A program made the position numbers and the translations under genes. From Parcubacteria group bacterium (GTDB lineage Bacteria > Patescibacteriota > Microgenomatia > UBA1400 > PJMF01), in contig CALQZX010000005.1 in the NCBI GenBank assembly GCA_943350175.1, positions 150 through 64,149 of the forward strand: 64,000 nt of DNA, given 5' to 3'. The notes beneath the pieces were generated by a model. That model saw only the letters and a list, made by a program, of their open reading frames with translations. It did not search any database and was not told where the DNA came from. Of this stretch, positions 1 through 64,000 are shown piece after piece (within the stretch, counting starts at the first letter, position 1; each line of letters begins with the position of its first letter).

Positions 1-158
1 TAGTCGTTGTTTTAGTCATTGTCCTTGTGTTATTTGGTGGCAAGAAACTCCCAGAACTATCTAAGGGAATCGGTGAAGCCATTAAAAATATTCGTACCGG
101 ATTCTCTGATGATGAAAAAACCAAAGACAAAACTTCAAAAGATAAGTCTAAAAAGTAA
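1..158 (+). CDS. tatA: TatA/E family twin-arginine translocase subunit, 5'-truncated by window edge
   Basis: Frame 3 translates to VVVLVIVLVLFGGKKLPELSKGIGEAIKNIRTGFSDDEKTKDKTSKDKSKK, stop TAA at 156-158. This is the TatA TM helix plus amphipathic helix (FGxxKLPEL...G....FR). Confidence 0.75.
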   Translation, partial: VVVLVIVLVLFGGKKLPELSKGIGEAIKNIRTGFSDDEKTKDKTSKDKSKK

Positions 159-864
159 TCCTCAAGAGAAGCTCCTGATCAAAGAACATCTGAGTGAGTT
201 AGCTCACCGCTTTTACGCTTGGCTCCTGTTCTTTATTGTCGGTTGCGTCATCGGTTACCTCAACTATGCCAGACTCCTTGACTGGCTCATTACTCCACTA
301 CACAAACCTCTGTTTTATACCTCACCCATTGGTGGATTTGAGGCGGTGTTTGGGGTGTCTGCCCTGTTTGGGTTTGTCTTTTCCCTGCCAATTCTCCTAT
401 TTGAGATCATCAAGTTCATCGAGCCAGTCAGTCCCAAGTTCAAAGGCAAAAAGATTATTGCCTATCTCCATATTTCCTTACTACTAGCTATATCAGGCAT
501 CCTCACCTCATATTACTTGGTATTTCCCGCCTCCCTCGAATTCCTCGGCAAGTTTGGTAGTGATCAACTAGAGTCTCTGATTTCCACCAAGGATTACTTT
601 TCATTTGTGACAAGATACCTGCTGGGATTTGCCATCCTGTTCCAGCTCCCGCTTGTGATCTATCTCATCAGTTTGTTCACGCCAGTTTCAGCCAAGTCCC
701 TCCTTAAACAATTCAAGTATGTCTTTGCCTTAAGTTTCCTAATCGCTGCCATTTTGACCCCCACCCCTGATTTAGTTAATCAAACGATCATGGCTACCCC
801 CATCATCCTTCTGTATTTGCTAACCATATTGATATTACTAATCAAAAAGGGTATTGTTAAATAA
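109..864 (+). CDS. tatC: Sec-independent protein translocase TatC
   Basis: Six TM segments, with a TatC-like N-terminus (LIKEHLSELAHRFYAWLLFF) and TatC-like loops. The first in-frame ATG before the conserved EHL motif is at 109/112, overlapping the tatA end by ~50 nt. The ORF track's start at 19 is unlikely to be real. Confidence 0.8.
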   Translation: MMKKPKTKLQKISLKSNPQEKLLIKEHLSELAHRFYAWLLFFIVGCVIGYLNYARLLDWLITPLHKPLFYTSPIGGFEAVFGVSALFGFVFSLPILLFEIIKFIEPVSPKFKGKKIIAYLHISLLLAISGILTSYYLVFPASLEFLGKFGSDQLESLISTKDYFSFVTRYLLGFAILFQLPLVIYLISLFTPVSAKSLLKQFKYVFALSFLIAAILTPTPDLVNQTIMATPIILLYLLTILILLIKKGIVK

Positions 865-867
865 GAT

Positions 868-1077
868 ATGAAAAGTGTAGTCAGGAAATTGTCCTCAGTT
901 AAACTCACAAGGTCTGAGTTTTTAACGTATGTTGGGGTAGTATTCCTTGGTATCCTTGGTATTCCTTCTCTCCTTAAACTTGTCTCAGATGTCAGTCCTA
1001 AATCAAACACTAGCACTAAAAGAGTCGTTAAAAAGCCTGCTCCACATACCTTTGGTTCTGGAGCATACGGAGTTTAA
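868..1077 (+). CDS. small hypothetical membrane protein (one TM)
   Basis: 69-aa ORF with a single hydrophobic helix, tightly packed between tatC and the downstream fibre-like genes. Confidence 0.35.
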   Translation: MKSVVRKLSSVKLTRSEFLTYVGVVFLGILGIPSLLKLVSDVSPKSNTSTKRVVKKPAPHTFGSGAYGV

Positions 1078-1087
1078 ATAAAAATAT

Positions 1088-1528
1088 ATGACAGCAATAC
1101 CAACAGTTGGAGGAAATAATGGATCTTGGGGAACAGTTCTTAATGACTACCTCCAAACAGAACATACCTCAACTGGTACTCATGGCCTTGCAACTGGACT
1201 TGTGACTGATGTAGTCAACACCGTCGCAGATGCAGGAGCTACTAAAACAATCCCAGCTCCAACCGTAGCAGGAATTAACTACTTAACCCTCACCGCCACT
1301 TGTACTCTCACTTTCCCCACAGCCGTAGCAGGTCAATCTTTTACATTAGTACTTAAACAAGGTGGATCAGGTAGTTACACCATCACTTGGCCAGCTAGTA
1401 TCGTGAAATGGGACGGTGGAGTCGCTCCTACCCTCACAACCACAGTTGGTGCAATAGACATCCTTGGTTTCATGTGTGTTGATGGCACTAACTGGTTTGG
1501 CTTTGTCTCAGGCCAAAATATGAGTTAG
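1088..1528 (+). CDS. phage tail-fibre-like protein (N-terminal 'GGxNxSWGtvLNdyL' motif)
   Basis: MTAIPTVGGNNGSWGTVLNDYLQ... resembles the conserved N-terminus of Caudovirales tail-fibre/collar proteins. The rest is Thr/Gly/Ala-rich and beta-rich. Confidence 0.45.
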   Translation: MTAIPTVGGNNGSWGTVLNDYLQTEHTSTGTHGLATGLVTDVVNTVADAGATKTIPAPTVAGINYLTLTATCTLTFPTAVAGQSFTLVLKQGGSGSYTITWPASIVKWDGGVAPTLTTTVGAIDILGFMCVDGTNWFGFVSGQNMS

Positions 1529-1544
1529 GCAATTAACACAACAT

Positions 1545-2558
1545 ATGAAATTATCTAGAAGAAGACTATTTAGAGTAATGATTAGTGGCCGAGCCACTTA
1601 CTCTATCTCTGGCACAGTTTATGACGCTGATGGTACAACGCCCGTAGAAGGTGCAACCGTCGCTCTTGGACTACTTACCACCACAAGCGTAGCTGATGGG
1701 ACATTTACAATAACTGATATTCCCGCTGGCACTTCTGGACCGATGACATGCACAAAAACGGGCTACTCGTGGACGGAGATTAGTATTGCGGCGATGGGTG
1801 GTAGTCTGACTGCGCAGAATTACGTCAATGTGTGGTATGCAATAGGTGGAACTTATAACAACATTAAGGCGTTTTATCACCCGCTAGGCGCGGCATCACT
1901 CGATGCTAGCTACGTAAACTTAATTGACCAAGGTGTAAACAATGCCGTGCCCGGAGTAACACCAACATTTGATACGTCCTATGGATGGTCGTTCAACGGG
2001 TCTAGTGAATATCTGAAATGCCCTCTTAGTATGGGAGATAATTGGACAGTGATTGAAAGATATAGTAATGGAACTGTTGGTGGAAACAAAACTTGGTGGG
2101 GCAGTGCAGATGTGGGATCGTACAAATTGGTATCTGCTAATGACGCTGGGATTGGAGACAAAATAACTGTTCAGCACGGTGGAACTGCATTAAATGTGTT
2201 TTTCCAACAACCCCTGGGAGGAATTATTGGAATTGCTGGTAGGCAACTATATGTAGATGGAGTAGCAAGAGGTTCACAAATGGGTGCAGGTTCTGGGGGC
2301 GCGTATGCCTCAGCAATGGGAATTGGCTGTTTCCTTTCTGGAACCGCACTGACACCCAGTGGTTACTCAGCTAAGCGTACTCAGATATTTATAGCTTATA
2401 ACGTAACTTTGACATTGGCACAAATACAAGTCATAAATTCGGCAATGGCGGCTTCAACAACACCATTAATCGCAGGATTGCCAGAGGATGTTTTTTTGTT
2501 TGCCAGTAGCGAACAACTTATGCTAGACTCGGTAGGCGAAAGATTGCAACAAGGATAA
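1545..2558 (+). CDS. surface protein with carboxypeptidase-regulatory-like beta-sandwich and LamG/concanavalin-like domain
   Basis: N-terminus ISGTVYDADGTTPVEGATVALG...DGTFTITDIPAGT is typical of a CarboxypepD_reg-like domain. The middle segment (SYGWSFNGSSEYLKCP...NWTVIERYSNG) looks like a LamG-like jelly-roll. Gly/Thr/Ser-rich overall. Confidence 0.45.
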   Translation: MKLSRRRLFRVMISGRATYSISGTVYDADGTTPVEGATVALGLLTTTSVADGTFTITDIPAGTSGPMTCTKTGYSWTEISIAAMGGSLTAQNYVNVWYAIGGTYNNIKAFYHPLGAASLDASYVNLIDQGVNNAVPGVTPTFDTSYGWSFNGSSEYLKCPLSMGDNWTVIERYSNGTVGGNKTWWGSADVGSYKLVSANDAGIGDKITVQHGGTALNVFFQQPLGGIIGIAGRQLYVDGVARGSQMGAGSGGAYASAMGIGCFLSGTALTPSGYSAKRTQIFIAYNVTLTLAQIQVINSAMAASTTPLIAGLPEDVFLFASSEQLMLDSVGERLQQG

Positions 2559-2560
2559 CT

Positions 2561-3757
2561 ATGGCACAAATAGGAACATATACAACAAAAGAAACCCCTG
2601 TCAGAGATGATAAATTGATAGGAACAAGCTCGAACGGAGGATCAACAAATAACTTTTTATTATCTGCCATTCGTCAGGTGTACTACCCCGAAGATTATGG
2701 CGCTGTAGGTGATGGAGCTGCAGATGATACTACTGCGTTGATAAACTGTGCGTCAGCGGCTGGTGGCAAGATAATGGCACTACAGCCAGGGAAAACCTAT
2801 ATTTATTCAGGCCGAATCATACTGACCGCTAATACGATTTTAAATGGCAATCATGCAATCCTACAGCGCAGGGCCGGGACGACACTTGTGTCTACCACTC
2901 TAACAGCTATTGCCGAAAACGCTCCCAGTGGGGTAACGGTACGGGTTGCTGACCCGTCTAAATTTGCAGTGAATATGTGGGTATCTCTAGATAATAACGT
3001 TCCCTCAATGGCAGAGCCAACTTTCACTTTGGCTGGTCATAAAATCACCAATATATCAGGTGATGTGCTCACTTTGGATAGTGCGTTCACTACTGCTATG
3101 GGGATTGGCTCTTATGTGCGCATGTCTACAACGTGTATCAACGCGGGGGCAGGTTGCAAGATTCGTAACCTGAGAATAGACGGTAACAAGGCCAATCAGC
3201 TTATAGGTGCTGCTGCGTGGGGTTACTGGGGGCAGCATTATGAACTATTAGTTACATCTTCGATAGTCGAAGGATGCGAGATTTACAATGGTCAATCTGA
3301 AGGCATTGGAATGGCTGGGATACACAATGTCATAAAAAATAACAATATTCACGATTGCAATGGGAATGGAATCCATTTGTCTGCATCGGTAAGCGATGAA
3401 ATTACAGGAAATCGACTTATAAATAATAATTTGCTAGACAACAACGCATCTAACCTGCTAACCGAGAACACGGGACACAACGAAGGACATATCTGCTTTT
3501 CTGACACAACAGAAAGTACAGTTGTGTCAGGTAATCATATTATGGCAACAGGCGCGTATGGCATCGGTGCATTCGACGCTACAAATAAATATATAATTGT
3601 TAACGCTAATATTTTTGACAGTTGCGTATCTGCCCCCATGCAAATTGGTGCTGGTGCAGATGGTGTTATCCTGACCTCTAATTTCTTTATTGATTGTGGA
3701 GTACAAGGTACAGTAGGAGGCTCAGTAATTGAGCATAATCACGTTATAAACAGATAG
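2561..3757 (+). CDS. pectate-lyase-superfamily / right-handed parallel beta-helix protein (tailspike-like)
   Basis: YYPEDYGAVGDGAADDTTALINCASAAGG is the hallmark motif of Pectate_lyase_3/tailspike proteins. Repeated NNxIHDCNGNGIHL / ITGNRLINNNL coils of a parallel beta-helix follow. Confidence 0.6.
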   Translation: MAQIGTYTTKETPVRDDKLIGTSSNGGSTNNFLLSAIRQVYYPEDYGAVGDGAADDTTALINCASAAGGKIMALQPGKTYIYSGRIILTANTILNGNHAILQRRAGTTLVSTTLTAIAENAPSGVTVRVADPSKFAVNMWVSLDNNVPSMAEPTFTLAGHKITNISGDVLTLDSAFTTAMGIGSYVRMSTTCINAGAGCKIRNLRIDGNKANQLIGAAAWGYWGQHYELLVTSSIVEGCEIYNGQSEGIGMAGIHNVIKNNNIHDCNGNGIHLSASVSDEITGNRLINNNLLDNNASNLLTENTGHNEGHICFSDTTESTVVSGNHIMATGAYGIGAFDATNKYIIVNANIFDSCVSAPMQIGAGADGVILTSNFFIDCGVQGTVGGSVIEHNHVINR

Positions 3758-3795
3758 AAAACCACCTCGGACATGCAATAGGTTTCTCTTGAAGA

Positions 3796-3984
3796 CTATT
3801 TTTGAGCTTTAGTTTTTGGAGTTTTCTCTTTTTTGTTTTCGTTATCGCTAAAGCCTGATCGAATATTCTTGATAGCTTCCCCAATTCCTCTAGATAGCTC
3901 AGGTAGCTTCTTGCCACCAAATAACACAAGGACAATAACCAAAACAACAATAAATTCTTGTACCCCTATTCCAAACATATACAT
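3796..3984 (-). CDS. tatA: TatA/E family twin-arginine translocase subunit (second copy, opposite strand)
   Basis: MYMFGIGVQEFIVVLVIVLVLFGGKKLPELSRGIGEAIKNIRSGFSDNENKKEK... Near-identical at protein level, and ~85% identical at nucleotide level over the TM/hinge region, to the partial tatA at 1-158. The two copies are in inverted orientation. Confidence 0.8.
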   Translation of the reverse strand: MYMFGIGVQEFIVVLVIVLVLFGGKKLPELSRGIGEAIKNIRSGFSDNENKKEKTPKTKAQK

Positions 3985-4194
3985 AGATATTATTCGTAAT
4001 CTACAAGGAATGCAATAGTTTGAATCCCACCAGCCCCACCTGGGCGTGAAATGATCTAGACATCTCGTGATTTATAGCTAACTACCACCACTACTCTTTC
4101 ACACACATCACTGGTGAAGCAAAATTTTTATATTTTATCTGTTAGTTGCTTTTTTCCTCTGGAGCGATATAATTCTCTCAAGTTTACAAGAGCT

Positions 4195-4217
4195 GCCCCT
4201 CCGATAGGGGCTTTTTT
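4195..4217 (+). terminator. rho-independent terminator-like hairpin (gcccct-ccgat-aggggc + T6)
   Basis: A 6-bp GC-rich stem with a 5-nt loop, followed by TTTTTT on the plus strand only. It lies in the 285-nt spacer before the pilin-like gene. Confidence 0.4.
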
Positions 4218-4269
4218 GTAGCTAGACCTGCCTAAAGTTATAAATTATTGATTTATATGGAGGTAGGCT

Positions 4270-4605
4270 ATGAATAAAAAAATAATTGTTACATCTTCTC
4301 TCGCCATCATGGCACTAATCTTTGCGTCACCAGTCTTGGCTGCTTCAGCTGACGTAACCAAGATCGAGACATTCATCAAAAGTATTATCCAAATCTTAGT
4401 GACACTTGCCGGACTCATTTCCGCTGGATTCTTTGTCTGGGGTGGTGTTAGTTATATAACCAGTTCGGGCAACCCAGTTGCGTTGGATCAGGCAAAAAAC
4501 ACGATTAAATATTCAGCCATTGGATTGATCGTTGTCTTGGGAGCATTCATCTTGACTAATATCATCTCTGATTTAGCAACTGGAGCATTTGGAGCTACTC
4601 AATAG
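4270..4605 (+). CDS. VirB2/TrbC-like pilin-type protein (signal peptide + two TM helices)
   Basis: Signal peptide MNKKIIVTSSLAIMALIFASPVLA, then two hydrophobic helices separated by a short loop (…GGVSYITSSGNPVALDQAKNTIKYSAIGLIVVLGAF…). This matches the T4SS pilin architecture. Confidence 0.5.
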   Translation: MNKKIIVTSSLAIMALIFASPVLAASADVTKIETFIKSIIQILVTLAGLISAGFFVWGGVSYITSSGNPVALDQAKNTIKYSAIGLIVVLGAFILTNIISDLATGAFGATQ

Positions 4606-4631
4606 TTCCAATCTTTGGATTATGAACAACT

Positions 4632-5924
4632 ATGAAATTATTGAGTCTGGCACTAATCACCATACTTACGACACTCTTCTTCCCTTCTGTGGCCTATGCA
4701 GCAAGTAGCGCACCATCGGAAGTAACCGCTTTTACGAGTGATGCCCTCACTCTCATTACGATAATATCGGCCGCCTCAGCGGTCTTTTTTTTAATTCGCG
4801 GTGGCTATGTCTACATTACCTCAACTGGCAAGCCAGACGCGCTTGAAGAAGCAAAGAAAACTATTCGCAACTCTATCATTGGTTTAGTACTTGTCCTCGC
4901 CTCCAGTTCAATAGTCTCTGTTTTATCTGGCGCTTTGGTGGGAGGTGGCACTGCCACAAATACAGCCACTCTTCCATTAACTCAAATTGAGAGTGTTGCT
5001 CCAAGTGATGGGTTGACCCAAGTACTAATTGATGCGGTCAACGGATTTATTCAAAATATAGTTGAGAGTTCTACTAAGCCAATAGTCGATGGAATTATGA
5101 CCTTTCTTGGCTCAACTCCATCGCTTCTTGAAAATGCCTCAATCGTCAAATTCTGGCTCATTATGCTCGGTATCACCGATACTCTCTTTGTCCTTGTCGT
5201 CGCACTCCTTGGCCTCCAATTCATGAGTGCCTCCACCTTTGGCTTTGAAGAGATAGAGTTTAAACATTTACTTCCTAGAATTGGCCTGGCGTTCTTAGGG
5301 GCGAATGTCTCACTCTTTTTGGCCGATTATGCAATTAAAGCCAGCAACGCTCTGGTATCTGGGGTAATCTCTGCCACAGGAGGCCTCAATCATGCATGGA
5401 TCACGAACGCTATTACCATATCTAGTCTAACTAATGGCACTGCGCCATTTATTATTCTCATTTTCCTTTTGATATTTCTCATTGTCGCCATCGTACTACT
5501 GCTTATGTACATCAGTCGTTTGATCGTCATAGTACTTGGAGCTGTCCTTTCTCCTTTTATATTCTTACTCTCTGCTATTCCTAAAACTGCTGACTTTGCT
5601 GAGATGGCAGTTAAAGGCTATCTTGTCTCTGTATTTACGATCTTTGTTCATGTCGTAACTATTCAACTGGCTGGAACATTTTTAACCTTGCCAGAGCAAA
5701 CCAATAACTCTCTGATTTCTGTCGCTGTGGCTATCGGGTTATTACTCACTCTCTTGAAAATTCCTAGCTTCATGATGCAACTTATTCTATTTTCCCGAAG
5801 TGTTGGAGCAGTTCGACATATGGGGAGTCAAATCACCAATGTGTTAAGTACTGACTCGAGCTCAAATGTAGCCTACAAGGGCGCGAGAGCAGTCAAGATG
5901 CCCAGAAGGAGTGCAAACCTATGA
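4632..5924 (+). CDS. VirB6/TrbL-like polytopic membrane protein with N-terminal pilin-like domain
   Basis: The N-terminal ~110 aa repeat the architecture and motifs of the preceding pilin-like protein (signal peptide, RGGYVYITSTGKPDALEEAKKTIRNSIIGLVLVL). At least five further TM helices follow, typical of VirB6/TrbL. Confidence 0.5.
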   Translation: MKLLSLALITILTTLFFPSVAYAASSAPSEVTAFTSDALTLITIISAASAVFFLIRGGYVYITSTGKPDALEEAKKTIRNSIIGLVLVLASSSIVSVLSGALVGGGTATNTATLPLTQIESVAPSDGLTQVLIDAVNGFIQNIVESSTKPIVDGIMTFLGSTPSLLENASIVKFWLIMLGITDTLFVLVVALLGLQFMSASTFGFEEIEFKHLLPRIGLAFLGANVSLFLADYAIKASNALVSGVISATGGLNHAWITNAITISSLTNGTAPFIILIFLLIFLIVAIVLLLMYISRLIVIVLGAVLSPFIFLLSAIPKTADFAEMAVKGYLVSVFTIFVHVVTIQLAGTFLTLPEQTNNSLISVAVAIGLLLTLLKIPSFMMQLILFSRSVGAVRHMGSQITNVLSTDSSSNVAYKGARAVKMPRRSANL

Positions 5925-6397
5925 GAACTACCATCATCCCAGCACAAATCACTACAGTTGAGGACAAGATTGCCGGCAGTCTTAACATGACTCAAATCCT
6001 CATTATGATGTTTCCAGTTTTATGGACAGCACTCGTATACATTCTTCTTTTCCCCAGCATGAAACTAACTTCTTTCAAACTGGTATTAATTATTTTTGCC
6101 ACAGCAACCTCGGGTATTTTGGCCCTACGAATCAAAGACAAGATAGTAGCCGAGTGGTTAGGAGTTCTTCTTAAATATCGCCTCAGGCCAAAGTACTACC
6201 TATTTAACAAAAATGATTTAACTAATCGATCACTCGATATACCAGAACTACCAGTTGAGAATGTTGTCGTCAAAAAGAAGGCAAAGAAATCTATCCGAAA
6301 CGAAAACTTTGATCTGGATATCCTTGATCAGGTTAAGCTTGAGCATTTAATAAACTCAGGCAAAGTCGCCCTACACTATCAACTGAGTAAAAAATAA
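5921..6397 (+). CDS. small two-TM protein, VirB3/PrgI/TcpE-like (T4SS)
   Basis: 158 aa with two TM helices, sitting immediately upstream of VirB4. Overlaps the upstream gene by 4 nt. Confidence 0.4.
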   Translation: MRTTIIPAQITTVEDKIAGSLNMTQILIMMFPVLWTALVYILLFPSMKLTSFKLVLIIFATATSGILALRIKDKIVAEWLGVLLKYRLRPKYYLFNKNDLTNRSLDIPELPVENVVVKKKAKKSIRNENFDLDILDQVKLEHLINSGKVALHYQLSKK

Positions 6398-6398
6398 T

Positions 6399-7019
6399 AT
6401 GAAGAACTTACTACATAAATCAGGTAGCACCAGTAGTCGCCAACAAATTCAGATTAAGGAAGTGGTGGATAACATCCTCGTGCTCCCTAATAACGAATAC
6501 CGCCAGATCCTTGAAACTTCCTCGGTCAACTTCGAGCTCAAAAGTGAAGAAGAGCAGGATGTGATCATCGACAGTTTTCAAAACTTCTTAAATGCTCTGC
6601 CCTGTCAGATCCAAATTCTCGTCAGGGTACGCGAAATGGATATTGATAAATATCTCGAAGACATCGCTAAAACAAAAGATAAGGAAAAAGTTCCTGCCTA
6701 CAAAAAACAAATTGAGGGTTACTGTGCTTTTGTGAAGAAGTTGGTCTCGGGAAATAAGATCCTATCAAGACGCTTCTATATTATCGTTCCCTACAAACAT
6801 ACTGAACGTCATCAAGACATGAAGCTCATTAAAGAACATCTAAATCTTGAGAAAGACATCATCGTCAAAGGACTCGAGCGCATGCAGATGAAAGCGAGAT
6901 CGCTCTCAGGCATAGAAATCCTCAATCTCTTTTACGGTTTTTACAACGGTGAGAGCATGAAAACTCAACCCCTTACCAAAGAATCCGTGGAGGCGTTACT
7001 ACGAAATAACTATGTTTAA
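6399..7019 (+). CDS. VirB4/TrbE-type ATPase, N-terminal domain (split gene, part 1)
   Basis: QIKEVVDNILVLPNNEYRQILETSSVNFELKSEEEQDVIIDSFQNFLNALPCQIQILV matches the N-terminal domain of Gram-positive VirB4 homologues. It ends in an ATGTTTAA overlap with the next ORF. Confidence 0.55.
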   Translation: MKNLLHKSGSTSSRQQIQIKEVVDNILVLPNNEYRQILETSSVNFELKSEEEQDVIIDSFQNFLNALPCQIQILVRVREMDIDKYLEDIAKTKDKEKVPAYKKQIEGYCAFVKKLVSGNKILSRRFYIIVPYKHTERHQDMKLIKEHLNLEKDIIVKGLERMQMKARSLSGIEILNLFYGFYNGESMKTQPLTKESVEALLRNNYV

Positions 7020-8811
7020 TCTAACCAAAAAACTATCAAATCTAAAACCAATTAAAAATTGGAAACGCCAACAGCTCAAGAAGAAGTTGACCAACCAGTC
7101 GATTAACATTGCCTACGGGCAGCAAGATCAGCTCGACATGATCTCTTATGCTGGTCTTAAAGAAGAATCCAGCTATTTGCAGATCAACGATCGCTACGTC
7201 AGGACATTGTTTGTTTCAGGCTATCCCTATGTAGCCTCAACTGGCTGGCTCTCTATGCTCATTAATTTCAATCACAATATTGATATCAGCTATCACATTG
7301 AACAAGTTGATCCACTCATTGCTCTGCCCAAACTCAATAGAAAGATCACGGAGCTTGAATCCACCAAACGCACCATGCTTAAAGAAGGTAAGGTCATAGG
7401 GAGCGAAATTACTGATCCCCTCGAATCGGCTATGGAGCTTAAAGACAAAATTCAGCGGGGCATGGAGAAGCTTTTCCAAATCTCTATCTATATGACGATT
7501 AGTGCCGAGAGTTTATCAGAACTCAATAAAGTCACCAAACTCCTCGAAACGGTTATGCAGACAAGACTTTTCTACATCAAGCCCGCTACCTTCCAACAGA
7601 TCGAGGGGTTGCAGTCTATTCTCCCTAGAGCCGAGAATAAACTAGCTCAAAAACGTAATCTTGATAGCTCAAGTGCTGCCCTGACCTTCCCCTTTGTCTC
7701 CTCTGAACTCGTCCAAGAATCAGGTATCTTGTACGGTATCAACAAATCAAATAATTCTCTGGTCATTATTGATCGCTTTAGTTTAAATAATGCCAACTCT
7801 ATTATTTTTGCCCAGTCGGGATCTGGTAAAAGCTATACCGCCAAGGTGGAGATTTTAAGACACCTGATGCAGGGTACAAAGGTCATCATTATTGACCCTG
7901 AGCGCGAGTACAAACAACTGGCTAAGAGTGTGGACGGCACATATATCAAACTCTCTAGCTCATCCAAAGAAAAGATTAATCCTTTTCAGTTCTCAGAGCA
8001 CTCAGTTACCCAAGAAAACAATTTATCCGAACATATTCAGGATTTAACCGAGCTCATCTCCCTGATGGTTGGGTCACTCACCTCAGAAGAGAGGGCATCA
8101 GTTGATCGCGCACTACTTCTCACCTACAAAGAAGCCAAGCTTACTCCGCGTAAAAATGCCAAGAGATCAAAAGCAATAGAGTATCCGCTCCTGAAAGATT
8201 TCTATAAAAATTTAAAATTAATGAAACAGAAAGATTTATGCGACCGACTTGAGAGATTTGTAAAAGGATCGTTATCTACCGTCTTTGATTCCCAAACTAA
8301 TATCAAACTGGATAATCGTCTAATTGTCTTTGATATTAAAGATTTAAACGAATCAATCAGATCAATCATGATGATGGTGGTTGCTAACTTCGTTAATAAC
8401 GAAGTTAAACAAAATCCCCAGAAACGAATGCTCGTGATTGATGAGGGTTGGATGCTCCTGCAAGAACCAGAGAGTGCCAGGTTTATCTCAGGTCTAGTTC
8501 GCCGAGCAAGAAAATATTACTTAGGCGTCACGATCATCACTCAGCAAGCCAATGACTTCCTCAACCAAGACTATGGCAAAGCCATTGCTAGCCAATCATC
8601 CCTGAGAATTCTAATGCGCCAAGATACGACAACTATTAAAAAAGTGGCTGACGAGTTCCATTTATCTGCCTATGAACAACACTATCTGCTAACCTGTGAT
8701 CGAGGTGAGGCTTTAATTATTGCCGATCAAAACCATGTTGCAGTGAAAATTGTGGCCTCAGAGCAAGAACATCCACTTCTGACTACTGATCCCCGGGAAG
8801 TCTATATCTAG
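7012..8811 (+). CDS. VirB4/TrbE-type T4SS ATPase, C-terminal ATPase domain (split gene, part 2)
   Basis: Walker A IIFAQSGSGKSYTAKVEIL, Walker B RMLVIDEGWMLL, and the overall VirB4/CagE/TrbE C-terminal layout. Confidence 0.8.
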   Translation: MFNLTKKLSNLKPIKNWKRQQLKKKLTNQSINIAYGQQDQLDMISYAGLKEESSYLQINDRYVRTLFVSGYPYVASTGWLSMLINFNHNIDISYHIEQVDPLIALPKLNRKITELESTKRTMLKEGKVIGSEITDPLESAMELKDKIQRGMEKLFQISIYMTISAESLSELNKVTKLLETVMQTRLFYIKPATFQQIEGLQSILPRAENKLAQKRNLDSSSAALTFPFVSSELVQESGILYGINKSNNSLVIIDRFSLNNANSIIFAQSGSGKSYTAKVEILRHLMQGTKVIIIDPEREYKQLAKSVDGTYIKLSSSSKEKINPFQFSEHSVTQENNLSEHIQDLTELISLMVGSLTSEERASVDRALLLTYKEAKLTPRKNAKRSKAIEYPLLKDFYKNLKLMKQKDLCDRLERFVKGSLSTVFDSQTNIKLDNRLIVFDIKDLNESIRSIMMMVVANFVNNEVKQNPQKRMLVIDEGWMLLQEPESARFISGLVRRARKYYLGVTIITQQANDFLNQDYGKAIASQSSLRILMRQDTTTIKKVADEFHLSAYEQHYLLTCDRGEALIIADQNHVAVKIVASEQEHPLLTTDPREVYI

Positions 8812-8813
8812 CT

Positions 8814-9416
8814 ATGAATCCAAAGCTAGTACTTACACTCTGGTCGTTTCGCAAAGAACTTAAATTCGTCCTCCTCGCATTCCTCACCATCCTCATGCTT
8901 CCTGTCATTGCGGTCATTCTGCTGACTCAGGTGGGTATAAATATTATCTCCGACAAGTTGGTTGATCAAAATCCGACCAATCAAAGCATCCAGATCAAAG
9001 ACCCAACAACTGGAGAGGTAGTCAAAGAAATTAATCCGACAGTTGTCTGGCCCACCAAAGGGGTAATTACTCTGGAATTTGCACAATCGAGCATGTATCA
9101 GGTCTTCCATACTGGCATAGATATTGCCAGTAAGCTAGATGAACCAGTGAACCCCGCTATGGAAGGCACTGTTATTTATGCGGGAGAGATATTTTGGGGA
9201 TTTGGTAAGCATGTCATTATTGATCACGGAAATAATGTCGTGACTATCTATGCCCACCTAAACAAGATTTACGTCTTTAAAGGCCAAAAGGTGACCACCA
9301 GCGACGTAATTGGTGGCCAAGGTCAAACAGGTTGGGCTACTGGAGTTCACCTTCACTTTCAGGTGAATATATATGGGATACCAGTCAATCCGAGGGTGTT
9401 TTTGGATATTAGATAG
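8814..9416 (+). CDS. M23 family metallopeptidase with N-terminal TM anchor (putative T4SS-associated cell-wall hydrolase)
   Basis: HTGIDIA…GTVIYAG…HVIIDHGNNVVTIYAHL…GWATGVHLHFQV gives the M23 LytM-type HxxxD / HxH motifs. Confidence 0.8.
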   Translation: MNPKLVLTLWSFRKELKFVLLAFLTILMLPVIAVILLTQVGINIISDKLVDQNPTNQSIQIKDPTTGEVVKEINPTVVWPTKGVITLEFAQSSMYQVFHTGIDIASKLDEPVNPAMEGTVIYAGEIFWGFGKHVIIDHGNNVVTIYAHLNKIYVFKGQKVTTSDVIGGQGQTGWATGVHLHFQVNIYGIPVNPRVFLDIR

Positions 9417-9484
9417 ATTATAAGCTAAGTTATATAATTGGGATGTAAATGGTATTTTGTAAATAATGACTAAAAGAATAAACC

Positions 9485-11860
9485 ATGACCAAAAACAATA
9501 AAGGACTATTTAATAAAAAGGTTGAAAGTCTTTTGCGTAGATTACTTAGAAATGGCAACCGAAAATTTATTTCTATCAATAAGCTCATAGCGTTCAATTA
9601 TTACCTCATTGCGCTGAGAGCAAAAACATTTTTCAGATTTCGAGTTCTCCATTTTCTTAACGCCAAGAAAATGCTTATTGGTTCGTTGATTTATTTTTTG
9701 CTCCTGATAGGCTCTATACTTTTATTAGGGCAGTTTATTGATCCAGCATTTGCTAGGAGTGATGCCATCACCTTTTTTACAGCAGTAGCGGCCATGATCG
9801 GTGGTATCTTAGCAATTATCTTTTCACTTAGTATTCTCCTGATGGGAAATGCAGCAGAGCGTATTCCGGTAGGTTTTTATGAGACTGCTGCAAGAGATTG
9901 GTTGCACGATGTGATATTTTTTCTCATTAGCATTTGTTCTTTAGTGGTCTTCTCTTTTGCACTACTATTTAGCAAACTCAATCTAGGGCTTACGGTACTC
10001 TCTTTTCAGTCAGCTATATTTTTGATTGGCTTTGTTTTCTACCTAACCTTTGTCTTCTATCAAAGAGTTCGAGACAGGCTTGACCCAAATAATGTATTAA
10101 AAATTGCCTCTAAGCAAGCCTTCGCCAAGTTAGACTTCACTCATAAACGAGCTCAAGAAATCGCTGACGTTTTGATTAGACAGCCAAAGTTGGATAAAAA
10201 GGTCACTAAAGAGGAAGCATTGGCAACTTCTTTTCAATATTTGAAACCAGAGTTTGCTTACATCAATAGCAGACTCAACTATCTTTTTGACTATCATGGA
10301 AAATTGGTGGCCTCCAACGAGAGAAGCTCTGCTCTTGGTGTTCTGCAGGTAATAACCAATATTCTTCAAAAGTATTTTCAAACCAGAAAAGATTCCTCGT
10401 TCGTACTACCTGCCGGATTTATTTTAGCCACCACGAGCGATTCTTGTGCTTTCCTAACTCCTCCACTAGAAAGACTAGTGGCTGTTGGTGAAAATTACAT
10501 GAGAGAAAATGACAATGAAGGGATTACCCGAGTAATTTCTATCTTTGTGCAGTTATGTAAGTCAGCCAGTGAGATCAACTATCTGACCAAACATAAGGTA
10601 GAAAGCCCAATAATGGAGCAATGTAGAGGCTACCTAAACCAACTGCTTGAGAGTGCTATTAAATTTAACTATCAGGAGGCTCTATTCCAAGGCATATTAG
10701 CATATGAAGAAATAATTCCAATCGTAATAAAACAGAATCTCCACCATGAGTTTATATCGATTTATGACATGCTCGACAAGATTGCCATGAGTGCCCTAAC
10801 AAACAAATATAACGTAGTTTTAGGTCAGGTAATAAATACTTACACTTCGATTCTGTCTCAACTGATAGCGACAAAATACTTTAACTTGGAAATGGAACTA
10901 GGTTCTTTATGGGAACACTTGAGGAATATTATTTTTTACGCATATGTTTCTATGGTGACTGGCTCTCTTGATAACAGCTTTTCAGTTCAAACAAACTTAG
11001 CAAACCCATTCACAGCAATGTCCTCGATGATTTTCCAAACAGCAAGAGCAGCTACGAACGCTAAAACTGAAGAAGAAATCAACGACTGGAAGGAGGCATT
11101 CTTTACTACTACAGAGGAGTTAAGATCTACTCTCCGCTACCTTTCAGAAAAGATGAAGACAGCCAATCACATTTTGATCAGCACCTTTGGTGAGATTATT
11201 TCCGATGTAGGTTGTTTATTAGTCGACTTGACTAAAAACGGGAAATGGGCAGGTGATAAAGAAGAACTCACAAAACAAATTGGTTGGTATATCTTCCAGA
11301 CAGAATGGTTTACCCATGACCTTAAAAAGATCAAAGATAACAATTCGTTTGACTCTCTAATTGAAGCAGCATCAAAAATAGGTATAAGAGCCATGCAACA
11401 AGAGTTAGATCAAACTGCCAAGGATGCAATTAAAATTCTTTACAACTTTGCCATTAAGATGATGACTTTAGGTGAAGGTGATAGTTATGGTTTTACGGAA
11501 CCAAGAATAATGGAGAGAGCTTGCTACATTGGAGTGCTGGCTCTTAAATTGGGTAAAACAGAGATTATAGACGATTTGAAAGGTTATATAAAAACCTTTG
11601 AAGATGCATATCGAAAAAAATGGTATCCAGAAGGGCCACCAGAAAAAGGAAAGTTAATCTCGCCAAGTTATGATCAACTAATGATGGAAGTGCATGGTCT
11701 TGTAGAAAAGAAAAGAAGTCGTTACGGGCTTTTACCAATTATGGATCGAGCAGATGATGATCTACTACCACTCATCACAGAAGAAGATGTAAACAAATTT
11801 ATTATGGAAGTCTGGGGTGTAACGATTGAAACTAAGACTAGTAGCAGTATGTTTTTTTAA
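9485..11860 (+). CDS. large membrane-anchored protein of unknown function (5-6 N-terminal TM helices + ~600-aa helical domain)
   Basis: Hydrophobic N-terminal third, long soluble C-terminal part, no recognisable catalytic motif. Confidence 0.4.
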   Translation: MTKNNKGLFNKKVESLLRRLLRNGNRKFISINKLIAFNYYLIALRAKTFFRFRVLHFLNAKKMLIGSLIYFLLLIGSILLLGQFIDPAFARSDAITFFTAVAAMIGGILAIIFSLSILLMGNAAERIPVGFYETAARDWLHDVIFFLISICSLVVFSFALLFSKLNLGLTVLSFQSAIFLIGFVFYLTFVFYQRVRDRLDPNNVLKIASKQAFAKLDFTHKRAQEIADVLIRQPKLDKKVTKEEALATSFQYLKPEFAYINSRLNYLFDYHGKLVASNERSSALGVLQVITNILQKYFQTRKDSSFVLPAGFILATTSDSCAFLTPPLERLVAVGENYMRENDNEGITRVISIFVQLCKSASEINYLTKHKVESPIMEQCRGYLNQLLESAIKFNYQEALFQGILAYEEIIPIVIKQNLHHEFISIYDMLDKIAMSALTNKYNVVLGQVINTYTSILSQLIATKYFNLEMELGSLWEHLRNIIFYAYVSMVTGSLDNSFSVQTNLANPFTAMSSMIFQTARAATNAKTEEEINDWKEAFFTTTEELRSTLRYLSEKMKTANHILISTFGEIISDVGCLLVDLTKNGKWAGDKEELTKQIGWYIFQTEWFTHDLKKIKDNNSFDSLIEAASKIGIRAMQQELDQTAKDAIKILYNFAIKMMTLGEGDSYGFTEPRIMERACYIGVLALKLGKTEIIDDLKGYIKTFEDAYRKKWYPEGPPEKGKLISPSYDQLMMEVHGLVEKKRSRYGLLPIMDRADDDLLPLITEEDVNKFIMEVWGVTIETKTSSSMFF

Positions 11861-11868
11861 CATGCATA

Positions 11869-12090
11869 ATGAACTATAATAACTTTATGTCGCCAGAAAA
11901 GATTGGTAAAAAACTAAAAGAAGCACGTATAAGGCTTGGACTTACGCAATCTGATGTGGCTGAAAAAGCTGGCATTAGCGCGAATTATTACGCCAGAGTT
12001 GAACGAGACGAGGAAAACACTACGGTTGAAACCTTGAAAGGAATCTGTAAGGTTCTGAAGATCAAATCCTCGAAAGTACTTTCTTTTTAA
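11869..12090 (+). CDS. XRE-family (Cro/C1) HTH transcriptional regulator
   Basis: IGKKLKEARIRLGLTQSDVAEKAGISANYYARVERDEE is a canonical HTH_3 motif. Confidence 0.7.
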   Translation: MNYNNFMSPEKIGKKLKEARIRLGLTQSDVAEKAGISANYYARVERDEENTTVETLKGICKVLKIKSSKVLSF

Positions 12091-12320
12091 TCTTTCTTGA
12101 GCTTGATTGGATCAATTTTTCCGGACTGTTCGTCTTCTACAAGTTTGTGTGCTAGTTCATGAGCCATATCTGCATTTTCCTCTAGAAACTTGATTGCATC
12201 CTCCCGAGTAGCGTTCTTATCTTTGTTCGTGCGAAGATATCCGAGAATCCCGTCAATATCTTTCTCGGTAATTTGGTAGCCTGAGTTTTGCGTCATATGG
12301 TCGAAGTATAACACTTTCAT
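12087..12320 (-). CDS. small hypothetical protein (last gene of PLD-nuclease operon)
   Basis: 77-aa ORF overlapping the stop of the nuclease gene by 4 nt. Its own 3' end overlaps the convergent XRE gene by 4 nt. Confidence 0.4.
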   Translation of the reverse strand: MKVLYFDHMTQNSGYQITEKDIDGILGYLRTNKDKNATREDAIKFLEENADMAHELAHKLVEDEQSGKIDPIKLKKD

Positions 12321-12763
12321 ATGTATCTCCCAAAATTCAAATAATTAAACATATCTACGGCGAAGCCGCCGCCCTCCATGCGGCGCATGATTTCTCTACT
12401 ATGAATCTGCGATAAAATGTTCAAACTGCCTTCCCAAAGAATGCTTCTATCAATAATTGCTAGTTTCCGGTGATGATTGCCTGTGCAGAGCAAAACCTGT
12501 ATTCCTAAGGCTTCACAAGCCTCGATTTCACTCTCCGACTGGACTTCGTAGCCATCACTGTGGTCTTGGGGATCACGGGTGATAATATAGATTTTAACTC
12601 CCTTGGAGTAGGCATGCTTTAAGCTCGGCCAGAGCATTTTCATTCGACTGGAGGTGATAAACGGACTTTCGATGATTATTTCCTCGGCAGCTTGGTCAAG
12701 ATCCCTCAAGAAGGCTTTGTAGAACGTCTTTTCATCATAGAGAGTGGAGTTGTAGTTATTCAT
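12317..12763 (-). CDS. phospholipase-D-family (HKD) nuclease, Nuc-like
   Basis: A single HKD motif, HHRKLAIIDRSILWEGSLNI (HxKx4D…GSxN). At 148 aa it is the size of the Nuc/BfiI-type minimal PLD nuclease domain. No signal peptide. Confidence 0.65.
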   Translation of the reverse strand: MNNYNSTLYDEKTFYKAFLRDLDQAAEEIIIESPFITSSRMKMLWPSLKHAYSKGVKIYIITRDPQDHSDGYEVQSESEIEACEALGIQVLLCTGNHHRKLAIIDRSILWEGSLNILSQIHSREIMRRMEGGGFAVDMFNYLNFGRYI

Positions 12764-12956
12764 GGCTCACCTCCATGTTATCAATATAGACAATTTTCCC
12801 GTTTACCTCTTGGATACCAAGTTCTTGAAGTTTATAATACGTCTTGATCACACTGTCAAAAAGCAGTTCCACCTGTAAGACAGTGGGCTCACATATAAAA
12901 ACAGACGCATTTATGCGTCTTTTTTTATATGTGAGAGCCGGTATTGATGAGAGCAC
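12756..12956 (-). CDS. doubtful small ORF overlapping hairpin repeat
   Basis: 66-aa ORF whose 5' part is embedded in the terminator-like palindrome at 12886-12950. It may be spurious. Confidence 0.2.
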   Translation of the reverse strand: MLSSIPALTYKKRRINASVFICEPTVLQVELLFDSVIKTYYKLQELGIQEVNGKIVYIDNMEVSHE

Positions 12957-12960
12957 ATGG
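12886..12960. repeat. bidirectional terminator-like repeat unit, copy A (A-run / hairpin / T-run, plus a conserved 3' extension)
   Basis: ggctcacatataaaaac-AGACGCAtttaTGCGTCT-ttttttatatgtgagagcc, followed by ggtattgatgagagcacatgg. Confidence 0.55.
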
Positions 12961-13053
12961 TTCGCGTTATTGAGCTAAATAATGCACATGAGCATAGCGA
13001 GGCGCATTATGCTCAATAATCTGAGGCGGCGTAGCACGCTCAGCGTCTCCACC

Positions 13054-13131
13054 GGACTCACTTTATAAAAAAATCACGCTGCAAGCGTGTTTTTTTATAA
13101 ATGAGGCTGGTTTTGATGAGAACACATGTGG
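13054..13131. repeat. bidirectional terminator-like repeat unit, copy B
   Basis: ggactcactttataaaaaaat-CACGCTtgcAAGCGTG-tttttttataaatgaggctgg, followed by ttttgatgagaacacatgtgg. Same architecture as copy A, with a different but self-complementary stem (compensatory changes). Confidence 0.55.
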
Positions 13132-13778
13132 CAGGTTGTAGTAGAATTCAATTATTAACCTTCCAAACGTCGCATATACAGGCGACGTTTGGCGACTTAT
13201 TCCGCATAGGCTTTATGGCTATCATCTTAATACATCTACTCAATTATTCGGGACTTGTGAGTATAGTTCTCAGCTTGGCGTTGTTTTCGTGGAGTTGGGT
13301 TGTTAGCGGGCTTAGCCTAAAATCCAACGTTTTGTGTGATTGTGGCAGTAATAAGTGTTCCAAGATATTCAACCCAGCTCTATCAATATTCGGCACTTTG
13401 CAAGTTATCTTCACTTGGGTTATTATCAACAAGTTTCTCCTAGCTCCATTTCATTGGATTATTCTTCCGCCATTAATGGCGGGCTTAATGGTTTTGGGAT
13501 TATCTGTATTTGATAATGCCAAGCATAAGCCTCTTCATGAAGCACTAGGCTATTCGACTTTTATTATCCTATCTGTTTGGGCGATCATTTTCTCGCTTAT
13601 GCTTGGTACCGCCAATAATTTTATTGGTTTCGTTTCCGGAATTATTGCCACATTTTTAGCTCTTGGAACGCTTATTGCCTATCGTAAGTACAGGCTCTGC
13701 GCTATTCCAGAGTTAGTATTCATCCTAGGGGTGTTCATTTGGAATATTTTCTTTACTTACTCGATATTCTTTCTCTAA
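13101..13778 (+). CDS. hypothetical polytopic membrane protein
   Basis: At least five TM helices. The first 38 codons lie inside repeat copy B, so the true start is more likely the ATG at 13215 (MAIILIHLL…). Confidence 0.4.
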   Translation: MRLVLMRTHVAGCSRIQLLTFQTSHIQATFGDLFRIGFMAIILIHLLNYSGLVSIVLSLALFSWSWVVSGLSLKSNVLCDCGSNKCSKIFNPALSIFGTLQVIFTWVIINKFLLAPFHWIILPPLMAGLMVLGLSVFDNAKHKPLHEALGYSTFIILSVWAIIFSLMLGTANNFIGFVSGIIATFLALGTLIAYRKYRLCAIPELVFILGVFIWNIFFTYSIFFL

Positions 13779-13868
13779 TCCAGCCTATGCGAAATACGTC
13801 GCCTAACTAGCGTGTATGTGGTTTGGGCTCAGCTCGTCCTCACTTTATATTGTATAATTTCCTAGAAT

Positions 13869-14492
13869 ATGTCTCCAATCAATCCTATTCATTTTATCTA
13901 CTTTGATGTTGGCGGAGTTCTTCTTGAATTTGAACGCTCTCGCACTGAAATTCCTCAAATATTTGGTATTGATAAAGTAAGCTATAGTCAAATTATGGCC
14001 AACGTCGCTCATCAGCGCAACATTGGTAAATTAAATGGTCAAGAATTGGAAGTTATTTTTAATAAAGAATTTGGCAAAGTATTTCCTAAAGGATACTGGG
14101 TTACTGGCCAATCCGCAGAGTTCTTTTCTCCTATCAAAGAAATGCATGATTTTATTGTAAAACTAGCTACACATTATCGCTTAGGTTTATTAACCAATGT
14201 TAATCGTGAAATTCATGAGAGAATACAAAAAGATTTTATCACTGTACTTTACCCACCAGTAGATTTTGAAATAAAAATCACTTCTTTTGAAGAAGGTGTG
14301 GCTAAACCAGACTTAGAAATTTATCGTCGTGCTATTGCTCGCACCAACCTTCACGCAGCAGAAATTTTATTTATTGACGATAAATTAGAAAATATTACCG
14401 CAGCCAAACAGGCAGGTATGCAAGCAATGCTGTTTGAAACTAAAAATCCACAAAAAATGATAGAAAATTTGAGCAAACTGCTTTTGTCGTAG
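13869..14492 (+). CDS. HAD-superfamily hydrolase (subfamily IA-like)
   Basis: Motif I YFDVGGVL, motif II GLLTN, motif III AKPD, motif IV FIDD. Confidence 0.75.
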   Translation: MSPINPIHFIYFDVGGVLLEFERSRTEIPQIFGIDKVSYSQIMANVAHQRNIGKLNGQELEVIFNKEFGKVFPKGYWVTGQSAEFFSPIKEMHDFIVKLATHYRLGLLTNVNREIHERIQKDFITVLYPPVDFEIKITSFEEGVAKPDLEIYRRAIARTNLHAAEILFIDDKLENITAAKQAGMQAMLFETKNPQKMIENLSKLLLS

Positions 14493-14494
14493 GT

Positions 14495-16294
14495 TTGCAC
14501 TTCCCTCTTTTTTCCTTTATAATTTTTGTCATGCCCACCGACACACGTTTACTTTATGTTCTAGCCGACTTGGCTTATATAGCCAAATTAATTCCTGGCA
14601 AAAAAGCCCACGATTTCATTTTGTCCGACTTTCGCCAGATCAATGGTGAATTTTTGGACGAAAATATTTTACTTGAAGCAAATTTAACTAAACTTTTTTC
14701 TAAATTAGAAGCCGGAAGTTATAAATTGATTCTTCCAGACTTTCTATTTACCAGCACCATCATCAATGTTGAATTTGATAATGAAGAAGCAGTCAAAGAG
14801 CATCTAAAAAATAAATTGTTGCCAGAACTTGGTATTAATAGTGAAGATTATTATCTTGATACAACGGTTCTTAGTAACTATAAAGGATCGTTCAAAGTTC
14901 AGCTGACTGCTTTGGAGAAATCAGTGGTCGCTCCGCTTGCCAAAATTCTCAAGGAAAACAAAGAAGTCAAAATTGACGCCATTTCCCCACTTAGTTGGAC
15001 CACTAAATCAATAATTAGCCTAGAGCCTTCCGTGGCGATCTTACAAATGGGCAATCATTTGTTTTTGGCAGAGCATTACATCGGTGTTGACCAATGCTAT
15101 GCTGTCGAAGTTGCAGAAGCTGCTAATTTTACCGACACAGTTCAGACTCTCAAAGGTGCTGAGCCAAGTTTGCAAACTGTCTATTTATTAACCAATAGTT
15201 TGGTTGATGACGCCATCAAAGAAAAACTTAAAGAAACTTTACCAGTTCAGCAATTGGCAGATCTGGCTAGTGAAGGTGGCAACATGCCTTCCTACGTCAA
15301 GCAAATCATTGAATCTGGAGCAAAAACCTTTTCTATTCCAGAATTTTTATTGCCACAGTTTGTTTTAGATAAGAACTACGAAGCCAAAGCAGCTGCGTCG
15401 AATAAAAAAGAAGACGAAGATTTAAGCAATCTAGTTAAACCAGCAGTGATCGGTGAAATTGTCTCGCCTACCCCAATCAATGTCAAAATTGAAGAAAAGG
15501 TTGAGGTGGCCGTAGAAAGTTTAGACGAAGAGGTGGAAGATAAGCCTGAACTTGTCGAAGAAAAAGTCGAAGAAAAAATAGTTGAAAAAGAACCAGAAAA
15601 AGTTGAGGAGCTTAAAATGCCAGAAAAACCAATAGAAGTAAAAGAAAAAGAAGTAGATTTTAGTCAATTTGCCAATTTAGCCATCGATTCATCAGTATTT
15701 AACAAAAACAAACAGTCTGCAGCTGGACAAACACAGCCAGCTAAAGACGGAAAGGGAGAGATGCCTTTAACAGATCTTCCAGAGAAAAAAATAATCAAAA
15801 ACCAAAATGATGGCTCTTCAGTGGCCAAGATGATTTTTATTGGCTTCTTGAGTTTTGTAGTCACCATTGCTCTTGGAATTGGAATTGGTTTGGCCTATTT
15901 AAAGTGGACAAATAGCAGCGACAATAGCAAGCCAGTGGTTGAAATTAACCCTACCGTTACTCCAACAATCGTAGCTACTGCCACTCCAGCTCCATTACCA
16001 ACAATCAAGAAAGCTGATTATAAGATTATAGTCGTAAATGCCACCACTAAAGCTGGTTATGCTTCTACCATTGTTGCCAAAGTTAAGGCAGCAGACTTTA
16101 AAGATGTATCTGCCAAGAATGCTAAAGGCATTTATGACAAAGGCGATTATCTTTTAGTCAAAGAAGATACTGCTGTGAATCAATCTTTATTAAAAGAACT
16201 AGAAAAAGCAACTTCTCTAACTTTGACTCTCAAAACTGGGATTGAGAAGGAAGACGCTAGTAGTGCTAGCGCCGTCATCGTACTCGGACAGTAG
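14495..16294 (+). CDS. membrane-anchored protein with E/K-rich low-complexity linker and C-terminal LytR_C-like domain
   Basis: The C-terminus (KIIVVNATTKAGYASTIVAKVKAA…AVIVLGQ) matches the LytR/CpsA/Psr C-terminal domain. There is an internal TM helix (MIFIGFLSFVVTIALGIGIGLAYL) and a long EEKVE/KEPEK repeat region. Confidence 0.45.
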   Translation: MHFPLFSFIIFVMPTDTRLLYVLADLAYIAKLIPGKKAHDFILSDFRQINGEFLDENILLEANLTKLFSKLEAGSYKLILPDFLFTSTIINVEFDNEEAVKEHLKNKLLPELGINSEDYYLDTTVLSNYKGSFKVQLTALEKSVVAPLAKILKENKEVKIDAISPLSWTTKSIISLEPSVAILQMGNHLFLAEHYIGVDQCYAVEVAEAANFTDTVQTLKGAEPSLQTVYLLTNSLVDDAIKEKLKETLPVQQLADLASEGGNMPSYVKQIIESGAKTFSIPEFLLPQFVLDKNYEAKAAASNKKEDEDLSNLVKPAVIGEIVSPTPINVKIEEKVEVAVESLDEEVEDKPELVEEKVEEKIVEKEPEKVEELKMPEKPIEVKEKEVDFSQFANLAIDSSVFNKNKQSAAGQTQPAKDGKGEMPLTDLPEKKIIKNQNDGSSVAKMIFIGFLSFVVTIALGIGIGLAYLKWTNSSDNSKPVVEINPTVTPTIVATATPAPLPTIKKADYKIIVVNATTKAGYASTIVAKVKAADFKDVSAKNAKGIYDKGDYLLVKEDTAVNQSLLKELEKATSLTLTLKTGIEKEDASSASAVIVLGQ

Positions 16295-16336
16295 CTATTG
16301 CCAAAGACAGAAATTTATTTATACTAAGCAACTATT

Positions 16337-16807
16337 ATGGTAGACACAATTTCTATTACTCAGGAAGGCTTCGAAGAGCTTCAAGCAGAACTTCTCGAAC
16401 TCAAAGATGTAAAAATGCCTAAAGTGATCGAGCGTATTTCTAACGCTAGAGAACAAGGTGATCTATCTGAAAACGCTGACTATCATAGCGCCAGAGACGA
16501 GCGAGACATGTTGCAGGCTCGTATCAATGCTATCGAAGAAATTTTACTCAAAACCACCGTCACAGCTTCTGTCAAAACCGTTGCTGGAATTATTGCTCTT
16601 GGTTCAACTGTAACTTTGGAAATAGTTGGCAAGAGTAAAAAACTCACTTACGTAATGAGTGGTGAATATGAATCTAATCCTGCAGAGGGCAAGATCTCTA
16701 TTGAATCACCAGTTGGTAAGGCTTTGCTCAAGAAGAGCAAGGGCGATAAGGTGGAAGTGCAAACCCCGGCGGGACAAGTCACTTACAAAATTTTAGAAAT
16801 TAAATAA
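16337..16807 (+). CDS. greA: transcription elongation factor GreA
   Basis: N-terminal coiled-coil TQEGFEELQAELLEL…, plus the C-terminal FKBP-like domain. Confidence 0.9.
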   Translation: MVDTISITQEGFEELQAELLELKDVKMPKVIERISNAREQGDLSENADYHSARDERDMLQARINAIEEILLKTTVTASVKTVAGIIALGSTVTLEIVGKSKKLTYVMSGEYESNPAEGKISIESPVGKALLKKSKGDKVEVQTPAGQVTYKILEIK

Positions 16808-16831
16808 AAATTAAGAAAATAAGAATTTAAA

Positions 16832-16856
16832 AGCCCCGCTAGAAACGGGGCTTTTT
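16832..16856 (+). terminator. rho-independent terminator of greA (agccccg-ctagaaa-cggggct + TTTT)
   Basis: Perfect 7-bp GC stem followed by a T-run, 25 nt after the greA stop. Confidence 0.7.
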
Positions 16857-16890
16857 CGAATCAATTCATCGAGTATAATAAAGGAAAGAT

Positions 16891-18543
16891 ATGACAGAAA
16901 ATCAAACATTACAAAGCAAACATTGGTTAGACAAAGTTGTGGACGGAATTCTCAAGTGGCAAGAAAAGAATCAGATCTCAACTCTACACGTTGATGATAT
17001 GAAGACTCCATCAGGCAGAGTTCACACTGGTGCACTTCGTGGTGTTTTATTACATGATCTCGTCGCTCAAGTTTTACGTGAAAGAGGTGTGGAACCAAAA
17101 AACACCTATGTTTTTAATGACATGGATCCAATGGATGGTTTGCCAGCTTATCTAGATGAAAGCATTTTCGCAGAACATATGGGCAAACCACTTTTTCAAA
17201 TTCCAAGACCAGATTTAGATAAATGTGGTATCGATCTCAGTCAAGCTTCCGAATCTGAGCTAGAAGATCTCAAAAATGCCAAAAATTTTGCTGAAATTTA
17301 CGCCTTCGATTTTATTCATGCCTTTCGTTCTCTAGGCTGTTCACAGGATATTGTTTGGAGTCATGAACTTTACCAGGCTGGCAAAATGGATGAAGTAATT
17401 CGTTTGGCTTTGGATAGTGTTGCTGCAATGAAAAAGATTTACAAAGATGTGGCTAAATATGAATTGCCAGAAAATTGGTATCCTTTCCAAGTCATTTGTC
17501 CAGTTTGTGGAAAACTCGGCACTACCCTAGTCACTGACTGGGATGGCAATGAAGTCACTTTTGAGTGTCAAGAAAATAAAGTCACATGGGCCAAAGGTTG
17601 TGGCAATAAGGCCAAAATTAGCCCATTTGGCGGCACAGGTAAGCTACTTTGGAAAGTTGATTGGCCAGCTCATTGGACTGCCATGGGCATCAACATTGAA
17701 GGTGCTGGTAAAGATCACTGTAGCGCCGGTGGTTCTCGTGATATGGCTAATGCCGAGTGTGAGCAGGTTTTTAAAATTCCAGTGCCTTTCAATATTCCTT
17801 ATGAATGGATTTTGATCCGTGGTGCCAAAATGAGTTCGAGTAAAGGCGTCGGTACTTCTGCTCGTGAATTTACCAAACTTTTCCCACCTGCTGTCGGCCG
17901 TTTCTTATTTGCCAGTCATAATTATTCTCAAGTCATAGATTTCGATCCAAGCACTATGGCTATTCCAGATCTTTTTGATGAATATGATCAGGGCGCTAGA
18001 ATTTCTTGGAAACAAGAAGAAGGTGATGAAAGATTGGCTCGCGCTTTTGTTTTAGCTCAAGTTGCCAAGGTCCAAGAGAAATCTTTCCTACCTAGATTCC
18101 GAGATTTAGCAATGTGGATGCAGTATCCAGACAAAAATTTATTTGAGGAGTTCGCCAAAGTTAAAGGTAGCGAATTAAATGATCTTGAAAGATCTTTGCT
18201 TGAAGAACGCAAGGGTTATGCAGAAATTTGGTTGGCTAATTATGCCCCAGCTGAATATCAATTGCGTCCAAAAGCAGAGATGCCAGAGGAAGCTAAAAAC
18301 TTGAGTGAAGAGCAGCGTACTTTCTTGAAACAATTGCAAGCTTTATTAGCTGAAAACAAGGATTTATCTCCAGCTGATTTGCAACAAGCTATTTTTGATT
18401 TGTCTAAAGATGGCATTGGTCCTAGAAAAGCTTTTGAAAGTATTTATTTGCTGTTGCTCGGCAAAAAAGCTGGTCCAAGAGCAGGTTGGTTGTTGAGATC
18501 AACAAGTGAAGAGCTACTAGTTAGTCGCTTTAAGGAAATTTAA
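16891..18543 (+). CDS. lysS: lysyl-tRNA synthetase, class I
   Basis: Class I LysRS signature PSGRVHTGALRG (HIGH-like) and KMSSSKG (KMSKS), plus a Zn-binding CPVCG…C motif. Confidence 0.75.
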   Translation: MTENQTLQSKHWLDKVVDGILKWQEKNQISTLHVDDMKTPSGRVHTGALRGVLLHDLVAQVLRERGVEPKNTYVFNDMDPMDGLPAYLDESIFAEHMGKPLFQIPRPDLDKCGIDLSQASESELEDLKNAKNFAEIYAFDFIHAFRSLGCSQDIVWSHELYQAGKMDEVIRLALDSVAAMKKIYKDVAKYELPENWYPFQVICPVCGKLGTTLVTDWDGNEVTFECQENKVTWAKGCGNKAKISPFGGTGKLLWKVDWPAHWTAMGINIEGAGKDHCSAGGSRDMANAECEQVFKIPVPFNIPYEWILIRGAKMSSSKGVGTSAREFTKLFPPAVGRFLFASHNYSQVIDFDPSTMAIPDLFDEYDQGARISWKQEEGDERLARAFVLAQVAKVQEKSFLPRFRDLAMWMQYPDKNLFEEFAKVKGSELNDLERSLLEERKGYAEIWLANYAPAEYQLRPKAEMPEEAKNLSEEQRTFLKQLQALLAENKDLSPADLQQAIFDLSKDGIGPRKAFESIYLLLLGKKAGPRAGWLLRSTSEELLVSRFKEI

Positions 18544-18545
18544 TC

Positions 18546-19076
18546 ATGAATTTACCAAGCAGAGAATCTAGTGAGAATTTGCTTAAAAAATACATGGAAA
18601 ACGAAGCTTTGCTTCGTCACTCCAGAATGGTCGCGGCAGCCATGGAAGCCTACGCAGAATTTTTAGGCGAAGACGTAGAATTATGGTATGCCACTGGTCT
18701 ACTCCACGATTTGGACTGGGAAAAATATCCAGACGAGCATCCGATGAAAGCCGTAGCTGAATTTTTTGGCGATTATCCAGAGGAAATGAAACAAGCAATT
18801 TTAGCTCATGCCCCAGGTAGAACTGGAGCTAAAGCTGAGAGTTTGCTGGATCGCTATTTGTTCGCTTGTGATGAATTAAGTGGTTTAATGAATGCAGTGT
18901 CTCTAATGAGACCAAATGGTTTTGCAGATATGGAAGCTAAGTCCGTCAAGAAAAAGATCAAAGACAAATCTTTTGCTGCTAATGTTAGTCGCGAAGATAT
19001 TACTCTAGGTTTTGAGTTGATTGGTAAGACATCAGATGAACACATTGAATTTTTGATAGAGGTTTTTGGGAAATAA
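18546..19076 (+). CDS. HD-domain phosphohydrolase
   Basis: H…HD motif (LLHDLDWEKYPDEHP) and downstream His/Asp ligands. Confidence 0.65.
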   Translation: MNLPSRESSENLLKKYMENEALLRHSRMVAAAMEAYAEFLGEDVELWYATGLLHDLDWEKYPDEHPMKAVAEFFGDYPEEMKQAILAHAPGRTGAKAESLLDRYLFACDELSGLMNAVSLMRPNGFADMEAKSVKKKIKDKSFAANVSREDITLGFELIGKTSDEHIEFLIEVFGK

Positions 19077-19085
19077 AAAAATAAT

Positions 19086-19475
19086 TTATCTCTTGTTTAT
19101 TTTTTTCATGAAACTGTTGAGAGGTGCAATTGGAACTATCTTGCCGCTTTTTCCAGAGTCTTTTTCCCATTTCATCAACATAGAACCCTTCATTGCGCTT
19201 CTTATAGATTCAATACGCTTATTTTGAGGAATATTTTCTTTTCCGTATTGAGTGATGTCAATTGCGCCTAAATGTTCAAGCATCAATTTGTGAAAGTCAT
19301 CGTTTTCCATTGCTTCTTTTTTTATTTTTCTTTTCCATTCAAAATCAAGAAATTCTTCATATAATTTAGCTAACGTGCTTGGAATGCCAGCGGTATTCAT
19401 ATATTCTAAAACGAATTGATGGAAATCATTGATATTTGTCTCTTCTTGCCATGGATATTTTTGTTCTTCAGTCAT
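19086..19475 (-). CDS. hypothetical protein
   Basis: 129-aa ORF with no recognisable motif. Coding-like composition. Confidence 0.4.
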   Translation of the reverse strand: MTEEQKYPWQEETNINDFHQFVLEYMNTAGIPSTLAKLYEEFLDFEWKRKIKKEAMENDDFHKLMLEHLGAIDITQYGKENIPQNKRIESIRSAMKGSMLMKWEKDSGKSGKIVPIAPLNSFMKKINKR

Positions 19476-19849
19476 ATGTTTTTAATCTTTCATTTTTTAC
19501 ACTCAATCGCTTATTTTCATGTGTTACTTTTTGCAATTGCATCCTCTAGAGCATTTTTTGAGTTTTCTGCAGCTATTTTTCCAGCTTCTGCTCAACGCAT
19601 GTTTAAATCTAATTCTTCTCTCATTTCTTTCCAGTTTGGTTCAGCCTTTTTAGCAGGTTCGGCTTCCATAGCTTTTCTTATAGCTTCGCTAATTTTTTTG
19701 TACTCAGACTTTAATGTTTCAGTAATTTTTTCAATATAATTAATTTTTTCTTTACCTGCACATCTTAGTACTATAAACTATAGGATACTTGTCAAATTAT
19801 CTATCAATTTATTGACATTTTGACAGATAAGCAGTAAAATAGATCATTC

Positions 19850-20995
19850 ATGAACAAATTGACACATTTTGTTCCATCTAGCCTTGAAAAACAGTTTGAT
19901 GCTTGGCTCAATCCTTTAAAATTCGGGGAGATTTCTCTGGTGGTTGGTTATCCATGGAATGATCATGAAAGACGATTCAGTCAACTTTTAACTGACGAGA
20001 AACAAATTTGGCAGTCAATGTTTGGCAAAAATGCCAAATGGCAGCTGGTGGATTTTAGAGAACCAGAGATTACCCTGACCAATTTCGATGAATCTGCTCA
20101 GCCAAAAAACGAAAATCAGCTCTTAGCCATCTTTGGTTTTGAGCGACTGCTGGCATCTAAAAATGAAGCAGAAATAAACCAAATCATTAAATTATATCGC
20201 TCGCCTTTTGTCAAAATATTACTTTTTTCTGATCAAAATTTATACGATCCAGATTTCGAAGAATTTTTAAGCAATTTAAAGTCATTTCAACCCAGAGTTT
20301 TTGTTGGTCAATTTTATGATCCAAATGATGCAGAAAAATTTATTGATTACTTGGAAAATAAATGGCAATTTAAAGTTGATCCTATTTTACGCCAAAAAAT
20401 TATAGCTAATTCTGGCGGAGCACTCGGCTTAATTAAGGAAATGGTTTGGTTTGCTCGCGACAATTCGCAGGCCAGCTTTGAAGAAAATGCAAATCATGCT
20501 CAGTTACAGTCAATTCTCAAGTCATTTTGGAATCAATTCTCAAAGTCAAGCCAGTTGGTTTTGGCAGATGTAGTTCATAATCAAAAAGCAGGTGGTTTAA
20601 GCACGGTAATTGCGTATTTAAAACAAATTAAAATAATCAATAATGAAGGCACTAAGCTTTTATTACCATTGCTAGAAAAATATATTAAAGAATATGTTTC
20701 TAATCCCCTGTCACCTATGTTTGATGGGCAACAAATTTTCATTGATCAGCAGAATGTGACCAATTTTTTCACCAAAAAACAACGCAGAATTTTGAAGAAA
20801 CTGATTGCCAATCCAGAGAAAATAATTTCTAGAGAAGATTTAATGAATGAGATTTGGCAACAAAATGATCTTGAGGCATCAGATTGGGCTTTAGACTGTC
20901 ATATTAATAGATTGCGCCATCGCCTAGAAGAAATTGGTCTTGGTGAAAAACATTTGATTACCAAGCGCGGGAAAGGGTTTTTATGGAAGCCATAG
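19850..20995 (+). CDS. transcriptional regulator with C-terminal OmpR/PhoB-type winged-helix DNA-binding domain (no receiver domain)
   Basis: The C-terminal ~95 aa (TKKQRRILKKLIANPEKIISREDLMNEIW…INRLRHRLEEIG…ITKRGKGFLW) match trans_reg_C. The N-terminal 280 aa lack receiver-domain Asp motifs. Confidence 0.6.
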   Translation: MNKLTHFVPSSLEKQFDAWLNPLKFGEISLVVGYPWNDHERRFSQLLTDEKQIWQSMFGKNAKWQLVDFREPEITLTNFDESAQPKNENQLLAIFGFERLLASKNEAEINQIIKLYRSPFVKILLFSDQNLYDPDFEEFLSNLKSFQPRVFVGQFYDPNDAEKFIDYLENKWQFKVDPILRQKIIANSGGALGLIKEMVWFARDNSQASFEENANHAQLQSILKSFWNQFSKSSQLVLADVVHNQKAGGLSTVIAYLKQIKIINNEGTKLLLPLLEKYIKEYVSNPLSPMFDGQQIFIDQQNVTNFFTKKQRRILKKLIANPEKIISREDLMNEIWQQNDLEASDWALDCHINRLRHRLEEIGLGEKHLITKRGKGFLWKP

Positions 20996-22461
20996 CACCC
21001 AGAGTTATTTTACGCGAGACTGCGGAAGTCAATTCAGAACGAAAGGCAGGACTATCGCCTTACGTTCTTGGAAAAATCGATCTCGTATTAAGAGAAGTTT
21101 TAATTGACTCTTTTTATCATAATACAGATCGTGGCAGCAGACTACTTTCTCCTGGTGGAGAGAGTATGGCTGCCATGTTGCAGCAATCCGGGCTATATAG
21201 TGAAAAAGGTTTAATTGATGGTGTTCCAACGTTAATGCTGATGCTTAGAGAAAAAATGGTTTCTAAAGAAAATGTAGATTTAGAAAAGATTGCAAGGCAA
21301 GCGGTTGATCTAGTGATTGATGAGGCTGGTAATAGCGATTGGAAATGTTCAACAAAAGATTATCAAGTTGTGGACAATCTTTTGAGCAGTGGCAATTTAC
21401 TAAAAATGATTTTAGAATCGTTCTCTATTTTGGGTGCCAGTGGCGTAAATTGCCTGCACGGTCAAAACGGAGAATTTGAATTAATTTGGAATATTGAGTC
21501 TGGTTTGCCAAAATGGTTATCTTTACCAAAGCTCAAAGTGCTTAGAAATATGCGAAATGGTTTTATTGGTGATACTGAGGTAGAGCTATTTCCTCTAGGA
21601 GCAAAATTTTTTAAATTGAAATGCTGTAGACAAAAATCAGGCAACGAAGCAATGCCGTCAGTGATCACTTTTCTCAGTGGTTTCTTTGATGATGACAATA
21701 ATCAAGTCTTGCGTGGTGCTACTAAAATACGTATTAGTCCTTTGGGTGTAGCAGCTGACGCGCGCACAGGCCTGGTTTCTAGTTTACAGGCACTTCAATT
21801 GGATATTTCTTACAATCAGGGACAAGATAAGAGAGGTTATCGTTTTCTTGATCAGAAACCTGGTGATTTTTGCCACGTTGAAAAAAGTATACCTGCCGAT
21901 AAGATTCAAGATCCAGAAATATTAAACAGTCCAAGACACTCCTTAATTGCTCTTGGCAGAATGGTTCTTAATCAAGCCAGAATTAGCTCTTTTGATTCTG
22001 AAATGAAAACTGATGAGTCGACTTTGGTAAGTTTAAATTCTTTGGTGGAAGCGGTAGAAAAATTTCAATCACAAAAATTAATACCAGAGTTGGCTTTGAA
22101 AGAAACTATTAGTCGTTTAATTGGGGCAATCATTATTAATCCGTTTGTCATAATTAGACTGCTTCGATCAACAAGAATGGAAAGACTTTTCCCAAGGTTG
22201 GAAAATTTATTTCAATTAATTGGTCAAGTAAATCTAAGGGGTTCTGATGACGTCCATAATTATTTGGCTAGAAATGCCTATCAATTGCCATTTGCTTATA
22301 AACAAAGTGGAGAAATTAGGCTAAGTAAAAAAAGTTACAAAAAATTCTTCCCATTCATGTTGGAGAGATTGAATGATGAAAGTAGTCTCAGCATTGATCA
22401 AAAACCTCCTTTAAATTTGTCACCAGTGGCTAAATTGGCTTGGTATTTTGAGCAAGTTTAG
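20983..22461 (+). CDS. hypothetical protein, translationally coupled to the upstream regulator (13-nt overlap)
   Basis: 492-aa ORF with no recognisable motifs. Confidence 0.4.
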   Translation: MEAIAPRVILRETAEVNSERKAGLSPYVLGKIDLVLREVLIDSFYHNTDRGSRLLSPGGESMAAMLQQSGLYSEKGLIDGVPTLMLMLREKMVSKENVDLEKIARQAVDLVIDEAGNSDWKCSTKDYQVVDNLLSSGNLLKMILESFSILGASGVNCLHGQNGEFELIWNIESGLPKWLSLPKLKVLRNMRNGFIGDTEVELFPLGAKFFKLKCCRQKSGNEAMPSVITFLSGFFDDDNNQVLRGATKIRISPLGVAADARTGLVSSLQALQLDISYNQGQDKRGYRFLDQKPGDFCHVEKSIPADKIQDPEILNSPRHSLIALGRMVLNQARISSFDSEMKTDESTLVSLNSLVEAVEKFQSQKLIPELALKETISRLIGAIIINPFVIIRLLRSTRMERLFPRLENLFQLIGQVNLRGSDDVHNYLARNAYQLPFAYKQSGEIRLSKKSYKKFFPFMLERLNDESSLSIDQKPPLNLSPVAKLAWYFEQV

Positions 22462-22512
22462 AAGTGCTTCTAATCAGAAAAAAGCAAAATATGTTAAAAT
22501 CTATAGCTAGTT

Positions 22513-23769
22513 ATGCTAGACATTAATTTCATTCGCCAAAACAAAGATCAGGTCAAAGAAGCCTGTGTGAATAAAAATCTTGATTCTTCAATTATCGATC
22601 AACTTCTATCTGTAGATGAAGAGCGTCGTAATTTGCAAAAGGAAATGGATGCTTTGCGCAGTGAAGCTAATACTAATGCCGATTCCATCAAGAAAATGGT
22701 GGCAGAAGGTGGTCGTCCAAGTGTTGATTTAGTTGAAAATGGCAAATCCATTAAGGCTAAATTGAAGGATCTCGAGCCAAAAGATAAAGAAATTAATGAA
22801 AAGTTTTTGGAATTAATGAGCGGTGTGCCAAATGTGCCCGCAACCGATGTACCAATTGGTAAAGATGAATCTTTCAATCAAGTAGTGAGAGAAGAAGGTA
22901 GTAAGCGTGAATTTGACTTTACTCCAAAAACTCATGAAGAAATCATGAAAAATTTGGATTGGTTGGATACGGAGCGAGCCACCAAAATTGCAGGATTCAG
23001 AGGATATTTTCTCAAGAACGATGCTCTTTTTCTGGAGCAAGCTTTGCTCCTTTATGCTCTTTCGATCATGAAGAAGCATGGTTTTTCTGCCATGTCGGCG
23101 CCAATTTTGGTCAATAAAGAAGCGATGTTTGGTACAGGTTATTTCCCATGGGGAGCTGAAGATCATTATTACACTCAAGATGGTCAAATTTTGGCTGGCA
23201 CTGCTGAAGTGGCCCTGACCTCTTATTATGGTGGCGAATTGCTGCGTGAAAAAGACCTTCCTATTAAAATTTGTGGTATTTCGCCATGTTTCCGTCGTGA
23301 AGTTGGTTCTTACGGCAAAGACACCAAAGGCATTATTCGAGTTCATCAATTTAACAAAGTTGAGCAAGTGGTTCTGACTGTAGCAGATGAAGAAGTCACG
23401 AGAGATTGGCATACCAAGATGGTGGGCTTTTCTGAAGAATTGCTCAAAGGCTTAAATTTGCCTTATCAAGTGCTCCTGATGTGTTCTGGAGATATGGGTG
23501 CTGGTCAGCGCAAGAAATATGACATCGAAACTTGGTTCCCTGGTCAAGCTAAATATCGCGAGACTCACTCTGCTAGTTACTTCAACGATTTTCAGGCTCG
23601 TCGCCTCAACATTCGCTATCAAGCTAAAGACGGCAGCACTAAATTTGTTTACACTTTGAACAACACTGTAGCCGCTTCCCCACGTTTATTGGCAGCAGTG
23701 ATTGAGAACTATCAGCAAGCTGATGGCTCGGTGGAAATTCCAGAGGTTTTGAAGCCTTTTATGGTCTAG
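22513..23769 (+). CDS. serS: seryl-tRNA synthetase
   Basis: N-terminal coiled-coil MLDINFIRQNKDQVKE… and class II core motifs (FRRE, GAGQRK…). Confidence 0.9.
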   Translation: MLDINFIRQNKDQVKEACVNKNLDSSIIDQLLSVDEERRNLQKEMDALRSEANTNADSIKKMVAEGGRPSVDLVENGKSIKAKLKDLEPKDKEINEKFLELMSGVPNVPATDVPIGKDESFNQVVREEGSKREFDFTPKTHEEIMKNLDWLDTERATKIAGFRGYFLKNDALFLEQALLLYALSIMKKHGFSAMSAPILVNKEAMFGTGYFPWGAEDHYYTQDGQILAGTAEVALTSYYGGELLREKDLPIKICGISPCFRREVGSYGKDTKGIIRVHQFNKVEQVVLTVADEEVTRDWHTKMVGFSEELLKGLNLPYQVLLMCSGDMGAGQRKKYDIETWFPGQAKYRETHSASYFNDFQARRLNIRYQAKDGSTKFVYTLNNTVAASPRLLAAVIENYQQADGSVEIPEVLKPFMV

Positions 23770-23793
23770 AGATTTTGTAGCTTTCTTGTAATC

Positions 23794-24654
23794 TTGGCGA
23801 GGTATACTTGGATTATGCTAGAAAAAGCCAGTCAACCAATTCATAAGGTTGCAATTTTTCAGGGAATAAAGGTACGTAGAATTATCCACGATGGGGAGTG
23901 GTGGTTTTCGGTGGTGGATGTGATTAGAGTGTTGACGAATAGCAATAAACCAGCAGTTTATTGGAGCGTCATGAAGACTAGAGTTGAATCTAACGATGGT
24001 TTCCAGTTGTTTACAATTTGTAAACAACTGAAAATGAAATCAAATGATGGCAAAAGTTATGCTACCGATTGTGCTAATACCGAAGGTCTTTTTCGCATTA
24101 TTCAATCCATCCCCTCTCCCAAAGCCGAACCTTTTAAACGTTGGTTAGCCAAAGTTGGCTTTGAGCGTATTCAAGAGATTGAAAATCCAGAGTTAGCCAG
24201 CAAACGAACAAGACTACTTTACAAGTTGAAAGGCTATTCGGATGCCTGGATTGAAAAAAGGATGCGTGGCATTACCATTAGAGAAGAATTAACTGATGAA
24301 TGGAAAAAAAGAGGTGCAGAGCAACAAAAAGATTTTGAAATTTTAACAGCCGAAATATCCAAGGCAACATTCGGTCTCACACCGAGTGAATACAAAGAAC
24401 TAAAAGGTCTCAAGCGAGAAAACTTGCGTGATCACATGGATGATTTCGAGCTAATCTTCACCATGCTTGGCGAACGTTCTACCACAGAAATTCACAGAAT
24501 TGAAGATTCCAGTGGCGTGCCAAAATTGCAGTCTGATGCCAAGCGAGGTGGTGGGATTGCTGGTGTAGCCAGAACAGAGTTGGAAAAAGAAATTGGGAAA
24601 AAGGTGATGAGGGAAGAAAATTTTTTGCCAAAAGATGTGGAAAAATTAAAGTAA
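23794..24654 (+). CDS. Bro-N domain protein (phage antirepressor / DinD-like)
   Basis: KVRRIIHDGEWWFSVVDVIRVLTNSNKPAVYW is a typical Bro-N core. The C-terminal part is KilA/ANT-like. Confidence 0.6.
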   Translation: MARYTWIMLEKASQPIHKVAIFQGIKVRRIIHDGEWWFSVVDVIRVLTNSNKPAVYWSVMKTRVESNDGFQLFTICKQLKMKSNDGKSYATDCANTEGLFRIIQSIPSPKAEPFKRWLAKVGFERIQEIENPELASKRTRLLYKLKGYSDAWIEKRMRGITIREELTDEWKKRGAEQQKDFEILTAEISKATFGLTPSEYKELKGLKRENLRDHMDDFELIFTMLGERSTTEIHRIEDSSGVPKLQSDAKRGGGIAGVARTELEKEIGKKVMREENFLPKDVEKLK

Positions 24655-24713
24655 ATCTACCTTAAATTAGCCTAGATAAAACCACTCCTTGCCTCTATAA
24701 TCTAGCTCATTCT

Positions 24714-27700
24714 ATGTTTAAATTCCTCAAAAAATTCTTCGACGAAGAAGCCAAAAAACTCAATAAATACCAGTTGGTAGTTGATCAAATTAATTCTTTT
24801 GAGCCAGCTATGCAAGCTCTAAGCGACGCTGAGCTAGCCGCTCAAACCGCCAAATTCAAAGCACAAATTGCTGAGGCAGTCGCTGGAGCCAGCAAAGAAA
24901 ATCTCAAGGAAAAAGAACAAGCCATCTTAAGTGAAATTTTGCCAGAAGCCTACGCTACTGTGCGTGAAGCCTCTCATCGTATCCTTGGTATGCGTCATTT
25001 TGATGTTCAGCTTTTGGCTGGTGTAGCACTCAATGACGGCAACATCACTGAACAGAAAACTGGTGAAGGTAAAACTTTGACTGTCACTGCTCCGCTCTAT
25101 CTCAATGCTTTGCTTGGCAAGAGTGTTCAGTTGATTACAGTTAATGACTACTTGTCAGAAATTGGTCTTGGTTGGATGGGACCTTTGTATCATTTCTTGG
25201 GTCTTAAGGCTGCGGTTATCGTCCATGATCACGCCCGTCTATACAATCCAGATATTGATAGCGAGGAGCGTGGCGATGAGCGCTTGGAGCATTTCCAAGA
25301 AATTCCTCGCCAAGATGCTTATTTAGCTGACATCACTTATGGTACTAACAATGAGTTTGGTTTCGATTATTTGCGTGACAACATGGTTCAAAGTTTGGAT
25401 CAAATGGTTCAGCGTCAAAATATGCCTCACTATTTCGCCATTGTTGATGAGGCTGACTCTATTTTGATTGATGAGGCTCGCACTCCTCTCATTATTTCTG
25501 CTCCAGATAGCGAACCAACAGACAAATACTTTGAATATGCCAAAATGGTTCGCTCGCTGGTGATTGATCAAGATTTCAAATTGGATGAAAAATCAAAAAC
25601 CGCCACTTTGACTGATCTTGGTGTCAAACGTATTGAAGCCAAATTAGGTGTTAAAAATCTTTATGAAGAAAGTTTTGACACCATTCACCATGTTGAGTCT
25701 TCCCTCAAAGCCTCGACTCTTTATCGCCGTGATAAGGAATATATCGTTAAAGATAACCAAGTTGTGATCGTTGATGAGCACACTGGTCGTTTGATGTTTG
25801 GTCGTCGTTATAGCGATGGCTTACATCAAGCTATCGAAGCCAAAGAAGGCGTGCCGATTCAACAAGAATCTCGTACTCTGGCCACTGTTTCCCTGCAAAA
25901 CTACTTCCGTATGTACCAGAAACTTTCTGGTATGACTGGTACGGCTTTGACTGAAGCTGAAGAATTCAATCAAATTTATCATGTGGATGTTTTGTCTATT
26001 CCAACCAACCAAGCCGTCGTTCGTCAAGATTTACCAGATCAAGTTTACAAAAATACCGCTGCTAAATATTCAGCAATTGTTAGAGCAGTTGAAGAAATTC
26101 ACGCTGATGGCAGACCTGTTTTGATTGGAACTCGCTCCATCGAACATAACCAAATCGTTGCCAACTTTTTGAAACGCAAAAATATTCCTCATCAAGTTTT
26201 AAACGCTAAAAATCATGAAAAAGAAGCTTTCATTATTGCCGACGCAGGGCGAAGAGGCGCCATCACCGTGGCCACCAACATCGCTGGTCGTGGTGTGGAC
26301 ATTGTTCTTGGTGGCGCTAAGCCAGAGCTCAAGGATTTCTTGAAAGCAGAGCGTAGTAAAAAACGCACTGTTTTAGCTAAGAAATATGAGAAACTTGGTT
26401 TGCCAACCTCCATCAATCCAGCCAATTATGATTTAGATGCTTATGCTACCGCTTTGGAAAAATGGCAGGCTGATCATGATGACGTCGTGTCTGTGGGTGG
26501 TCTTGCTATCGTAGCTACAGAGCGTCACGAATCTCGTCGTATTGATAATCAATTGCGTGGTCGTGCTGGCCGTCAGGGTGATCCTGGAACTTCACAGTTT
26601 TTTGTGGCTTTGGATGATGAAATTATGCGTATTTTTGGTGGTGAGCAAATTGCCAAAGTCATGGATTTCTTGAAAATTGATGAAGATCAGGCTATTGAAA
26701 ATCCAATGGTTAGTAAAGCGATTGAATCAGCTCAGGTCAAAGTGGAAACTTTTTTCTTTGATCAACGCAAACGCTTGGTGGAGTTTGACGATGTCATGAA
26801 TAAGCATCGTGAGATTATTTACAAACGCCGTCGCCGTTTATTGGAAGCAGGGACAGTTGATGTTAAGCCAGGCAAAGGTTCTGATGATAAGCTTGCAACT
26901 GTTTTAATTGATGAGGAAGGCAAAAAGATCACTCTTAAAGATCAGATCATGAATTATCTCAGCAACGAAATTACTGGTTTGGTTTCCTTGCGTGCTCCTG
27001 AAAATTTCACCGATGAAGAATTTGAGGCAATTAGCAAAGAATTTGTCAAAATTATTCCTTTTGATGATGCTTCACAAAAACGTTTAAGTCAAAAAATTAG
27101 TAAACTTTCCAATACTGATGAGATTTCTTCAGAATTATTGGAAGTGGTGAGTAAAACTTATGAATCTAGAGAAAAAACTCTTGGTGAAGCGATTATGCGC
27201 GAGTTAGAAAAATATGTTGTCCTCTCTACCATCGACGAAAAATGGATGGATCATTTGGATGGTATTGAAGATTTGCGTGAAGGAATTTGGTTGCGTGGTG
27301 ATAAAAACACCGTTCTGGCTGAATACAAAAAAGAAGCTTTCGCTATGTTTGAAGGTTTAATTTCTAGTGTTGAAAGTACCATCGCGGCTCGTATTTTCCG
27401 CGTTCAGCCAATGATGCAGAGATCAACCATGCCAACTCAAGTGCAGCTCCAAGCCCCCTCAGAAGCCACGCCAAGTTTGGGTCAGGCAGTGCAAGTTGAG
27501 AGAAGACAAGAAAATGTTAATTCCAGTTCAGCCAACAGATCTGGTGGTAATGGCAAAACTAGTGATTTGGCAGCAGCTCTTGGAAAAATGGGCGGTGGAA
27601 ATGGCAACAATCTTAGGTCTGGATTATCTGGTAATGGCGGACAAGCTGAATCAGATAAATATGCCAAGGTTGGTCGCAATGATTTGTGCCCATGCGGATC

Positions 27701-27755
27701 AGGACTTAAATATAAGAAATGTGGATTGATCGGAGCGAGTGAGCATAAGGAGTAA
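24714..27755 (+). CDS. secA: preprotein translocase ATPase SecA
   Basis: DEAD-motor motifs, preprotein cross-linking domain, and the C-terminal zinc finger CPCGSGLKYKKCG. Confidence 0.95.
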   Translation: MFKFLKKFFDEEAKKLNKYQLVVDQINSFEPAMQALSDAELAAQTAKFKAQIAEAVAGASKENLKEKEQAILSEILPEAYATVREASHRILGMRHFDVQLLAGVALNDGNITEQKTGEGKTLTVTAPLYLNALLGKSVQLITVNDYLSEIGLGWMGPLYHFLGLKAAVIVHDHARLYNPDIDSEERGDERLEHFQEIPRQDAYLADITYGTNNEFGFDYLRDNMVQSLDQMVQRQNMPHYFAIVDEADSILIDEARTPLIISAPDSEPTDKYFEYAKMVRSLVIDQDFKLDEKSKTATLTDLGVKRIEAKLGVKNLYEESFDTIHHVESSLKASTLYRRDKEYIVKDNQVVIVDEHTGRLMFGRRYSDGLHQAIEAKEGVPIQQESRTLATVSLQNYFRMYQKLSGMTGTALTEAEEFNQIYHVDVLSIPTNQAVVRQDLPDQVYKNTAAKYSAIVRAVEEIHADGRPVLIGTRSIEHNQIVANFLKRKNIPHQVLNAKNHEKEAFIIADAGRRGAITVATNIAGRGVDIVLGGAKPELKDFLKAERSKKRTVLAKKYEKLGLPTSINPANYDLDAYATALEKWQADHDDVVSVGGLAIVATERHESRRIDNQLRGRAGRQGDPGTSQFFVALDDEIMRIFGGEQIAKVMDFLKIDEDQAIENPMVSKAIESAQVKVETFFFDQRKRLVEFDDVMNKHREIIYKRRRRLLEAGTVDVKPGKGSDDKLATVLIDEEGKKITLKDQIMNYLSNEITGLVSLRAPENFTDEEFEAISKEFVKIIPFDDASQKRLSQKISKLSNTDEISSELLEVVSKTYESREKTLGEAIMRELEKYVVLSTIDEKWMDHLDGIEDLREGIWLRGDKNTVLAEYKKEAFAMFEGLISSVESTIAARIFRVQPMMQRSTMPTQVQLQAPSEATPSLGQAVQVERRQENVNSSSANRSGGNGKTSDLAAALGKMGGGNGNNLRSGLSGNGGQAESDKYAKVGRNDLCPCGSGLKYKKCGLIGASEHKE

Positions 27756-28395
27756 AAATATGTCAAATGACCGAGAAAAAATGGTTAGTCAAGAAAAAAT
27801 TGCTGAATTAGTTAAGCTAATTTTGAGAGTTGGCGGAGTAGGAGTTTTTGTTAATCTTTTTAAAGATGCAAAAATTACTTGTAATGGAGAAATCATGGAG
27901 ATTAATGGTGGTCTGCCTTACCAACAAATAACTGGTGTTTATGAATTAGCTGGTCCATTAAAAATTTTTTCCAACGAAGCAATGGATAGGACAATGTCTT
28001 TTGTTGAAGGAGACTTGTTTAATAGAGGAACTGAGCAACTTGGTATAGCAATAGCAGACATGCAGCTTGGAGAACTAAGAAAAGAGATGTTGGCTTTTAA
28101 TATAATATTTGAAACTAAGGATTTTCCTTCAAAAAATGTTTTTATAATTACCTTGCCAAAAGTTGATGGTGAAGAATTAATTTCCACTTTAAAACAAGAT
28201 CCAAGTGTTGCAATTAAACTTTTTGAATCCATAGTTACTGGTCTCGATGAGGCTAGTCCAAGGGCTGCAAACGATGCTTACAAAATGATAATTAGTCTTC
28301 AAAAAAGATTGTTTGGAATTCCAGTTCCGCTCCGACCTCAATATAGGAAAAAAGAGGTTTTGACAGGAAGTTTAATTAAAGAAGAAGATAAATAG
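27739..28395 (+). CDS. hypothetical protein (overlaps secA stop by 17 nt)
   Basis: 218-aa ORF with no recognisable motif. Confidence 0.4.
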   Translation: MSIRSKNMSNDREKMVSQEKIAELVKLILRVGGVGVFVNLFKDAKITCNGEIMEINGGLPYQQITGVYELAGPLKIFSNEAMDRTMSFVEGDLFNRGTEQLGIAIADMQLGELRKEMLAFNIIFETKDFPSKNVFIITLPKVDGEELISTLKQDPSVAIKLFESIVTGLDEASPRAANDAYKMIISLQKRLFGIPVPLRPQYRKKEVLTGSLIKEEDK

Positions 28396-28397
28396 AA

Positions 28398-29063
28398 ATG
28401 CTCTTATCTGTTCTGTCTAAAACTATCAATAATAAGCCAGACATAATTCAGTTTGCCAAAGATCGCAAATATGAAGAAGCTTGGATAATTCCGTTAGAAT
28501 CAAACAAGCCTTCAGAGCAAGGCATTTCTGCCTATTTAAGTAAAAATAACTACGAGCTTCTAATTGTTGAGTATATTTGGAACAGCAAGATCGATAATGA
28601 ACGTTTTGTTTTAACTGTTTTTCTAGATCAAAATTGTCAGCTTCGAGACCATAAAATTTTCATAGATTTATGTTTAGAGATGTTTTTTAATTACGATACT
28701 TTTACTAACTTTATTGAGCTTTTTGATCAAAAAATTATTGGTCGATCATATTTGTTTTTGAATTCACCAGAAACTTGCAACATGAGCATTTTTAATTATT
28801 GGCTATCGGTCGGGCCAGTTGACTTGTGGAATCATGGCGAAGTTTATAATTTTGAAGTCATAAAACAAAAAATTGAATCTAGACCAGAAGTAGAAAAAAC
28901 AAAATTAAATTATCAAGGCTTGCTCTTTCGATTTAATATTTCAGGAAAAGAGAATGGACCTATTTATGGTTTAAAAACACCGTGTTGTCAAAAAGACGGT
29001 GAAGAATGGACGGTTGATTGCGATTTGGTGAATGAGTGGATGAAAAAGATAATAAAAATATGA
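28398..29063 (+). CDS. hypothetical protein
   Basis: 221-aa ORF, 2 nt after the preceding gene. Cys-rich C-terminus (TPCCQKDGEEWTVDCD). Confidence 0.4.
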   Translation: MLLSVLSKTINNKPDIIQFAKDRKYEEAWIIPLESNKPSEQGISAYLSKNNYELLIVEYIWNSKIDNERFVLTVFLDQNCQLRDHKIFIDLCLEMFFNYDTFTNFIELFDQKIIGRSYLFLNSPETCNMSIFNYWLSVGPVDLWNHGEVYNFEVIKQKIESRPEVEKTKLNYQGLLFRFNISGKENGPIYGLKTPCCQKDGEEWTVDCDLVNEWMKKIIKI

Positions 29064-29638
29064 AAAACGCTCTTATCCTCCATGGCACAGGCGGTTTTCC
29101 CACAGAAAATTGGTTTGATTGGTTGCGCCAAGAATTGGAAAAATTAAATTTCACTGTAGCTGTCCCACAGTTGCCAAGTTGTGATCGCCCAAATATTAAA
29201 ACTTACAATAATTTTTTACTCGAAGAAAAATCCTACAAATTTAATGAAGAAAGTATTTTAATTGGTCATTCTTCTGGAGCAGTGGCAATCTTTGGCTTAC
29301 TTCAAGCTTTGCCAGAATCAGTTAAGGTTGACACCTGTTATTTAGTTGGTGCTTTTAAAGATAATCTAAATTGGGATTCTCTAAATGGTTTGTTTGAGGA
29401 ACCTTTTGACTTTGCCAAAATCAAAAATAAAGCCAAGCATTTTGTTTTTATTCATTCAGATAATGATCCTTACTGTCCACTAGAACATGCTAAATTTTTA
29501 GCGAAAGAATTAGACGGTGAGTTAATAATTAAAGAAGGTCAAAAACATTTTAGTGTTGGGACCTTCGGTAAAGAATATAGAAAATTTCCATTTTTACTTG
29601 AATTAATTGAGAAAGGTCAAAATGCAATTAAAAAATAA
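29036..29638 (+). CDS. alpha/beta-fold serine hydrolase (RBBP9/YdeN family)
   Basis: ALILHGTGGFPTENWF…, GHSSGA nucleophile elbow, and the short ~200-aa fold typical of PF06821. Confidence 0.6.
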   Translation: MDEKDNKNMKNALILHGTGGFPTENWFDWLRQELEKLNFTVAVPQLPSCDRPNIKTYNNFLLEEKSYKFNEESILIGHSSGAVAIFGLLQALPESVKVDTCYLVGAFKDNLNWDSLNGLFEEPFDFAKIKNKAKHFVFIHSDNDPYCPLEHAKFLAKELDGELIIKEGQKHFSVGTFGKEYRKFPFLLELIEKGQNAIKK

Positions 29639-30323
29639 ATCAGTAGTAATTACTGGCGGCTCAGATGGACTTGGATTCTCTTTGGCAAAAGTACTATCGG
29701 CGAAAGGTGCTTTAGTTAATCTAATTGCTAGAGACAAAAAAAAGCTTGACTCGGCAGTTAAAGAGTTGGGCTCAAATGCTAATGGTTTTGTGGCAGATGT
29801 GAGTAACTGGCAGGAAATTGAGAGAGTCGCACAAAAGATCGAATCGATCGATATTTTGATTAATAATGCTGGAGTTTGGATTGAGGGATCTCTTCTTGAT
29901 TGCGAAATTGCTAGGATTGACCAAGCAATCGACATTAATTTAAAAGGTGTAATTTATGCAACTAAAGCCTTTTTGCCAAAGTTAAAAAAAGGAACAGAAG
30001 CTCATGTCCTAAATGTGGTTTCAACTTCTGGTCTAAAAGGTAGAGACGGTCAAAGCGTTTATTGTGCTAGCAAATTTGGCGTCTCAGGTTTTACAGAAGC
30101 CTTAAAAATTGATTTAGAAAAAACAAACGTCAAAGTGACTGGCTTTTATCCAGGTGGAATGAAAACTCATTTGTTTGATAAGGCCGGCAATCCAAAAGCC
30201 AATCAGGACTGGATGAACACTGACAAAGTAGCAGAAATTATTGTCTTTATGCTAGAACAAGATATGAATATGGTCATGGATCAGGTGGTGCTTAATAAGC
30301 GCATGACGCAAACTTCTAACTAA
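29607..30323 (+). CDS. short-chain dehydrogenase/reductase (SDR)
   Basis: TGGSDGLG Rossmann motif, NNAG, and catalytic YxxxK (YCASKFGVSGF). Confidence 0.8.
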   Translation: MRKVKMQLKNKSVVITGGSDGLGFSLAKVLSAKGALVNLIARDKKKLDSAVKELGSNANGFVADVSNWQEIERVAQKIESIDILINNAGVWIEGSLLDCEIARIDQAIDINLKGVIYATKAFLPKLKKGTEAHVLNVVSTSGLKGRDGQSVYCASKFGVSGFTEALKIDLEKTNVKVTGFYPGGMKTHLFDKAGNPKANQDWMNTDKVAEIIVFMLEQDMNMVMDQVVLNKRMTQTSN

Positions 30324-30325
30324 AT

Positions 30326-31189
30326 ATGCCAGAGCTACCAGAAGTCGAGTCAATAAGGCGCAAACTCAATCAAATTTTGTCCGAGCGCCAGATCAGAAGC
30401 ATCGAAGTCCGTCGCGATAAAAGCTTTCTAGCCTTCCCTACTACCGGTGAGGAAATTTTAAATAATATTGTTGTGGGAGTTAAGCGTCGGGCAAAAATTT
30501 TGCAAATTGTTTTGGATGGCAAGCGTGATCTTTTAATTCATTTGAAAATGACTGGTCAATTAATTTTTATGGATATTGATGGTCAAAGAGCTGGCGGTGG
30601 TCACCCATCAGCTGACTGGGTTAATGATCTGCCTGGGAAGCACACCAGAGTTATTTTTTATCTGACTGATGGCTCGCGACTTTTTTTCAACGACATGCGT
30701 GTCTTTGGCTGGATTCGCTCGCCCCTCAAAATAGACGTCGACCAAGAATTTGTTAATTATGGTCCAGATATTGATGATCCAAATTTGACTGTCGATTATT
30801 TGCTAGACGCTGCTAAAAGGCGTCAAATTCCCATTAAACAATTCATTATGGATAACGCAGTGCTTTGTGGTGTTGGTAACATTTACGCTAGCGAGTCTTT
30901 ATTTGCAACCGGCATTAATCCAACAAAATCAACCAAAGAAATCACAAAAAAGGAAATGACAATTTTGCTCAAAGCGATGCAAAAAATCATTGCTCGTTCC
31001 ACTGAGTTAGGCGGGACCACTTTTGATGGCAAATACGTGGGAGTCGATGGTTTTGCTGGTGGCTTTCAAAATGAACTTAAAGTCTATGGTCGCGATGGTC
31101 AACCGTGTTTAAGCTGCAAAACCAAAATTTCCAAAATTAAGCAAGGTGGTCGTGGGACATTTTACTGTCAGTCTTGTCAACAAAAATAA
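30326..31189 (+). CDS. fpg: formamidopyrimidine-DNA glycosylase
   Basis: N-terminal MPELPEVE, H2TH domain, and C-terminal zinc finger CLSCKTKISKIKQGGRGTFYCQSCQ. Confidence 0.85.
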   Translation: MPELPEVESIRRKLNQILSERQIRSIEVRRDKSFLAFPTTGEEILNNIVVGVKRRAKILQIVLDGKRDLLIHLKMTGQLIFMDIDGQRAGGGHPSADWVNDLPGKHTRVIFYLTDGSRLFFNDMRVFGWIRSPLKIDVDQEFVNYGPDIDDPNLTVDYLLDAAKRRQIPIKQFIMDNAVLCGVGNIYASESLFATGINPTKSTKEITKKEMTILLKAMQKIIARSTELGGTTFDGKYVGVDGFAGGFQNELKVYGRDGQPCLSCKTKISKIKQGGRGTFYCQSCQQK

Positions 31190-32237
31190 CCGCTAAAAAA
31201 GTACTAATCGGTACTGCCAAGATTAGACCAATACTTCCAACTAAAGTACGTATTATTTCATCAGCAATAATTTCATAATTAACTATTTCTGCGAATGGTC
31301 GAGCTGCATCATTGAAAAGTAAAAGTAGTGGTAAAGAGGCACCGGCATAAACTAGAACCAAAGTATTAACCATGGAAGAAATATGATCGTGACCAACTTG
31401 CATGGCTCTCACATAAAGCTCTCCTGCTTTTAATTTTGGATTGGCAATTTTTAATTGTTGCACGATAGAAGCTTGTGAAACTGTAATGTCATCCAAAACT
31501 CCAAGGACACCAATAATTACTCCGGCCAATAGTAAGCCTTTCATATTTAATAATCCTGGATACATGACTTGTAGGAATCCGGCTTCTTCTGAAGATAAGC
31601 CACTTAATTTGGCGAAATTAATAAAAAAGCTGGCAAGAAATCCAGTGACTAATAAAGCCAAAAGTGTACTAAAGACAGCCACTGTAGTTTTGCGATTAAC
31701 ACCATGTGAAGGATAAAAAGTAGCAGGAATAATCATCAGTGATCCAAGAATAGCGATCAAAATTGGATTATTACCCTCAGCAATTTTTGGCAAAATGAAA
31801 TAGATAATCACTAGAAATGAAAAAGCCATGCCGAGCAAAGAGCCAAGTCCTCGCCACTTGGAAATGAGTAAAACCATAAAAATAAAAATCACAAATAAAA
31901 TCAATAAAGCATTAGTACGAACTTGATCGGCAATAAAAAATGTCTTTTCATCAGCTTGATAGATCATTAATTTATTTCCGACTTTATATTCAATTCGTGG
32001 ATCAAGATTTTCGACACTGATTTTTTGTCCAAAAAGATCTCCTTTGCTGGTGATAGTCAGTTCCAGTTTTTGAAACATTTCTCCAGCATTAAAAGTGCCG
32101 GAAGTTTTCTTTTCTAGAATTTGAGTGATGGTTCCTTGATAATTTTTTGGTTGATTTTCGGATTGAGCACTTATTTTGTTAGTAAAAATACTAAAAAAAA
32201 CAAAAGCAAAAAAGATGGCTATAAGTATTTTTTTCAT
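31137..32237 (-). CDS. YibE/F-like polytopic membrane protein
   Basis: Signal peptide plus a soluble N-domain, then ≥6 TM helices. Layout resembles the YibE/F family. Confidence 0.45.
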   Translation of the reverse strand: MKKILIAIFFAFVFFSIFTNKISAQSENQPKNYQGTITQILEKKTSGTFNAGEMFQKLELTITSKGDLFGQKISVENLDPRIEYKVGNKLMIYQADEKTFFIADQVRTNALLILFVIFIFMVLLISKWRGLGSLLGMAFSFLVIIYFILPKIAEGNNPILIAILGSLMIIPATFYPSHGVNRKTTVAVFSTLLALLVTGFLASFFINFAKLSGLSSEEAGFLQVMYPGLLNMKGLLLAGVIIGVLGVLDDITVSQASIVQQLKIANPKLKAGELYVRAMQVGHDHISSMVNTLVLVYAGASLPLLLLFNDAARPFAEIVNYEIIADEIIRTLVGSIGLILAVPISTFLAVIFVDKTDSKMSHDHLA

Positions 32238-33133
32238 GAGTTTAGTTTTTTCTTTTTCTCTAGAACTAATTTTACTTTTTTAATAATGCCTAAATAATCT
32301 AAACCATATTTATGCAGCAAATCACTATCTTTGCCCGACTCGCCAAAAGTATTGTCGGTGCCGATACTTTCAATAGCAATTGGTTTTTGTAATTGTTTTC
32401 CAGCAGCTTTGGCGATAGTCTGAATCACTAAAGCATTCAAACCAGAGTTAATTTCATGCTCGCTAGCGACAATTGCTGCGCCAGTTTTAGCCACACTTTT
32501 AATAATTGATTCTTCATCAAGTGGTTTGATAGTATGCAAGTTAATAACCTCAACGGAGAGACCAATTTTTTCCAACTCCAGAGCAGCTTTGAGCGATTCT
32601 TGAACCATTAATCCACAGGCAAAAATACTTAAATCTTTTCCTTCTTTGAGAACTTGGGCTTTGCCAATTTTTATTTCTGATAAATTGACAAAACTAGCAA
32701 TAGCTTCTAATTTTTTTCTACCAAGTCTTAAATAACATGGGCCGTTATGAGCGGCAATTTGTTTGGTTAAGATGAAAGTTTGTTCGCTATCGGCAGGCAC
32801 GATGACAGTCATCTTTGGGAGTGCGCACATAATTCCTATATCCTCTAAAGCTTGGTGAGTGGCCCCATCTTCTCCAGTACTTAAGCCAGCATGACCGCCA
32901 ATGACTTTAATATTTAAACCACTATAGGTAGCAACCCTCAACTGATCTAAATTGCGGCCAGGATTAAAAACAGCAAAGCTGCCAATGAAAGGAATTTTTC
33001 CTGCCAAAGCAAGTCCAGCACCAACGCCCATCATATTTTGTTCGGCCACGCCGCATTCGACGAAGCGATCAGGAAAATTTTCTTTAAATTTATCCAAACG
33101 CAAAGATTCGCTAAGGTCAGCACATAAGACCAC
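32234..33133 (-). CDS. transketolase, C-terminal (pyrimidine-binding) subunit
   Basis: FPDRFVECGVAEQNMMGVGAGLALAG… is the Transket_pyr domain plus the C-terminal domain. The true start is probably a non-ATG codon upstream, near 33200. Confidence 0.85.
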   Translation of the reverse strand: MVLCADLSESLRLDKFKENFPDRFVECGVAEQNMMGVGAGLALAGKIPFIGSFAVFNPGRNLDQLRVATYSGLNIKVIGGHAGLSTGEDGATHQALEDIGIMCALPKMTVIVPADSEQTFILTKQIAAHNGPCYLRLGRKKLEAIASFVNLSEIKIGKAQVLKEGKDLSIFACGLMVQESLKAALELEKIGLSVEVINLHTIKPLDEESIIKSVAKTGAAIVASEHEINSGLNALVIQTIAKAAGKQLQKPIAIESIGTDNTFGESGKDSDLLHKYGLDYLGIIKKVKLVLEKKKKLNS

Positions 33134-33203
33134 GATTTGCTCGTCGACTGCACCAAGCTCAAGTATAGCCTCGCCAAATCCATCCCTAGTAGCTTTTAAT
33201 TCT

Positions 33204-34061
33204 TCATTGTTCAGATGCTTTTTCCTTAAGATTTAACTCGTTAATAGCTTGGTTGTACTCACTCTCATTTGGAGCCTTGCCATGCCACTTATAATCATTT
33301 TCCATGAAAGAAACGCCTTTGCCAGGAACGCTTTTGGCCATAATCATAATTGGTTTATGAGTTTCATTTTTGGCTAATTCTAATTTAGCGAAAATATCTA
33401 CAAAATCATGAGCATTCATTTCCAAAACTTTAAAACCAAAACTCAGTAATTTTAATTTCAGATTACCAAGTGATAATGTTTTATCAACTGACCCGGAAAT
33501 TTGAATATTATTGCAGTCAATAATGCCAATTAAATTATTTAATTGATGATGAATGATAAATTGATAAGCTTCCCAAATTTGTCCCTCTTGTTGTTCTCCG
33601 TCACTCATCATACAAAAAACTTTGTTCTTCTTTTTGTCCATTTTCAAAGCGACGGCCATGCCAGCGGCTTGCGATAAACCTTGGCCGAGCGGACCGGAGC
33701 TATTTTCAACACCAGGGACTTTGTATCTTAGATCAAAAGTAAAATGTGGGTGGCCCTGCAAGCGAGAATTAATTTGACGGAAAGTTTTGAGTTCCTCTTT
33801 TGGAAAATAGCCATCGCGAGCTAGAGTTGCATAAAAAACTGGACTGATGTGACCATTGCTGAGGAAAAAATAATCTCGCTTGTCCCACTCTGGTCTTTTT
33901 GGATCGTGGCGCAAAATTTTACCGATAAAAAGAGCAGTAAAAATATCCGTCATGCCCAAAGAACTGGCAGGATGACCGCTTTGTGCCTCATAAATCATGG
34001 TCAGAAGATCGCGACGAATTTGCCAGGCAGCTTTGCTGATGGATTGATAATTGGCAGGCAT
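33204..34061 (-). CDS. transketolase, N-terminal (TPP-binding) subunit
   Basis: SGHPASSLGMTDIF… and GDGEQQEGQIWEA give the TPP-binding motif of split transketolase. Confidence 0.85.
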   Translation of the reverse strand: MPANYQSISKAAWQIRRDLLTMIYEAQSGHPASSLGMTDIFTALFIGKILRHDPKRPEWDKRDYFFLSNGHISPVFYATLARDGYFPKEELKTFRQINSRLQGHPHFTFDLRYKVPGVENSSGPLGQGLSQAAGMAVALKMDKKKNKVFCMMSDGEQQEGQIWEAYQFIIHHQLNNLIGIIDCNNIQISGSVDKTLSLGNLKLKLLSFGFKVLEMNAHDFVDIFAKLELAKNETHKPIMIMAKSVPGKGVSFMENDYKWHGKAPNESEYNQAINELNLKEKASEQ

Positions 34062-34088
34062 AATTAATTGTTTAATTAATTCTATTTT

Positions 34089-37000
34089 TTAGCTTAGAAT
34101 TTCTTCAATTTTTTTGATCAATACTTCATCATAATTGACTTTGTATGGCAAAACAATTCTTTCAGCTTTGATATCATTAGGAATAACGATAACGATTTTC
34201 TCGCTACCGAGATTAGCTTTTAAAAGTGTCCCAAGTTTTTTGAGAGTTTCCGGAGAAGTTTTGCGGGGCACAAAAATTTCTTGGAAATCTTGACCGCGAG
34301 CGAATTCCACTTCTTCATCTTTGGGAATAATAATTTTTTCCGCAATAATTTTAAATTCCTCTTCTTCATGTTGAACTTTACCACGAACCAGAACTACTTG
34401 ATCTTGTTCGAGCTGAAAACCTAGTTCAGCATAGGTGCGAGGGAAAATAATTAATTCAGCTTTGCCGGATTGATCTTCCAAAGTGGCGAAGGCCATTTTT
34501 TGACCTTTCTTGGTCATAATTTCTTTGAAACGACTGAGCAAACCACCAAATAAGAAAACTTGATCTTGGCTAAATTCTGGATCAAGTTCACCAATTTTCA
34601 TATTTGATCTTTTATTAACCAAATTTAGAGCATCAGCTAAAGGATGATCGGTTAGATACAAGCCAAGCAATTCCTTTTCGAATGACAGCAACTCAGCTTC
34701 TGGATATTCTTTAAGTTTGGGGAAACTATCTTTGATTTCGGCGCTTTTTTCACCGACGTCGGCAAATAAATGATCCTGGCCATCAACTTCTGACTGAAAT
34801 TGACTGGCAGTCTGACGAATACTTTCCAAATTTTCCAGCATAGATGCGCGGGTGGCAAAACTATCCATCGCGCCAACTTTGATCAGACATTCCAGAGTAG
34901 TTTTGTTGACTTTACGGCCATCAGTGGATTGAATGAAATGAGTAAATGATGTGAATTTTTTTTCTTTTTTGCGAGTTTCGATAATGTTTTCAATGGAGGC
35001 GTTGCCGACGTGTTTAATGGCAGTTAGACCAAAGCGAACAGCCATATTTTCTTTGGAAGTTTTATCCTCCTCAATGGTGAAATCCTGACCAGAAAGATTG
35101 ATTTCTGGGGCCAGAATTTTGATGCCCATCTTGCGACAGTTTTCGATGGCAACAGCAATCTTTTCATCACGGTTCATGCCGTGAGAATTGGATTCCACAC
35201 TCATCAAAGCAGTCATATACTCAACTGGATAGTTAGCTTTGAGCCAGGCTGTTTGGTAAGCAATCATAGCGTAACAAGCAGCATGTGCTTTATTAAAACC
35301 ATAATTAGCAAAAGCTTCAATGAAACCCCAGATTTTTTCGACAGTGGCTTTTTCGTAACCATTTTTGACTGATTCTTCAATAAAGCGACTTTTGTTTTTG
35401 TCTAAAATCTTTTTCTTTTTCTTACCAATGGCGCGACGCAACATGTCAGCTTCACCCATGGTGTAGCCAGCCATAAAGTGGACAATTTCCAAAATCTGCT
35501 CTTGGTAAACCATGATCCCGTAAGTTTCCTTCAAAAATGGCTTAAGCGAATCATGAGGATACTCGATCGAATCTGGATTGTGTTTACCTTCAATGAAACG
35601 AGGGATAAGATCCATTGGACCAGGACGATATAGGGCCACCATAGCGGTAATATCTGAGAAAGCACTAGGTTTGAGAGTCTTGGCTACACGACGCATGCCC
35701 GCTGACTCTAGTTGAAAGACTCCAGTTGTCTCACCGGAAACTAAGAGATCAAAAGTTTTTTGATCATCAATTGGAATTTTGTCAATTTCGATGTCTTGGT
35801 TTTTATATTTTTTAATTAATTTAAGAGCTTCCTGAATGATGGATAAATTACGCAGACCCAAAAAGTCAAATTTGAGCAAACCGATGGCGTTGTCATCAAT
35901 GTTGCAGTCCATTGAGTACATATCTAATTGAGTCAAGGTTTTGCCAGAGCGAGAATCTTTTTGAATTGGCGTGTAATTATCCAAACCTTTGTCAGCGATA
36001 ATGATGGCGCAGGCGTGCACACCAGAGTGTCTAATGGTGCCTTCAACTTTGGAGGCTAAATCCATTAAACGTTTGAATTTATCTTGTTTATAGAGACTAT
36101 TCAGTTCAGGAATAGTTTCTATAGCAGATTTAATAGAGACTTTTTTACCTGGCTCATTGGGAATTAATTTGGCTACACGGTCAGGGTCTTCATAGGCCAT
36201 GCCAAGCACGCGACCAATGTCGCGAATGGCAACTCTAGATTCCATTCTTCCAAAAGTGATGACCGAAGCAACATGATCTTCTCCGTATTTCTTGGCCACA
36301 TAATTGATAACCTCATCACGCTTAATATCAGCGAAATCCATATCAATATCAGGCGGCGTAGGGCGTTCAGGATTGAGAAAACGTTCAAATGGTAAGCCGT
36401 GCTGTATTGGATCTAAGGTCGTAATGTTGAGCGAATAAGACACAATCGAGCCAGCCGCACTACCTCTACCAGGACCCACAGCAATGCCTTGGTTTTTGGC
36501 CCAGTTCACAAAATCCTGAGTGATTAAAAAATAAGCTGGGTAGCCTTTGCCGTTAATAATTTCAATTTCATAGTCCAAGCGTTTTTTAATTTCGGGAGTT
36601 ATTTCGCCATATTTTTTCTTGGCTCCTTCAAAACTGAGTTTGCGTAAATAAGAATCATAAGTTTCACCTTCCGGCAAAGTATAGCCTGGAAAAATTAATT
36701 TGCCGGTTGGTATCTCCAGATCACAGCTCTCGGCAATTTTGACGGTGTTTTCAATGGCTTCTGGAACATCAGCAAAAAGCTCAATCATTTCCTCAGTAGA
36801 CTTGAGATAAAAGTCTGGCTTATCAATCATTTTCATGCGTTTCTCATCTGCAATTAACTTGCGAGTTTGTACGCATAAAAGAGCATCTTGAGCCTCTGCA
36901 TCTTCTTTTTCTAAGTAATGAACGTCATTAGTGGCAACCAGTGGTAAATTGAGTTGGCGAGCAATTTGAATCAGCTTGTCACGTAAAATTTTTTCTTCTG

Positions 37001-37568
37001 GAATGTGAGGATGACTTTGGATTTCGATGTAGAAACGATCTTTAAAGATTTTCTTGTATTTCTCTAGAATCTCTATGGCTTGCTCATCCTTACCGTCGGC
37101 TAGGAGACGATTGGCGCGGCTGCTCATGCAGCCGCTAAGCAGAATGACGCCTTCGCTATATTTTTCCAAAGTTTCATCGTCAACGCGAGGCTTATAGGAA
37201 AAGCCTTCAAAGTTGGCAACGGTGACCATCTTCATTAGGTTTTTGTAGCCTGCATAATTTTGAGCGAGAAGTGTTAAGTGGGATTGATCAGCGCCCATGC
37301 GAATTTGCTTGTCGAAGCGGGAATTTTTGGCCACGTAAACTTCAACGCCAACAATAGCCTTAATGCCTTCTTTTTTGCATTCGTTATAAAAAGCGATATT
37401 GCCGTGCATATTGCCATGATCAGTAATGGCAACTGCTGTTTGACCGAGCTCTTTAACTCTTTTGATTAAATCGGGAAGTTTACTCAAACCATCCAGCATT
37501 GAGTACTCAGTGTGAACATGTAGATGAACAAAATCTTGCTTAGACATACCTCTGGAAAAGTCTAGCAT
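34089..37568 (-). CDS. dnaE: DNA polymerase III alpha subunit
   Basis: PHP domain FVHLHVHTEYSMLDG, polymerase core, OB fold. Length 1159 aa. Confidence 0.95.
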   Translation of the reverse strand: MLDFSRGMSKQDFVHLHVHTEYSMLDGLSKLPDLIKRVKELGQTAVAITDHGNMHGNIAFYNECKKEGIKAIVGVEVYVAKNSRFDKQIRMGADQSHLTLLAQNYAGYKNLMKMVTVANFEGFSYKPRVDDETLEKYSEGVILLSGCMSSRANRLLADGKDEQAIEILEKYKKIFKDRFYIEIQSHPHIPEEKILRDKLIQIARQLNLPLVATNDVHYLEKEDAEAQDALLCVQTRKLIADEKRMKMIDKPDFYLKSTEEMIELFADVPEAIENTVKIAESCDLEIPTGKLIFPGYTLPEGETYDSYLRKLSFEGAKKKYGEITPEIKKRLDYEIEIINGKGYPAYFLITQDFVNWAKNQGIAVGPGRGSAAGSIVSYSLNITTLDPIQHGLPFERFLNPERPTPPDIDMDFADIKRDEVINYVAKKYGEDHVASVITFGRMESRVAIRDIGRVLGMAYEDPDRVAKLIPNEPGKKVSIKSAIETIPELNSLYKQDKFKRLMDLASKVEGTIRHSGVHACAIIIADKGLDNYTPIQKDSRSGKTLTQLDMYSMDCNIDDNAIGLLKFDFLGLRNLSIIQEALKLIKKYKNQDIEIDKIPIDDQKTFDLLVSGETTGVFQLESAGMRRVAKTLKPSAFSDITAMVALYRPGPMDLIPRFIEGKHNPDSIEYPHDSLKPFLKETYGIMVYQEQILEIVHFMAGYTMGEADMLRRAIGKKKKKILDKNKSRFIEESVKNGYEKATVEKIWGFIEAFANYGFNKAHAACYAMIAYQTAWLKANYPVEYMTALMSVESNSHGMNRDEKIAVAIENCRKMGIKILAPEINLSGQDFTIEEDKTSKENMAVRFGLTAIKHVGNASIENIIETRKKEKKFTSFTHFIQSTDGRKVNKTTLECLIKVGAMDSFATRASMLENLESIRQTASQFQSEVDGQDHLFADVGEKSAEIKDSFPKLKEYPEAELLSFEKELLGLYLTDHPLADALNLVNKRSNMKIGELDPEFSQDQVFLFGGLLSRFKEIMTKKGQKMAFATLEDQSGKAELIIFPRTYAELGFQLEQDQVVLVRGKVQHEEEEFKIIAEKIIIPKDEEVEFARGQDFQEIFVPRKTSPETLKKLGTLLKANLGSEKIVIVIPNDIKAERIVLPYKVNYDEVLIKKIEEILS

Positions 37569-37596
37569 TAATGAGGAGATTTGTAAAATTTAGATG

Positions 37597-37866
37597 CTAT
37601 TTAAGAAGTTTTTCTTCATGGTCTTCTTCTTCCAAAGAAAAACCCATTCTTACTAGCTGTTCGTCTCCAAGAGCATTAGCTCCTAGGTATTTTGCTGAAA
37701 GTTCTAGAACTAATTTATTAGTTTTCTCTCCATGTTCGCCACGCATCATAATTGCATCAATTAAGTTACTTTTTTCTGTCTTTTCCATTCTGTCGTAAAA
37801 AGAACACAATTTAGCTGCAATTTTTACTGCTTTTTCTTCATCAATTATTGAAACCATTTCAGCCAT
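37597..37866 (-). CDS. small hypothetical protein
   Basis: 89-aa acidic ORF between dnaE and gatB. Confidence 0.3.
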   Translation of the reverse strand: MAEMVSIIDEEKAVKIAAKLCSFYDRMEKTEKSNLIDAIMMRGEHGEKTNKLVLELSAKYLGANALGDEQLVRMGFSLEEEDHEEKLLK

Positions 37867-37935
37867 AAGAATCTTCCTTTGGCAGGCTTAAATACTATTA
37901 GAATTCTAATCCTTATATCAATCTATGTCAAATTT

Positions 37936-39276
37936 TTAACTGAGTGAAGCAACCAACTGTTCTCTAACGATGGCAATATCAACTTTCTTACCAAGTTCTT
38001 TCATCACTTGCCCAATTAAGAAACCAGCGACGGCAGTTTTGCCGGCTTTATATTTATCTACCGCATCTTGATTTGCAGATAAAACTTTATCGATTGTGAT
38101 TTGCAGTTCTTTGGTATCGACAGTATCACTCGTAGTAGCAGTTTTGAATCTAGCTAAAACATCAGCAGCCTTCTCTTCAAAAGAAAATTCGATTTTTTTA
38201 TTGAGCAAACTATTAATTACCTTTTGACATTCTAAGCTCTCATTTTTAGCGAGGGAAAGAACTTCTTCAAAGAAAACCGACTCAGTTCTATTAATCGTTA
38301 GATCTTTAGCGCTTTTTTCATTAAGATTATATTCTTTGGTAAAGCGAACAGATTTGGCATCTGGTAATTCGCCAATTTTATTTTTGATAGTGTCGATTTC
38401 TGCTTGTGTAAATTCAATTGGCGGAAGGTCTGGATCTGGGAAATAGCGATAGTCAGCTGCATCTTCTTTGCTGCGCTGTGAAAAAGTTTTCCCGGTGCTT
38501 GGGTTATAGCCACGAGTTTCTTGAATTGGTGTGCTGCCGTTTTGTAAGATTTCAGTCTGGCGATCTATTTCAAATTTAATTGCTGCCTCTAAGAATTTAA
38601 AGGAATTAATATTTTTGCATTCAACTTTATAGTCAGGTAATTCAGTGCGACTTTCTTTACGCAAAGAAATATTGGCTTCGAGACGCATGCCGCCTTTTTC
38701 CATATCGCAGTCGGCAATATCTAGGTAACGCATGATTTGACGTAATTTTTGACCATATTCTTTGGCTTGTGTAGCTGATTTAATGTCTGGCTCCGTCACA
38801 ATTTCAATCAAAGGGACACTACTGCGATTGAAATCTACCAAAGTGACTTTTTCCAATTCTCCGTCGCCATCCAAATCAATTTCTTGATGTGAAAGCTTGG
38901 CAGTGTCCTCCTCTAAATGAATGCGGTGGATGCCAACTCTACCCTCGCTGGTATCGATATAGCCATCATGACAGAAAGGAATATCAAACTGACTAATTTG
39001 ATAGCCCTTGGCCAGATCTGGATAAAAATAATTTTTACGATCGAATTTGGAAAAAAGATTGATTTGACAATTAAGAGCGAGACCGAGTTTAATAGTCAAT
39101 TCAATGGCTTTACGATTGGCGACTGGTAAACCACCAGGCATACCAAGACAAACTGGACAGGTATAAATATTTGGCTTTTCTGCGCCAAATGGATCGTTCT
39201 TACAAGAACAAAACATTTTAGAATTTGTTTTTACTTCAGCGTGAATTTCAAGTCCGCAGACTAATTTGTATGGCAT
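37936..39276 (-). CDS. gatB: Asp-tRNA(Asn)/Glu-tRNA(Gln) amidotransferase subunit B
   Basis: GLEIHAEVKTNSKMFCSC…CPVCLGMPG plus the GatB/YqeY C-terminal domain. Confidence 0.9.
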   Translation of the reverse strand: MPYKLVCGLEIHAEVKTNSKMFCSCKNDPFGAEKPNIYTCPVCLGMPGGLPVANRKAIELTIKLGLALNCQINLFSKFDRKNYFYPDLAKGYQISQFDIPFCHDGYIDTSEGRVGIHRIHLEEDTAKLSHQEIDLDGDGELEKVTLVDFNRSSVPLIEIVTEPDIKSATQAKEYGQKLRQIMRYLDIADCDMEKGGMRLEANISLRKESRTELPDYKVECKNINSFKFLEAAIKFEIDRQTEILQNGSTPIQETRGYNPSTGKTFSQRSKEDAADYRYFPDPDLPPIEFTQAEIDTIKNKIGELPDAKSVRFTKEYNLNEKSAKDLTINRTESVFFEEVLSLAKNESLECQKVINSLLNKKIEFSFEEKAADVLARFKTATTSDTVDTKELQITIDKVLSANQDAVDKYKAGKTAVAGFLIGQVMKELGKKVDIAIVREQLVASLS

Positions 39277-40658
39277 TATTTATTTCTCCATGAATTCCAC
39301 TTGGTGTTTTTTTCAAAAGCATCGGCAACTTTGATGATTGATTCCTCTTTCCACATTGGGGCAACGAAGCTAGCACCAAGGTAAAGATTACTTGTCTCAT
39401 CGCGGTAAAAAGGCACATTGATGCCTGGTAAGCCAGTTATGGAGCTTGGCTCCAAGAGCATATCTTCTAATTCTCCAAACATCGCAGCATCAAGTGAGGC
39501 ACCGATTTTTTTGGCATAAGAAGGTGAAGTTGGCGACACTAAAATATCATATTTTTTAAATAATTCTTTGTAGTTTTCAAGATACAGAGTGCGGACTTTT
39601 TGAGCCAAATTATAATATTGATCGGCGTGACCTTTGGTTAAGGTGTAAGTGCCGAGCATGATGCGTTTTTTACCTTCCTCACCAAAGAAACTGCGATCTT
39701 TGCCATAGCGAATCCCGTCATAACGAGCCAAATTGCTACTGACTTCCGCTCTCTGCACCACTGTGTAAACACCGATGGCGTGATGAGGATCCATGGCTTT
39801 GACGATTTCAACTTCTGCCCCAAGCTCTTTGAGGATATTTAATTCTTGAAGTAGTTTTTGATTGGTTTCACCGATTTCTTTAACATCTTGGTAAACTACG
39901 CCAATTTTCATGCCCTTAATACTCTGACCAATAAAGCTAGTAAAATCTGGAGATTTTTCTACATTGCAGGTAGCATCTCTTTCGTCTGGGCCAGCAAAAG
40001 CATTGAGTAGTAAACAAGCGTCTTCAACAGTTTTGGTCAAAGGACCTGGGCTATCAGTAGATGAAGCCATGGAAACAACTCCAAAGCGACTGACTCGACC
40101 ATAGCTTGGTTTGAAGCCAACAGTGCCGCACCAAGCAGCTGGTTGTCTGATGGAACCGGCAGTCTCACTACCGATGGCAGCAATACTCATGTCTGCGGCA
40201 ATAGCGGCAGCACTGCCACCTGAAGATCCACCAGGTAAATGTTCAATATTACGTGGGTTTAAAGTGCGTCCAAAATCGCTAGTTTCAGTAGATGAGCCAT
40301 GGGCCCAAGCGTCCATATTCGTCTTGCCAAAAATTACCCCACCATTTTCTTTGAGTTTTTTTGTAACAGTTGATTCGTATGCAGGCATGAAGCCATCTAG
40401 AACGTTGGATGAAGCAGTGGTTGGTAAGCCAATGGTGCAAAAATTATCTTTGACTGCGATAGGCAGGCCACGAAGTGGCTTTTGGCTGGCTTTTTTGGCC
40501 TCATTGAGGGCTTCTTTATTAACACTCAAATAGATATTTAAATCTTTATTTTTAGCCTGATAAACTTGATCTAAATCTTCGTAGATTTCTTCGATTTTAA
40601 CTTCTTTTTTATCCAGGGCATCAATGCTCTCTTTGAGAGTGAGTTCATTTAATTTCAT
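39276..40658 (-). CDS. gatA: Asp-tRNA(Asn)/Glu-tRNA(Gln) amidotransferase subunit A
   Basis: Amidase signature GGSSGGSAAAIAA with the Ser-cisSer-Lys triad context. Confidence 0.9.
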   Translation of the reverse strand: MKLNELTLKESIDALDKKEVKIEEIYEDLDQVYQAKNKDLNIYLSVNKEALNEAKKASQKPLRGLPIAVKDNFCTIGLPTTASSNVLDGFMPAYESTVTKKLKENGGVIFGKTNMDAWAHGSSTETSDFGRTLNPRNIEHLPGGSSGGSAAAIAADMSIAAIGSETAGSIRQPAAWCGTVGFKPSYGRVSRFGVVSMASSTDSPGPLTKTVEDACLLLNAFAGPDERDATCNVEKSPDFTSFIGQSIKGMKIGVVYQDVKEIGETNQKLLQELNILKELGAEVEIVKAMDPHHAIGVYTVVQRAEVSSNLARYDGIRYGKDRSFFGEEGKKRIMLGTYTLTKGHADQYYNLAQKVRTLYLENYKELFKKYDILVSPTSPSYAKKIGASLDAAMFGELEDMLLEPSSITGLPGINVPFYRDETSNLYLGASFVAPMWKEESIIKVADAFEKNTKWNSWRNK

Positions 40659-40660
40659 GA

Positions 40661-40966
40661 CTAATTATCCTTGTTCTGTAAAACGTAAGGGACGACAAAA
40701 AATCCATTATAAGTAGATTTGGCATTTGCTAAGGCTTCTTCTTGAGTGAAGCTCTGTTCAGGTTTGACGACGTCATCGCGCAAAATATTTTTGAAGCCAG
40801 TCACTTGATGAGTGATGGCTGTTTTATTAGCGCCAGCTTTTTTGAGACGGTCAACGACAATTAAAGTTTCAGTGAAAGCTTCGGCTAGTTTAACGCTTTC
40901 TTCTTCAGTAACTGGAATGTTAGCTAATTGGGCAATATGTTTAACTTGGGTGTTGTTGACTGACAT
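40661..40966 (-). CDS. gatC: Asp-tRNA(Asn)/Glu-tRNA(Gln) amidotransferase subunit C
   Basis: VKHIAQLANIPVTEEE…, ~100 aa, sitting upstream of gatA-gatB. Confidence 0.8.
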   Translation of the reverse strand: MSVNNTQVKHIAQLANIPVTEEESVKLAEAFTETLIVVDRLKKAGANKTAITHQVTGFKNILRDDVVKPEQSFTQEEALANAKSTYNGFFVVPYVLQNKDN

Positions 40967-41002
40967 ATGAATCTAAGTGCTTAGTTTAACACAAATCCTT
41001 GA

Positions 41003-41914
41003 CTAATTTCTGCTCATTTCTCTTAAAATTGCGATTCTTTCTTCGATTGGCGGATGGGTGTTAAAAAGTTTGGCAAAGGCGTGTACTGCACCTGTAGTAT
41101 TTTTAAGCGGATTGCTGATGTAGAGATGAGCGGTGGCTTTATTGGCGACTTCAAGAGGTTCACTGTCTGTAGAAATCTTAGCCAAGGCTTTGATTAAGCC
41201 TTCTGGATTCTTGGTCATTTCTACGCCGCTGGCATCAGCCAGGAATTCTCTACGTCTGGAAATAGCTAATTGAATTAATTGAGCAATGATTGGTGAAAGA
41301 ATAGCTAAAATGACTGCGACGATGGTGACAATAACGCCAATCTGGTCATTATCATTGTCTCTTTTTCTGTTCCCTCCCCAAAATGACATGCGCAACATCC
41401 AGTCTGCTAGTAAGGCGATTAAACCAACCAAAACTGAGACGATGGACATGAGCAGAATATCATAATTTTTGACGTGGCTGAGTTCATGAGCAACGACGGC
41501 CTCTACTTCGCTGCGGTTGAGGCGACTAAGTAAGCCAGTGGTAGCACAAACGACAGCGTGTTCCGGATTGCGTCCGGTGGCAAAGGCGTTCATAGCAGTG
41601 TCTTCAATGACATAAAGCTTAGGCATGGGCATTTTTTGACCCAGACAAATATTTTCAGTGACGGTATAAAAGTCAAAGAATTCATTTCTCTTTGCTTCTT
41701 TGGCACCAGAAATACCGAGAATAATTTTGTCGCTGTAGTAGTAACTGAAAAATGATGCTCCACCAGAGAAAACGAGCGCCCAGCCGACTATATCAAGTGA
41801 ATAGCCAAAACCTTTGGCCATTAAATAAGCGGCTCCAACAATGAAGATAATAAATAAGCTAATGATAAAGAAAGATCGCTGCTTGTTTTTCGCAACTAAC
41901 TGATAATGAGTCAT
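41003..41914 (-). CDS. htpX: M48 family heat-shock protease HtpX
   Basis: HEXXH motif (AHELSHVKNYD), four TM helices, HtpX layout. Confidence 0.85.
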   Translation of the reverse strand: MTHYQLVAKNKQRSFFIISLFIIFIVGAAYLMAKGFGYSLDIVGWALVFSGGASFFSYYYSDKIILGISGAKEAKRNEFFDFYTVTENICLGQKMPMPKLYVIEDTAMNAFATGRNPEHAVVCATTGLLSRLNRSEVEAVVAHELSHVKNYDILLMSIVSVLVGLIALLADWMLRMSFWGGNRKRDNDNDQIGVIVTIVAVILAILSPIIAQLIQLAISRRREFLADASGVEMTKNPEGLIKALAKISTDSEPLEVANKATAHLYISNPLKNTTGAVHAFAKLFNTHPPIEERIAILREMSRN

Positions 41915-41933
41915 ATTTTGTTATTAGTCTTTT

Positions 41934-42515
41934 TTAAAGGCTAACTTTGGGGCTTTTTTCTTCTTCACTGCTGACTTCCATATGAGAGCCAGTTTCTGAA
42001 GTAGCAATGCCTTTTTCTTCTTTAAAACCAAACATGTTGGCAATTAAGTTTGAAGGAAAGACCACTAATTTTTCGTTGAAGTCCTGAGACAGGTCAATGA
42101 CGCTACGACGAGCATAGGTCAATTTGTCGGCAGTATCAGTTAGTTCATCCATGAATTTAGTAATAGCTTCATTGGCTTTTAATTCTGGATTACTTTCAAC
42201 CACGACTTGAATTTGTGGTAGTAAGTTTTGAATTTTGCTAACTGCCTGATCGATATCTTTGGCAGAACCTGAAGAGTCAGCTTTGGCGACAGATTGGCGA
42301 GCTTCGGTTAAAAGCTTGTAAATGCCTTGTTCATGTTTGAGTTGACCTTTGACGGCAACTTCAAGGTTTGGAATAAGACCGGCTTGACGTTTCAATTGAT
42401 TGCCAATCTCTTGAATACTGGCTTTGATTTGCGTCTTGAGAGTCTGGAGAGAGTTGTAAACACCAACAACGTAAAAGAAGACGAGAGCTAAGATAATAAT
42501 GAGAGGAATCATCAT
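41934..42515 (-). CDS. lemA: LemA family protein
   Basis: N-terminal TM followed by the YNSLQTLKTQI…Q…GLIPNL LemA signature. Confidence 0.8.
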   Translation of the reverse strand: MMIPLIIILALVFFYVVGVYNSLQTLKTQIKASIQEIGNQLKRQAGLIPNLEVAVKGQLKHEQGIYKLLTEARQSVAKADSSGSAKDIDQAVSKIQNLLPQIQVVVESNPELKANEAITKFMDELTDTADKLTYARRSVIDLSQDFNEKLVVFPSNLIANMFGFKEEKGIATSETGSHMEVSSEEEKSPKVSL

Positions 42516-42761
42516 ATTGGGTCCTTTATTAGATGTTAATTAGAGATTTTATTATAGCATTTGCTCACGCAAAGTAACTACTGACAAAGAATAGGTTTTT
42601 GACCGAGCTTTGCGAGGGAATGTCCGAAGTGGAGACGGAGGACGCACTCCATCAGAAAAAAGGGTCTGAAATTCGCTAAAGCATCTTTATATACCTGCTG
42701 CTTTTTGCAATACGTTGCATTGCAAAAAGACAGGGTCTGAAATATAATAAGAACTTCGAAA

Positions 42762-42837
42762 TGGCCTCGTGGTGTAGCGGTTAACATGTCTCCCTGTCAC
42801 GGAGAAGACCGTCGGTTCGAATCCGATCGAGGTCGCC
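42762..42837 (+). tRNA. tRNA-Asp (anticodon GTC), CCA encoded
   Basis: Cloverleaf folded by hand. Acceptor GGCCTCG/CGAGGTC, D-stem GTGT/ACAT, anticodon arm TCTCC-cTGTCac-GGAGA, T-arm GTCGG-TTCGAAT-CCGAT, discriminator G + CCA. Confidence 0.85.
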
Positions 42838-44472
42838 ATTTCGGATTTCTTGCTTACTTAGTTTGAAATACTCGGCTAAGTAAGCGGTTCCATCTACAAT
42901 TTGATTGTAAGTTGGCAATTCATTAAACATCATTCCAAAAAGTTGCTCTTGTCTACGCACATTCTCGGTGTCTATTAGCAGTTCTTCCAAGTGTTCCATG
43001 AAATAGCGAGCATATTGGAAACCAAGCTTAGCATTGAGTTCTTTTTTAACTTGTTGGTCTCTCATTTCTCTTGCTGATTTTAGCTTTTTTTCTACTCCCT
43101 CATAGTCCTCTTCTAAGGCCTTTCTGACTAATTCGCTATCTACTTGTTTGATGCGTTGAAAAATGGCGTTTTGCTCGGCTAGGAGGTCTGAGACGTACTT
43201 CTCTTTGTTCTGGCTTTCTTCAATTACATCAGATCTTTTTTTATCCCATTCTTCATAGAACAAAGCCTCCAGCAGCTTATGAAAATTTTCATCAAATTTT
43301 ATTTGTTTGATAAATTCATAAACATTCTTATTAAATTCGCTGGCTCCTTCAGACCACTGCTTATGACCTTGGTGGCAATGATAATATTTATACTTTTTTC
43401 CACCCCTACCTTTTGAAGCACTCCCTCTCAATTCGTGATTACAGATTGGACAAAGAACGACTCTTTTAAATGGGAATTCAGGATTGTGCTTCATGATGCG
43501 CTTTTTGGTTCTCTCTGTTTGCGCCTCATTCCCGTAAAAGATTTTGACCTCATCACCTGAAATTTCCAGTAAGATCTTATCTTTATTAGCTTGATTAAAT
43601 AACTCTGCATCAATAAAACCCGGAAATTTGGCTTTAACAGGCTGGTAATTTGTCCATTTTTCACAAAAGACTCCTGTGTAAATAGTTCTAGTCAAGAACT
43701 CAGCTATTCTGCTGGCACTTGCTTGATTTCCGCCGATCTTGCCAATTGGTTTTTTAGTTCTTCTATCACGCTTATTTTTAATTCTAGACCTATATCCAAG
43801 TCTATTTATTTCATTTGCTATTTCTGGTAAATTAAAGCCCTTAGCTTTCATTTGAAAAATCTTCTTTATAAAAAAAGACTCTTTTGGGTTTTCTATTAGA
43901 ATAAATCGTTTACCACTATCAGTTTCTATCCTCTTAGATTCAAATCCAAATGCCGAGCCATGTATACGATAACCTTGGCGAGTGTAAGTAACTTCAGCTC
44001 CTATTGTTTGAGTTAAGATGTTTCTTCTATCAGCTTTGGCTTGTTCTGCTGCCTCTATTTCAGCTGGTTCTGATGGTGAATATTTACTCCAATCATACTC
44101 AATTCCTAAATGATCCAGAGTGTTTATTTTTTCTCCGATAGTGTTGTAAACATCTGTTATTCTTACGCCATTTTGCTCAAGTTTTGTTTTCCATTTTAAG
44201 TAATCTACTCCACCACCTCTAGTGAATCTACTAATATTTTTAAATAACAATATATCGATTTTGTTCTCTTTATTGATGACATGGTCTAAAACTTCTTGGA
44301 AGAACTCTCTTTCTTTTAAAGCTCCACTTTCGATCAAAGAGAAAACTTTCTTTTCCTCTAAATTTTCTTTTTTTATATAGTGGCGGCACTGTTCTAACTG
44401 ATGCTCTAGACCGTCTCCTTCGGAAGCTTGTTTTGGTGATGATGCTCTAACGAGGATTACTGTGTTTTTCAT
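42781..44472 (-). mobile_element. large serine recombinase (resolvase catalytic domain + recombinase domain + zinc ribbon); 3' end reads antisense through tRNA-Asp 3' half
   Basis: Catalytic VILVRASSPKQ (Ser nucleophile) and ISRFTRG, recombinase domain, zinc ribbon CPICNHELRGSASKG…YKYYHCHQG, and a C-terminal coiled-coil. The last 19 codons are the reverse complement of tRNA-Asp positions 20-76. Confidence 0.8.
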
Positions 44473-45269
44473 TAGCAGTTCTCCTTATAGCTAACTTCTA
44501 AAACTTTGTCCACCATACAGGCGGCCAATTGTCGAAGTTTGGAAATTATTTTTTCAATTTCATTGTTGGACAAATTATTGAATTTGTTCCCCAACAATTT
44601 ACGTGCTAATTCTATCGTCATCTGGGACCTTTCCCAGTTAACGAAGAGATGAACTGCAAAAAAACCTGATCAATCAACAATCGATTTGTCTACAAAAACT
44701 AATAACCCATAACGAGCAATAAATAGTTTGATTATGTTTGTTATTAATTAATGAGAGAACAGAATTGTGTGATTGACCCAATTATTAATTGATCTAAAAA
44801 TACTTTTATAAATATTCTTAGATCAATTCTTCTGTTAACTATATTGTCTGGTTTTGAGCAGTAATTTGATGCCATCTAAATAGTATCAAATGGTCGCCCA
44901 AAACCTTTCAATTATTAATTATTACTAATTTGGTTTATATCACCCCTAATTTTTTTTGCAAGCTATTAAAAAATAATTAAATTTGTTTTAAAAACCCCAA
45001 CCCACAACAAGCTATTGGCTAAGGTTTTTACTGCTCTCTATAAACCTGCCTTGGTACGCGATATTTTTCAGTGTAGAAACTATCCTATAATTTATAAAAT
45101 AATTTACCTTATTTATGTAAAGGAATGTCCATAGATAGAGGACGTCCTTTAGGCCTCTTTAGGTGTAGGAGGGGTGTAATCTTTGTCAGACGATTGATGA
45201 TTTGTTATCTAGATAAGGAGCTAAGCAAGCCGGCCGGCAGGTGGCTACACTCATGTTTTAAATAAGCGC

Positions 45270-45641
45270 TTATTTTAGTATCTGTTGTTTTAACAGAACC
45301 AGCTTTGTTCGTTTAACAAATAGCCTTTTAAGAAATTCATAATAATCTAGATCTACTTTTTCAACTGCTTTTTCTAAGGCTTCATTAATTCTCTTAATAT
45401 CCAAAGATGGCAAAGTATTAATCTTTAAATTCAATTGGCGTAATGCATATTTATTCTCAACTCTCATAGCGTATTGTTCTGTTGTTTCTAACTCATCAAG
45501 AAATGGAGGGGCTGGATCAAAGAAACAAAGTATTTTAAAGATGAGAGTATGAATGAAAACCTTATTTACCATGCCGGGGATAACGTATTCGGCAATAATA
45601 AAACTCGAATTGCCATCGTGTTTAATCCTTTTTATTTTCAT
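45270..45641 (-). CDS. hypothetical protein (island)
   Basis: 123-aa ORF. AT-rich codon usage, distinct from the core genes. Confidence 0.3.
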   Translation of the reverse strand: MKIKRIKHDGNSSFIIAEYVIPGMVNKVFIHTLIFKILCFFDPAPPFLDELETTEQYAMRVENKYALRQLNLKINTLPSLDIKRINEALEKAVEKVDLDYYEFLKRLFVKRTKLVLLKQQILK

Positions 45642-45918
45642 GGTTTTTCATTTTGAACAAAATATTATCAATTCTTTCTTTCTTTTCTTGTTCATTTTTT
45701 GCATATGTTCTATAAAAAAAAAGTCCAGACAGCCACATAAAAATTGTTCCTCCATCATAAATACCGTGGCTCATGGCATAAAGTCCAATAAGAAATGAAA
45801 TTGAACAAAAAACACCAGACGTTTCAGATTTCGGTATTTTATCTTTGTGCAATTTGCTTATGACTAATGGTCCAACGCAGATAAGTATAATTATTATTAA
45901 TAAAGTTTCTTCTGTCAT
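45622..45918 (-). CDS. small hypothetical membrane protein (island)
   Basis: 98 aa with two TM helices. Overlaps the downstream ORF by 20 nt. Confidence 0.3.
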   Translation of the reverse strand: MTEETLLIIIILICVGPLVISKLHKDKIPKSETSGVFCSISFLIGLYAMSHGIYDGGTIFMWLSGLFFYRTYAKNEQEKKERIDNILFKMKNHENKKD

Positions 45919-45964
45919 AATGATGTTTATTATATACCACCAGTAAGTCGACCACAGGTAAAGA

Positions 45965-46201
45965 TTGCATCAAAATTTACCCATGGTCGACAAGCAAGAA
46001 TTATCAGCAAGGTTGGGTCAAAGATTGGCGGAACTGAGATCTCTTAAGGGATTTACTCAGGAGAGGTTGGCTTATGATGCTGAACTTAATAGGGCTTATG
46101 TTGGCTATATTGAGCGCGGAGAAAGAAATCCATCTGTTGTGACGATGGCAAAGATAGCGCTTGCCTTAAAAGTTGAGTTGCATGAGCTTTTTAGGTTATA
46201 A
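45965..46201 (+). CDS. XRE-family HTH regulator (island)
   Basis: LGQRLAELRSLKGFTQERLAYDAELNRAYVGYIERGERNPSVVTMAKIALAL is an HTH_3 motif. Confidence 0.65.
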   Translation: MHQNLPMVDKQELSARLGQRLAELRSLKGFTQERLAYDAELNRAYVGYIERGERNPSVVTMAKIALALKVELHELFRL

Positions 46202-46267
46202 ATAATTGTTTATTTAAGATTAATATCCACAATTCAAGTACGACCCAATTTTTGAAAATTTATCCAA

Positions 46268-47920
46268 TTAGGAGTACATTTCAGCTGACTTCAAAGCTAT
46301 TCTATTTATTGATTGACGTATATCGAATATTGGATCTGAAACATCTACATACGGATCATATTTATTCAATTCAAATGCTAGAGCGATAGCATACTCAGTG
46401 AAGGCAACTTCATATGCCAGGCGCCTAAATACAGGATCTTCAGGAGAACGATCTTTTTTAGCTGCAATAATTTGAGGATGGTCGAGATTGATGTAAATAG
46501 TTCTAAATTCTGATTTATATTCTGCTCTATCTGGCATATTTGATCCTAAATGGGAAAATTCAATGCTAAATCCGCCTCCACTTCTCTTTTTTTTGCCATC
46601 ATCGCCAACATAATGTCCTTTTGAATCTCCCATCACTTTAGGCTTTACTATTGGGTTTAATTCCGGTGGCTCCTCGTCTTTATTCATGGAGTTTTGTACC
46701 TCTTTTAGGTTTAAAAAACCAACTTCTCCAATGTCATTTTCTATAGTTGCTGGATTGTTTCCTCCAAATAGAAAATCATTGGTTCCTTTAGTTTTTTCTC
46801 CAAATTCTATATTTCCTGTGTCAGGACCGTGTTTTAGCTCAGTTGTTTGTATTTTTTTTAGTTTCATCCTAAATGAATCAAAATCTGAATTTATAATATT
46901 TTCAATCTTTGATGCTTCATCTCGTAGTCTGTTAGCTTCTTCTGAAGCTTTTTCATTTTTATATTCTTCAACAAGTTCTTTTCTAACTTTTTCAAACAAC
47001 GGTCCAATAAATTGATACACTTCATTTACAATTTCGTTTTGTGGATTCAACTTCATTGATCTAGAAGCATCAAATGCTGAGGGTACTGAGTTGTCATCTG
47101 CGAGAGTCTCGACATCAATTTCTCCAAAAATAAAATTTGCCATTTCTTTACCTTCAAATCCGAGCATTGATGTTTCAAGCCATACTCCATTGGAAAAAAT
47201 TGAAATTCCACGAAAATCTTTCTCTAATGGTGACCTTGAAACCCTGATAATTAGTTTTGTTTTTCCAACGCGAGACATTTTTTTATTAAACGTTTCAAAA
47301 ACTTCTTCTCTTTCAATAGATGGTTCTATGAATTCACATAGGTGATTGTTAACTATCACAGAGACATCTTTTGGCCATTTTACAAGGTGCCTCTCTATAT
47401 ATTCAATTACACTTGATTGATCAATTAATTTTAGGTGAATTTTCTCAATCTCGACAAGTGTTCCATCATTTAAATCAGTTGGCTTTTCTTTGTAGATAGT
47501 TGTAACAGGCACAGGACTTCCAGATGAGCAATTTTCTAAATCTTTTCTTAGTAACTGAACGGCAGATGTTTTGCCATTTTTTGTTGTAGTAATTTTTAAA
47601 GAGTCGGCAATTCCAAAAGCCGCTGATTTTCCAGTTCCAAAATAACCTCTTCCAGGTTGTCCTGTTTTTCGATCTTGATTCTCTCCATGCATAATGAAAT
47701 AGTTTTCTAAGTCAGCCCAATTCATTCCTCTTCCATTATCTAGAATACTAATGCTTTTGTTTTTACTATTTAGGGATACTCTGATTTTTGGACTTACACC
47801 CTTATTAACATATTGAAGGCTATTCGAAACATACTCCCAAACGACCAGGCGTTCATTTTTAAACATTCCTGCTGATTGAAGCAAGTCTCTGGATATGTGA
47901 GATTTAACTAATATTGGCAT
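46268..47920 (-). CDS. GHKL-superfamily (HATPase_c_3 / MORC-like) ATPase with ~350-aa C-terminal extension
   Basis: Bergerat-fold motifs: N box EYVSNSLQY, G1 box ILDNGRGM, G2 box GQPGRGYFGTGKSAAFG. No histidine-kinase HisKA, gyrase or MutL C-terminal domains. Confidence 0.65.
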   Translation of the reverse strand: MPILVKSHISRDLLQSAGMFKNERLVVWEYVSNSLQYVNKGVSPKIRVSLNSKNKSISILDNGRGMNWADLENYFIMHGENQDRKTGQPGRGYFGTGKSAAFGIADSLKITTTKNGKTSAVQLLRKDLENCSSGSPVPVTTIYKEKPTDLNDGTLVEIEKIHLKLIDQSSVIEYIERHLVKWPKDVSVIVNNHLCEFIEPSIEREEVFETFNKKMSRVGKTKLIIRVSRSPLEKDFRGISIFSNGVWLETSMLGFEGKEMANFIFGEIDVETLADDNSVPSAFDASRSMKLNPQNEIVNEVYQFIGPLFEKVRKELVEEYKNEKASEEANRLRDEASKIENIINSDFDSFRMKLKKIQTTELKHGPDTGNIEFGEKTKGTNDFLFGGNNPATIENDIGEVGFLNLKEVQNSMNKDEEPPELNPIVKPKVMGDSKGHYVGDDGKKKRSGGGFSIEFSHLGSNMPDRAEYKSEFRTIYINLDHPQIIAAKKDRSPEDPVFRRLAYEVAFTEYAIALAFELNKYDPYVDVSDPIFDIRQSINRIALKSAEMYS

Positions 47921-47922
47921 AT

Positions 47923-48495
47923 TTAAGACCTTAATTTTTGTGCTATCGGCGCTAAGATTTTAATAAGTGGACCAAGCTCTGGGTCGTTTGAAAAAAGATT
48001 TTGAATTTTTGTGATTTTATTGATTCTAGTTTGGCCATCGATGTAATTATTTAAGCGAAAGAAATCATCTGCCATGGTTTTTGAAATTATCGACAGATCA
48101 TGTTCATTGTGAGATAAATAGTAATGATAAGCATCTGTATTCATCAGCCTATCTTTTTCTCTTTGAATCTGAGCTTGCTCTTTATCTGGTCTTTTTTTAA
48201 TATATCCCGACCATTTTTCAGGCAAATTATTTTTGGAGAATTTCAATCCAATTGGAGATAACATCCAACCATTTTTATGAGAACCAACAACGTAATTGTC
48301 GATATTTCCAGCGGCGGCGATAGCTTTTCTAACTGACTCTAGATCAATATTTTGTTTAAATTTCCTCCAAGAAAATATTCCTGGCGCAATTTCCGCTACC
48401 TTCATAGCAATGTTCTCAGTATCAACTGATTCTTTAACTCCATTAAGTGCGTACAAGGCTAAAGTGACAAGTTGTTTTTGATTTAGTTCACTCAT
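47923..48495 (-). CDS. hypothetical protein, co-transcribed partner of the GHKL ATPase (2-nt spacing)
   Basis: 190-aa ORF immediately upstream on the same strand. Possible winged-helix-like N-terminus. No catalytic motif recognised. Confidence 0.35.
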   Translation of the reverse strand: MSELNQKQLVTLALYALNGVKESVDTENIAMKVAEIAPGIFSWRKFKQNIDLESVRKAIAAAGNIDNYVVGSHKNGWMLSPIGLKFSKNNLPEKWSGYIKKRPDKEQAQIQREKDRLMNTDAYHYYLSHNEHDLSIISKTMADDFFRLNNYIDGQTRINKITKIQNLFSNDPELGPLIKILAPIAQKLRS

Positions 48496-48523
48496 AATTA
48501 ATATTAATAGTTGTATTTATACG

Positions 48524-50704
48524 TTGTATCATATAATACAACTATTGAATATGAAAATGGAATACCCATCTAGAAAATCACCTCTCGTTCCAAAGCCGCT
48601 TCTTTCAGTTTTAGAAAAAATTATTATTCCAGAGGAGATTTGTCAAAAGCATGGCATTAAATTTAATAGCAATATTTTAGACATTGCTCAGATCCAATTG
48701 CTGGATTTATCGGCAGATGCCATAGAGGATCTTGGGAGATTTGTTGCAGCATGTGTTGGTGAAAAAAATAGTGAACTTAAGAAAATTAATGGCATGATAT
48801 CTTCAATTTCTTTAAAAGCTAAATTTGTTATGTCTAAAATTAATATTCGTAATAAAAATTCTCTCATGAGATCTGGGTTTAAAGATTCAGATGATTTTTC
48901 TCAAATTCCACTTTCAAGCCTATTTAAAGTTAAGAATCTTGGTCCATTGGGAATATTGGAAATATTTTCAGTTCTATATTTATTTACTGATAAAAACTCT
49001 TATGATAATAAAAATAACGACCTAGTGTTTTCTAAAGCCCTTTCGAATTTAGCTTTAGAGTTATCAAAAAAAGATTGGGCAACGAATGTCTACATAAATG
49101 ATCCAAGAATTGCAGACGATTTAGAATTGCTAGATATGGGATTTGAAAATTTAACTTTAGCTGAGGTTGCTAAAAAAATTGAATCTTCAGCTCATCAAGT
49201 TGAAACAGTGCAATCAAAAAAATATTTACTTAGAAGTTTTATTTTAAAAAATGAACAAAGGTTAAATTTTAATTTAAAACAAGAGGTTGTTGAAATTATT
49301 GAATTCATTGAAACAAACTTTAAGTATAGGCAAATAGTGACTGCCAGGTTGGGATTGGATGGAGAGGATCCTATAACGCTAGAAGAAGTAGGACAAAAAA
49401 TGGGAATTACGCGCGAACGAGTTAGGCAAATTGAGGCAAAAACTATAAAAAAAATTAAAAACTATCTTCCTATTTGGACCCCTGTATTGGACAAAGCAAT
49501 AAAAATAATCTCAAAATATTCCTTAATTCATGAAAATAAACTTCAAATGGTGTTACTTAAAGAGAAAGTTGTCGCAGAAAGGTTTTCAATAAAATCAATT
49601 CAAAAAATAGCAGAAGTTTTTAGTAGAAATATTAGAATTGAATTTGATGCAGAAACAAAGCTAGTTGGTTCTAATGAACTAATTCAATATGTTCCAAAAA
49701 TATTGGGAGTGATTATTAGATTAATTGATCATTGGGGTGCACTAAATATTGATAATGTAGTTTTAAAGTTGGAACAAGATGGGATAAAAGTAAATAGTCA
49801 GCATTTAGTAGAAATACTCGAAATTAATAAAGATATCTGTTGGTTAGACGATGATAAAAAATGGTTTTGGATAAAAACGCGAAATAGTAGGAACAGGGTA
49901 TTAAACTCTATTGAGAAAATAATGTCTGTGGCTGGAGAAATTAATCTTGGAGATTTAAGAAATGGAACAGGTCGCAGCAATAGAATGCATGGCGTTAGAT
50001 TGCCAAGTAAAATTTTGCTTTCTCTTTGTTTGTCGTCAGGCAAATATATTGAGCTAGAAGGTAAAAGGATAGGTGGAATTAATCTACCAGATTGGGGTGA
50101 AACACTAACAGGTGTTGAAAAAACACTTGTTGAAATTTTATTTAGAAATGGATTTGTAATGAAAAGGGAAAAGCTTGAAGAAGCAGCAATATCTTCTGGA
50201 ATAAACAAATCAACATTCTATGTTTATCTGGGTTATTCACCAGTAATTCAAAGATATGCTCATGGAGTCTATGGTTTAAGAGGGGCTTCTATTAATGCAG
50301 CTAAAGTTAAATCTCTAATTCCTCAGCTTATTAGAAAAGGTAAGTCCATTCAGGACTATGGATTTACTGATTCCGGAAATCCATGGATAGGATTTAAAAT
50401 GTCACGCTCCTCCACAGCAAGTGGAGTTTTAGGTTCTCCAAGTTCATTTTCGAGATATATTATCGGTTCATATAAACTCATCACTGAAACAAAAGAAGTA
50501 GTTGGGACACTTGTTGTAAAAAGTAATAATATGTGGGGATTATCTCCATTTTTCAGAACATGGGGAGTTGAAAGCGGTGATTACATAGTTTTGGAATTTA
50601 AAAAAAGTAATGATACTGTATTAGTGACGGCAGGAGATCAAGAATTACTTGGTTGCTATCAGAACAAAGAAGAATTCCAATTTGTAGAGCAAGTGCTTAT
50701 TTAG
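48524..50704 (+). CDS. large hypothetical protein with embedded sigma-70 region-4-like HTH
   Basis: Residues ~283-312, DPITLEEVGQKMGITRERVRQIEAKTIKKIKN, match the sigma70_r4 consensus (TLEEVG…TRERIRQIE.KAL.KL). The rest is unrecognised. The true start is probably at 48551/48557 (MKMEYP…). Confidence 0.45.
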   Translation: MYHIIQLLNMKMEYPSRKSPLVPKPLLSVLEKIIIPEEICQKHGIKFNSNILDIAQIQLLDLSADAIEDLGRFVAACVGEKNSELKKINGMISSISLKAKFVMSKINIRNKNSLMRSGFKDSDDFSQIPLSSLFKVKNLGPLGILEIFSVLYLFTDKNSYDNKNNDLVFSKALSNLALELSKKDWATNVYINDPRIADDLELLDMGFENLTLAEVAKKIESSAHQVETVQSKKYLLRSFILKNEQRLNFNLKQEVVEIIEFIETNFKYRQIVTARLGLDGEDPITLEEVGQKMGITRERVRQIEAKTIKKIKNYLPIWTPVLDKAIKIISKYSLIHENKLQMVLLKEKVVAERFSIKSIQKIAEVFSRNIRIEFDAETKLVGSNELIQYVPKILGVIIRLIDHWGALNIDNVVLKLEQDGIKVNSQHLVEILEINKDICWLDDDKKWFWIKTRNSRNRVLNSIEKIMSVAGEINLGDLRNGTGRSNRMHGVRLPSKILLSLCLSSGKYIELEGKRIGGINLPDWGETLTGVEKTLVEILFRNGFVMKREKLEEAAISSGINKSTFYVYLGYSPVIQRYAHGVYGLRGASINAAKVKSLIPQLIRKGKSIQDYGFTDSGNPWIGFKMSRSSTASGVLGSPSSFSRYIIGSYKLITETKEVVGTLVVKSNNMWGLSPFFRTWGVESGDYIVLEFKKSNDTVLVTAGDQELLGCYQNKEEFQFVEQVLI

Positions 50705-51075
50705 AAGTTATTGAGATTTATGACTGTGAGTAATCGCTTAGCTTTTTAATATGTTTCTATAAACATATAGGTAATATCTAACCTAAATTAAGATCAAACC
50801 CTACTTCCTCAGGCGTAAACCAATTCCCCATCACATTTAAAATCTTCTCAAGTGACTGACTTAAATTTTCCACCCAATTTATATCTGGTTCGCCAAGTAA
50901 AAGAAGGACGTCAGAAATGGCGTCTTTTTTTGTTTATGATCTTAAATCTGAGTCGGACGGCGAAACTAGTTCGCGACGGAAAGTGAATCCGATTTTTGGT
51001 GAATACGACTCTTTATCGTTATTTGTGATATATTTTAATTGTTTTGTGAACACAAGCAATTAAAATGAAGGATTT

Positions 51076-51381
51076 TTGATGTGCGAAGATGATTCTAAAC
51101 AGGAAAGTATATTGCTGGGGCAACTAGATAGAACTAATCCAGCGACACGTGCAGAGCAGCCTTCTCAAGAAATTTTAACTGAAATGACCAAGCTTTTATT
51201 GGCAAGTAATACGTTTATAGAGTGGAATGCCTTCATATCAAGTATTATTTCAAGAAATAGAGGAATTATTCCACAGTCTTTGCTTAATGAAATCGCTCAG
51301 CCTGGTTCTGCACTTCAGAATCATCTCAACGATTTAAAAATTAAAGAATTTGGCAACACTTTTTCAAGAAAAAAATATTAA
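51076..51381 (+). CDS. doubtful small ORF at island edge
   Basis: 101-aa ORF with no motif. Confidence 0.2.
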   Translation: MMCEDDSKQESILLGQLDRTNPATRAEQPSQEILTEMTKLLLASNTFIEWNAFISSIISRNRGIIPQSLLNEIAQPGSALQNHLNDLKIKEFGNTFSRKKY

Positions 51382-51397
51382 AATATTTATAATTAAT

Positions 51398-51471
51398 GCG
51401 ACCGTAGTTCAGCGGTAGAATGCAAGCTTCCCAAGCTTGAGGTGAGGGTTCGACTCCCTTCGGTCGCTCCA
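51398..51471 (+). tRNA. tRNA-Gly (anticodon CCC), CCA encoded
   Basis: Acceptor GCGACCG/CGGTCGC, anticodon arm CAAGC-ttCCCaa-GCTTG, T-arm GAGGG-TTCGACT-CCCTT, 3' TCCA. Confidence 0.85.
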
Positions 51472-51472
51472 G

Positions 51473-51811
51473 ATGAATAAAAAAATATTAGTTTCAACAT
51501 CGGCTATCATTTTTTCCTGCTTAGCACTATTGCTATTAAATTCGCAGTCTCTTTTACTTTGCTCAACCCTAATCTTGTTGGCTTTTGCAAAACACAAGAT
51601 TTATCCAATTAAAAAAGAATTATTTTGGTATTTATTAGTTGGATTTGGAGGAGCATTTGTTGAAATTATTTTAGTAAATTTTGGAAATGCTTGGAGTTAT
51701 TCAGCTCAGCATCTTTTCAATATTCCAATTTGGATGCCATTTTTTTGGGCAACATTAGGGACTACAATAATATCGTTATACGAAGGAATTAATCTTAAGG
51801 AATCTAAATGA
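51473..51811 (+). CDS. small hypothetical membrane protein (3 TM)
   Basis: 112-aa hydrophobic ORF starting 2 nt after tRNA-Gly. Overlaps the next gene by 4 nt. Confidence 0.35.
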   Translation: MNKKILVSTSAIIFSCLALLLLNSQSLLLCSTLILLAFAKHKIYPIKKELFWYLLVGFGGAFVEIILVNFGNAWSYSAQHLFNIPIWMPFFWATLGTTIISLYEGINLKESK

Positions 51812-52392
51812 GACATCACCAAGTCGCAAAATTAGTTGAACAAGCTTATCTTTCTTCCAAGCAAAACATCGCTCTTTGGATGTGGCAAAATCATTTGCAG
51901 TTTGTAGCTCAAAAAGCTTCGGAACTTTCAGACAAATTTAACGCCAATGCAGACTTAGCTGTTGCTGGAGCTTTTTTACATGACTTTGGCGATGCTTTTG
52001 TCAGTCGTCACGCTGATAACCATGAAGAAATCTCTAAGCAAGAATCCATTAAAGTTTTACAAAAGGCAGACTATTCCTCACAAGAAATTCAAGAAATCTT
52101 AGAAAAAATTATCGCTCCCCACTCCTGCTACGAAGGAAATATGCCAGAAACTTTGGAGGGCAAGGTTTTGGCAACTGCTGATGCGCTCGCTCATTTGACC
52201 ACTGATTTTTATGTCCAGTTCGCTTGGAAAAATATGCCGGACGGAAAATCTTATCAAGAGTTCTTGGTTTGGGTCGGTGAAAAACTTGAGCGAGATTTCA
52301 ACGATAAAATCTTTTTTGAAGAAATCAAAGATGAAGTGCGAGAAAAATATTTAGCTTTAAAATTAGTATTTAGTTCTTCAAAAATGCTTTAG
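51808..52392 (+). CDS. HD-domain phosphohydrolase
   Basis: AGAFLHDFGDAFVSRHADNHEE (H…HD…D) metal-ligand pattern. Confidence 0.6.
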   Translation: MRHHQVAKLVEQAYLSSKQNIALWMWQNHLQFVAQKASELSDKFNANADLAVAGAFLHDFGDAFVSRHADNHEEISKQESIKVLQKADYSSQEIQEILEKIIAPHSCYEGNMPETLEGKVLATADALAHLTTDFYVQFAWKNMPDGKSYQEFLVWVGEKLERDFNDKIFFEEIKDEVREKYLALKLVFSSSKML

Positions 52393-52398
52393 TTTCTC

Positions 52399-53085
52399 TT
52401 ATCTAATTCTCTCTCCAGTCCCACCATCGTAGGCGACTAAATCTTCAGGTCTAGATGAAGTAGATTCAATAATCGAGCGCTGTTTGGTGAAATATGCTTC
52501 GTTTTCGCGATAAAACTGTTCATCATTGGCATAAGGAACCGCTCCGTCTGGATATCTTGCAAATTCTTTTTTGAACAAATCTGTGATCAACTTTTCTCTT
52601 TCAGGCAGAACTAGTCCATTTGCAGGATTACTTAATGGATTTGCCTCGTAGGAATAACCCTGCCCAAAAAATTTATGGAGTATTGCTTCGATGCGTGGGT
52701 AATGTTGAGTATCAGAATTATATGTAAACCTCCTCCATTCAGGATGATATTCTCGAATATATTTAAGCATTGCGCCTGCTTCAGTGGCTGTATCAAACCC
52801 GGCTTTCATTGGAGTTACATTAGTAAAACCGTCGTAGCCTGTTAATAAACGTGATGTAGTGATGGACATAGATTCATCTGGATAATTTTTACCAGTGTGA
52901 TAATTATGTTGTCCACCACCAACTAATATTGGAAAATCACTACTAATCATTCCCTCATCTCGTAATCTATAAATTTGAAGTATGCGACCGATGCTTAAAT
53001 GGTTCGCCTGGTATTTTTCTTGAAGTACATCTAGAGTCACTCCACCCATAAAACACAAAATTGCATCAGAATCAAGTTTGCTCAT
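52399..53085 (-). CDS. hypothetical protein
   Basis: 228-aa ORF with coding-like composition and no confident motif. Weak DUF218-like GGG segment. Confidence 0.4.
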   Translation of the reverse strand: MSKLDSDAILCFMGGVTLDVLQEKYQANHLSIGRILQIYRLRDEGMISSDFPILVGGGQHNYHTGKNYPDESMSITTSRLLTGYDGFTNVTPMKAGFDTATEAGAMLKYIREYHPEWRRFTYNSDTQHYPRIEAILHKFFGQGYSYEANPLSNPANGLVLPEREKLITDLFKKEFARYPDGAVPYANDEQFYRENEAYFTKQRSIIESTSSRPEDLVAYDGGTGERIR

Positions 53086-53159
53086 ATCTGTATTTTAAAT
53101 TAAAATAACTCTAGAGTCATCACAAATATCATCCGGAACTCTATTAATAAAATTATAAT

Positions 53160-54077
53160 ATGCAAAATTTCATCACCCTCAGCAATGGCCAGCAAATGCC
53201 AAGCCTCGGCCTTGGTACTTGGAGGTCTTTGACTGGAACTGGTAAAACAGCGGTCAAATACGCCATAGAAAAAGTCGGCTATCGTCATATCGATTGCGCC
53301 AGTGTCTATAAAAATGAAAAAGAGATTGGCGAGGCTTTTAATGAAGTTTTTAGCAGTGACAAAATCAAAAGAAGCGAAGTTTTTATTACCAGTAAATTAT
53401 GGTGTACCGATCATCACAGCGATAATGTAGAAAAAGCTTGTCGCCAAACTTTGGCAGATCTAAAGCTTGAATATTTAGATCTCTATTTAATGCATTGGGG
53501 AATTGCTTTTGAACATGGTGGCGATCTAGAGCCAATCGGCAGCGATGGCGTTATCAAAACAGCAGCAGTTTCTACGCAGGAAACTTGGCAAGCTATGGAA
53601 AAGTTGGTGGAAAAAGGCTTAGTTAAAGCAATCGGTGTCGCTAACTTCACAACCGCGATGTTAATTGATCTGCTTGGCTACGCTAGGATTAAACCAGCTG
53701 TCAATCAAATTGAAATTCACCCATACAATAGTCAACCTGAATTGGTTTCTTTTTGCCAAAAAAACAATATTGCAGTAACCGCCTATTCTCCACTTGGTTC
53801 TGCTGGAGATTTGGACAACAAACCTTTGAGTGATGAAGTTGTTGTAGAAATCGCCGGAACACACGCTAAATCCCCTGCACAAATTTTAATTAAATGGTCA
53901 ATGCAGCGCGGTCTAATTGTCATTCCAAAAAGTATCAAAGAATCACGCATGGATGAAAACTTCAATGTCTTTGATTTTGAATTAACTGATGAAGAAATGA
54001 ACAGAATTAATAAGCTAAATAAAAATCATCGTTTTATAAATCCAATTGAGTGGTGGGGCGTGCCATATTTCAATTAA
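53160..54077 (+). CDS. aldo/keto reductase
   Basis: LGLGTWRS, catalytic tetrad context (D…Y…K…H), and the IPKS motif of the AKR family. Confidence 0.85.
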   Translation: MQNFITLSNGQQMPSLGLGTWRSLTGTGKTAVKYAIEKVGYRHIDCASVYKNEKEIGEAFNEVFSSDKIKRSEVFITSKLWCTDHHSDNVEKACRQTLADLKLEYLDLYLMHWGIAFEHGGDLEPIGSDGVIKTAAVSTQETWQAMEKLVEKGLVKAIGVANFTTAMLIDLLGYARIKPAVNQIEIHPYNSQPELVSFCQKNNIAVTAYSPLGSAGDLDNKPLSDEVVVEIAGTHAKSPAQILIKWSMQRGLIVIPKSIKESRMDENFNVFDFELTDEEMNRINKLNKNHRFINPIEWWGVPYFN

Positions 54078-54130
54078 TTGTAGTAAAATTATCCGTTGAG
54101 CGTGATCATTTTTGTTTAAATTTTACAAAG

Positions 54131-54203
54131 TGCCAAAGTAGCTCAGCTGGTAGAGCAACGGTATCGTAAACCGTAGGTCGTGGGTTCGATCCCCACCTTT
54201 GGC
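54131..54203 (+). tRNA. tRNA-Thr (anticodon CGT), CCA not encoded
   Basis: Acceptor GCCAAAG/CTTTGGC, D-arm GCTC-AGCTGGTAG-AGC, anticodon arm ACGGT-atCGTaa-ACCGT, T-arm GTGGG-TTCGATC-CCCAC. Confidence 0.8.
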
Positions 54204-54237
54204 TCAAAAGTAGTAATATAAAATATAGTAAAAACCT

Positions 54238-55002
54238 ATGTTTAACTCTAAAAATTATTCATCTATGTATCAACAAAAAAATGATAAAAAAGGTTTTGCC
54301 TCTTCCCGCTTGGTAAAAAGAGAAGAAAAGAAACTCAAAAAACAAACTTTTTATTATCTTTTTTTTGGCATTTTAATTCTTCTACTATTTATTTTTTTAA
54401 TCGTGCCAAATTTGATTAAGCTTTTCTTTGCGGTAATAGATAAAGATTCTCCTTTTGTAGAAAAAGACACCACTCCTCCACAAGTGCCGATTCTTTCTAG
54501 TTCTCCAGTTGAGGCGACTTTTTCTGCGAGCCTCAATCTTCGTGGTTTTGCTGAACCAAAGAGCAAGGTGGTTTTCTTGCTCGACTCAGTTAAAACAGCT
54601 GAAATTCAAGTGGCTGAAGATGGAAAGTTTGAACATGAGTTAGCTTTGACAGACGGTGCAAACGAATTATTGATTTTTGGTATTGATGAAGCAGGCAATG
54701 AATCGCTCAAAACTAAATCCTATATGATCGCTCGTGATGGCGAAGCTCCAATTTTGGAAATAGAAGAACCAAAGGATGGCTCAGTGATTGAATTAAAGAA
54801 AAACCGCACCACCACCATCAAAGGCAAGACTGAATCAGAAGCTAAAGTGATGATTAATGACCGCTTGGTTTTGGCTGATAAAGAGGGAAATTTTTCCAGC
54901 AACTACTATCTGACTGAGGGTAAAAACGAACTTAAATTTATAGTGACTGATAAGGCTACTAATAAAACAGAGCGAACAATTGAAGTTGAATTTAAACTCT
55001 AG
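54238..55002 (+). CDS. membrane-anchored secreted protein with tandem Ig-like/beta-sandwich domains
   Basis: N-terminal TM (FYYLFFGILILLLFIFLIV), then beta-rich repeats. Confidence 0.4.
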   Translation: MFNSKNYSSMYQQKNDKKGFASSRLVKREEKKLKKQTFYYLFFGILILLLFIFLIVPNLIKLFFAVIDKDSPFVEKDTTPPQVPILSSSPVEATFSASLNLRGFAEPKSKVVFLLDSVKTAEIQVAEDGKFEHELALTDGANELLIFGIDEAGNESLKTKSYMIARDGEAPILEIEEPKDGSVIELKKNRTTTIKGKTESEAKVMINDRLVLADKEGNFSSNYYLTEGKNELKFIVTDKATNKTERTIEVEFKL

Positions 55003-56111
55003 TCTTCCGCCAAAAATAATCCAAGGAAAATTAAGACCACAAAGCTTTGGGTGATTCCATTATTAAACATGGCGTGGGTAACTAAACTAGAGATCAGGTA
55101 TAGGTTTTCTTTTTTACTGTACTTTAGTGAATTAGTTACTAGTAGTAAAAAAAATAAACCGCCCGCAACTCCCAAATTGCTAAGTAAAAAAACAATTAAA
55201 TTGTCAGCGAAATGAGAGTGGCTCGGAATATTTTTTGCAATTTGTCTATTTTGATTGGGAATAAAAAGGCCTTGGCCAATTAACCAATCTTTACCGCTTA
55301 TACTCTGTAAGATTTCTTGATCGTTGCTGATTCTAGCCTGCGTAGAAGTAGTTCTAAGGAGGTTCACTCCATCGCCGCCACTTTGCTTGGGTAGAAAAGG
55401 CAAACTAATAAAAAAGAAAACCAGAACTAAAAGAATTGTTTTTTTATTATTATTTTTATCAATAAAAAATATAAATAAACTGCTGATTAGAAAAGCTAAG
55501 TAAGATGCTCTAGAGTAAGTCAAAAGTAGCCCTACAGCGAATAAAGCAATAGCAGCCCAATTTTTCTTTTTTTGCCATAGATAATAATTCAAATTGAACA
55601 CGAAGATTAGTCCAGTGAAGGCAGGATCGAGAATAGTGCTAGTCAATCTATACAGGTGGTCGTCATAGCCAGAGTAAATTAAGAAACGCAAATCTGGCAA
55701 AAATAAATATTGAATGAATCCAAGAATCAGAATGTTAAAAGAAACCAATCTCCACAGCCAACTTTTATCTTTTAGTTGTCTTTGGAGCAGTAAAACAAAG
55801 ACAAAATAAGCAAGCAAGCGACCTAAATAAAGAATCGCTCTATAATCAAAGCGACCTTCAAATAAAGCGACGATCCAAGATATAAAAACAACTCCTAAAA
55901 AAAGAAAAATGATTTTTTTTGGAAAATCTTGAATTTTTTTCAACTTTTGAATAATTTTTTTTCGCTGCACTATTGCTGCAAAAAGATCTTTCATCAAAAA
56001 GCCAACAATCAATAGATCATGCAAGTAAAAAGCGACATTATTTGTCAATTGAACTCTTTGTAATTGTCCAAGAGAAAGCAGAAAAACAAAAGCAATTAAG
56101 AAGAATTTCAT
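54999..56111 (-). CDS. O-antigen ligase / Wzy_C-like polytopic membrane protein
   Basis: At least 10 TM helices and a central periplasmic loop with LLTYSRASYLAF, typical of the Wzy_C domain. Confidence 0.5.
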   Translation of the reverse strand: MKFFLIAFVFLLSLGQLQRVQLTNNVAFYLHDLLIVGFLMKDLFAAIVQRKKIIQKLKKIQDFPKKIIFLFLGVVFISWIVALFEGRFDYRAILYLGRLLAYFVFVLLLQRQLKDKSWLWRLVSFNILILGFIQYLFLPDLRFLIYSGYDDHLYRLTSTILDPAFTGLIFVFNLNYYLWQKKKNWAAIALFAVGLLLTYSRASYLAFLISSLFIFFIDKNNNKKTILLVLVFFFISLPFLPKQSGGDGVNLLRTTSTQARISNDQEILQSISGKDWLIGQGLFIPNQNRQIAKNIPSHSHFADNLIVFLLSNLGVAGGLFFLLLVTNSLKYSKKENLYLISSLVTHAMFNNGITQSFVVLIFLGLFLAED

Positions 56112-56137
56112 ATTTTATTTCGCTACAAGTCTATTAG

Positions 56138-57397
56138 TTACTCTAAACTTTTTTTCGCTCCAAATAGAGCGACGGGCAGAGCAACTATTCTACCAAGTAA
56201 AATACCAGAGACTGCTCCGACCAAGCCATAACTCTTGCCGAGAAAAGTAATCCCAGCCACTACTAAAACCAAAGAAATAATCATGTGTAGATTTAAATAA
56301 AAATACTTCTTCTTGGCGATAATTAGAGCATAAGTCATATTGGCAATGGTATGTACGATGCCAGCTAGAGTCAGAATGCGTAAGATTGGAACAGCATCTA
56401 GCCATTCTTTACCAAGCAACAGATCGACCAAGAGTTTTGGAAAAAATATTAATGGTGCAGAAACAACCGAAACAATTAATAAGGTAGAAAATAACGATTT
56501 GTAAAAAGCTCTTTTGAGACGTTCTTTCTCGTGATTTTCAGTCATCTTATTAAAGATTGGAGTAATGCCGTGATAAGCTGATTTTGAAAGCTCATAATTA
56601 GCTTTATGACTCAAGGCATAGGCATTGTGGTAAATACCGAGTTTGTAAGTGCCGACTATTTTGCCAAGTAAAAAATCGTCCACATTGTCATTGAGATAAC
56701 TGAGCAAGCTACTTAAGCTCAGCCATTTGGCATTTTTGAAAATAGCCTCTCCTCTACTTTTGATGTAATGGAAAATTGGTTTTTCCTTCAACATCAAAAA
56801 GGATAGAATTACCTCAAAAATTGCGCCAATAATTACTCCAAGACAAAGAGCCCAGACGGAATGGAGGGCAAAGGCTAGCCCAATTTGAGCGATTGTCTCA
56901 ACTGTTATACGCAAAGATTTATAAAGACTATCTTTGGAAAATTCAAATTTTTTCTGCCAATTAACAATGGCTGGATTGATAAAGCCTTTAATAATTGGCA
57001 CAAGAGCGACGATTGCAATCATTTGAAACAAGTTTGGCTCGTTGTAATAACTGGCCATGAAATAACCCATCAAAATCATAATTGAACCAATGACAAATCC
57101 TCTAATAATGGCAATCACAAAAGCAGTGTCGAGAAAATATTTAACTGGCTGTTTTGATTGCAACATGGTGATGTTGACGCCAGTTTGGGTGATACTCTCG
57201 GTAGTCCCAAGAGCGATCATTACTAGGGAGAAAAGACCAAACTGCTCAGGGCCAAGTAATCTAGCTAAGATAAAAATCTTCAAAAAACTAAGAGAAGAGG
57301 TAAAAATTTTCTCCAGGGTTTGCCAGCTAAAACCAGCGATAGCGTGTTTTTGATAGGTCACAACTCTATTGTAAGTTAAAAATGATGCTGCTTGCAA
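56138..57397 (-). CDS. polysaccharide biosynthesis protein / Wzx-type flippase (MOP superfamily)
   Basis: Twelve to fourteen TM helices and the N-terminal region LSFLKIFILARLLGPEQFGLFSLV, typical of Polysacc_synt. Confidence 0.6.
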   Translation of the reverse strand: MQAASFLTYNRVVTYQKHAIAGFSWQTLEKIFTSSLSFLKIFILARLLGPEQFGLFSLVMIALGTTESITQTGVNITMLQSKQPVKYFLDTAFVIAIIRGFVIGSIMILMGYFMASYYNEPNLFQMIAIVALVPIIKGFINPAIVNWQKKFEFSKDSLYKSLRITVETIAQIGLAFALHSVWALCLGVIIGAIFEVILSFLMLKEKPIFHYIKSRGEAIFKNAKWLSLSSLLSYLNDNVDDFLLGKIVGTYKLGIYHNAYALSHKANYELSKSAYHGITPIFNKMTENHEKERLKRAFYKSLFSTLLIVSVVSAPLIFFPKLLVDLLLGKEWLDAVPILRILTLAGIVHTIANMTYALIIAKKKYFYLNLHMIISLVLVVAGITFLGKSYGLVGAVSGILLGRIVALPVALFGAKKSLE

Positions 57398-58017
57398 GCC
57401 ACCTTCGCAAAGTAGTAATATTAGCTCTTATGAGCAGTACAGTTGAAAAAATTGGAGCCACTTTTCTTGATTTGATAGAGACCATGGCTATTTCCTTCTC
57501 TATTTTTTTAGTCGTTTATTTGTTTTTCTTACAGCCACATCAAGTTAATGGTCAGTCGATGGTGCCAAACTTTCAAAGTGGTGAGCATGTTCTAACTGAT
57601 AAAGTAACTTTTAAAATGAGAGATCCACAAAGAGGCGAGATAGTTGTTTTTCATGCTCCGCCAGATGCACACTGTCCAGAAGGAACGGGCTGTGATTTTA
57701 TCAAAAGAGTGCTTGGGGTTCCTGGAGACACAGTTGAGGTAAAAGAGAACGCCATTTGGGTAAATAGTGAAAAGCTACCAGAGCCATACATTCCAAGTGA
57801 TTATTTGATCTTGCCAGGTAATGCCACCAAGGGTAAAGGTGTTTATTTGGGTCCTAATGAATACTTCGTTTCTGGAGATAATAGACCTTATTCTAGTGAT
57901 TCTAGAGCCTGGGGAGCAATTACTAAGGATATGATTGTTGGGAGAGTTTTCTTTAGATATTGGCCTGTGGTCGCCATTAGTACGGTTGGCAAAGCTAGTT
58001 ATCCAGAACCATTTTAA
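57382..58017 (+). CDS. lepB: signal peptidase I
   Basis: Catalytic Ser box GQSMVPNF, Lys box KRVLGVPGD, and the GDNRPYSSDSRAWG box. The start is probably the ATG at 57430. Confidence 0.8.
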   Translation: MMLLASHLRKVVILALMSSTVEKIGATFLDLIETMAISFSIFLVVYLFFLQPHQVNGQSMVPNFQSGEHVLTDKVTFKMRDPQRGEIVVFHAPPDAHCPEGTGCDFIKRVLGVPGDTVEVKENAIWVNSEKLPEPYIPSDYLILPGNATKGKGVYLGPNEYFVSGDNRPYSSDSRAWGAITKDMIVGRVFFRYWPVVAISTVGKASYPEPF

Positions 58018-58756
58018 AGTCTTCTGCTTGAAGTTTAATGCCTCTTTTCACGTGAAATTTACCAATTTTAAGACGTCTCAGAATACTGACATTTGCTCCA
58101 CATTCTAATTTTTTGCCAATGTCTTGAATCAAGGAACGAATATAGGTGCCACTTGAGCAGGCAACTAGCAATTCAAAACTAATTTCTTCATTTTTCACGT
58201 CTTTTTTGAATTTTTTTAAAGCAATTTTCTTTATTTCAATTAGCCGACTAGGCAGTTCAATAGTCTCGCCTTTTCTGGCTTTTTGATAAAGCTTCTGTCC
58301 TTTGATTTTAACTGCGGAAAAAATTGGGACGGTTTGTTGAATTTCTCCTTTAAATTGCTTTATTATTTTACCTAAGTCGGCTTTCTTTATGTCCTTAAGC
58401 TGTTGCCAATCTGTTTGGTTGACGATTTTACCAGTCTGATCGTAAGTGTCAGTTTCGATGCCAAGCCTAGCAGTTACTAAATACTCTTTATCTTTTTTCA
58501 AATAAAGACTTTGCTCTCTGGTGTATTCTCTACCGACCAGAATAATTAACAGACCAGAGGCAAGCGGATCTAAGGTGCCACAATGACCGATTCTTTTAAT
58601 CCCACTTATTTTTCTGAAATAATTAACCACGTCATGGCTACTTGGGCCACTCGGCTTATCTACCAAATAAACACCTGGTTTGATATCTAGCACGTTTGAC
58701 ATTATAGACCTTGTGCTAAAATGATTGCAGATCATGAATCTAGAACAACTTTTCAA
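57995..58756 (-). CDS. truB: tRNA pseudouridine(55) synthase TruB
   Basis: GHCGTLDPLASGLLIILVG catalytic-Asp motif. The start is probably the internal Met at ~58702. Confidence 0.85.
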   Translation of the reverse strand: MKSCSRFMICNHFSTRSIMSNVLDIKPGVYLVDKPSGPSSHDVVNYFRKISGIKRIGHCGTLDPLASGLLIILVGREYTREQSLYLKKDKEYLVTARLGIETDTYDQTGKIVNQTDWQQLKDIKKADLGKIIKQFKGEIQQTVPIFSAVKIKGQKLYQKARKGETIELPSRLIEIKKIALKKFKKDVKNEEISFELLVACSSGTYIRSLIQDIGKKLECGANVSILRRLKIGKFHVKRGIKLQAEDFKMVLDN

Positions 58757-59696
58757 GCAAAATTTCCCTTCTTTTGATTTTATTTTTGATTATCCTTTGG
58801 CAAATAAGAGCTATTTCAAAATAGGTGGCAACGCTGAAGTTTACTACGCTGCCAAAAATCGCCAAGAAGTCATTGATCTGCTTGTTTTCTGCAAAAAACA
58901 AAACATCAAATACAATATTTTAGGTGGAGCCAGCAATATAATTATTGCCGATGAAGGCTTGACTGGTTTGGTGATTGGTTTTGATTTTAATGAATTAAAA
59001 ATTGTTGAAGAAACGCAGGACAAAATAATTTGTCAAGCTGATGCTGGCATTAAAACCTCTGTTTTAGTTGCCAAAATAGCTGCCAAAGGTGGCAGCGGCC
59101 TAGAGGGTTTCATTGGTGTGCCAGGAGTTTTAGGAGGAGCGATCTATAACAATGCGCATTATTTAAAAGATTTAATCAGTGACAACTTAATCCAGGTTGA
59201 AGTTTTTGATTTAGAAAAAGAAGAGATTTCTTTATTCACACGTGAAAAATGCCAGTTTGCTTATGAGCAGTCTATTTTCCAAACGAACAAGAGCCTTCTT
59301 ATATTATCCGCATATTTTGAGTTAAAAAAAATATCTCCAGATATAGCTAAAGAAAAAGTGAGAGCTGCCATAGAAAAAAGAGAGCTGACTCAGCCTTTGG
59401 ATCTGCCAAGCTGTGGCTGTGTTTTTCAAAATCCTGCAAATAATGAACAGTTGAAGAAGCTTTTCCCCCAGTTCAGTGAGGCGGAATTTGTGCCAGCAGG
59501 CTTCTTAATTGATCAAGCTGGACTAAAAGGCAGTAAAGAGGGCGATGTGCAGGTTAGTGAAAAGCACGCTGCCTTTTTTGTTAATCTTGGCCAAGGTAAA
59601 GCAGAGGACGTGAAAAAGTTAATTCACAGAGTCAAGACGGTGGTTTTAGAAAAATTTAATGTTATTCTAAAGGAAGAAGTTTTTTATTTAACTTAA
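58725..59696 (+). CDS. murB: UDP-N-acetylenolpyruvoylglucosamine reductase
   Basis: FAD-binding domain (IGGNAEVYY…ILGGASNII) and MurB C-terminal domain. Confidence 0.85.
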   Translation: MQIMNLEQLFKQNFPSFDFIFDYPLANKSYFKIGGNAEVYYAAKNRQEVIDLLVFCKKQNIKYNILGGASNIIIADEGLTGLVIGFDFNELKIVEETQDKIICQADAGIKTSVLVAKIAAKGGSGLEGFIGVPGVLGGAIYNNAHYLKDLISDNLIQVEVFDLEKEEISLFTREKCQFAYEQSIFQTNKSLLILSAYFELKKISPDIAKEKVRAAIEKRELTQPLDLPSCGCVFQNPANNEQLKKLFPQFSEAEFVPAGFLIDQAGLKGSKEGDVQVSEKHAAFFVNLGQGKAEDVKKLIHRVKTVVLEKFNVILKEEVFYLT

Positions 59697-59753
59697 GTTT
59701 TTGCACTTTAAATAAAGTCACGCTCGACGAAAATTATTTATAGAAAGAAAATT

Positions 59754-61085
59754 ATGAGCAAGGCAAGTTTTGTAGTTACTGGCGGTACTCCACTTTATGG
59801 TTCAGTCAGAGTTGGTGGAGCCAAAAATGCTTCATATAAGCTAATGATCGCGGCTCTACTTGGTAGTAAAGAAAGTCGCCTGCTTAATTTACCTGATATC
59901 TCAGATGTTGATCTGGTGGCTCAAATTATTAATGAGCTGGGCGCCAAGGCTTATCGAGTTGGTGAGCGTACTTTTTTTATCGATACTCGCAACCTTCGCT
60001 TTTCAACAGTTCAGGCAAAACATGGCGAACAATCCCGTGCTTCTACCCTTTTCATACCAGTTTTATTGGCCAAATTTGGTCATGCAGAGGTTCCCCTGCC
60101 TGGTGGAGATAAAATCGGCAAACGTCCTTTAGAGCGCCACATGATGGGCCTAGAAATGATGGGCGCTAAGTTTTCTCAGGAAAACGGAGTTTTAGTGGCA
60201 ACTTGCAAAGAACTCGTTGGCTGCACTTATCGATTTGAAAAAAATACCCACACTGGCACTGAAACTTTGATCATGGCTGCAGTTTTGGCTAAAGGCAAAA
60301 CCATTCTCGAAAATGCCGCTGAAGAACCAGAAATTGACGACTTAATTTCCTTTCTCAATCAAATGGGAGCCAAAATTCGCCGTCGTTCTTTCCGTAAAAT
60401 CGAAATTGATGGCGTTGAAAAACTCGATGGAGCGATTCACAAAATTATGCCAGATCGCAACGAGGCGGTTAGCTATGCTTGTGCAGCCATTGCTACTAGA
60501 GGTGACATCGTGGTGGAAAACGCCAGACAAAAAGATCTCAAAGCTTTCTTAGACAAGTTGGATGAAATTGGCGCTGGTTATGAAATTGGTGACTATGGCA
60601 TTCGCTTCTACTACAAAGGCCCAATGAGAGCTACAGATCTGGAAACAGAAATTCATCCTGGCTTTATGACTGATTGGCAGCCTCTTTTTGCCACTCTGCT
60701 CTGTCAATGTCATGGTGAAAGCATTATTCACGAAACAGTTATGCAAAATCGTTTTCAATATGTTGAGGATTTGCGAGCTATGGGGGCGAAGATTGAATAT
60801 TTTAATCCAACCGTCAAAAATCCTGATGATTTTTATAATTTTAACTGGCAAGATCATAGTGAAAATGATCGACACGCCATTAAAATTTCTGGCCCTACTG
60901 ATTTTAAAGGCGGTGAGTTCACGATTCATGATTTGCGAGCCGGAGCCACCATTCTTTTGGCAGCCATTGGTGCCAAAGGACAGACCACATTGCACAACAT
61001 TGAACAAGTTGAGCGTGGCTACCAAAAAATAGATGAGAAATTGATTTTAATGGGTGCTAAGATAGAAAGAGTTATATCGCAGTAG
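59754..61085 (+). CDS. murA: UDP-N-acetylglucosamine 1-carboxyvinyltransferase
   Basis: VRVGGAKNASYKLM, the EPSP-synthase fold repeats, and a catalytic Cys-region equivalent. Confidence 0.9.
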   Translation: MSKASFVVTGGTPLYGSVRVGGAKNASYKLMIAALLGSKESRLLNLPDISDVDLVAQIINELGAKAYRVGERTFFIDTRNLRFSTVQAKHGEQSRASTLFIPVLLAKFGHAEVPLPGGDKIGKRPLERHMMGLEMMGAKFSQENGVLVATCKELVGCTYRFEKNTHTGTETLIMAAVLAKGKTILENAAEEPEIDDLISFLNQMGAKIRRRSFRKIEIDGVEKLDGAIHKIMPDRNEAVSYACAAIATRGDIVVENARQKDLKAFLDKLDEIGAGYEIGDYGIRFYYKGPMRATDLETEIHPGFMTDWQPLFATLLCQCHGESIIHETVMQNRFQYVEDLRAMGAKIEYFNPTVKNPDDFYNFNWQDHSENDRHAIKISGPTDFKGGEFTIHDLRAGATILLAAIGAKGQTTLHNIEQVERGYQKIDEKLILMGAKIERVISQ

Positions 61086-61097
61086 GCATGAAACTAT

Positions 61098-62141
61098 ATG
61101 GGATCATTAGCACTTTTTCTTGGTATATTAATTTTTTCTTTCACTTTAACTAGCAGTGCGGTAGTACCTTTCATTAATTTGCTTTATCAATTGCGTTTTC
61201 GTCGCGCCAATCAGGAAACTTTAGATGCCTTTGGTGACAGAACGCCTATTTTTGATAAGTTCCACTCTGGAAAAGCTGGCGTCCCAGTAGGCGGCGGTCT
61301 ATTAGTGGTAATGATGGTTTCTTTACTCTTCGCTACTATGATTCCTGTTCTGCACTACTTCGGCATTGATGTGACCAGCATTCATCGCAATTCTCAGGCA
61401 GAGGTAAATATTTTGTTTTTCACCTTTTTATCTTTTGCGATTTTGGGATTGTATGACGATATAAAGAAATTTTTTCATTTTGACGATAGTAAGTTTTTTG
61501 GTTTGCGTATGCGTCAAAAATTGATTTTACAAATAGCTTTGGCAGTTATTATTTCTTGCATGATTTATTTTCAGCTGGGAATTTCTATTTTACACGTGCC
61601 TTTTATCGGCACGCTTAATTTGGGTTATTTTTACATTCCTTTTGCAACTTTTGTCATTGTTGCTTTTGCCAATGCAGTCAATATCACCGATGGTTTGGAT
61701 GGCTTGGCAGCTGGAGTCTTGATGTTTTCATTATTTGGCTTGTGGGTTCTATCGTCAACAATTTTAGATGTGCCTTTGTCCGTTTTTATTGCTCTTTGGC
61801 TTGGTTCTTTAATATCTTTTCTATACTTTAATGTTTTTCCAGCCAGAATTTTTATGGGTGATGTTGGCTCAATGGCTTTTGGAGCCACTTTGGCGGTGAT
61901 TGGTTTATTGCTTGGTAAGATCTTGGCGCTTTTTATCATTGGTTTTATTTTTGTGATTGAAATAACTACTTCTTTGGCTCAATTACTTTCTAAAAAGTAC
62001 TTAAAAAAGAAACTTATGCCTGCCGCTCCATTCCACCTAACTTTGCAAGAAAGAGGTTGGGTCGAGCCAAAAATTGTCCAGAGAGCCTGGTTGATTCAGA
62101 TCATGCTGACAATTTTTGGAGTTTGGCTGGCGGTTATTTAA
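61098..62141 (+). CDS. mraY: phospho-N-acetylmuramoyl-pentapeptide transferase
   Basis: NAVNITDGLDGLAAG and the DD..K motifs. Ten TM helices. Confidence 0.9.
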   Translation: MGSLALFLGILIFSFTLTSSAVVPFINLLYQLRFRRANQETLDAFGDRTPIFDKFHSGKAGVPVGGGLLVVMMVSLLFATMIPVLHYFGIDVTSIHRNSQAEVNILFFTFLSFAILGLYDDIKKFFHFDDSKFFGLRMRQKLILQIALAVIISCMIYFQLGISILHVPFIGTLNLGYFYIPFATFVIVAFANAVNITDGLDGLAAGVLMFSLFGLWVLSSTILDVPLSVFIALWLGSLISFLYFNVFPARIFMGDVGSMAFGATLAVIGLLLGKILALFIIGFIFVIEITTSLAQLLSKKYLKKKLMPAAPFHLTLQERGWVEPKIVQRAWLIQIMLTIFGVWLAVI

Positions 62142-62149
62142 CTGCCAAT

Positions 62150-63226
62150 ATGTCATCGTCTTCTAAACTTTTTCTCGGCCTAATCATTTTCCTTTCTTTG
62201 CTTGGATTATTTTTTGTTTTTGAAGCTTCTACTGTAGAAAGTTTCAAATTATTTGGTCATCAGTACTATTTTTTCAGACAGCAAGCTCTGTGGCTAACCT
62301 TGTCTTTTGTGGTGCTATTTTTGGCTAGCAAATTTAAGGTCAGCTTTTTTGAAAAATATGCTTTGCAAATTTATGCTTTTGCGGTTTTACTCCTTATTTT
62401 AACCTTGATTCCTGGCATTGGCCTGAAGCTCAATGGCGCTCGCCGTTGGATTGCTTTGCCTTTTGGAACTTTGCAAACGGTGGAGGTTTTTAAGTTTGTT
62501 TTGATCAGTTTTTATGCCTATCTTTTGTCAAAGAAATTAGATTTAGGCAGTTTCTTATTTTTTCTATTTTGGCCGATTCTTTTGGTTTTATTACAACCAG
62601 ACTTCGGTTCATTGATGGTCTTAGTAGCCAGTAGTATTATCATGTATTTCTTGGCTGGTGGAGAAATAAAAATTCTATCAATTATTTTTGGGGGCGGATT
62701 TTTATTAGCGCTTTTGGTAGTTATATTTAGTCCTTACAGAAGAGAAAGATTGACCACCTTCTTAAATCCAGAAGAAAATATTCAAGGGGATTCTTATCAT
62801 GTTCGCCAGATTACTTTAGCTTTGGGCGGCGGATCTTGGTTTGGTAGGGGCATCGGCAACTCTCAACAAAAATATTCTTATGTGCCAGAAGCAAGCAGTG
62901 ATTCGATCTTTGCTATTGTGGCAGAAGAAGTTGGTTTTGTCGGTTCTTTCTTGATCATTTGTGCTTTCATTGCTTATTTCATTGCAGCCAATTCAATGGT
63001 TAAAAATAAAGTTTTGAGTAAATATGAATATCTGCTTTATTATGGAATTTTGGGTTGGATAGCAATTCAATTGCTGTTTAATTTATCGGCAGTGGTTGTT
63101 TTGCTGCCGCTTAGCGGCATGCCTTTGCCGTTTTTCTCTCAGGGCGGCTCGTCTCTTTTGATGTCATTTTTTGCAAGTGGGGTTTTACTCTCAATCGCTT
63201 CCCATGCTAAGATTAAAAAGTCATGA
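62150..63226 (+). CDS. ftsW: SEDS-family peptidoglycan glycosyltransferase FtsW/RodA
   Basis: Ten TM helices with SEDS motifs (RRWIALPFGTLQ…, FSQGGSS). Start set to the first ATG after the mraY stop (the track start at 62057 overlaps mraY). Confidence 0.85.
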   Translation: MSSSSKLFLGLIIFLSLLGLFFVFEASTVESFKLFGHQYYFFRQQALWLTLSFVVLFLASKFKVSFFEKYALQIYAFAVLLLILTLIPGIGLKLNGARRWIALPFGTLQTVEVFKFVLISFYAYLLSKKLDLGSFLFFLFWPILLVLLQPDFGSLMVLVASSIIMYFLAGGEIKILSIIFGGGFLLALLVVIFSPYRRERLTTFLNPEENIQGDSYHVRQITLALGGGSWFGRGIGNSQQKYSYVPEASSDSIFAIVAEEVGFVGSFLIICAFIAYFIAANSMVKNKVLSKYEYLLYYGILGWIAIQLLFNLSAVVVLLPLSGMPLPFFSQGGSSLLMSFFASGVLLSIASHAKIKKS

Positions 63227-64000
63227 AAATCTTAATGAGTGGTGCTCACCTAACTCCTGCTTTGGCGATGATTGATTTCATCAAGGCAAGTCACCCTGAG
63301 CACGAAATTTTGTTTGTAGGGCGTTTGTACAGCCAAGAAAAACTTGCTCAGAAGGCGGTTGAAAAGGAAGAAGTAGAAAAACGTGAGGTCAAATTTATTC
63401 CTTTTTCCGCTGCTAAATTTGTTAATTATTCTCTCCTCTCTACAGTTGCTACTTTTTTATCTTTTCCCAAAACTGTGGCTGATGCGCGTAAAATTCTAGT
63501 TAGAGAAAAAATTGATCTTTTTCTTTCTTTTGGTTCTTATCTGGCTGTGCCCTTTGCTTTGGCAGCTAAAAGTCTCGGTATTGCTGTGGTTACTCACGAG
63601 CAGACAGTGGTGATGGGCAAAGCCAATCAATTTATTGCCACTATCGCTGACAAAGTGGCAGTTTCTTATCAAGAGACGGCTAAATATTTAAAAAGAAAAG
63701 ACTTTGTTCTGACGGGGAATCCAGTCAGAGCTAGAATATTTGCCAAAGATTTGGCAAAACCAAGTTGGTTGCCAAAAGAAGCAAAAAATATTTTATTAAT
63801 TATGGGTGGCAATCAGGGTTCTTTTGTGATCAATGACTGCATTCAAAACAATCTTGTAGCTCTTCTTGAAGATTATCTAATAATTCACCAATGCGGCAGA
63901 GCTAATAAAATAAAAAATTCTTCTAAGCAACTGGAAAAATTCAAAGAAAATTTACAAAAGGATCTACAAGAAAAATATTTTATTAAAGAATGGATTGAAG
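63223..64000 (+). CDS. murG: UDP-GlcNAc:lipid I GlcNAc transferase MurG (3'-truncated by window edge)
   Basis: MKILMSGAHLTPALAM… has the GT28 N-terminal domain signature. Overlaps the ftsW stop by 4 nt. Not in the ORF track because it is partial. Confidence 0.8.
   Translation, partial: MKILMSGAHLTPALAMIDFIKASHPEHEILFVGRLYSQEKLAQKAVEKEEVEKREVKFIPFSAAKFVNYSLLSTVATFLSFPKTVADARKILVREKIDLFLSFGSYLAVPFALAAKSLGIAVVTHEQTVVMGKANQFIATIADKVAVSYQETAKYLKRKDFVLTGNPVRARIFAKDLAKPSWLPKEAKNILLIMGGNQGSFVINDCIQNNLVALLEDYLIIHQCGRANKIKNSSKQLEKFKENLQKDLQEKYFIKEWIE

Follow-up and report, generated by a model that had tools for sequence, protein, structure and literature searches.

A large serine recombinase element at the 3′ end of a tRNA-Asp gene in a Patescibacteria genome, with a predicted attP inside the integrase gene

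Unidirectional insertion of DNA is achieved mainly with serine integrases. The integrase alone drives recombination between attP and attB, and excision needs a separate directionality factor. In phiC31, Bxb1, TP901-1, A118/LI and SPbeta SprA, all large serine recombinases (LSRs), resolvase catalytic, recombinase and zinc-ribbon domains are combined with a long coiled coil, the att sites are short and share a very short identical core, and the integrase gene adjoins attP. The literature on genomic islands describes serine integrases as not targeting tRNA genes (PMC4383910), and in a 2026 survey it was the tyrosine integrases that preferred RNA loci, with longer att cores than those of serine integrases (PMC13626063). 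Islands of the Islander/Williams type, which encode tyrosine recombinases, insert site-specifically at tRNA genes, keep the tRNA intact and carry their integrase gene at the tRNA-proximal end, and different members use different tRNA species. A further arrangement is known from the SSV1-type archaeal integrases, in which attP lies within the integrase gene (PMC8371274). These tyrosine recombinases of archaeal viruses also target a tRNA gene, and integration separates large parts of the integrase gene, which excision restores. For the mycobacteriophages BPs and Brujita, Broussard et al. reportedly described in 2013 an integration-dependent immunity in which attP falls within the repressor gene, at its 3′ end; integration yields a protein with a different C-terminus and thereby a switch on integration state, and the mechanism shown is said to be the loss of a degradation tag. 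Our full-text search of the literature returned, among the papers that can be searched in this way, no serine integrase at a tRNA 3′ end and no attP inside a serine integrase gene.

The locus described here shares features with each of these systems. It lies in a 64,000-nt stretch (hereafter, the window) of contig CALQZX010000005.1 from a Parcubacteria group bacterium, where an integrative element of 8,057 bp, measured core to core, sits between a tRNA-Asp(GTC) gene and the terminator that belongs to it; we put the probability of this explanation, including the attP inside the integrase ORF described below, at about 85%. The enzyme belongs to the LSRs and resembles the classical ones in its domains, in its short att sites, which are identical over a very short core, and in the position of the integrase gene beside attP. 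Unlike them, the element targets the 3′ end of a tRNA gene, its predicted attP lies inside the integrase ORF so that integration would alter the C-terminus of the protein, and its family is very divergent in sequence and largely confined to Patescibacteria/CPR metagenome-assembled genomes. The element also differs from a classical tRNA island. Insertion at an intact tRNA, a tRNA-proximal integrase gene and the use of different tRNA species by different family members are as in Islander-type islands, but the enzyme is a serine rather than a tyrosine recombinase, the crossover falls within tRNA positions 71–76, and the core in this family is 4–9 nt rather than tens of nucleotides, with no tRNA fragment duplicated; the Islander signature of a tRNA gene plus a displaced fragment is therefore absent. 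The splitting of the integrase gene recalls SSV1, except that here the recombinase is of the serine type, in Patescibacteria, and only the last 37 residues, past the folded domains, would be exchanged, the integrated copy keeping its catalytic and DNA-binding domains. Compared with BPs and Brujita, the split gene is the integrase rather than the repressor, and no obvious degradation tag is seen.

ARAGORN places the host-encoded tRNA-Asp(GTC) gene, which forms the B arm of attL, at 42763–42838 on the plus strand, with its T-loop box GTTCGA at 42815–42820; a first-pass annotation had ended the tRNA at 42837. From the other side, a 563-aa integrase ORF (42781–44472, minus strand) runs into this gene and ends in ...NGDLDRIRTDGLLRDRETC followed by a stop (the same C-terminus is also given as ...SKQEIRNGDLDRIRTDGLLRDRETC). 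ARAGORN and the ORF translation confirm what that annotation had reported, an integrase ORF reading antisense through the 3′ region of the tRNA. The T arm and the acceptor 3′ strand are covered as it stated, but the overlap measures 58 nt rather than 57 and reaches further: the tRNA-antisense part of the ORF, GDLDRIRTDGLLRDRETC plus stop (42781–42838, minus strand), consists of the stop at 42781–42783, 18 codons and one further nucleotide, and spans tRNA positions 19–76, taking in part of the D arm, the anticodon arm, the variable loop, the T arm, the acceptor 3′ strand and CCA. Integrase residues 1–545 are encoded by the element, residue 546 (G) by the core, and residues 547–563 derive from the host tRNA read antisense. 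Because an overlapping ORF is by definition the exact reverse complement of the tRNA, a chance test at a single site is uninformative, and the real test of the overlap is its recurrence across relatives.

A protein search returned 91 homologues from Patescibacteria, 31–76% identical, and 1,088 cluster representatives passed E <1e-30 in an exhaustive search with a profile; among the best 150 of these (E <= 2e-108), the match spans most of the profile. Thirty loci from species-representative genomes, located via a 14-sequence alignment, were combined with the window and a further locus, L032, into a set of 32. The 30 come from Saccharimonadia, Woesebacteria, Paceibacteria, Gracilibacteria, WWE3 and Buchananbacteria, plus a few differently labelled bins. 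The integrase ORF overlaps an opposite-strand tRNA in 24 of the 32 loci, by 4–152 nt (tRNA-Glu in nine, Arg in six, Gly in four, Leu in three and Asp in two), and several of the other eight have a contig break at the integrase 3′ end. At least about two thirds of 154 full-length family proteins have tRNA-antisense peptide ends: 73 end in a [VA]xxxG[FILVM]E[PL]-type sequence, which is the T loop read antisense, and ~27 more have ..RT-type ends, the same T-loop sequence in another frame. Native tails are present in 22 of the 154. Ahead of the tail, the non-Asp subfamilies have a conserved L/M-V, encoded by xTG GTx, which is CCA with the discriminator read antisense; proteins of both tail classes retain it, as they should if it belongs to a shared core.

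Domain matches, conserved residues and a modelled fold identify the protein as an LSR with catalytic, recombinase, zinc-ribbon and coiled-coil domains. Pfam recognizes Resolvase (PF00239, E 3e-11) and Recombinase (PF07508, E 1e-8), PF13408 is precomputed on several family members, and the PHROG integrase match has an E-value of 4e-37. Residues R9, S11, K14, Q15, R82 and R85 do not vary among 14 closer aligned sequences, nor do R82 and R85 in an alignment of 51; in the same 51 sequences, the zinc-ribbon residues C341, C344 and Y364 are without exception conserved, and H365 and C366 almost without. The family profile matches the catalytic domain of TP901-1 integrase (E 1e-11). A phmmer search of PDB sequences with P0015, a homologue 56% identical to the window integrase, gave no match, and a profile search against the PDB matched catalytic domains only, with no sequence match outside them. 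In the AF2 model of P0015 (pLDDT 86.7), long paired helices extend over residues 396–494, and Foldseek aligns the model to the full-length serine integrase–att complexes 9y66 and 9dxd/f/h (E 6e-16 to 2e-14) and to phiC31 integrase (9rah). The island carries this single recombinase, of the serine type only, and we attribute the insertion to it.

Immediately upstream, a 49-aa ORF (44472–44621, minus strand) has a stop that overlaps the integrase start (TAATG). It has no Pfam, PADLOC or PHROG match and is a possible candidate for a regulator or a recombination directionality factor (RDF); no RDF was recognized on the island. By position, small ORFs overlap the integrase start also in L031, L032, L038 and L039.

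A further comparison comes from relatives with an empty site, which were reached via homologues of the neighboring LemA protein (91% amino acid identity): L033 (a 751-kb contig from NCBI), L035 (a metagenome contig from JGI) and L036 (a scaffold from ENA). All three have LemA, tRNA-Asp(GTC) and a terminator hairpin, and no integrase; in L033 and L035 the hairpin is followed by two small ORFs, tRNA-Gly(CCC) and tRNA-Thr(CGT). These are relatives rather than the window's own strain, the flanking genes of L033 and L035 having 78% nucleotide identity to the window. Their post-tRNA sequence (TCGCAAAATAAAA, the hairpin, then TTTTTTATTTTATGATC...TAGTTCGCGCCGCCAAGCGAA) is collinear with window positions 50890–50999. 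Aligned globally to the region downstream of the L035 tRNA-Asp, this segment scores 17, against -15.8 +/- 5.3 for 1000 shuffles (z 6.2), and element-side control sequences score -17 and -15 against the same flank, with no alignment. The host B′ flank, defined by a terminator scan and by collinearity with L035 and L033, occupies 50896–50995 on the plus strand and contains the native tRNA-Asp terminator, a hairpin and T-run at 50900–50931, which the island now separates from its tRNA. The empty sites thus support an attL-type junction of a serine-integrase element at the tRNA-Asp 3′ end, as the first-pass annotation had proposed. Its candidate for an attR remnant, the 9-mer gaatccgat, did not hold up: the match is at 50985–50993 rather than 50987–50995, is a chance one (by our estimate, ~0.13 such matches in a 700-nt search), and belongs to the host flank, where the relatives align with it through sequence that is not tRNA, attR being at 50890–50895.

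Three more elements with integrases of the same type (hereafter, Asp-type) occupy the same tRNA-Asp site in other genomes: L032 (island of ~3.3 kb), L001 (~6 kb) and L038 (~9 kb, with a protein kinase and a Macro-domain protein). The integrase overlap is seen in L032, and in L001 and L038 up to their contig ends, which would also suit a resident recombinase whose C-terminus had always overlapped tRNA-Asp, with no integration. Yet the gene is absent from this site in relatives closer to the window than L032 is, the cargo is wholly different in the window, L032, L001 and L038, the GC content of ~43–52 kb (0.30–0.36) is below that of the left flanking genes (~0.38–0.42), and a homologue is encoded on a probably circular, phage-like contig of 6.6 kb. 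A resident gene is scarcely credible in this light, and for the window the island-free relatives exclude an ancestral overlap.

That contig, L031, encodes P0015. It is 6,665 bp long, has 30-nt identical ends, contains no tRNA, and encodes a small terminase, an HTH protein, a PIN-domain protein and an intact integrase with a native tail. Terminal identity of 30 nt is what we expect when a de Bruijn graph with k=31 is used to assemble a circular molecule, and on the basis of this overlap L031 is probably circular, that is, a relative in the attP form. The cargo of the window island comprises 123-aa and 98-aa ORFs (within 45270–50704, minus strand), a 550-aa GHKL/HATPase_c_3 ATPase recognized by Pfam (46268–47920, minus strand), a 190-aa ORF (47923–48495, minus strand) and a 726-aa protein with a sigma-70 region-4 HTH, also from Pfam (48524–50704, plus strand). 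Weak PADLOC matches in the cargo are to MzaA (E 4e-9, HTH only) and REase_II (2e-4), and there are PHROGs matches besides.

Both ends of the island carry TCGCCA. At attL this core (acceptor nucleotides 71–72, discriminator G73 and CCA) is at 42833–42838, and at attR it is at 50890–50895, with its GGC codon in the same frame as at attL. On the minus strand, 50778–50920 translates to ...LLLGEPDINWVENLSQSLEKILNVMGNWFTPEEVGFDLNLG followed by a stop and is clearly homologous to the end of P0015 (...YFKLNMDMRDKIESFGEPEHAYMELLTPAFEKITRVMSDWFTPTQVNYVY), whose C-terminus is not tRNA-like. It follows that the integrase gene has its native 3′ end 8 kb off, at the far end of the island. This stranded tail, GEPDINWVENLSQSLEKILNVMGNWFTPEEVGFDLNLG plus stop (50778–50895, minus strand), is assigned by tail homology and would double as the P arm of attP; the P′ arm is placed from sequence within the integrase coding region at about 42839–42865 (...KLSKQEIRN). 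Joining 50895 to 42839 restores an uninterrupted 583-aa ORF that reads ...YFKLSKQEIRN-GEPDINW...LNLG and then a stop. The tail is homologous to the P0015 C-terminus and to the stranded tails of L032, L001 and L038 (HMM E 1e-24 to 1e-25), each of which has an intact one at its far end. An HMM of the Asp-type tail found no stranded tails in other subfamilies; a second HMM, built for 'WN' tails, found L021, L026 and L002. Stranded tails with short cores are thus present also in the Glu-type L026 and the Ile-type L021, and L021 provides an internal control, its host B′ sequence being duplicated beside the genuine tRNA.

Excision of the window element is predicted to leave an attP reading ...CTGGTTCGCCATTTCGGATTTC... 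(also given as ...AATTTATATCTGGTTCGCCATTTCGGATTTCTTGC...) and an attB reading ...CGAGGTCGCCAAGTAAAAGAAGG... (also given as ...GATCGAGGTCGCCAAGTAAAAGAAGGACG...). Scans for exact matches found the predicted attB in none of the metagenome contigs and the predicted attP in none of the viral contigs.

How much of the tRNA belongs to the element is a separate question, since an intact tRNA abutted by an integrase would also result if attP carried the 3′ half of tRNA-Asp (~57 nt) and the present T arm and acceptor 3′ strand were element DNA. The first-pass annotation had favored such a reconstitution of the tRNA end. Two further observations agree with it: the T loop differs by 2 nt from that of the tRNA-Asp of the empty-site relatives, and L021, a distant member of the family, adjoins a partial, 41-nt copy of tRNA-Ile. 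Against it, a search of 42500–52500 for direct and inverted repeats found no displaced tRNA-Asp fragment, such as the partial 3′ copy proposed earlier, and no longer flanking repeat; attR runs straight on from TCGC as native post-tRNA flank; and attL and attR diverge immediately outside a core of 4–6 nt in four elements. Moreover, the window tRNA-Asp is 94% identical to those of L033 and L035 over 79 nt, and the differences are spread equally over its 5′ and 3′ halves. The paired strands also covary: the acceptor stem is GGCCTCG/CGAGGTC in the window and GGCCCCG/CGGGGTC in L032, and the T stem is likewise altered on both strands together, so both strands of these stems belong to the host. We consider an element-derived tRNA 3′ half very improbable. 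With a core of 4–6 nt at tRNA positions 71–76, the body of the tRNA is, by these comparisons, entirely host DNA. An encoded CCA is absent from the empty-site relatives and from the inferred pre-integration sites of L032 and L026 (GTCGCAAA, TCACAAAT), and attL after integration reads GCCA or ACCA; the element therefore supplies at most G73-CCA.

The crossover itself can be confined more closely by comparing the four independent Asp-type elements with different cargo. On the integrase strand, attL reads ...CCGAAAT GGC GACCTC in the window, ...CCGAATT GGC GACCCC in L032 and ...AAATCG AGC GACCTC in L001, and attR reads ...TTACTT GGC GAACCA, ...AAAGTT TGC GAACTT and ...TTACTT GGC GAGCTA, respectively. 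Only GCGA (sense TCGC, positions 71–74; 42833–42836 in the window) is common to attL and attR in all four, and the crossover therefore lies in these nucleotides. Core lengths are thus 6 nt for the window alone, 4 nt for the four Asp-type elements together, 4 nt in L026 (GTGA, sense TCAC, positions 71–74) and 9 nt in L021. Within GCGA, the crossover dinucleotide is probably TC (positions 71–72), because the attP region of L031 (GCTTTGGC-GA-GCCAGAGC) forms a 14/18 palindrome centered on GA (sense TC), and TC is the sole non-palindromic pair in the 4-nt core. The window attL also has a 7-nt inverted repeat, AATCCGA (42820–42826) and TCGGATT (42841–42847), symmetric about the TC at 42833–42834. 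If L002 (core TGGT) and L026 (core GTGA) are set side by side, the crossover would instead fall at positions 73–74, which in tRNA-Asp are the palindromic GC.

Two other candidates were discarded. A crossover in the T loop, where GGTTCG is common to attR and the tRNA, does not fit the sequence to the right of that point in attR, which is not tRNA-like, and the empty sites put the junction at TCGC. The inverted 9-mer CGCCATTTC (42834–42842) / GAAATGGCG (50915–50923), considered as a pair of P′ and P half-sites, is not conserved in L032 and falls in the host terminator hairpin.

The arms of the sites suggest how the target is recognized. P arms carry TGGAAC (sense GTTCCA) at an offset of 18–23 from the 71/72 boundary, as TGGAAA in the window (TTTCCA at 50867–50872 of the plus strand, inside the stranded tail) and TAGAAA in L032; B arms carry T(C/T)GAAC, the T-loop box (sense GTTCGA), at an offset of 13–18. 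Both offsets hold in the Asp, Glu and Ile types despite different reading frames. In all 22 native tails, W[NK] stands exactly 7 codons past the core codon, and the intervening residues vary freely; in Asp-type P arms the motif at the TGGAAC position encodes V-E, in another frame than W-N. The P′-arm motif AAATCCGA(A/T)ATGG is likewise kept in the Glu-type L026 in a different reading frame. On the evidence of these motifs, the T-loop box GTTCGA is probably what the zinc-ribbon domain recognizes in attB. A putative decoy box in attP (GTTCCA) lies 5 bp further out than the box in attB, and this fits the LSR half-site model of Rutherford and Van Duyne, in which the recognition box of attP is reportedly 5 bp further from the center than that of attB. 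If the universal GTPsiC box is what is read, the moves of the family between tRNA species would be explained. Dyad symmetry of attP and attB is weak in the window: the P′ arm has no GTTCCA box at the mirrored position, a box being seen at the mirrored positions of neither the P′ nor the B′ arms, and among the half-sites B resembles P′ and P resembles B′.

We propose that strand exchange takes place in the last nucleotides of the tRNA (acceptor nucleotides 71–72, discriminator 73 and CCA) and that attP is placed within the 3′ end of the integrase ORF. The free form would encode an integrase of 583 codons ending in a 38-aa native tail. Integration would split this ORF, leaving residues 1–545 at attL and stranding the tail 8 kb away at attR, and the shortened ORF would run antisense into the tRNA until a chance stop, acquiring an 18-aa tRNA-antisense end. 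An attP within the integrase ORF would account for the overlap of 57–58 nt, and excision would restore the native integrase gene. Integration also changes what lies downstream of the tRNA. A promoter-like site, TTGCAA-17-TATAAT (42720–42748, plus strand), lies 15 nt upstream of tRNA-Asp, identified by a consensus match of 10/12; it is aimed into the integrase gene, and after integration at least 300 nt follow without a terminator-like site, the terminator scan having found none in 42839–43150.

The exchange of tails, together with antisense read-through from the tRNA promoter into the integrase gene, may make the activity, stability or expression of the integrase depend on the integration state; we give this about even odds against a neutral explanation. 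In the neutral case, the architecture is as described, and the intragenic attP and tail swap are a by-product of compaction, which would bring attP as near to the integrase gene as it can be, with no regulatory meaning, the tail being conserved only through the role of the P arm as DNA. Several observations point that way. The conserved W-N and V-E both correspond to the DNA motif TGGAAC, whose offset is the same from frame to frame, with highly variable residues between it and the core; the folded part of the AF2 model ends at about residue 543, just ahead of the swap point, and the native tail is modeled at low confidence (pLDDT <50); and the tRNA-derived replacement tails vary from ~1 to 50 aa with arbitrary sequence, so the body of the integrase tolerates any end. 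Other observations are harder to reconcile with neutrality. Conservation of the Asp-type tail continues for 20–30 codons past the ~25-nt P arm (SLEKI..VM.NWFTPE), with dN/dS of 0.28–0.66, although this conservation could reflect a constraint on the DNA site instead of protein function. An amphipathic pattern is kept after the WN motif in native tails, and each of the six integrated elements in which a stranded tail was found (the window, L032, L001, L038, L021 and L026) has it as an intact ORF. Native tails end in ...LNLG, ...YVY, ...ESA or ...AMG, with no obvious ssrA-like tag. Weighing these points, we give the neutral explanation slightly less than an even chance.

A more far-reaching reading is tentative, and we hold it to be rather less probable. 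In it, these serine integrases, largely confined to the CPR, would be specialized on tRNA 3′ ends through the GTPsiC box, read by the zinc-ribbon domain, and the intragenic attP would let the element sense its own state, biasing directionality or expression without, or in addition to, a classical RDF. The free element would make the native-tail integrase, and the integrated element would make the tail-swapped integrase and be read antisense from the promoter of a tRNA that has lost its terminator. Such an integration-state switch would be open to direct test, with two defined forms of the protein and four short sites on DNA.

In four genomes, the same type of integrase occupies the same tRNA-Asp site with different cargo. 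The arrangement would be a bacterial serine-recombinase counterpart to that of SSV1, in which integration rewrites the integrase gene, and the family would offer att sites built on the sequence that tRNAs conserve most strongly, which could interest those who design portable "landing pads". Island finders that rely on a tRNA gene plus a displaced fragment are blind to such elements; a large family inserting at tRNA 3′ ends, if true, would expose a hidden share of the CPR mobilome.

An encoded CCA is absent from the native tRNA-Asp and tRNA-Glu genes (GTCGCAAA, TCACAAAT) in the hosts of L032 and L026, which carry an Asp-type and a Glu-type element respectively, and in the empty-site relatives L033 and L035, and the sequence at the junction after integration is GCCA or ACCA. 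Therefore, the tRNA gene that the element enters gains an encoded CCA from it. At the Ile-type element of L021, a Buchananbacteria metagenome-assembled genome, the integrase runs into 41 nt that partially copy the 3' end of tRNA-Ile. Approximately 130 nt beyond this partial copy lies a second copy of host B', the host flank right of attR, followed by a complete tRNA-Ile(TAT). Either the target or what is left of an earlier event is duplicated in this genome (L021 3740-3871 and 11640-11885).

Upstream of tRNA-Asp in the window, GGGTCTGAAAT (repeat family D1) occurs in two copies (42655-42673 and 42726-42744) spaced 71 nt apart, the second of which overlaps a promoter-like -10 region. The two copies may be duplicated promoter elements. 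Within the island, the stretch 46268-50704 comprises the gene for a 550-aa GHKL ATPase (HATPase_c_3), a 190-aa ORF, and, in divergent orientation, the gene for a 726-aa protein that contains a sigma-70 region-4 helix-turn-helix (HTH) domain. This cargo has the look of a possible defence or regulatory module. PADLOC returned weak matches to MzaA (HTH part only) and REase_II; no system could be assigned. Between the 49-aa ORF upstream of the integrase gene and the next cargo gene, roughly 650 bp (44622-45269) with a GC content of ~0.32 contain no ORF of at least 50 aa, and this stretch may serve the element as a regulatory or origin region.

Downstream of the island, tRNA-Gly(CCC) (51398-51471) and tRNA-Thr(CGT) (54132-54205) are separated by 2.66 kb in the window, compared with 17-22 nt in L033, L035, and L001, the last a genome with an Asp-type integrase island. 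The extra segment begins 2 nt past the tRNA-Gly 3' end and encodes a 112-aa membrane protein, an HD-domain protein, a 228-aa ORF, and an aldo-keto reductase, a homolog of which (69% amino acid identity) is cargo within the L001 integrase island. The segment is possibly what remains of a second island at a tRNA 3' end, its integrase having been lost. Separately, in L033 (3186-4298) and L035, tRNA-Thr and the gene for a Big-domain protein flank an alanine racemase gene, which is absent from the window at 54206-54238.

A member of the integrase family that retains its native tail, the C-terminus before integration, is P0052, on the 9.3-kb contig L039. This contig also encodes Replic_Relax, MATCAP, and DUF5681 proteins, along with a further protein of 558 aa that has a resolvase domain. 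A search for overlap between the contig ends was negative, and the contig looks plasmid-like rather than phage-like. Two far more distant serine recombinases (P0093/P0094; 25% identity, 545 aa, with a zinc-ribbon Pfam domain) likewise have termini containing ...LVPGTGIEPAHS..., a peptide resembling the tail read antisense from a tRNA gene. On the basis of this peptide likeness, the integrase/tRNA-antisense arrangement may reach beyond the family of the window integrase.
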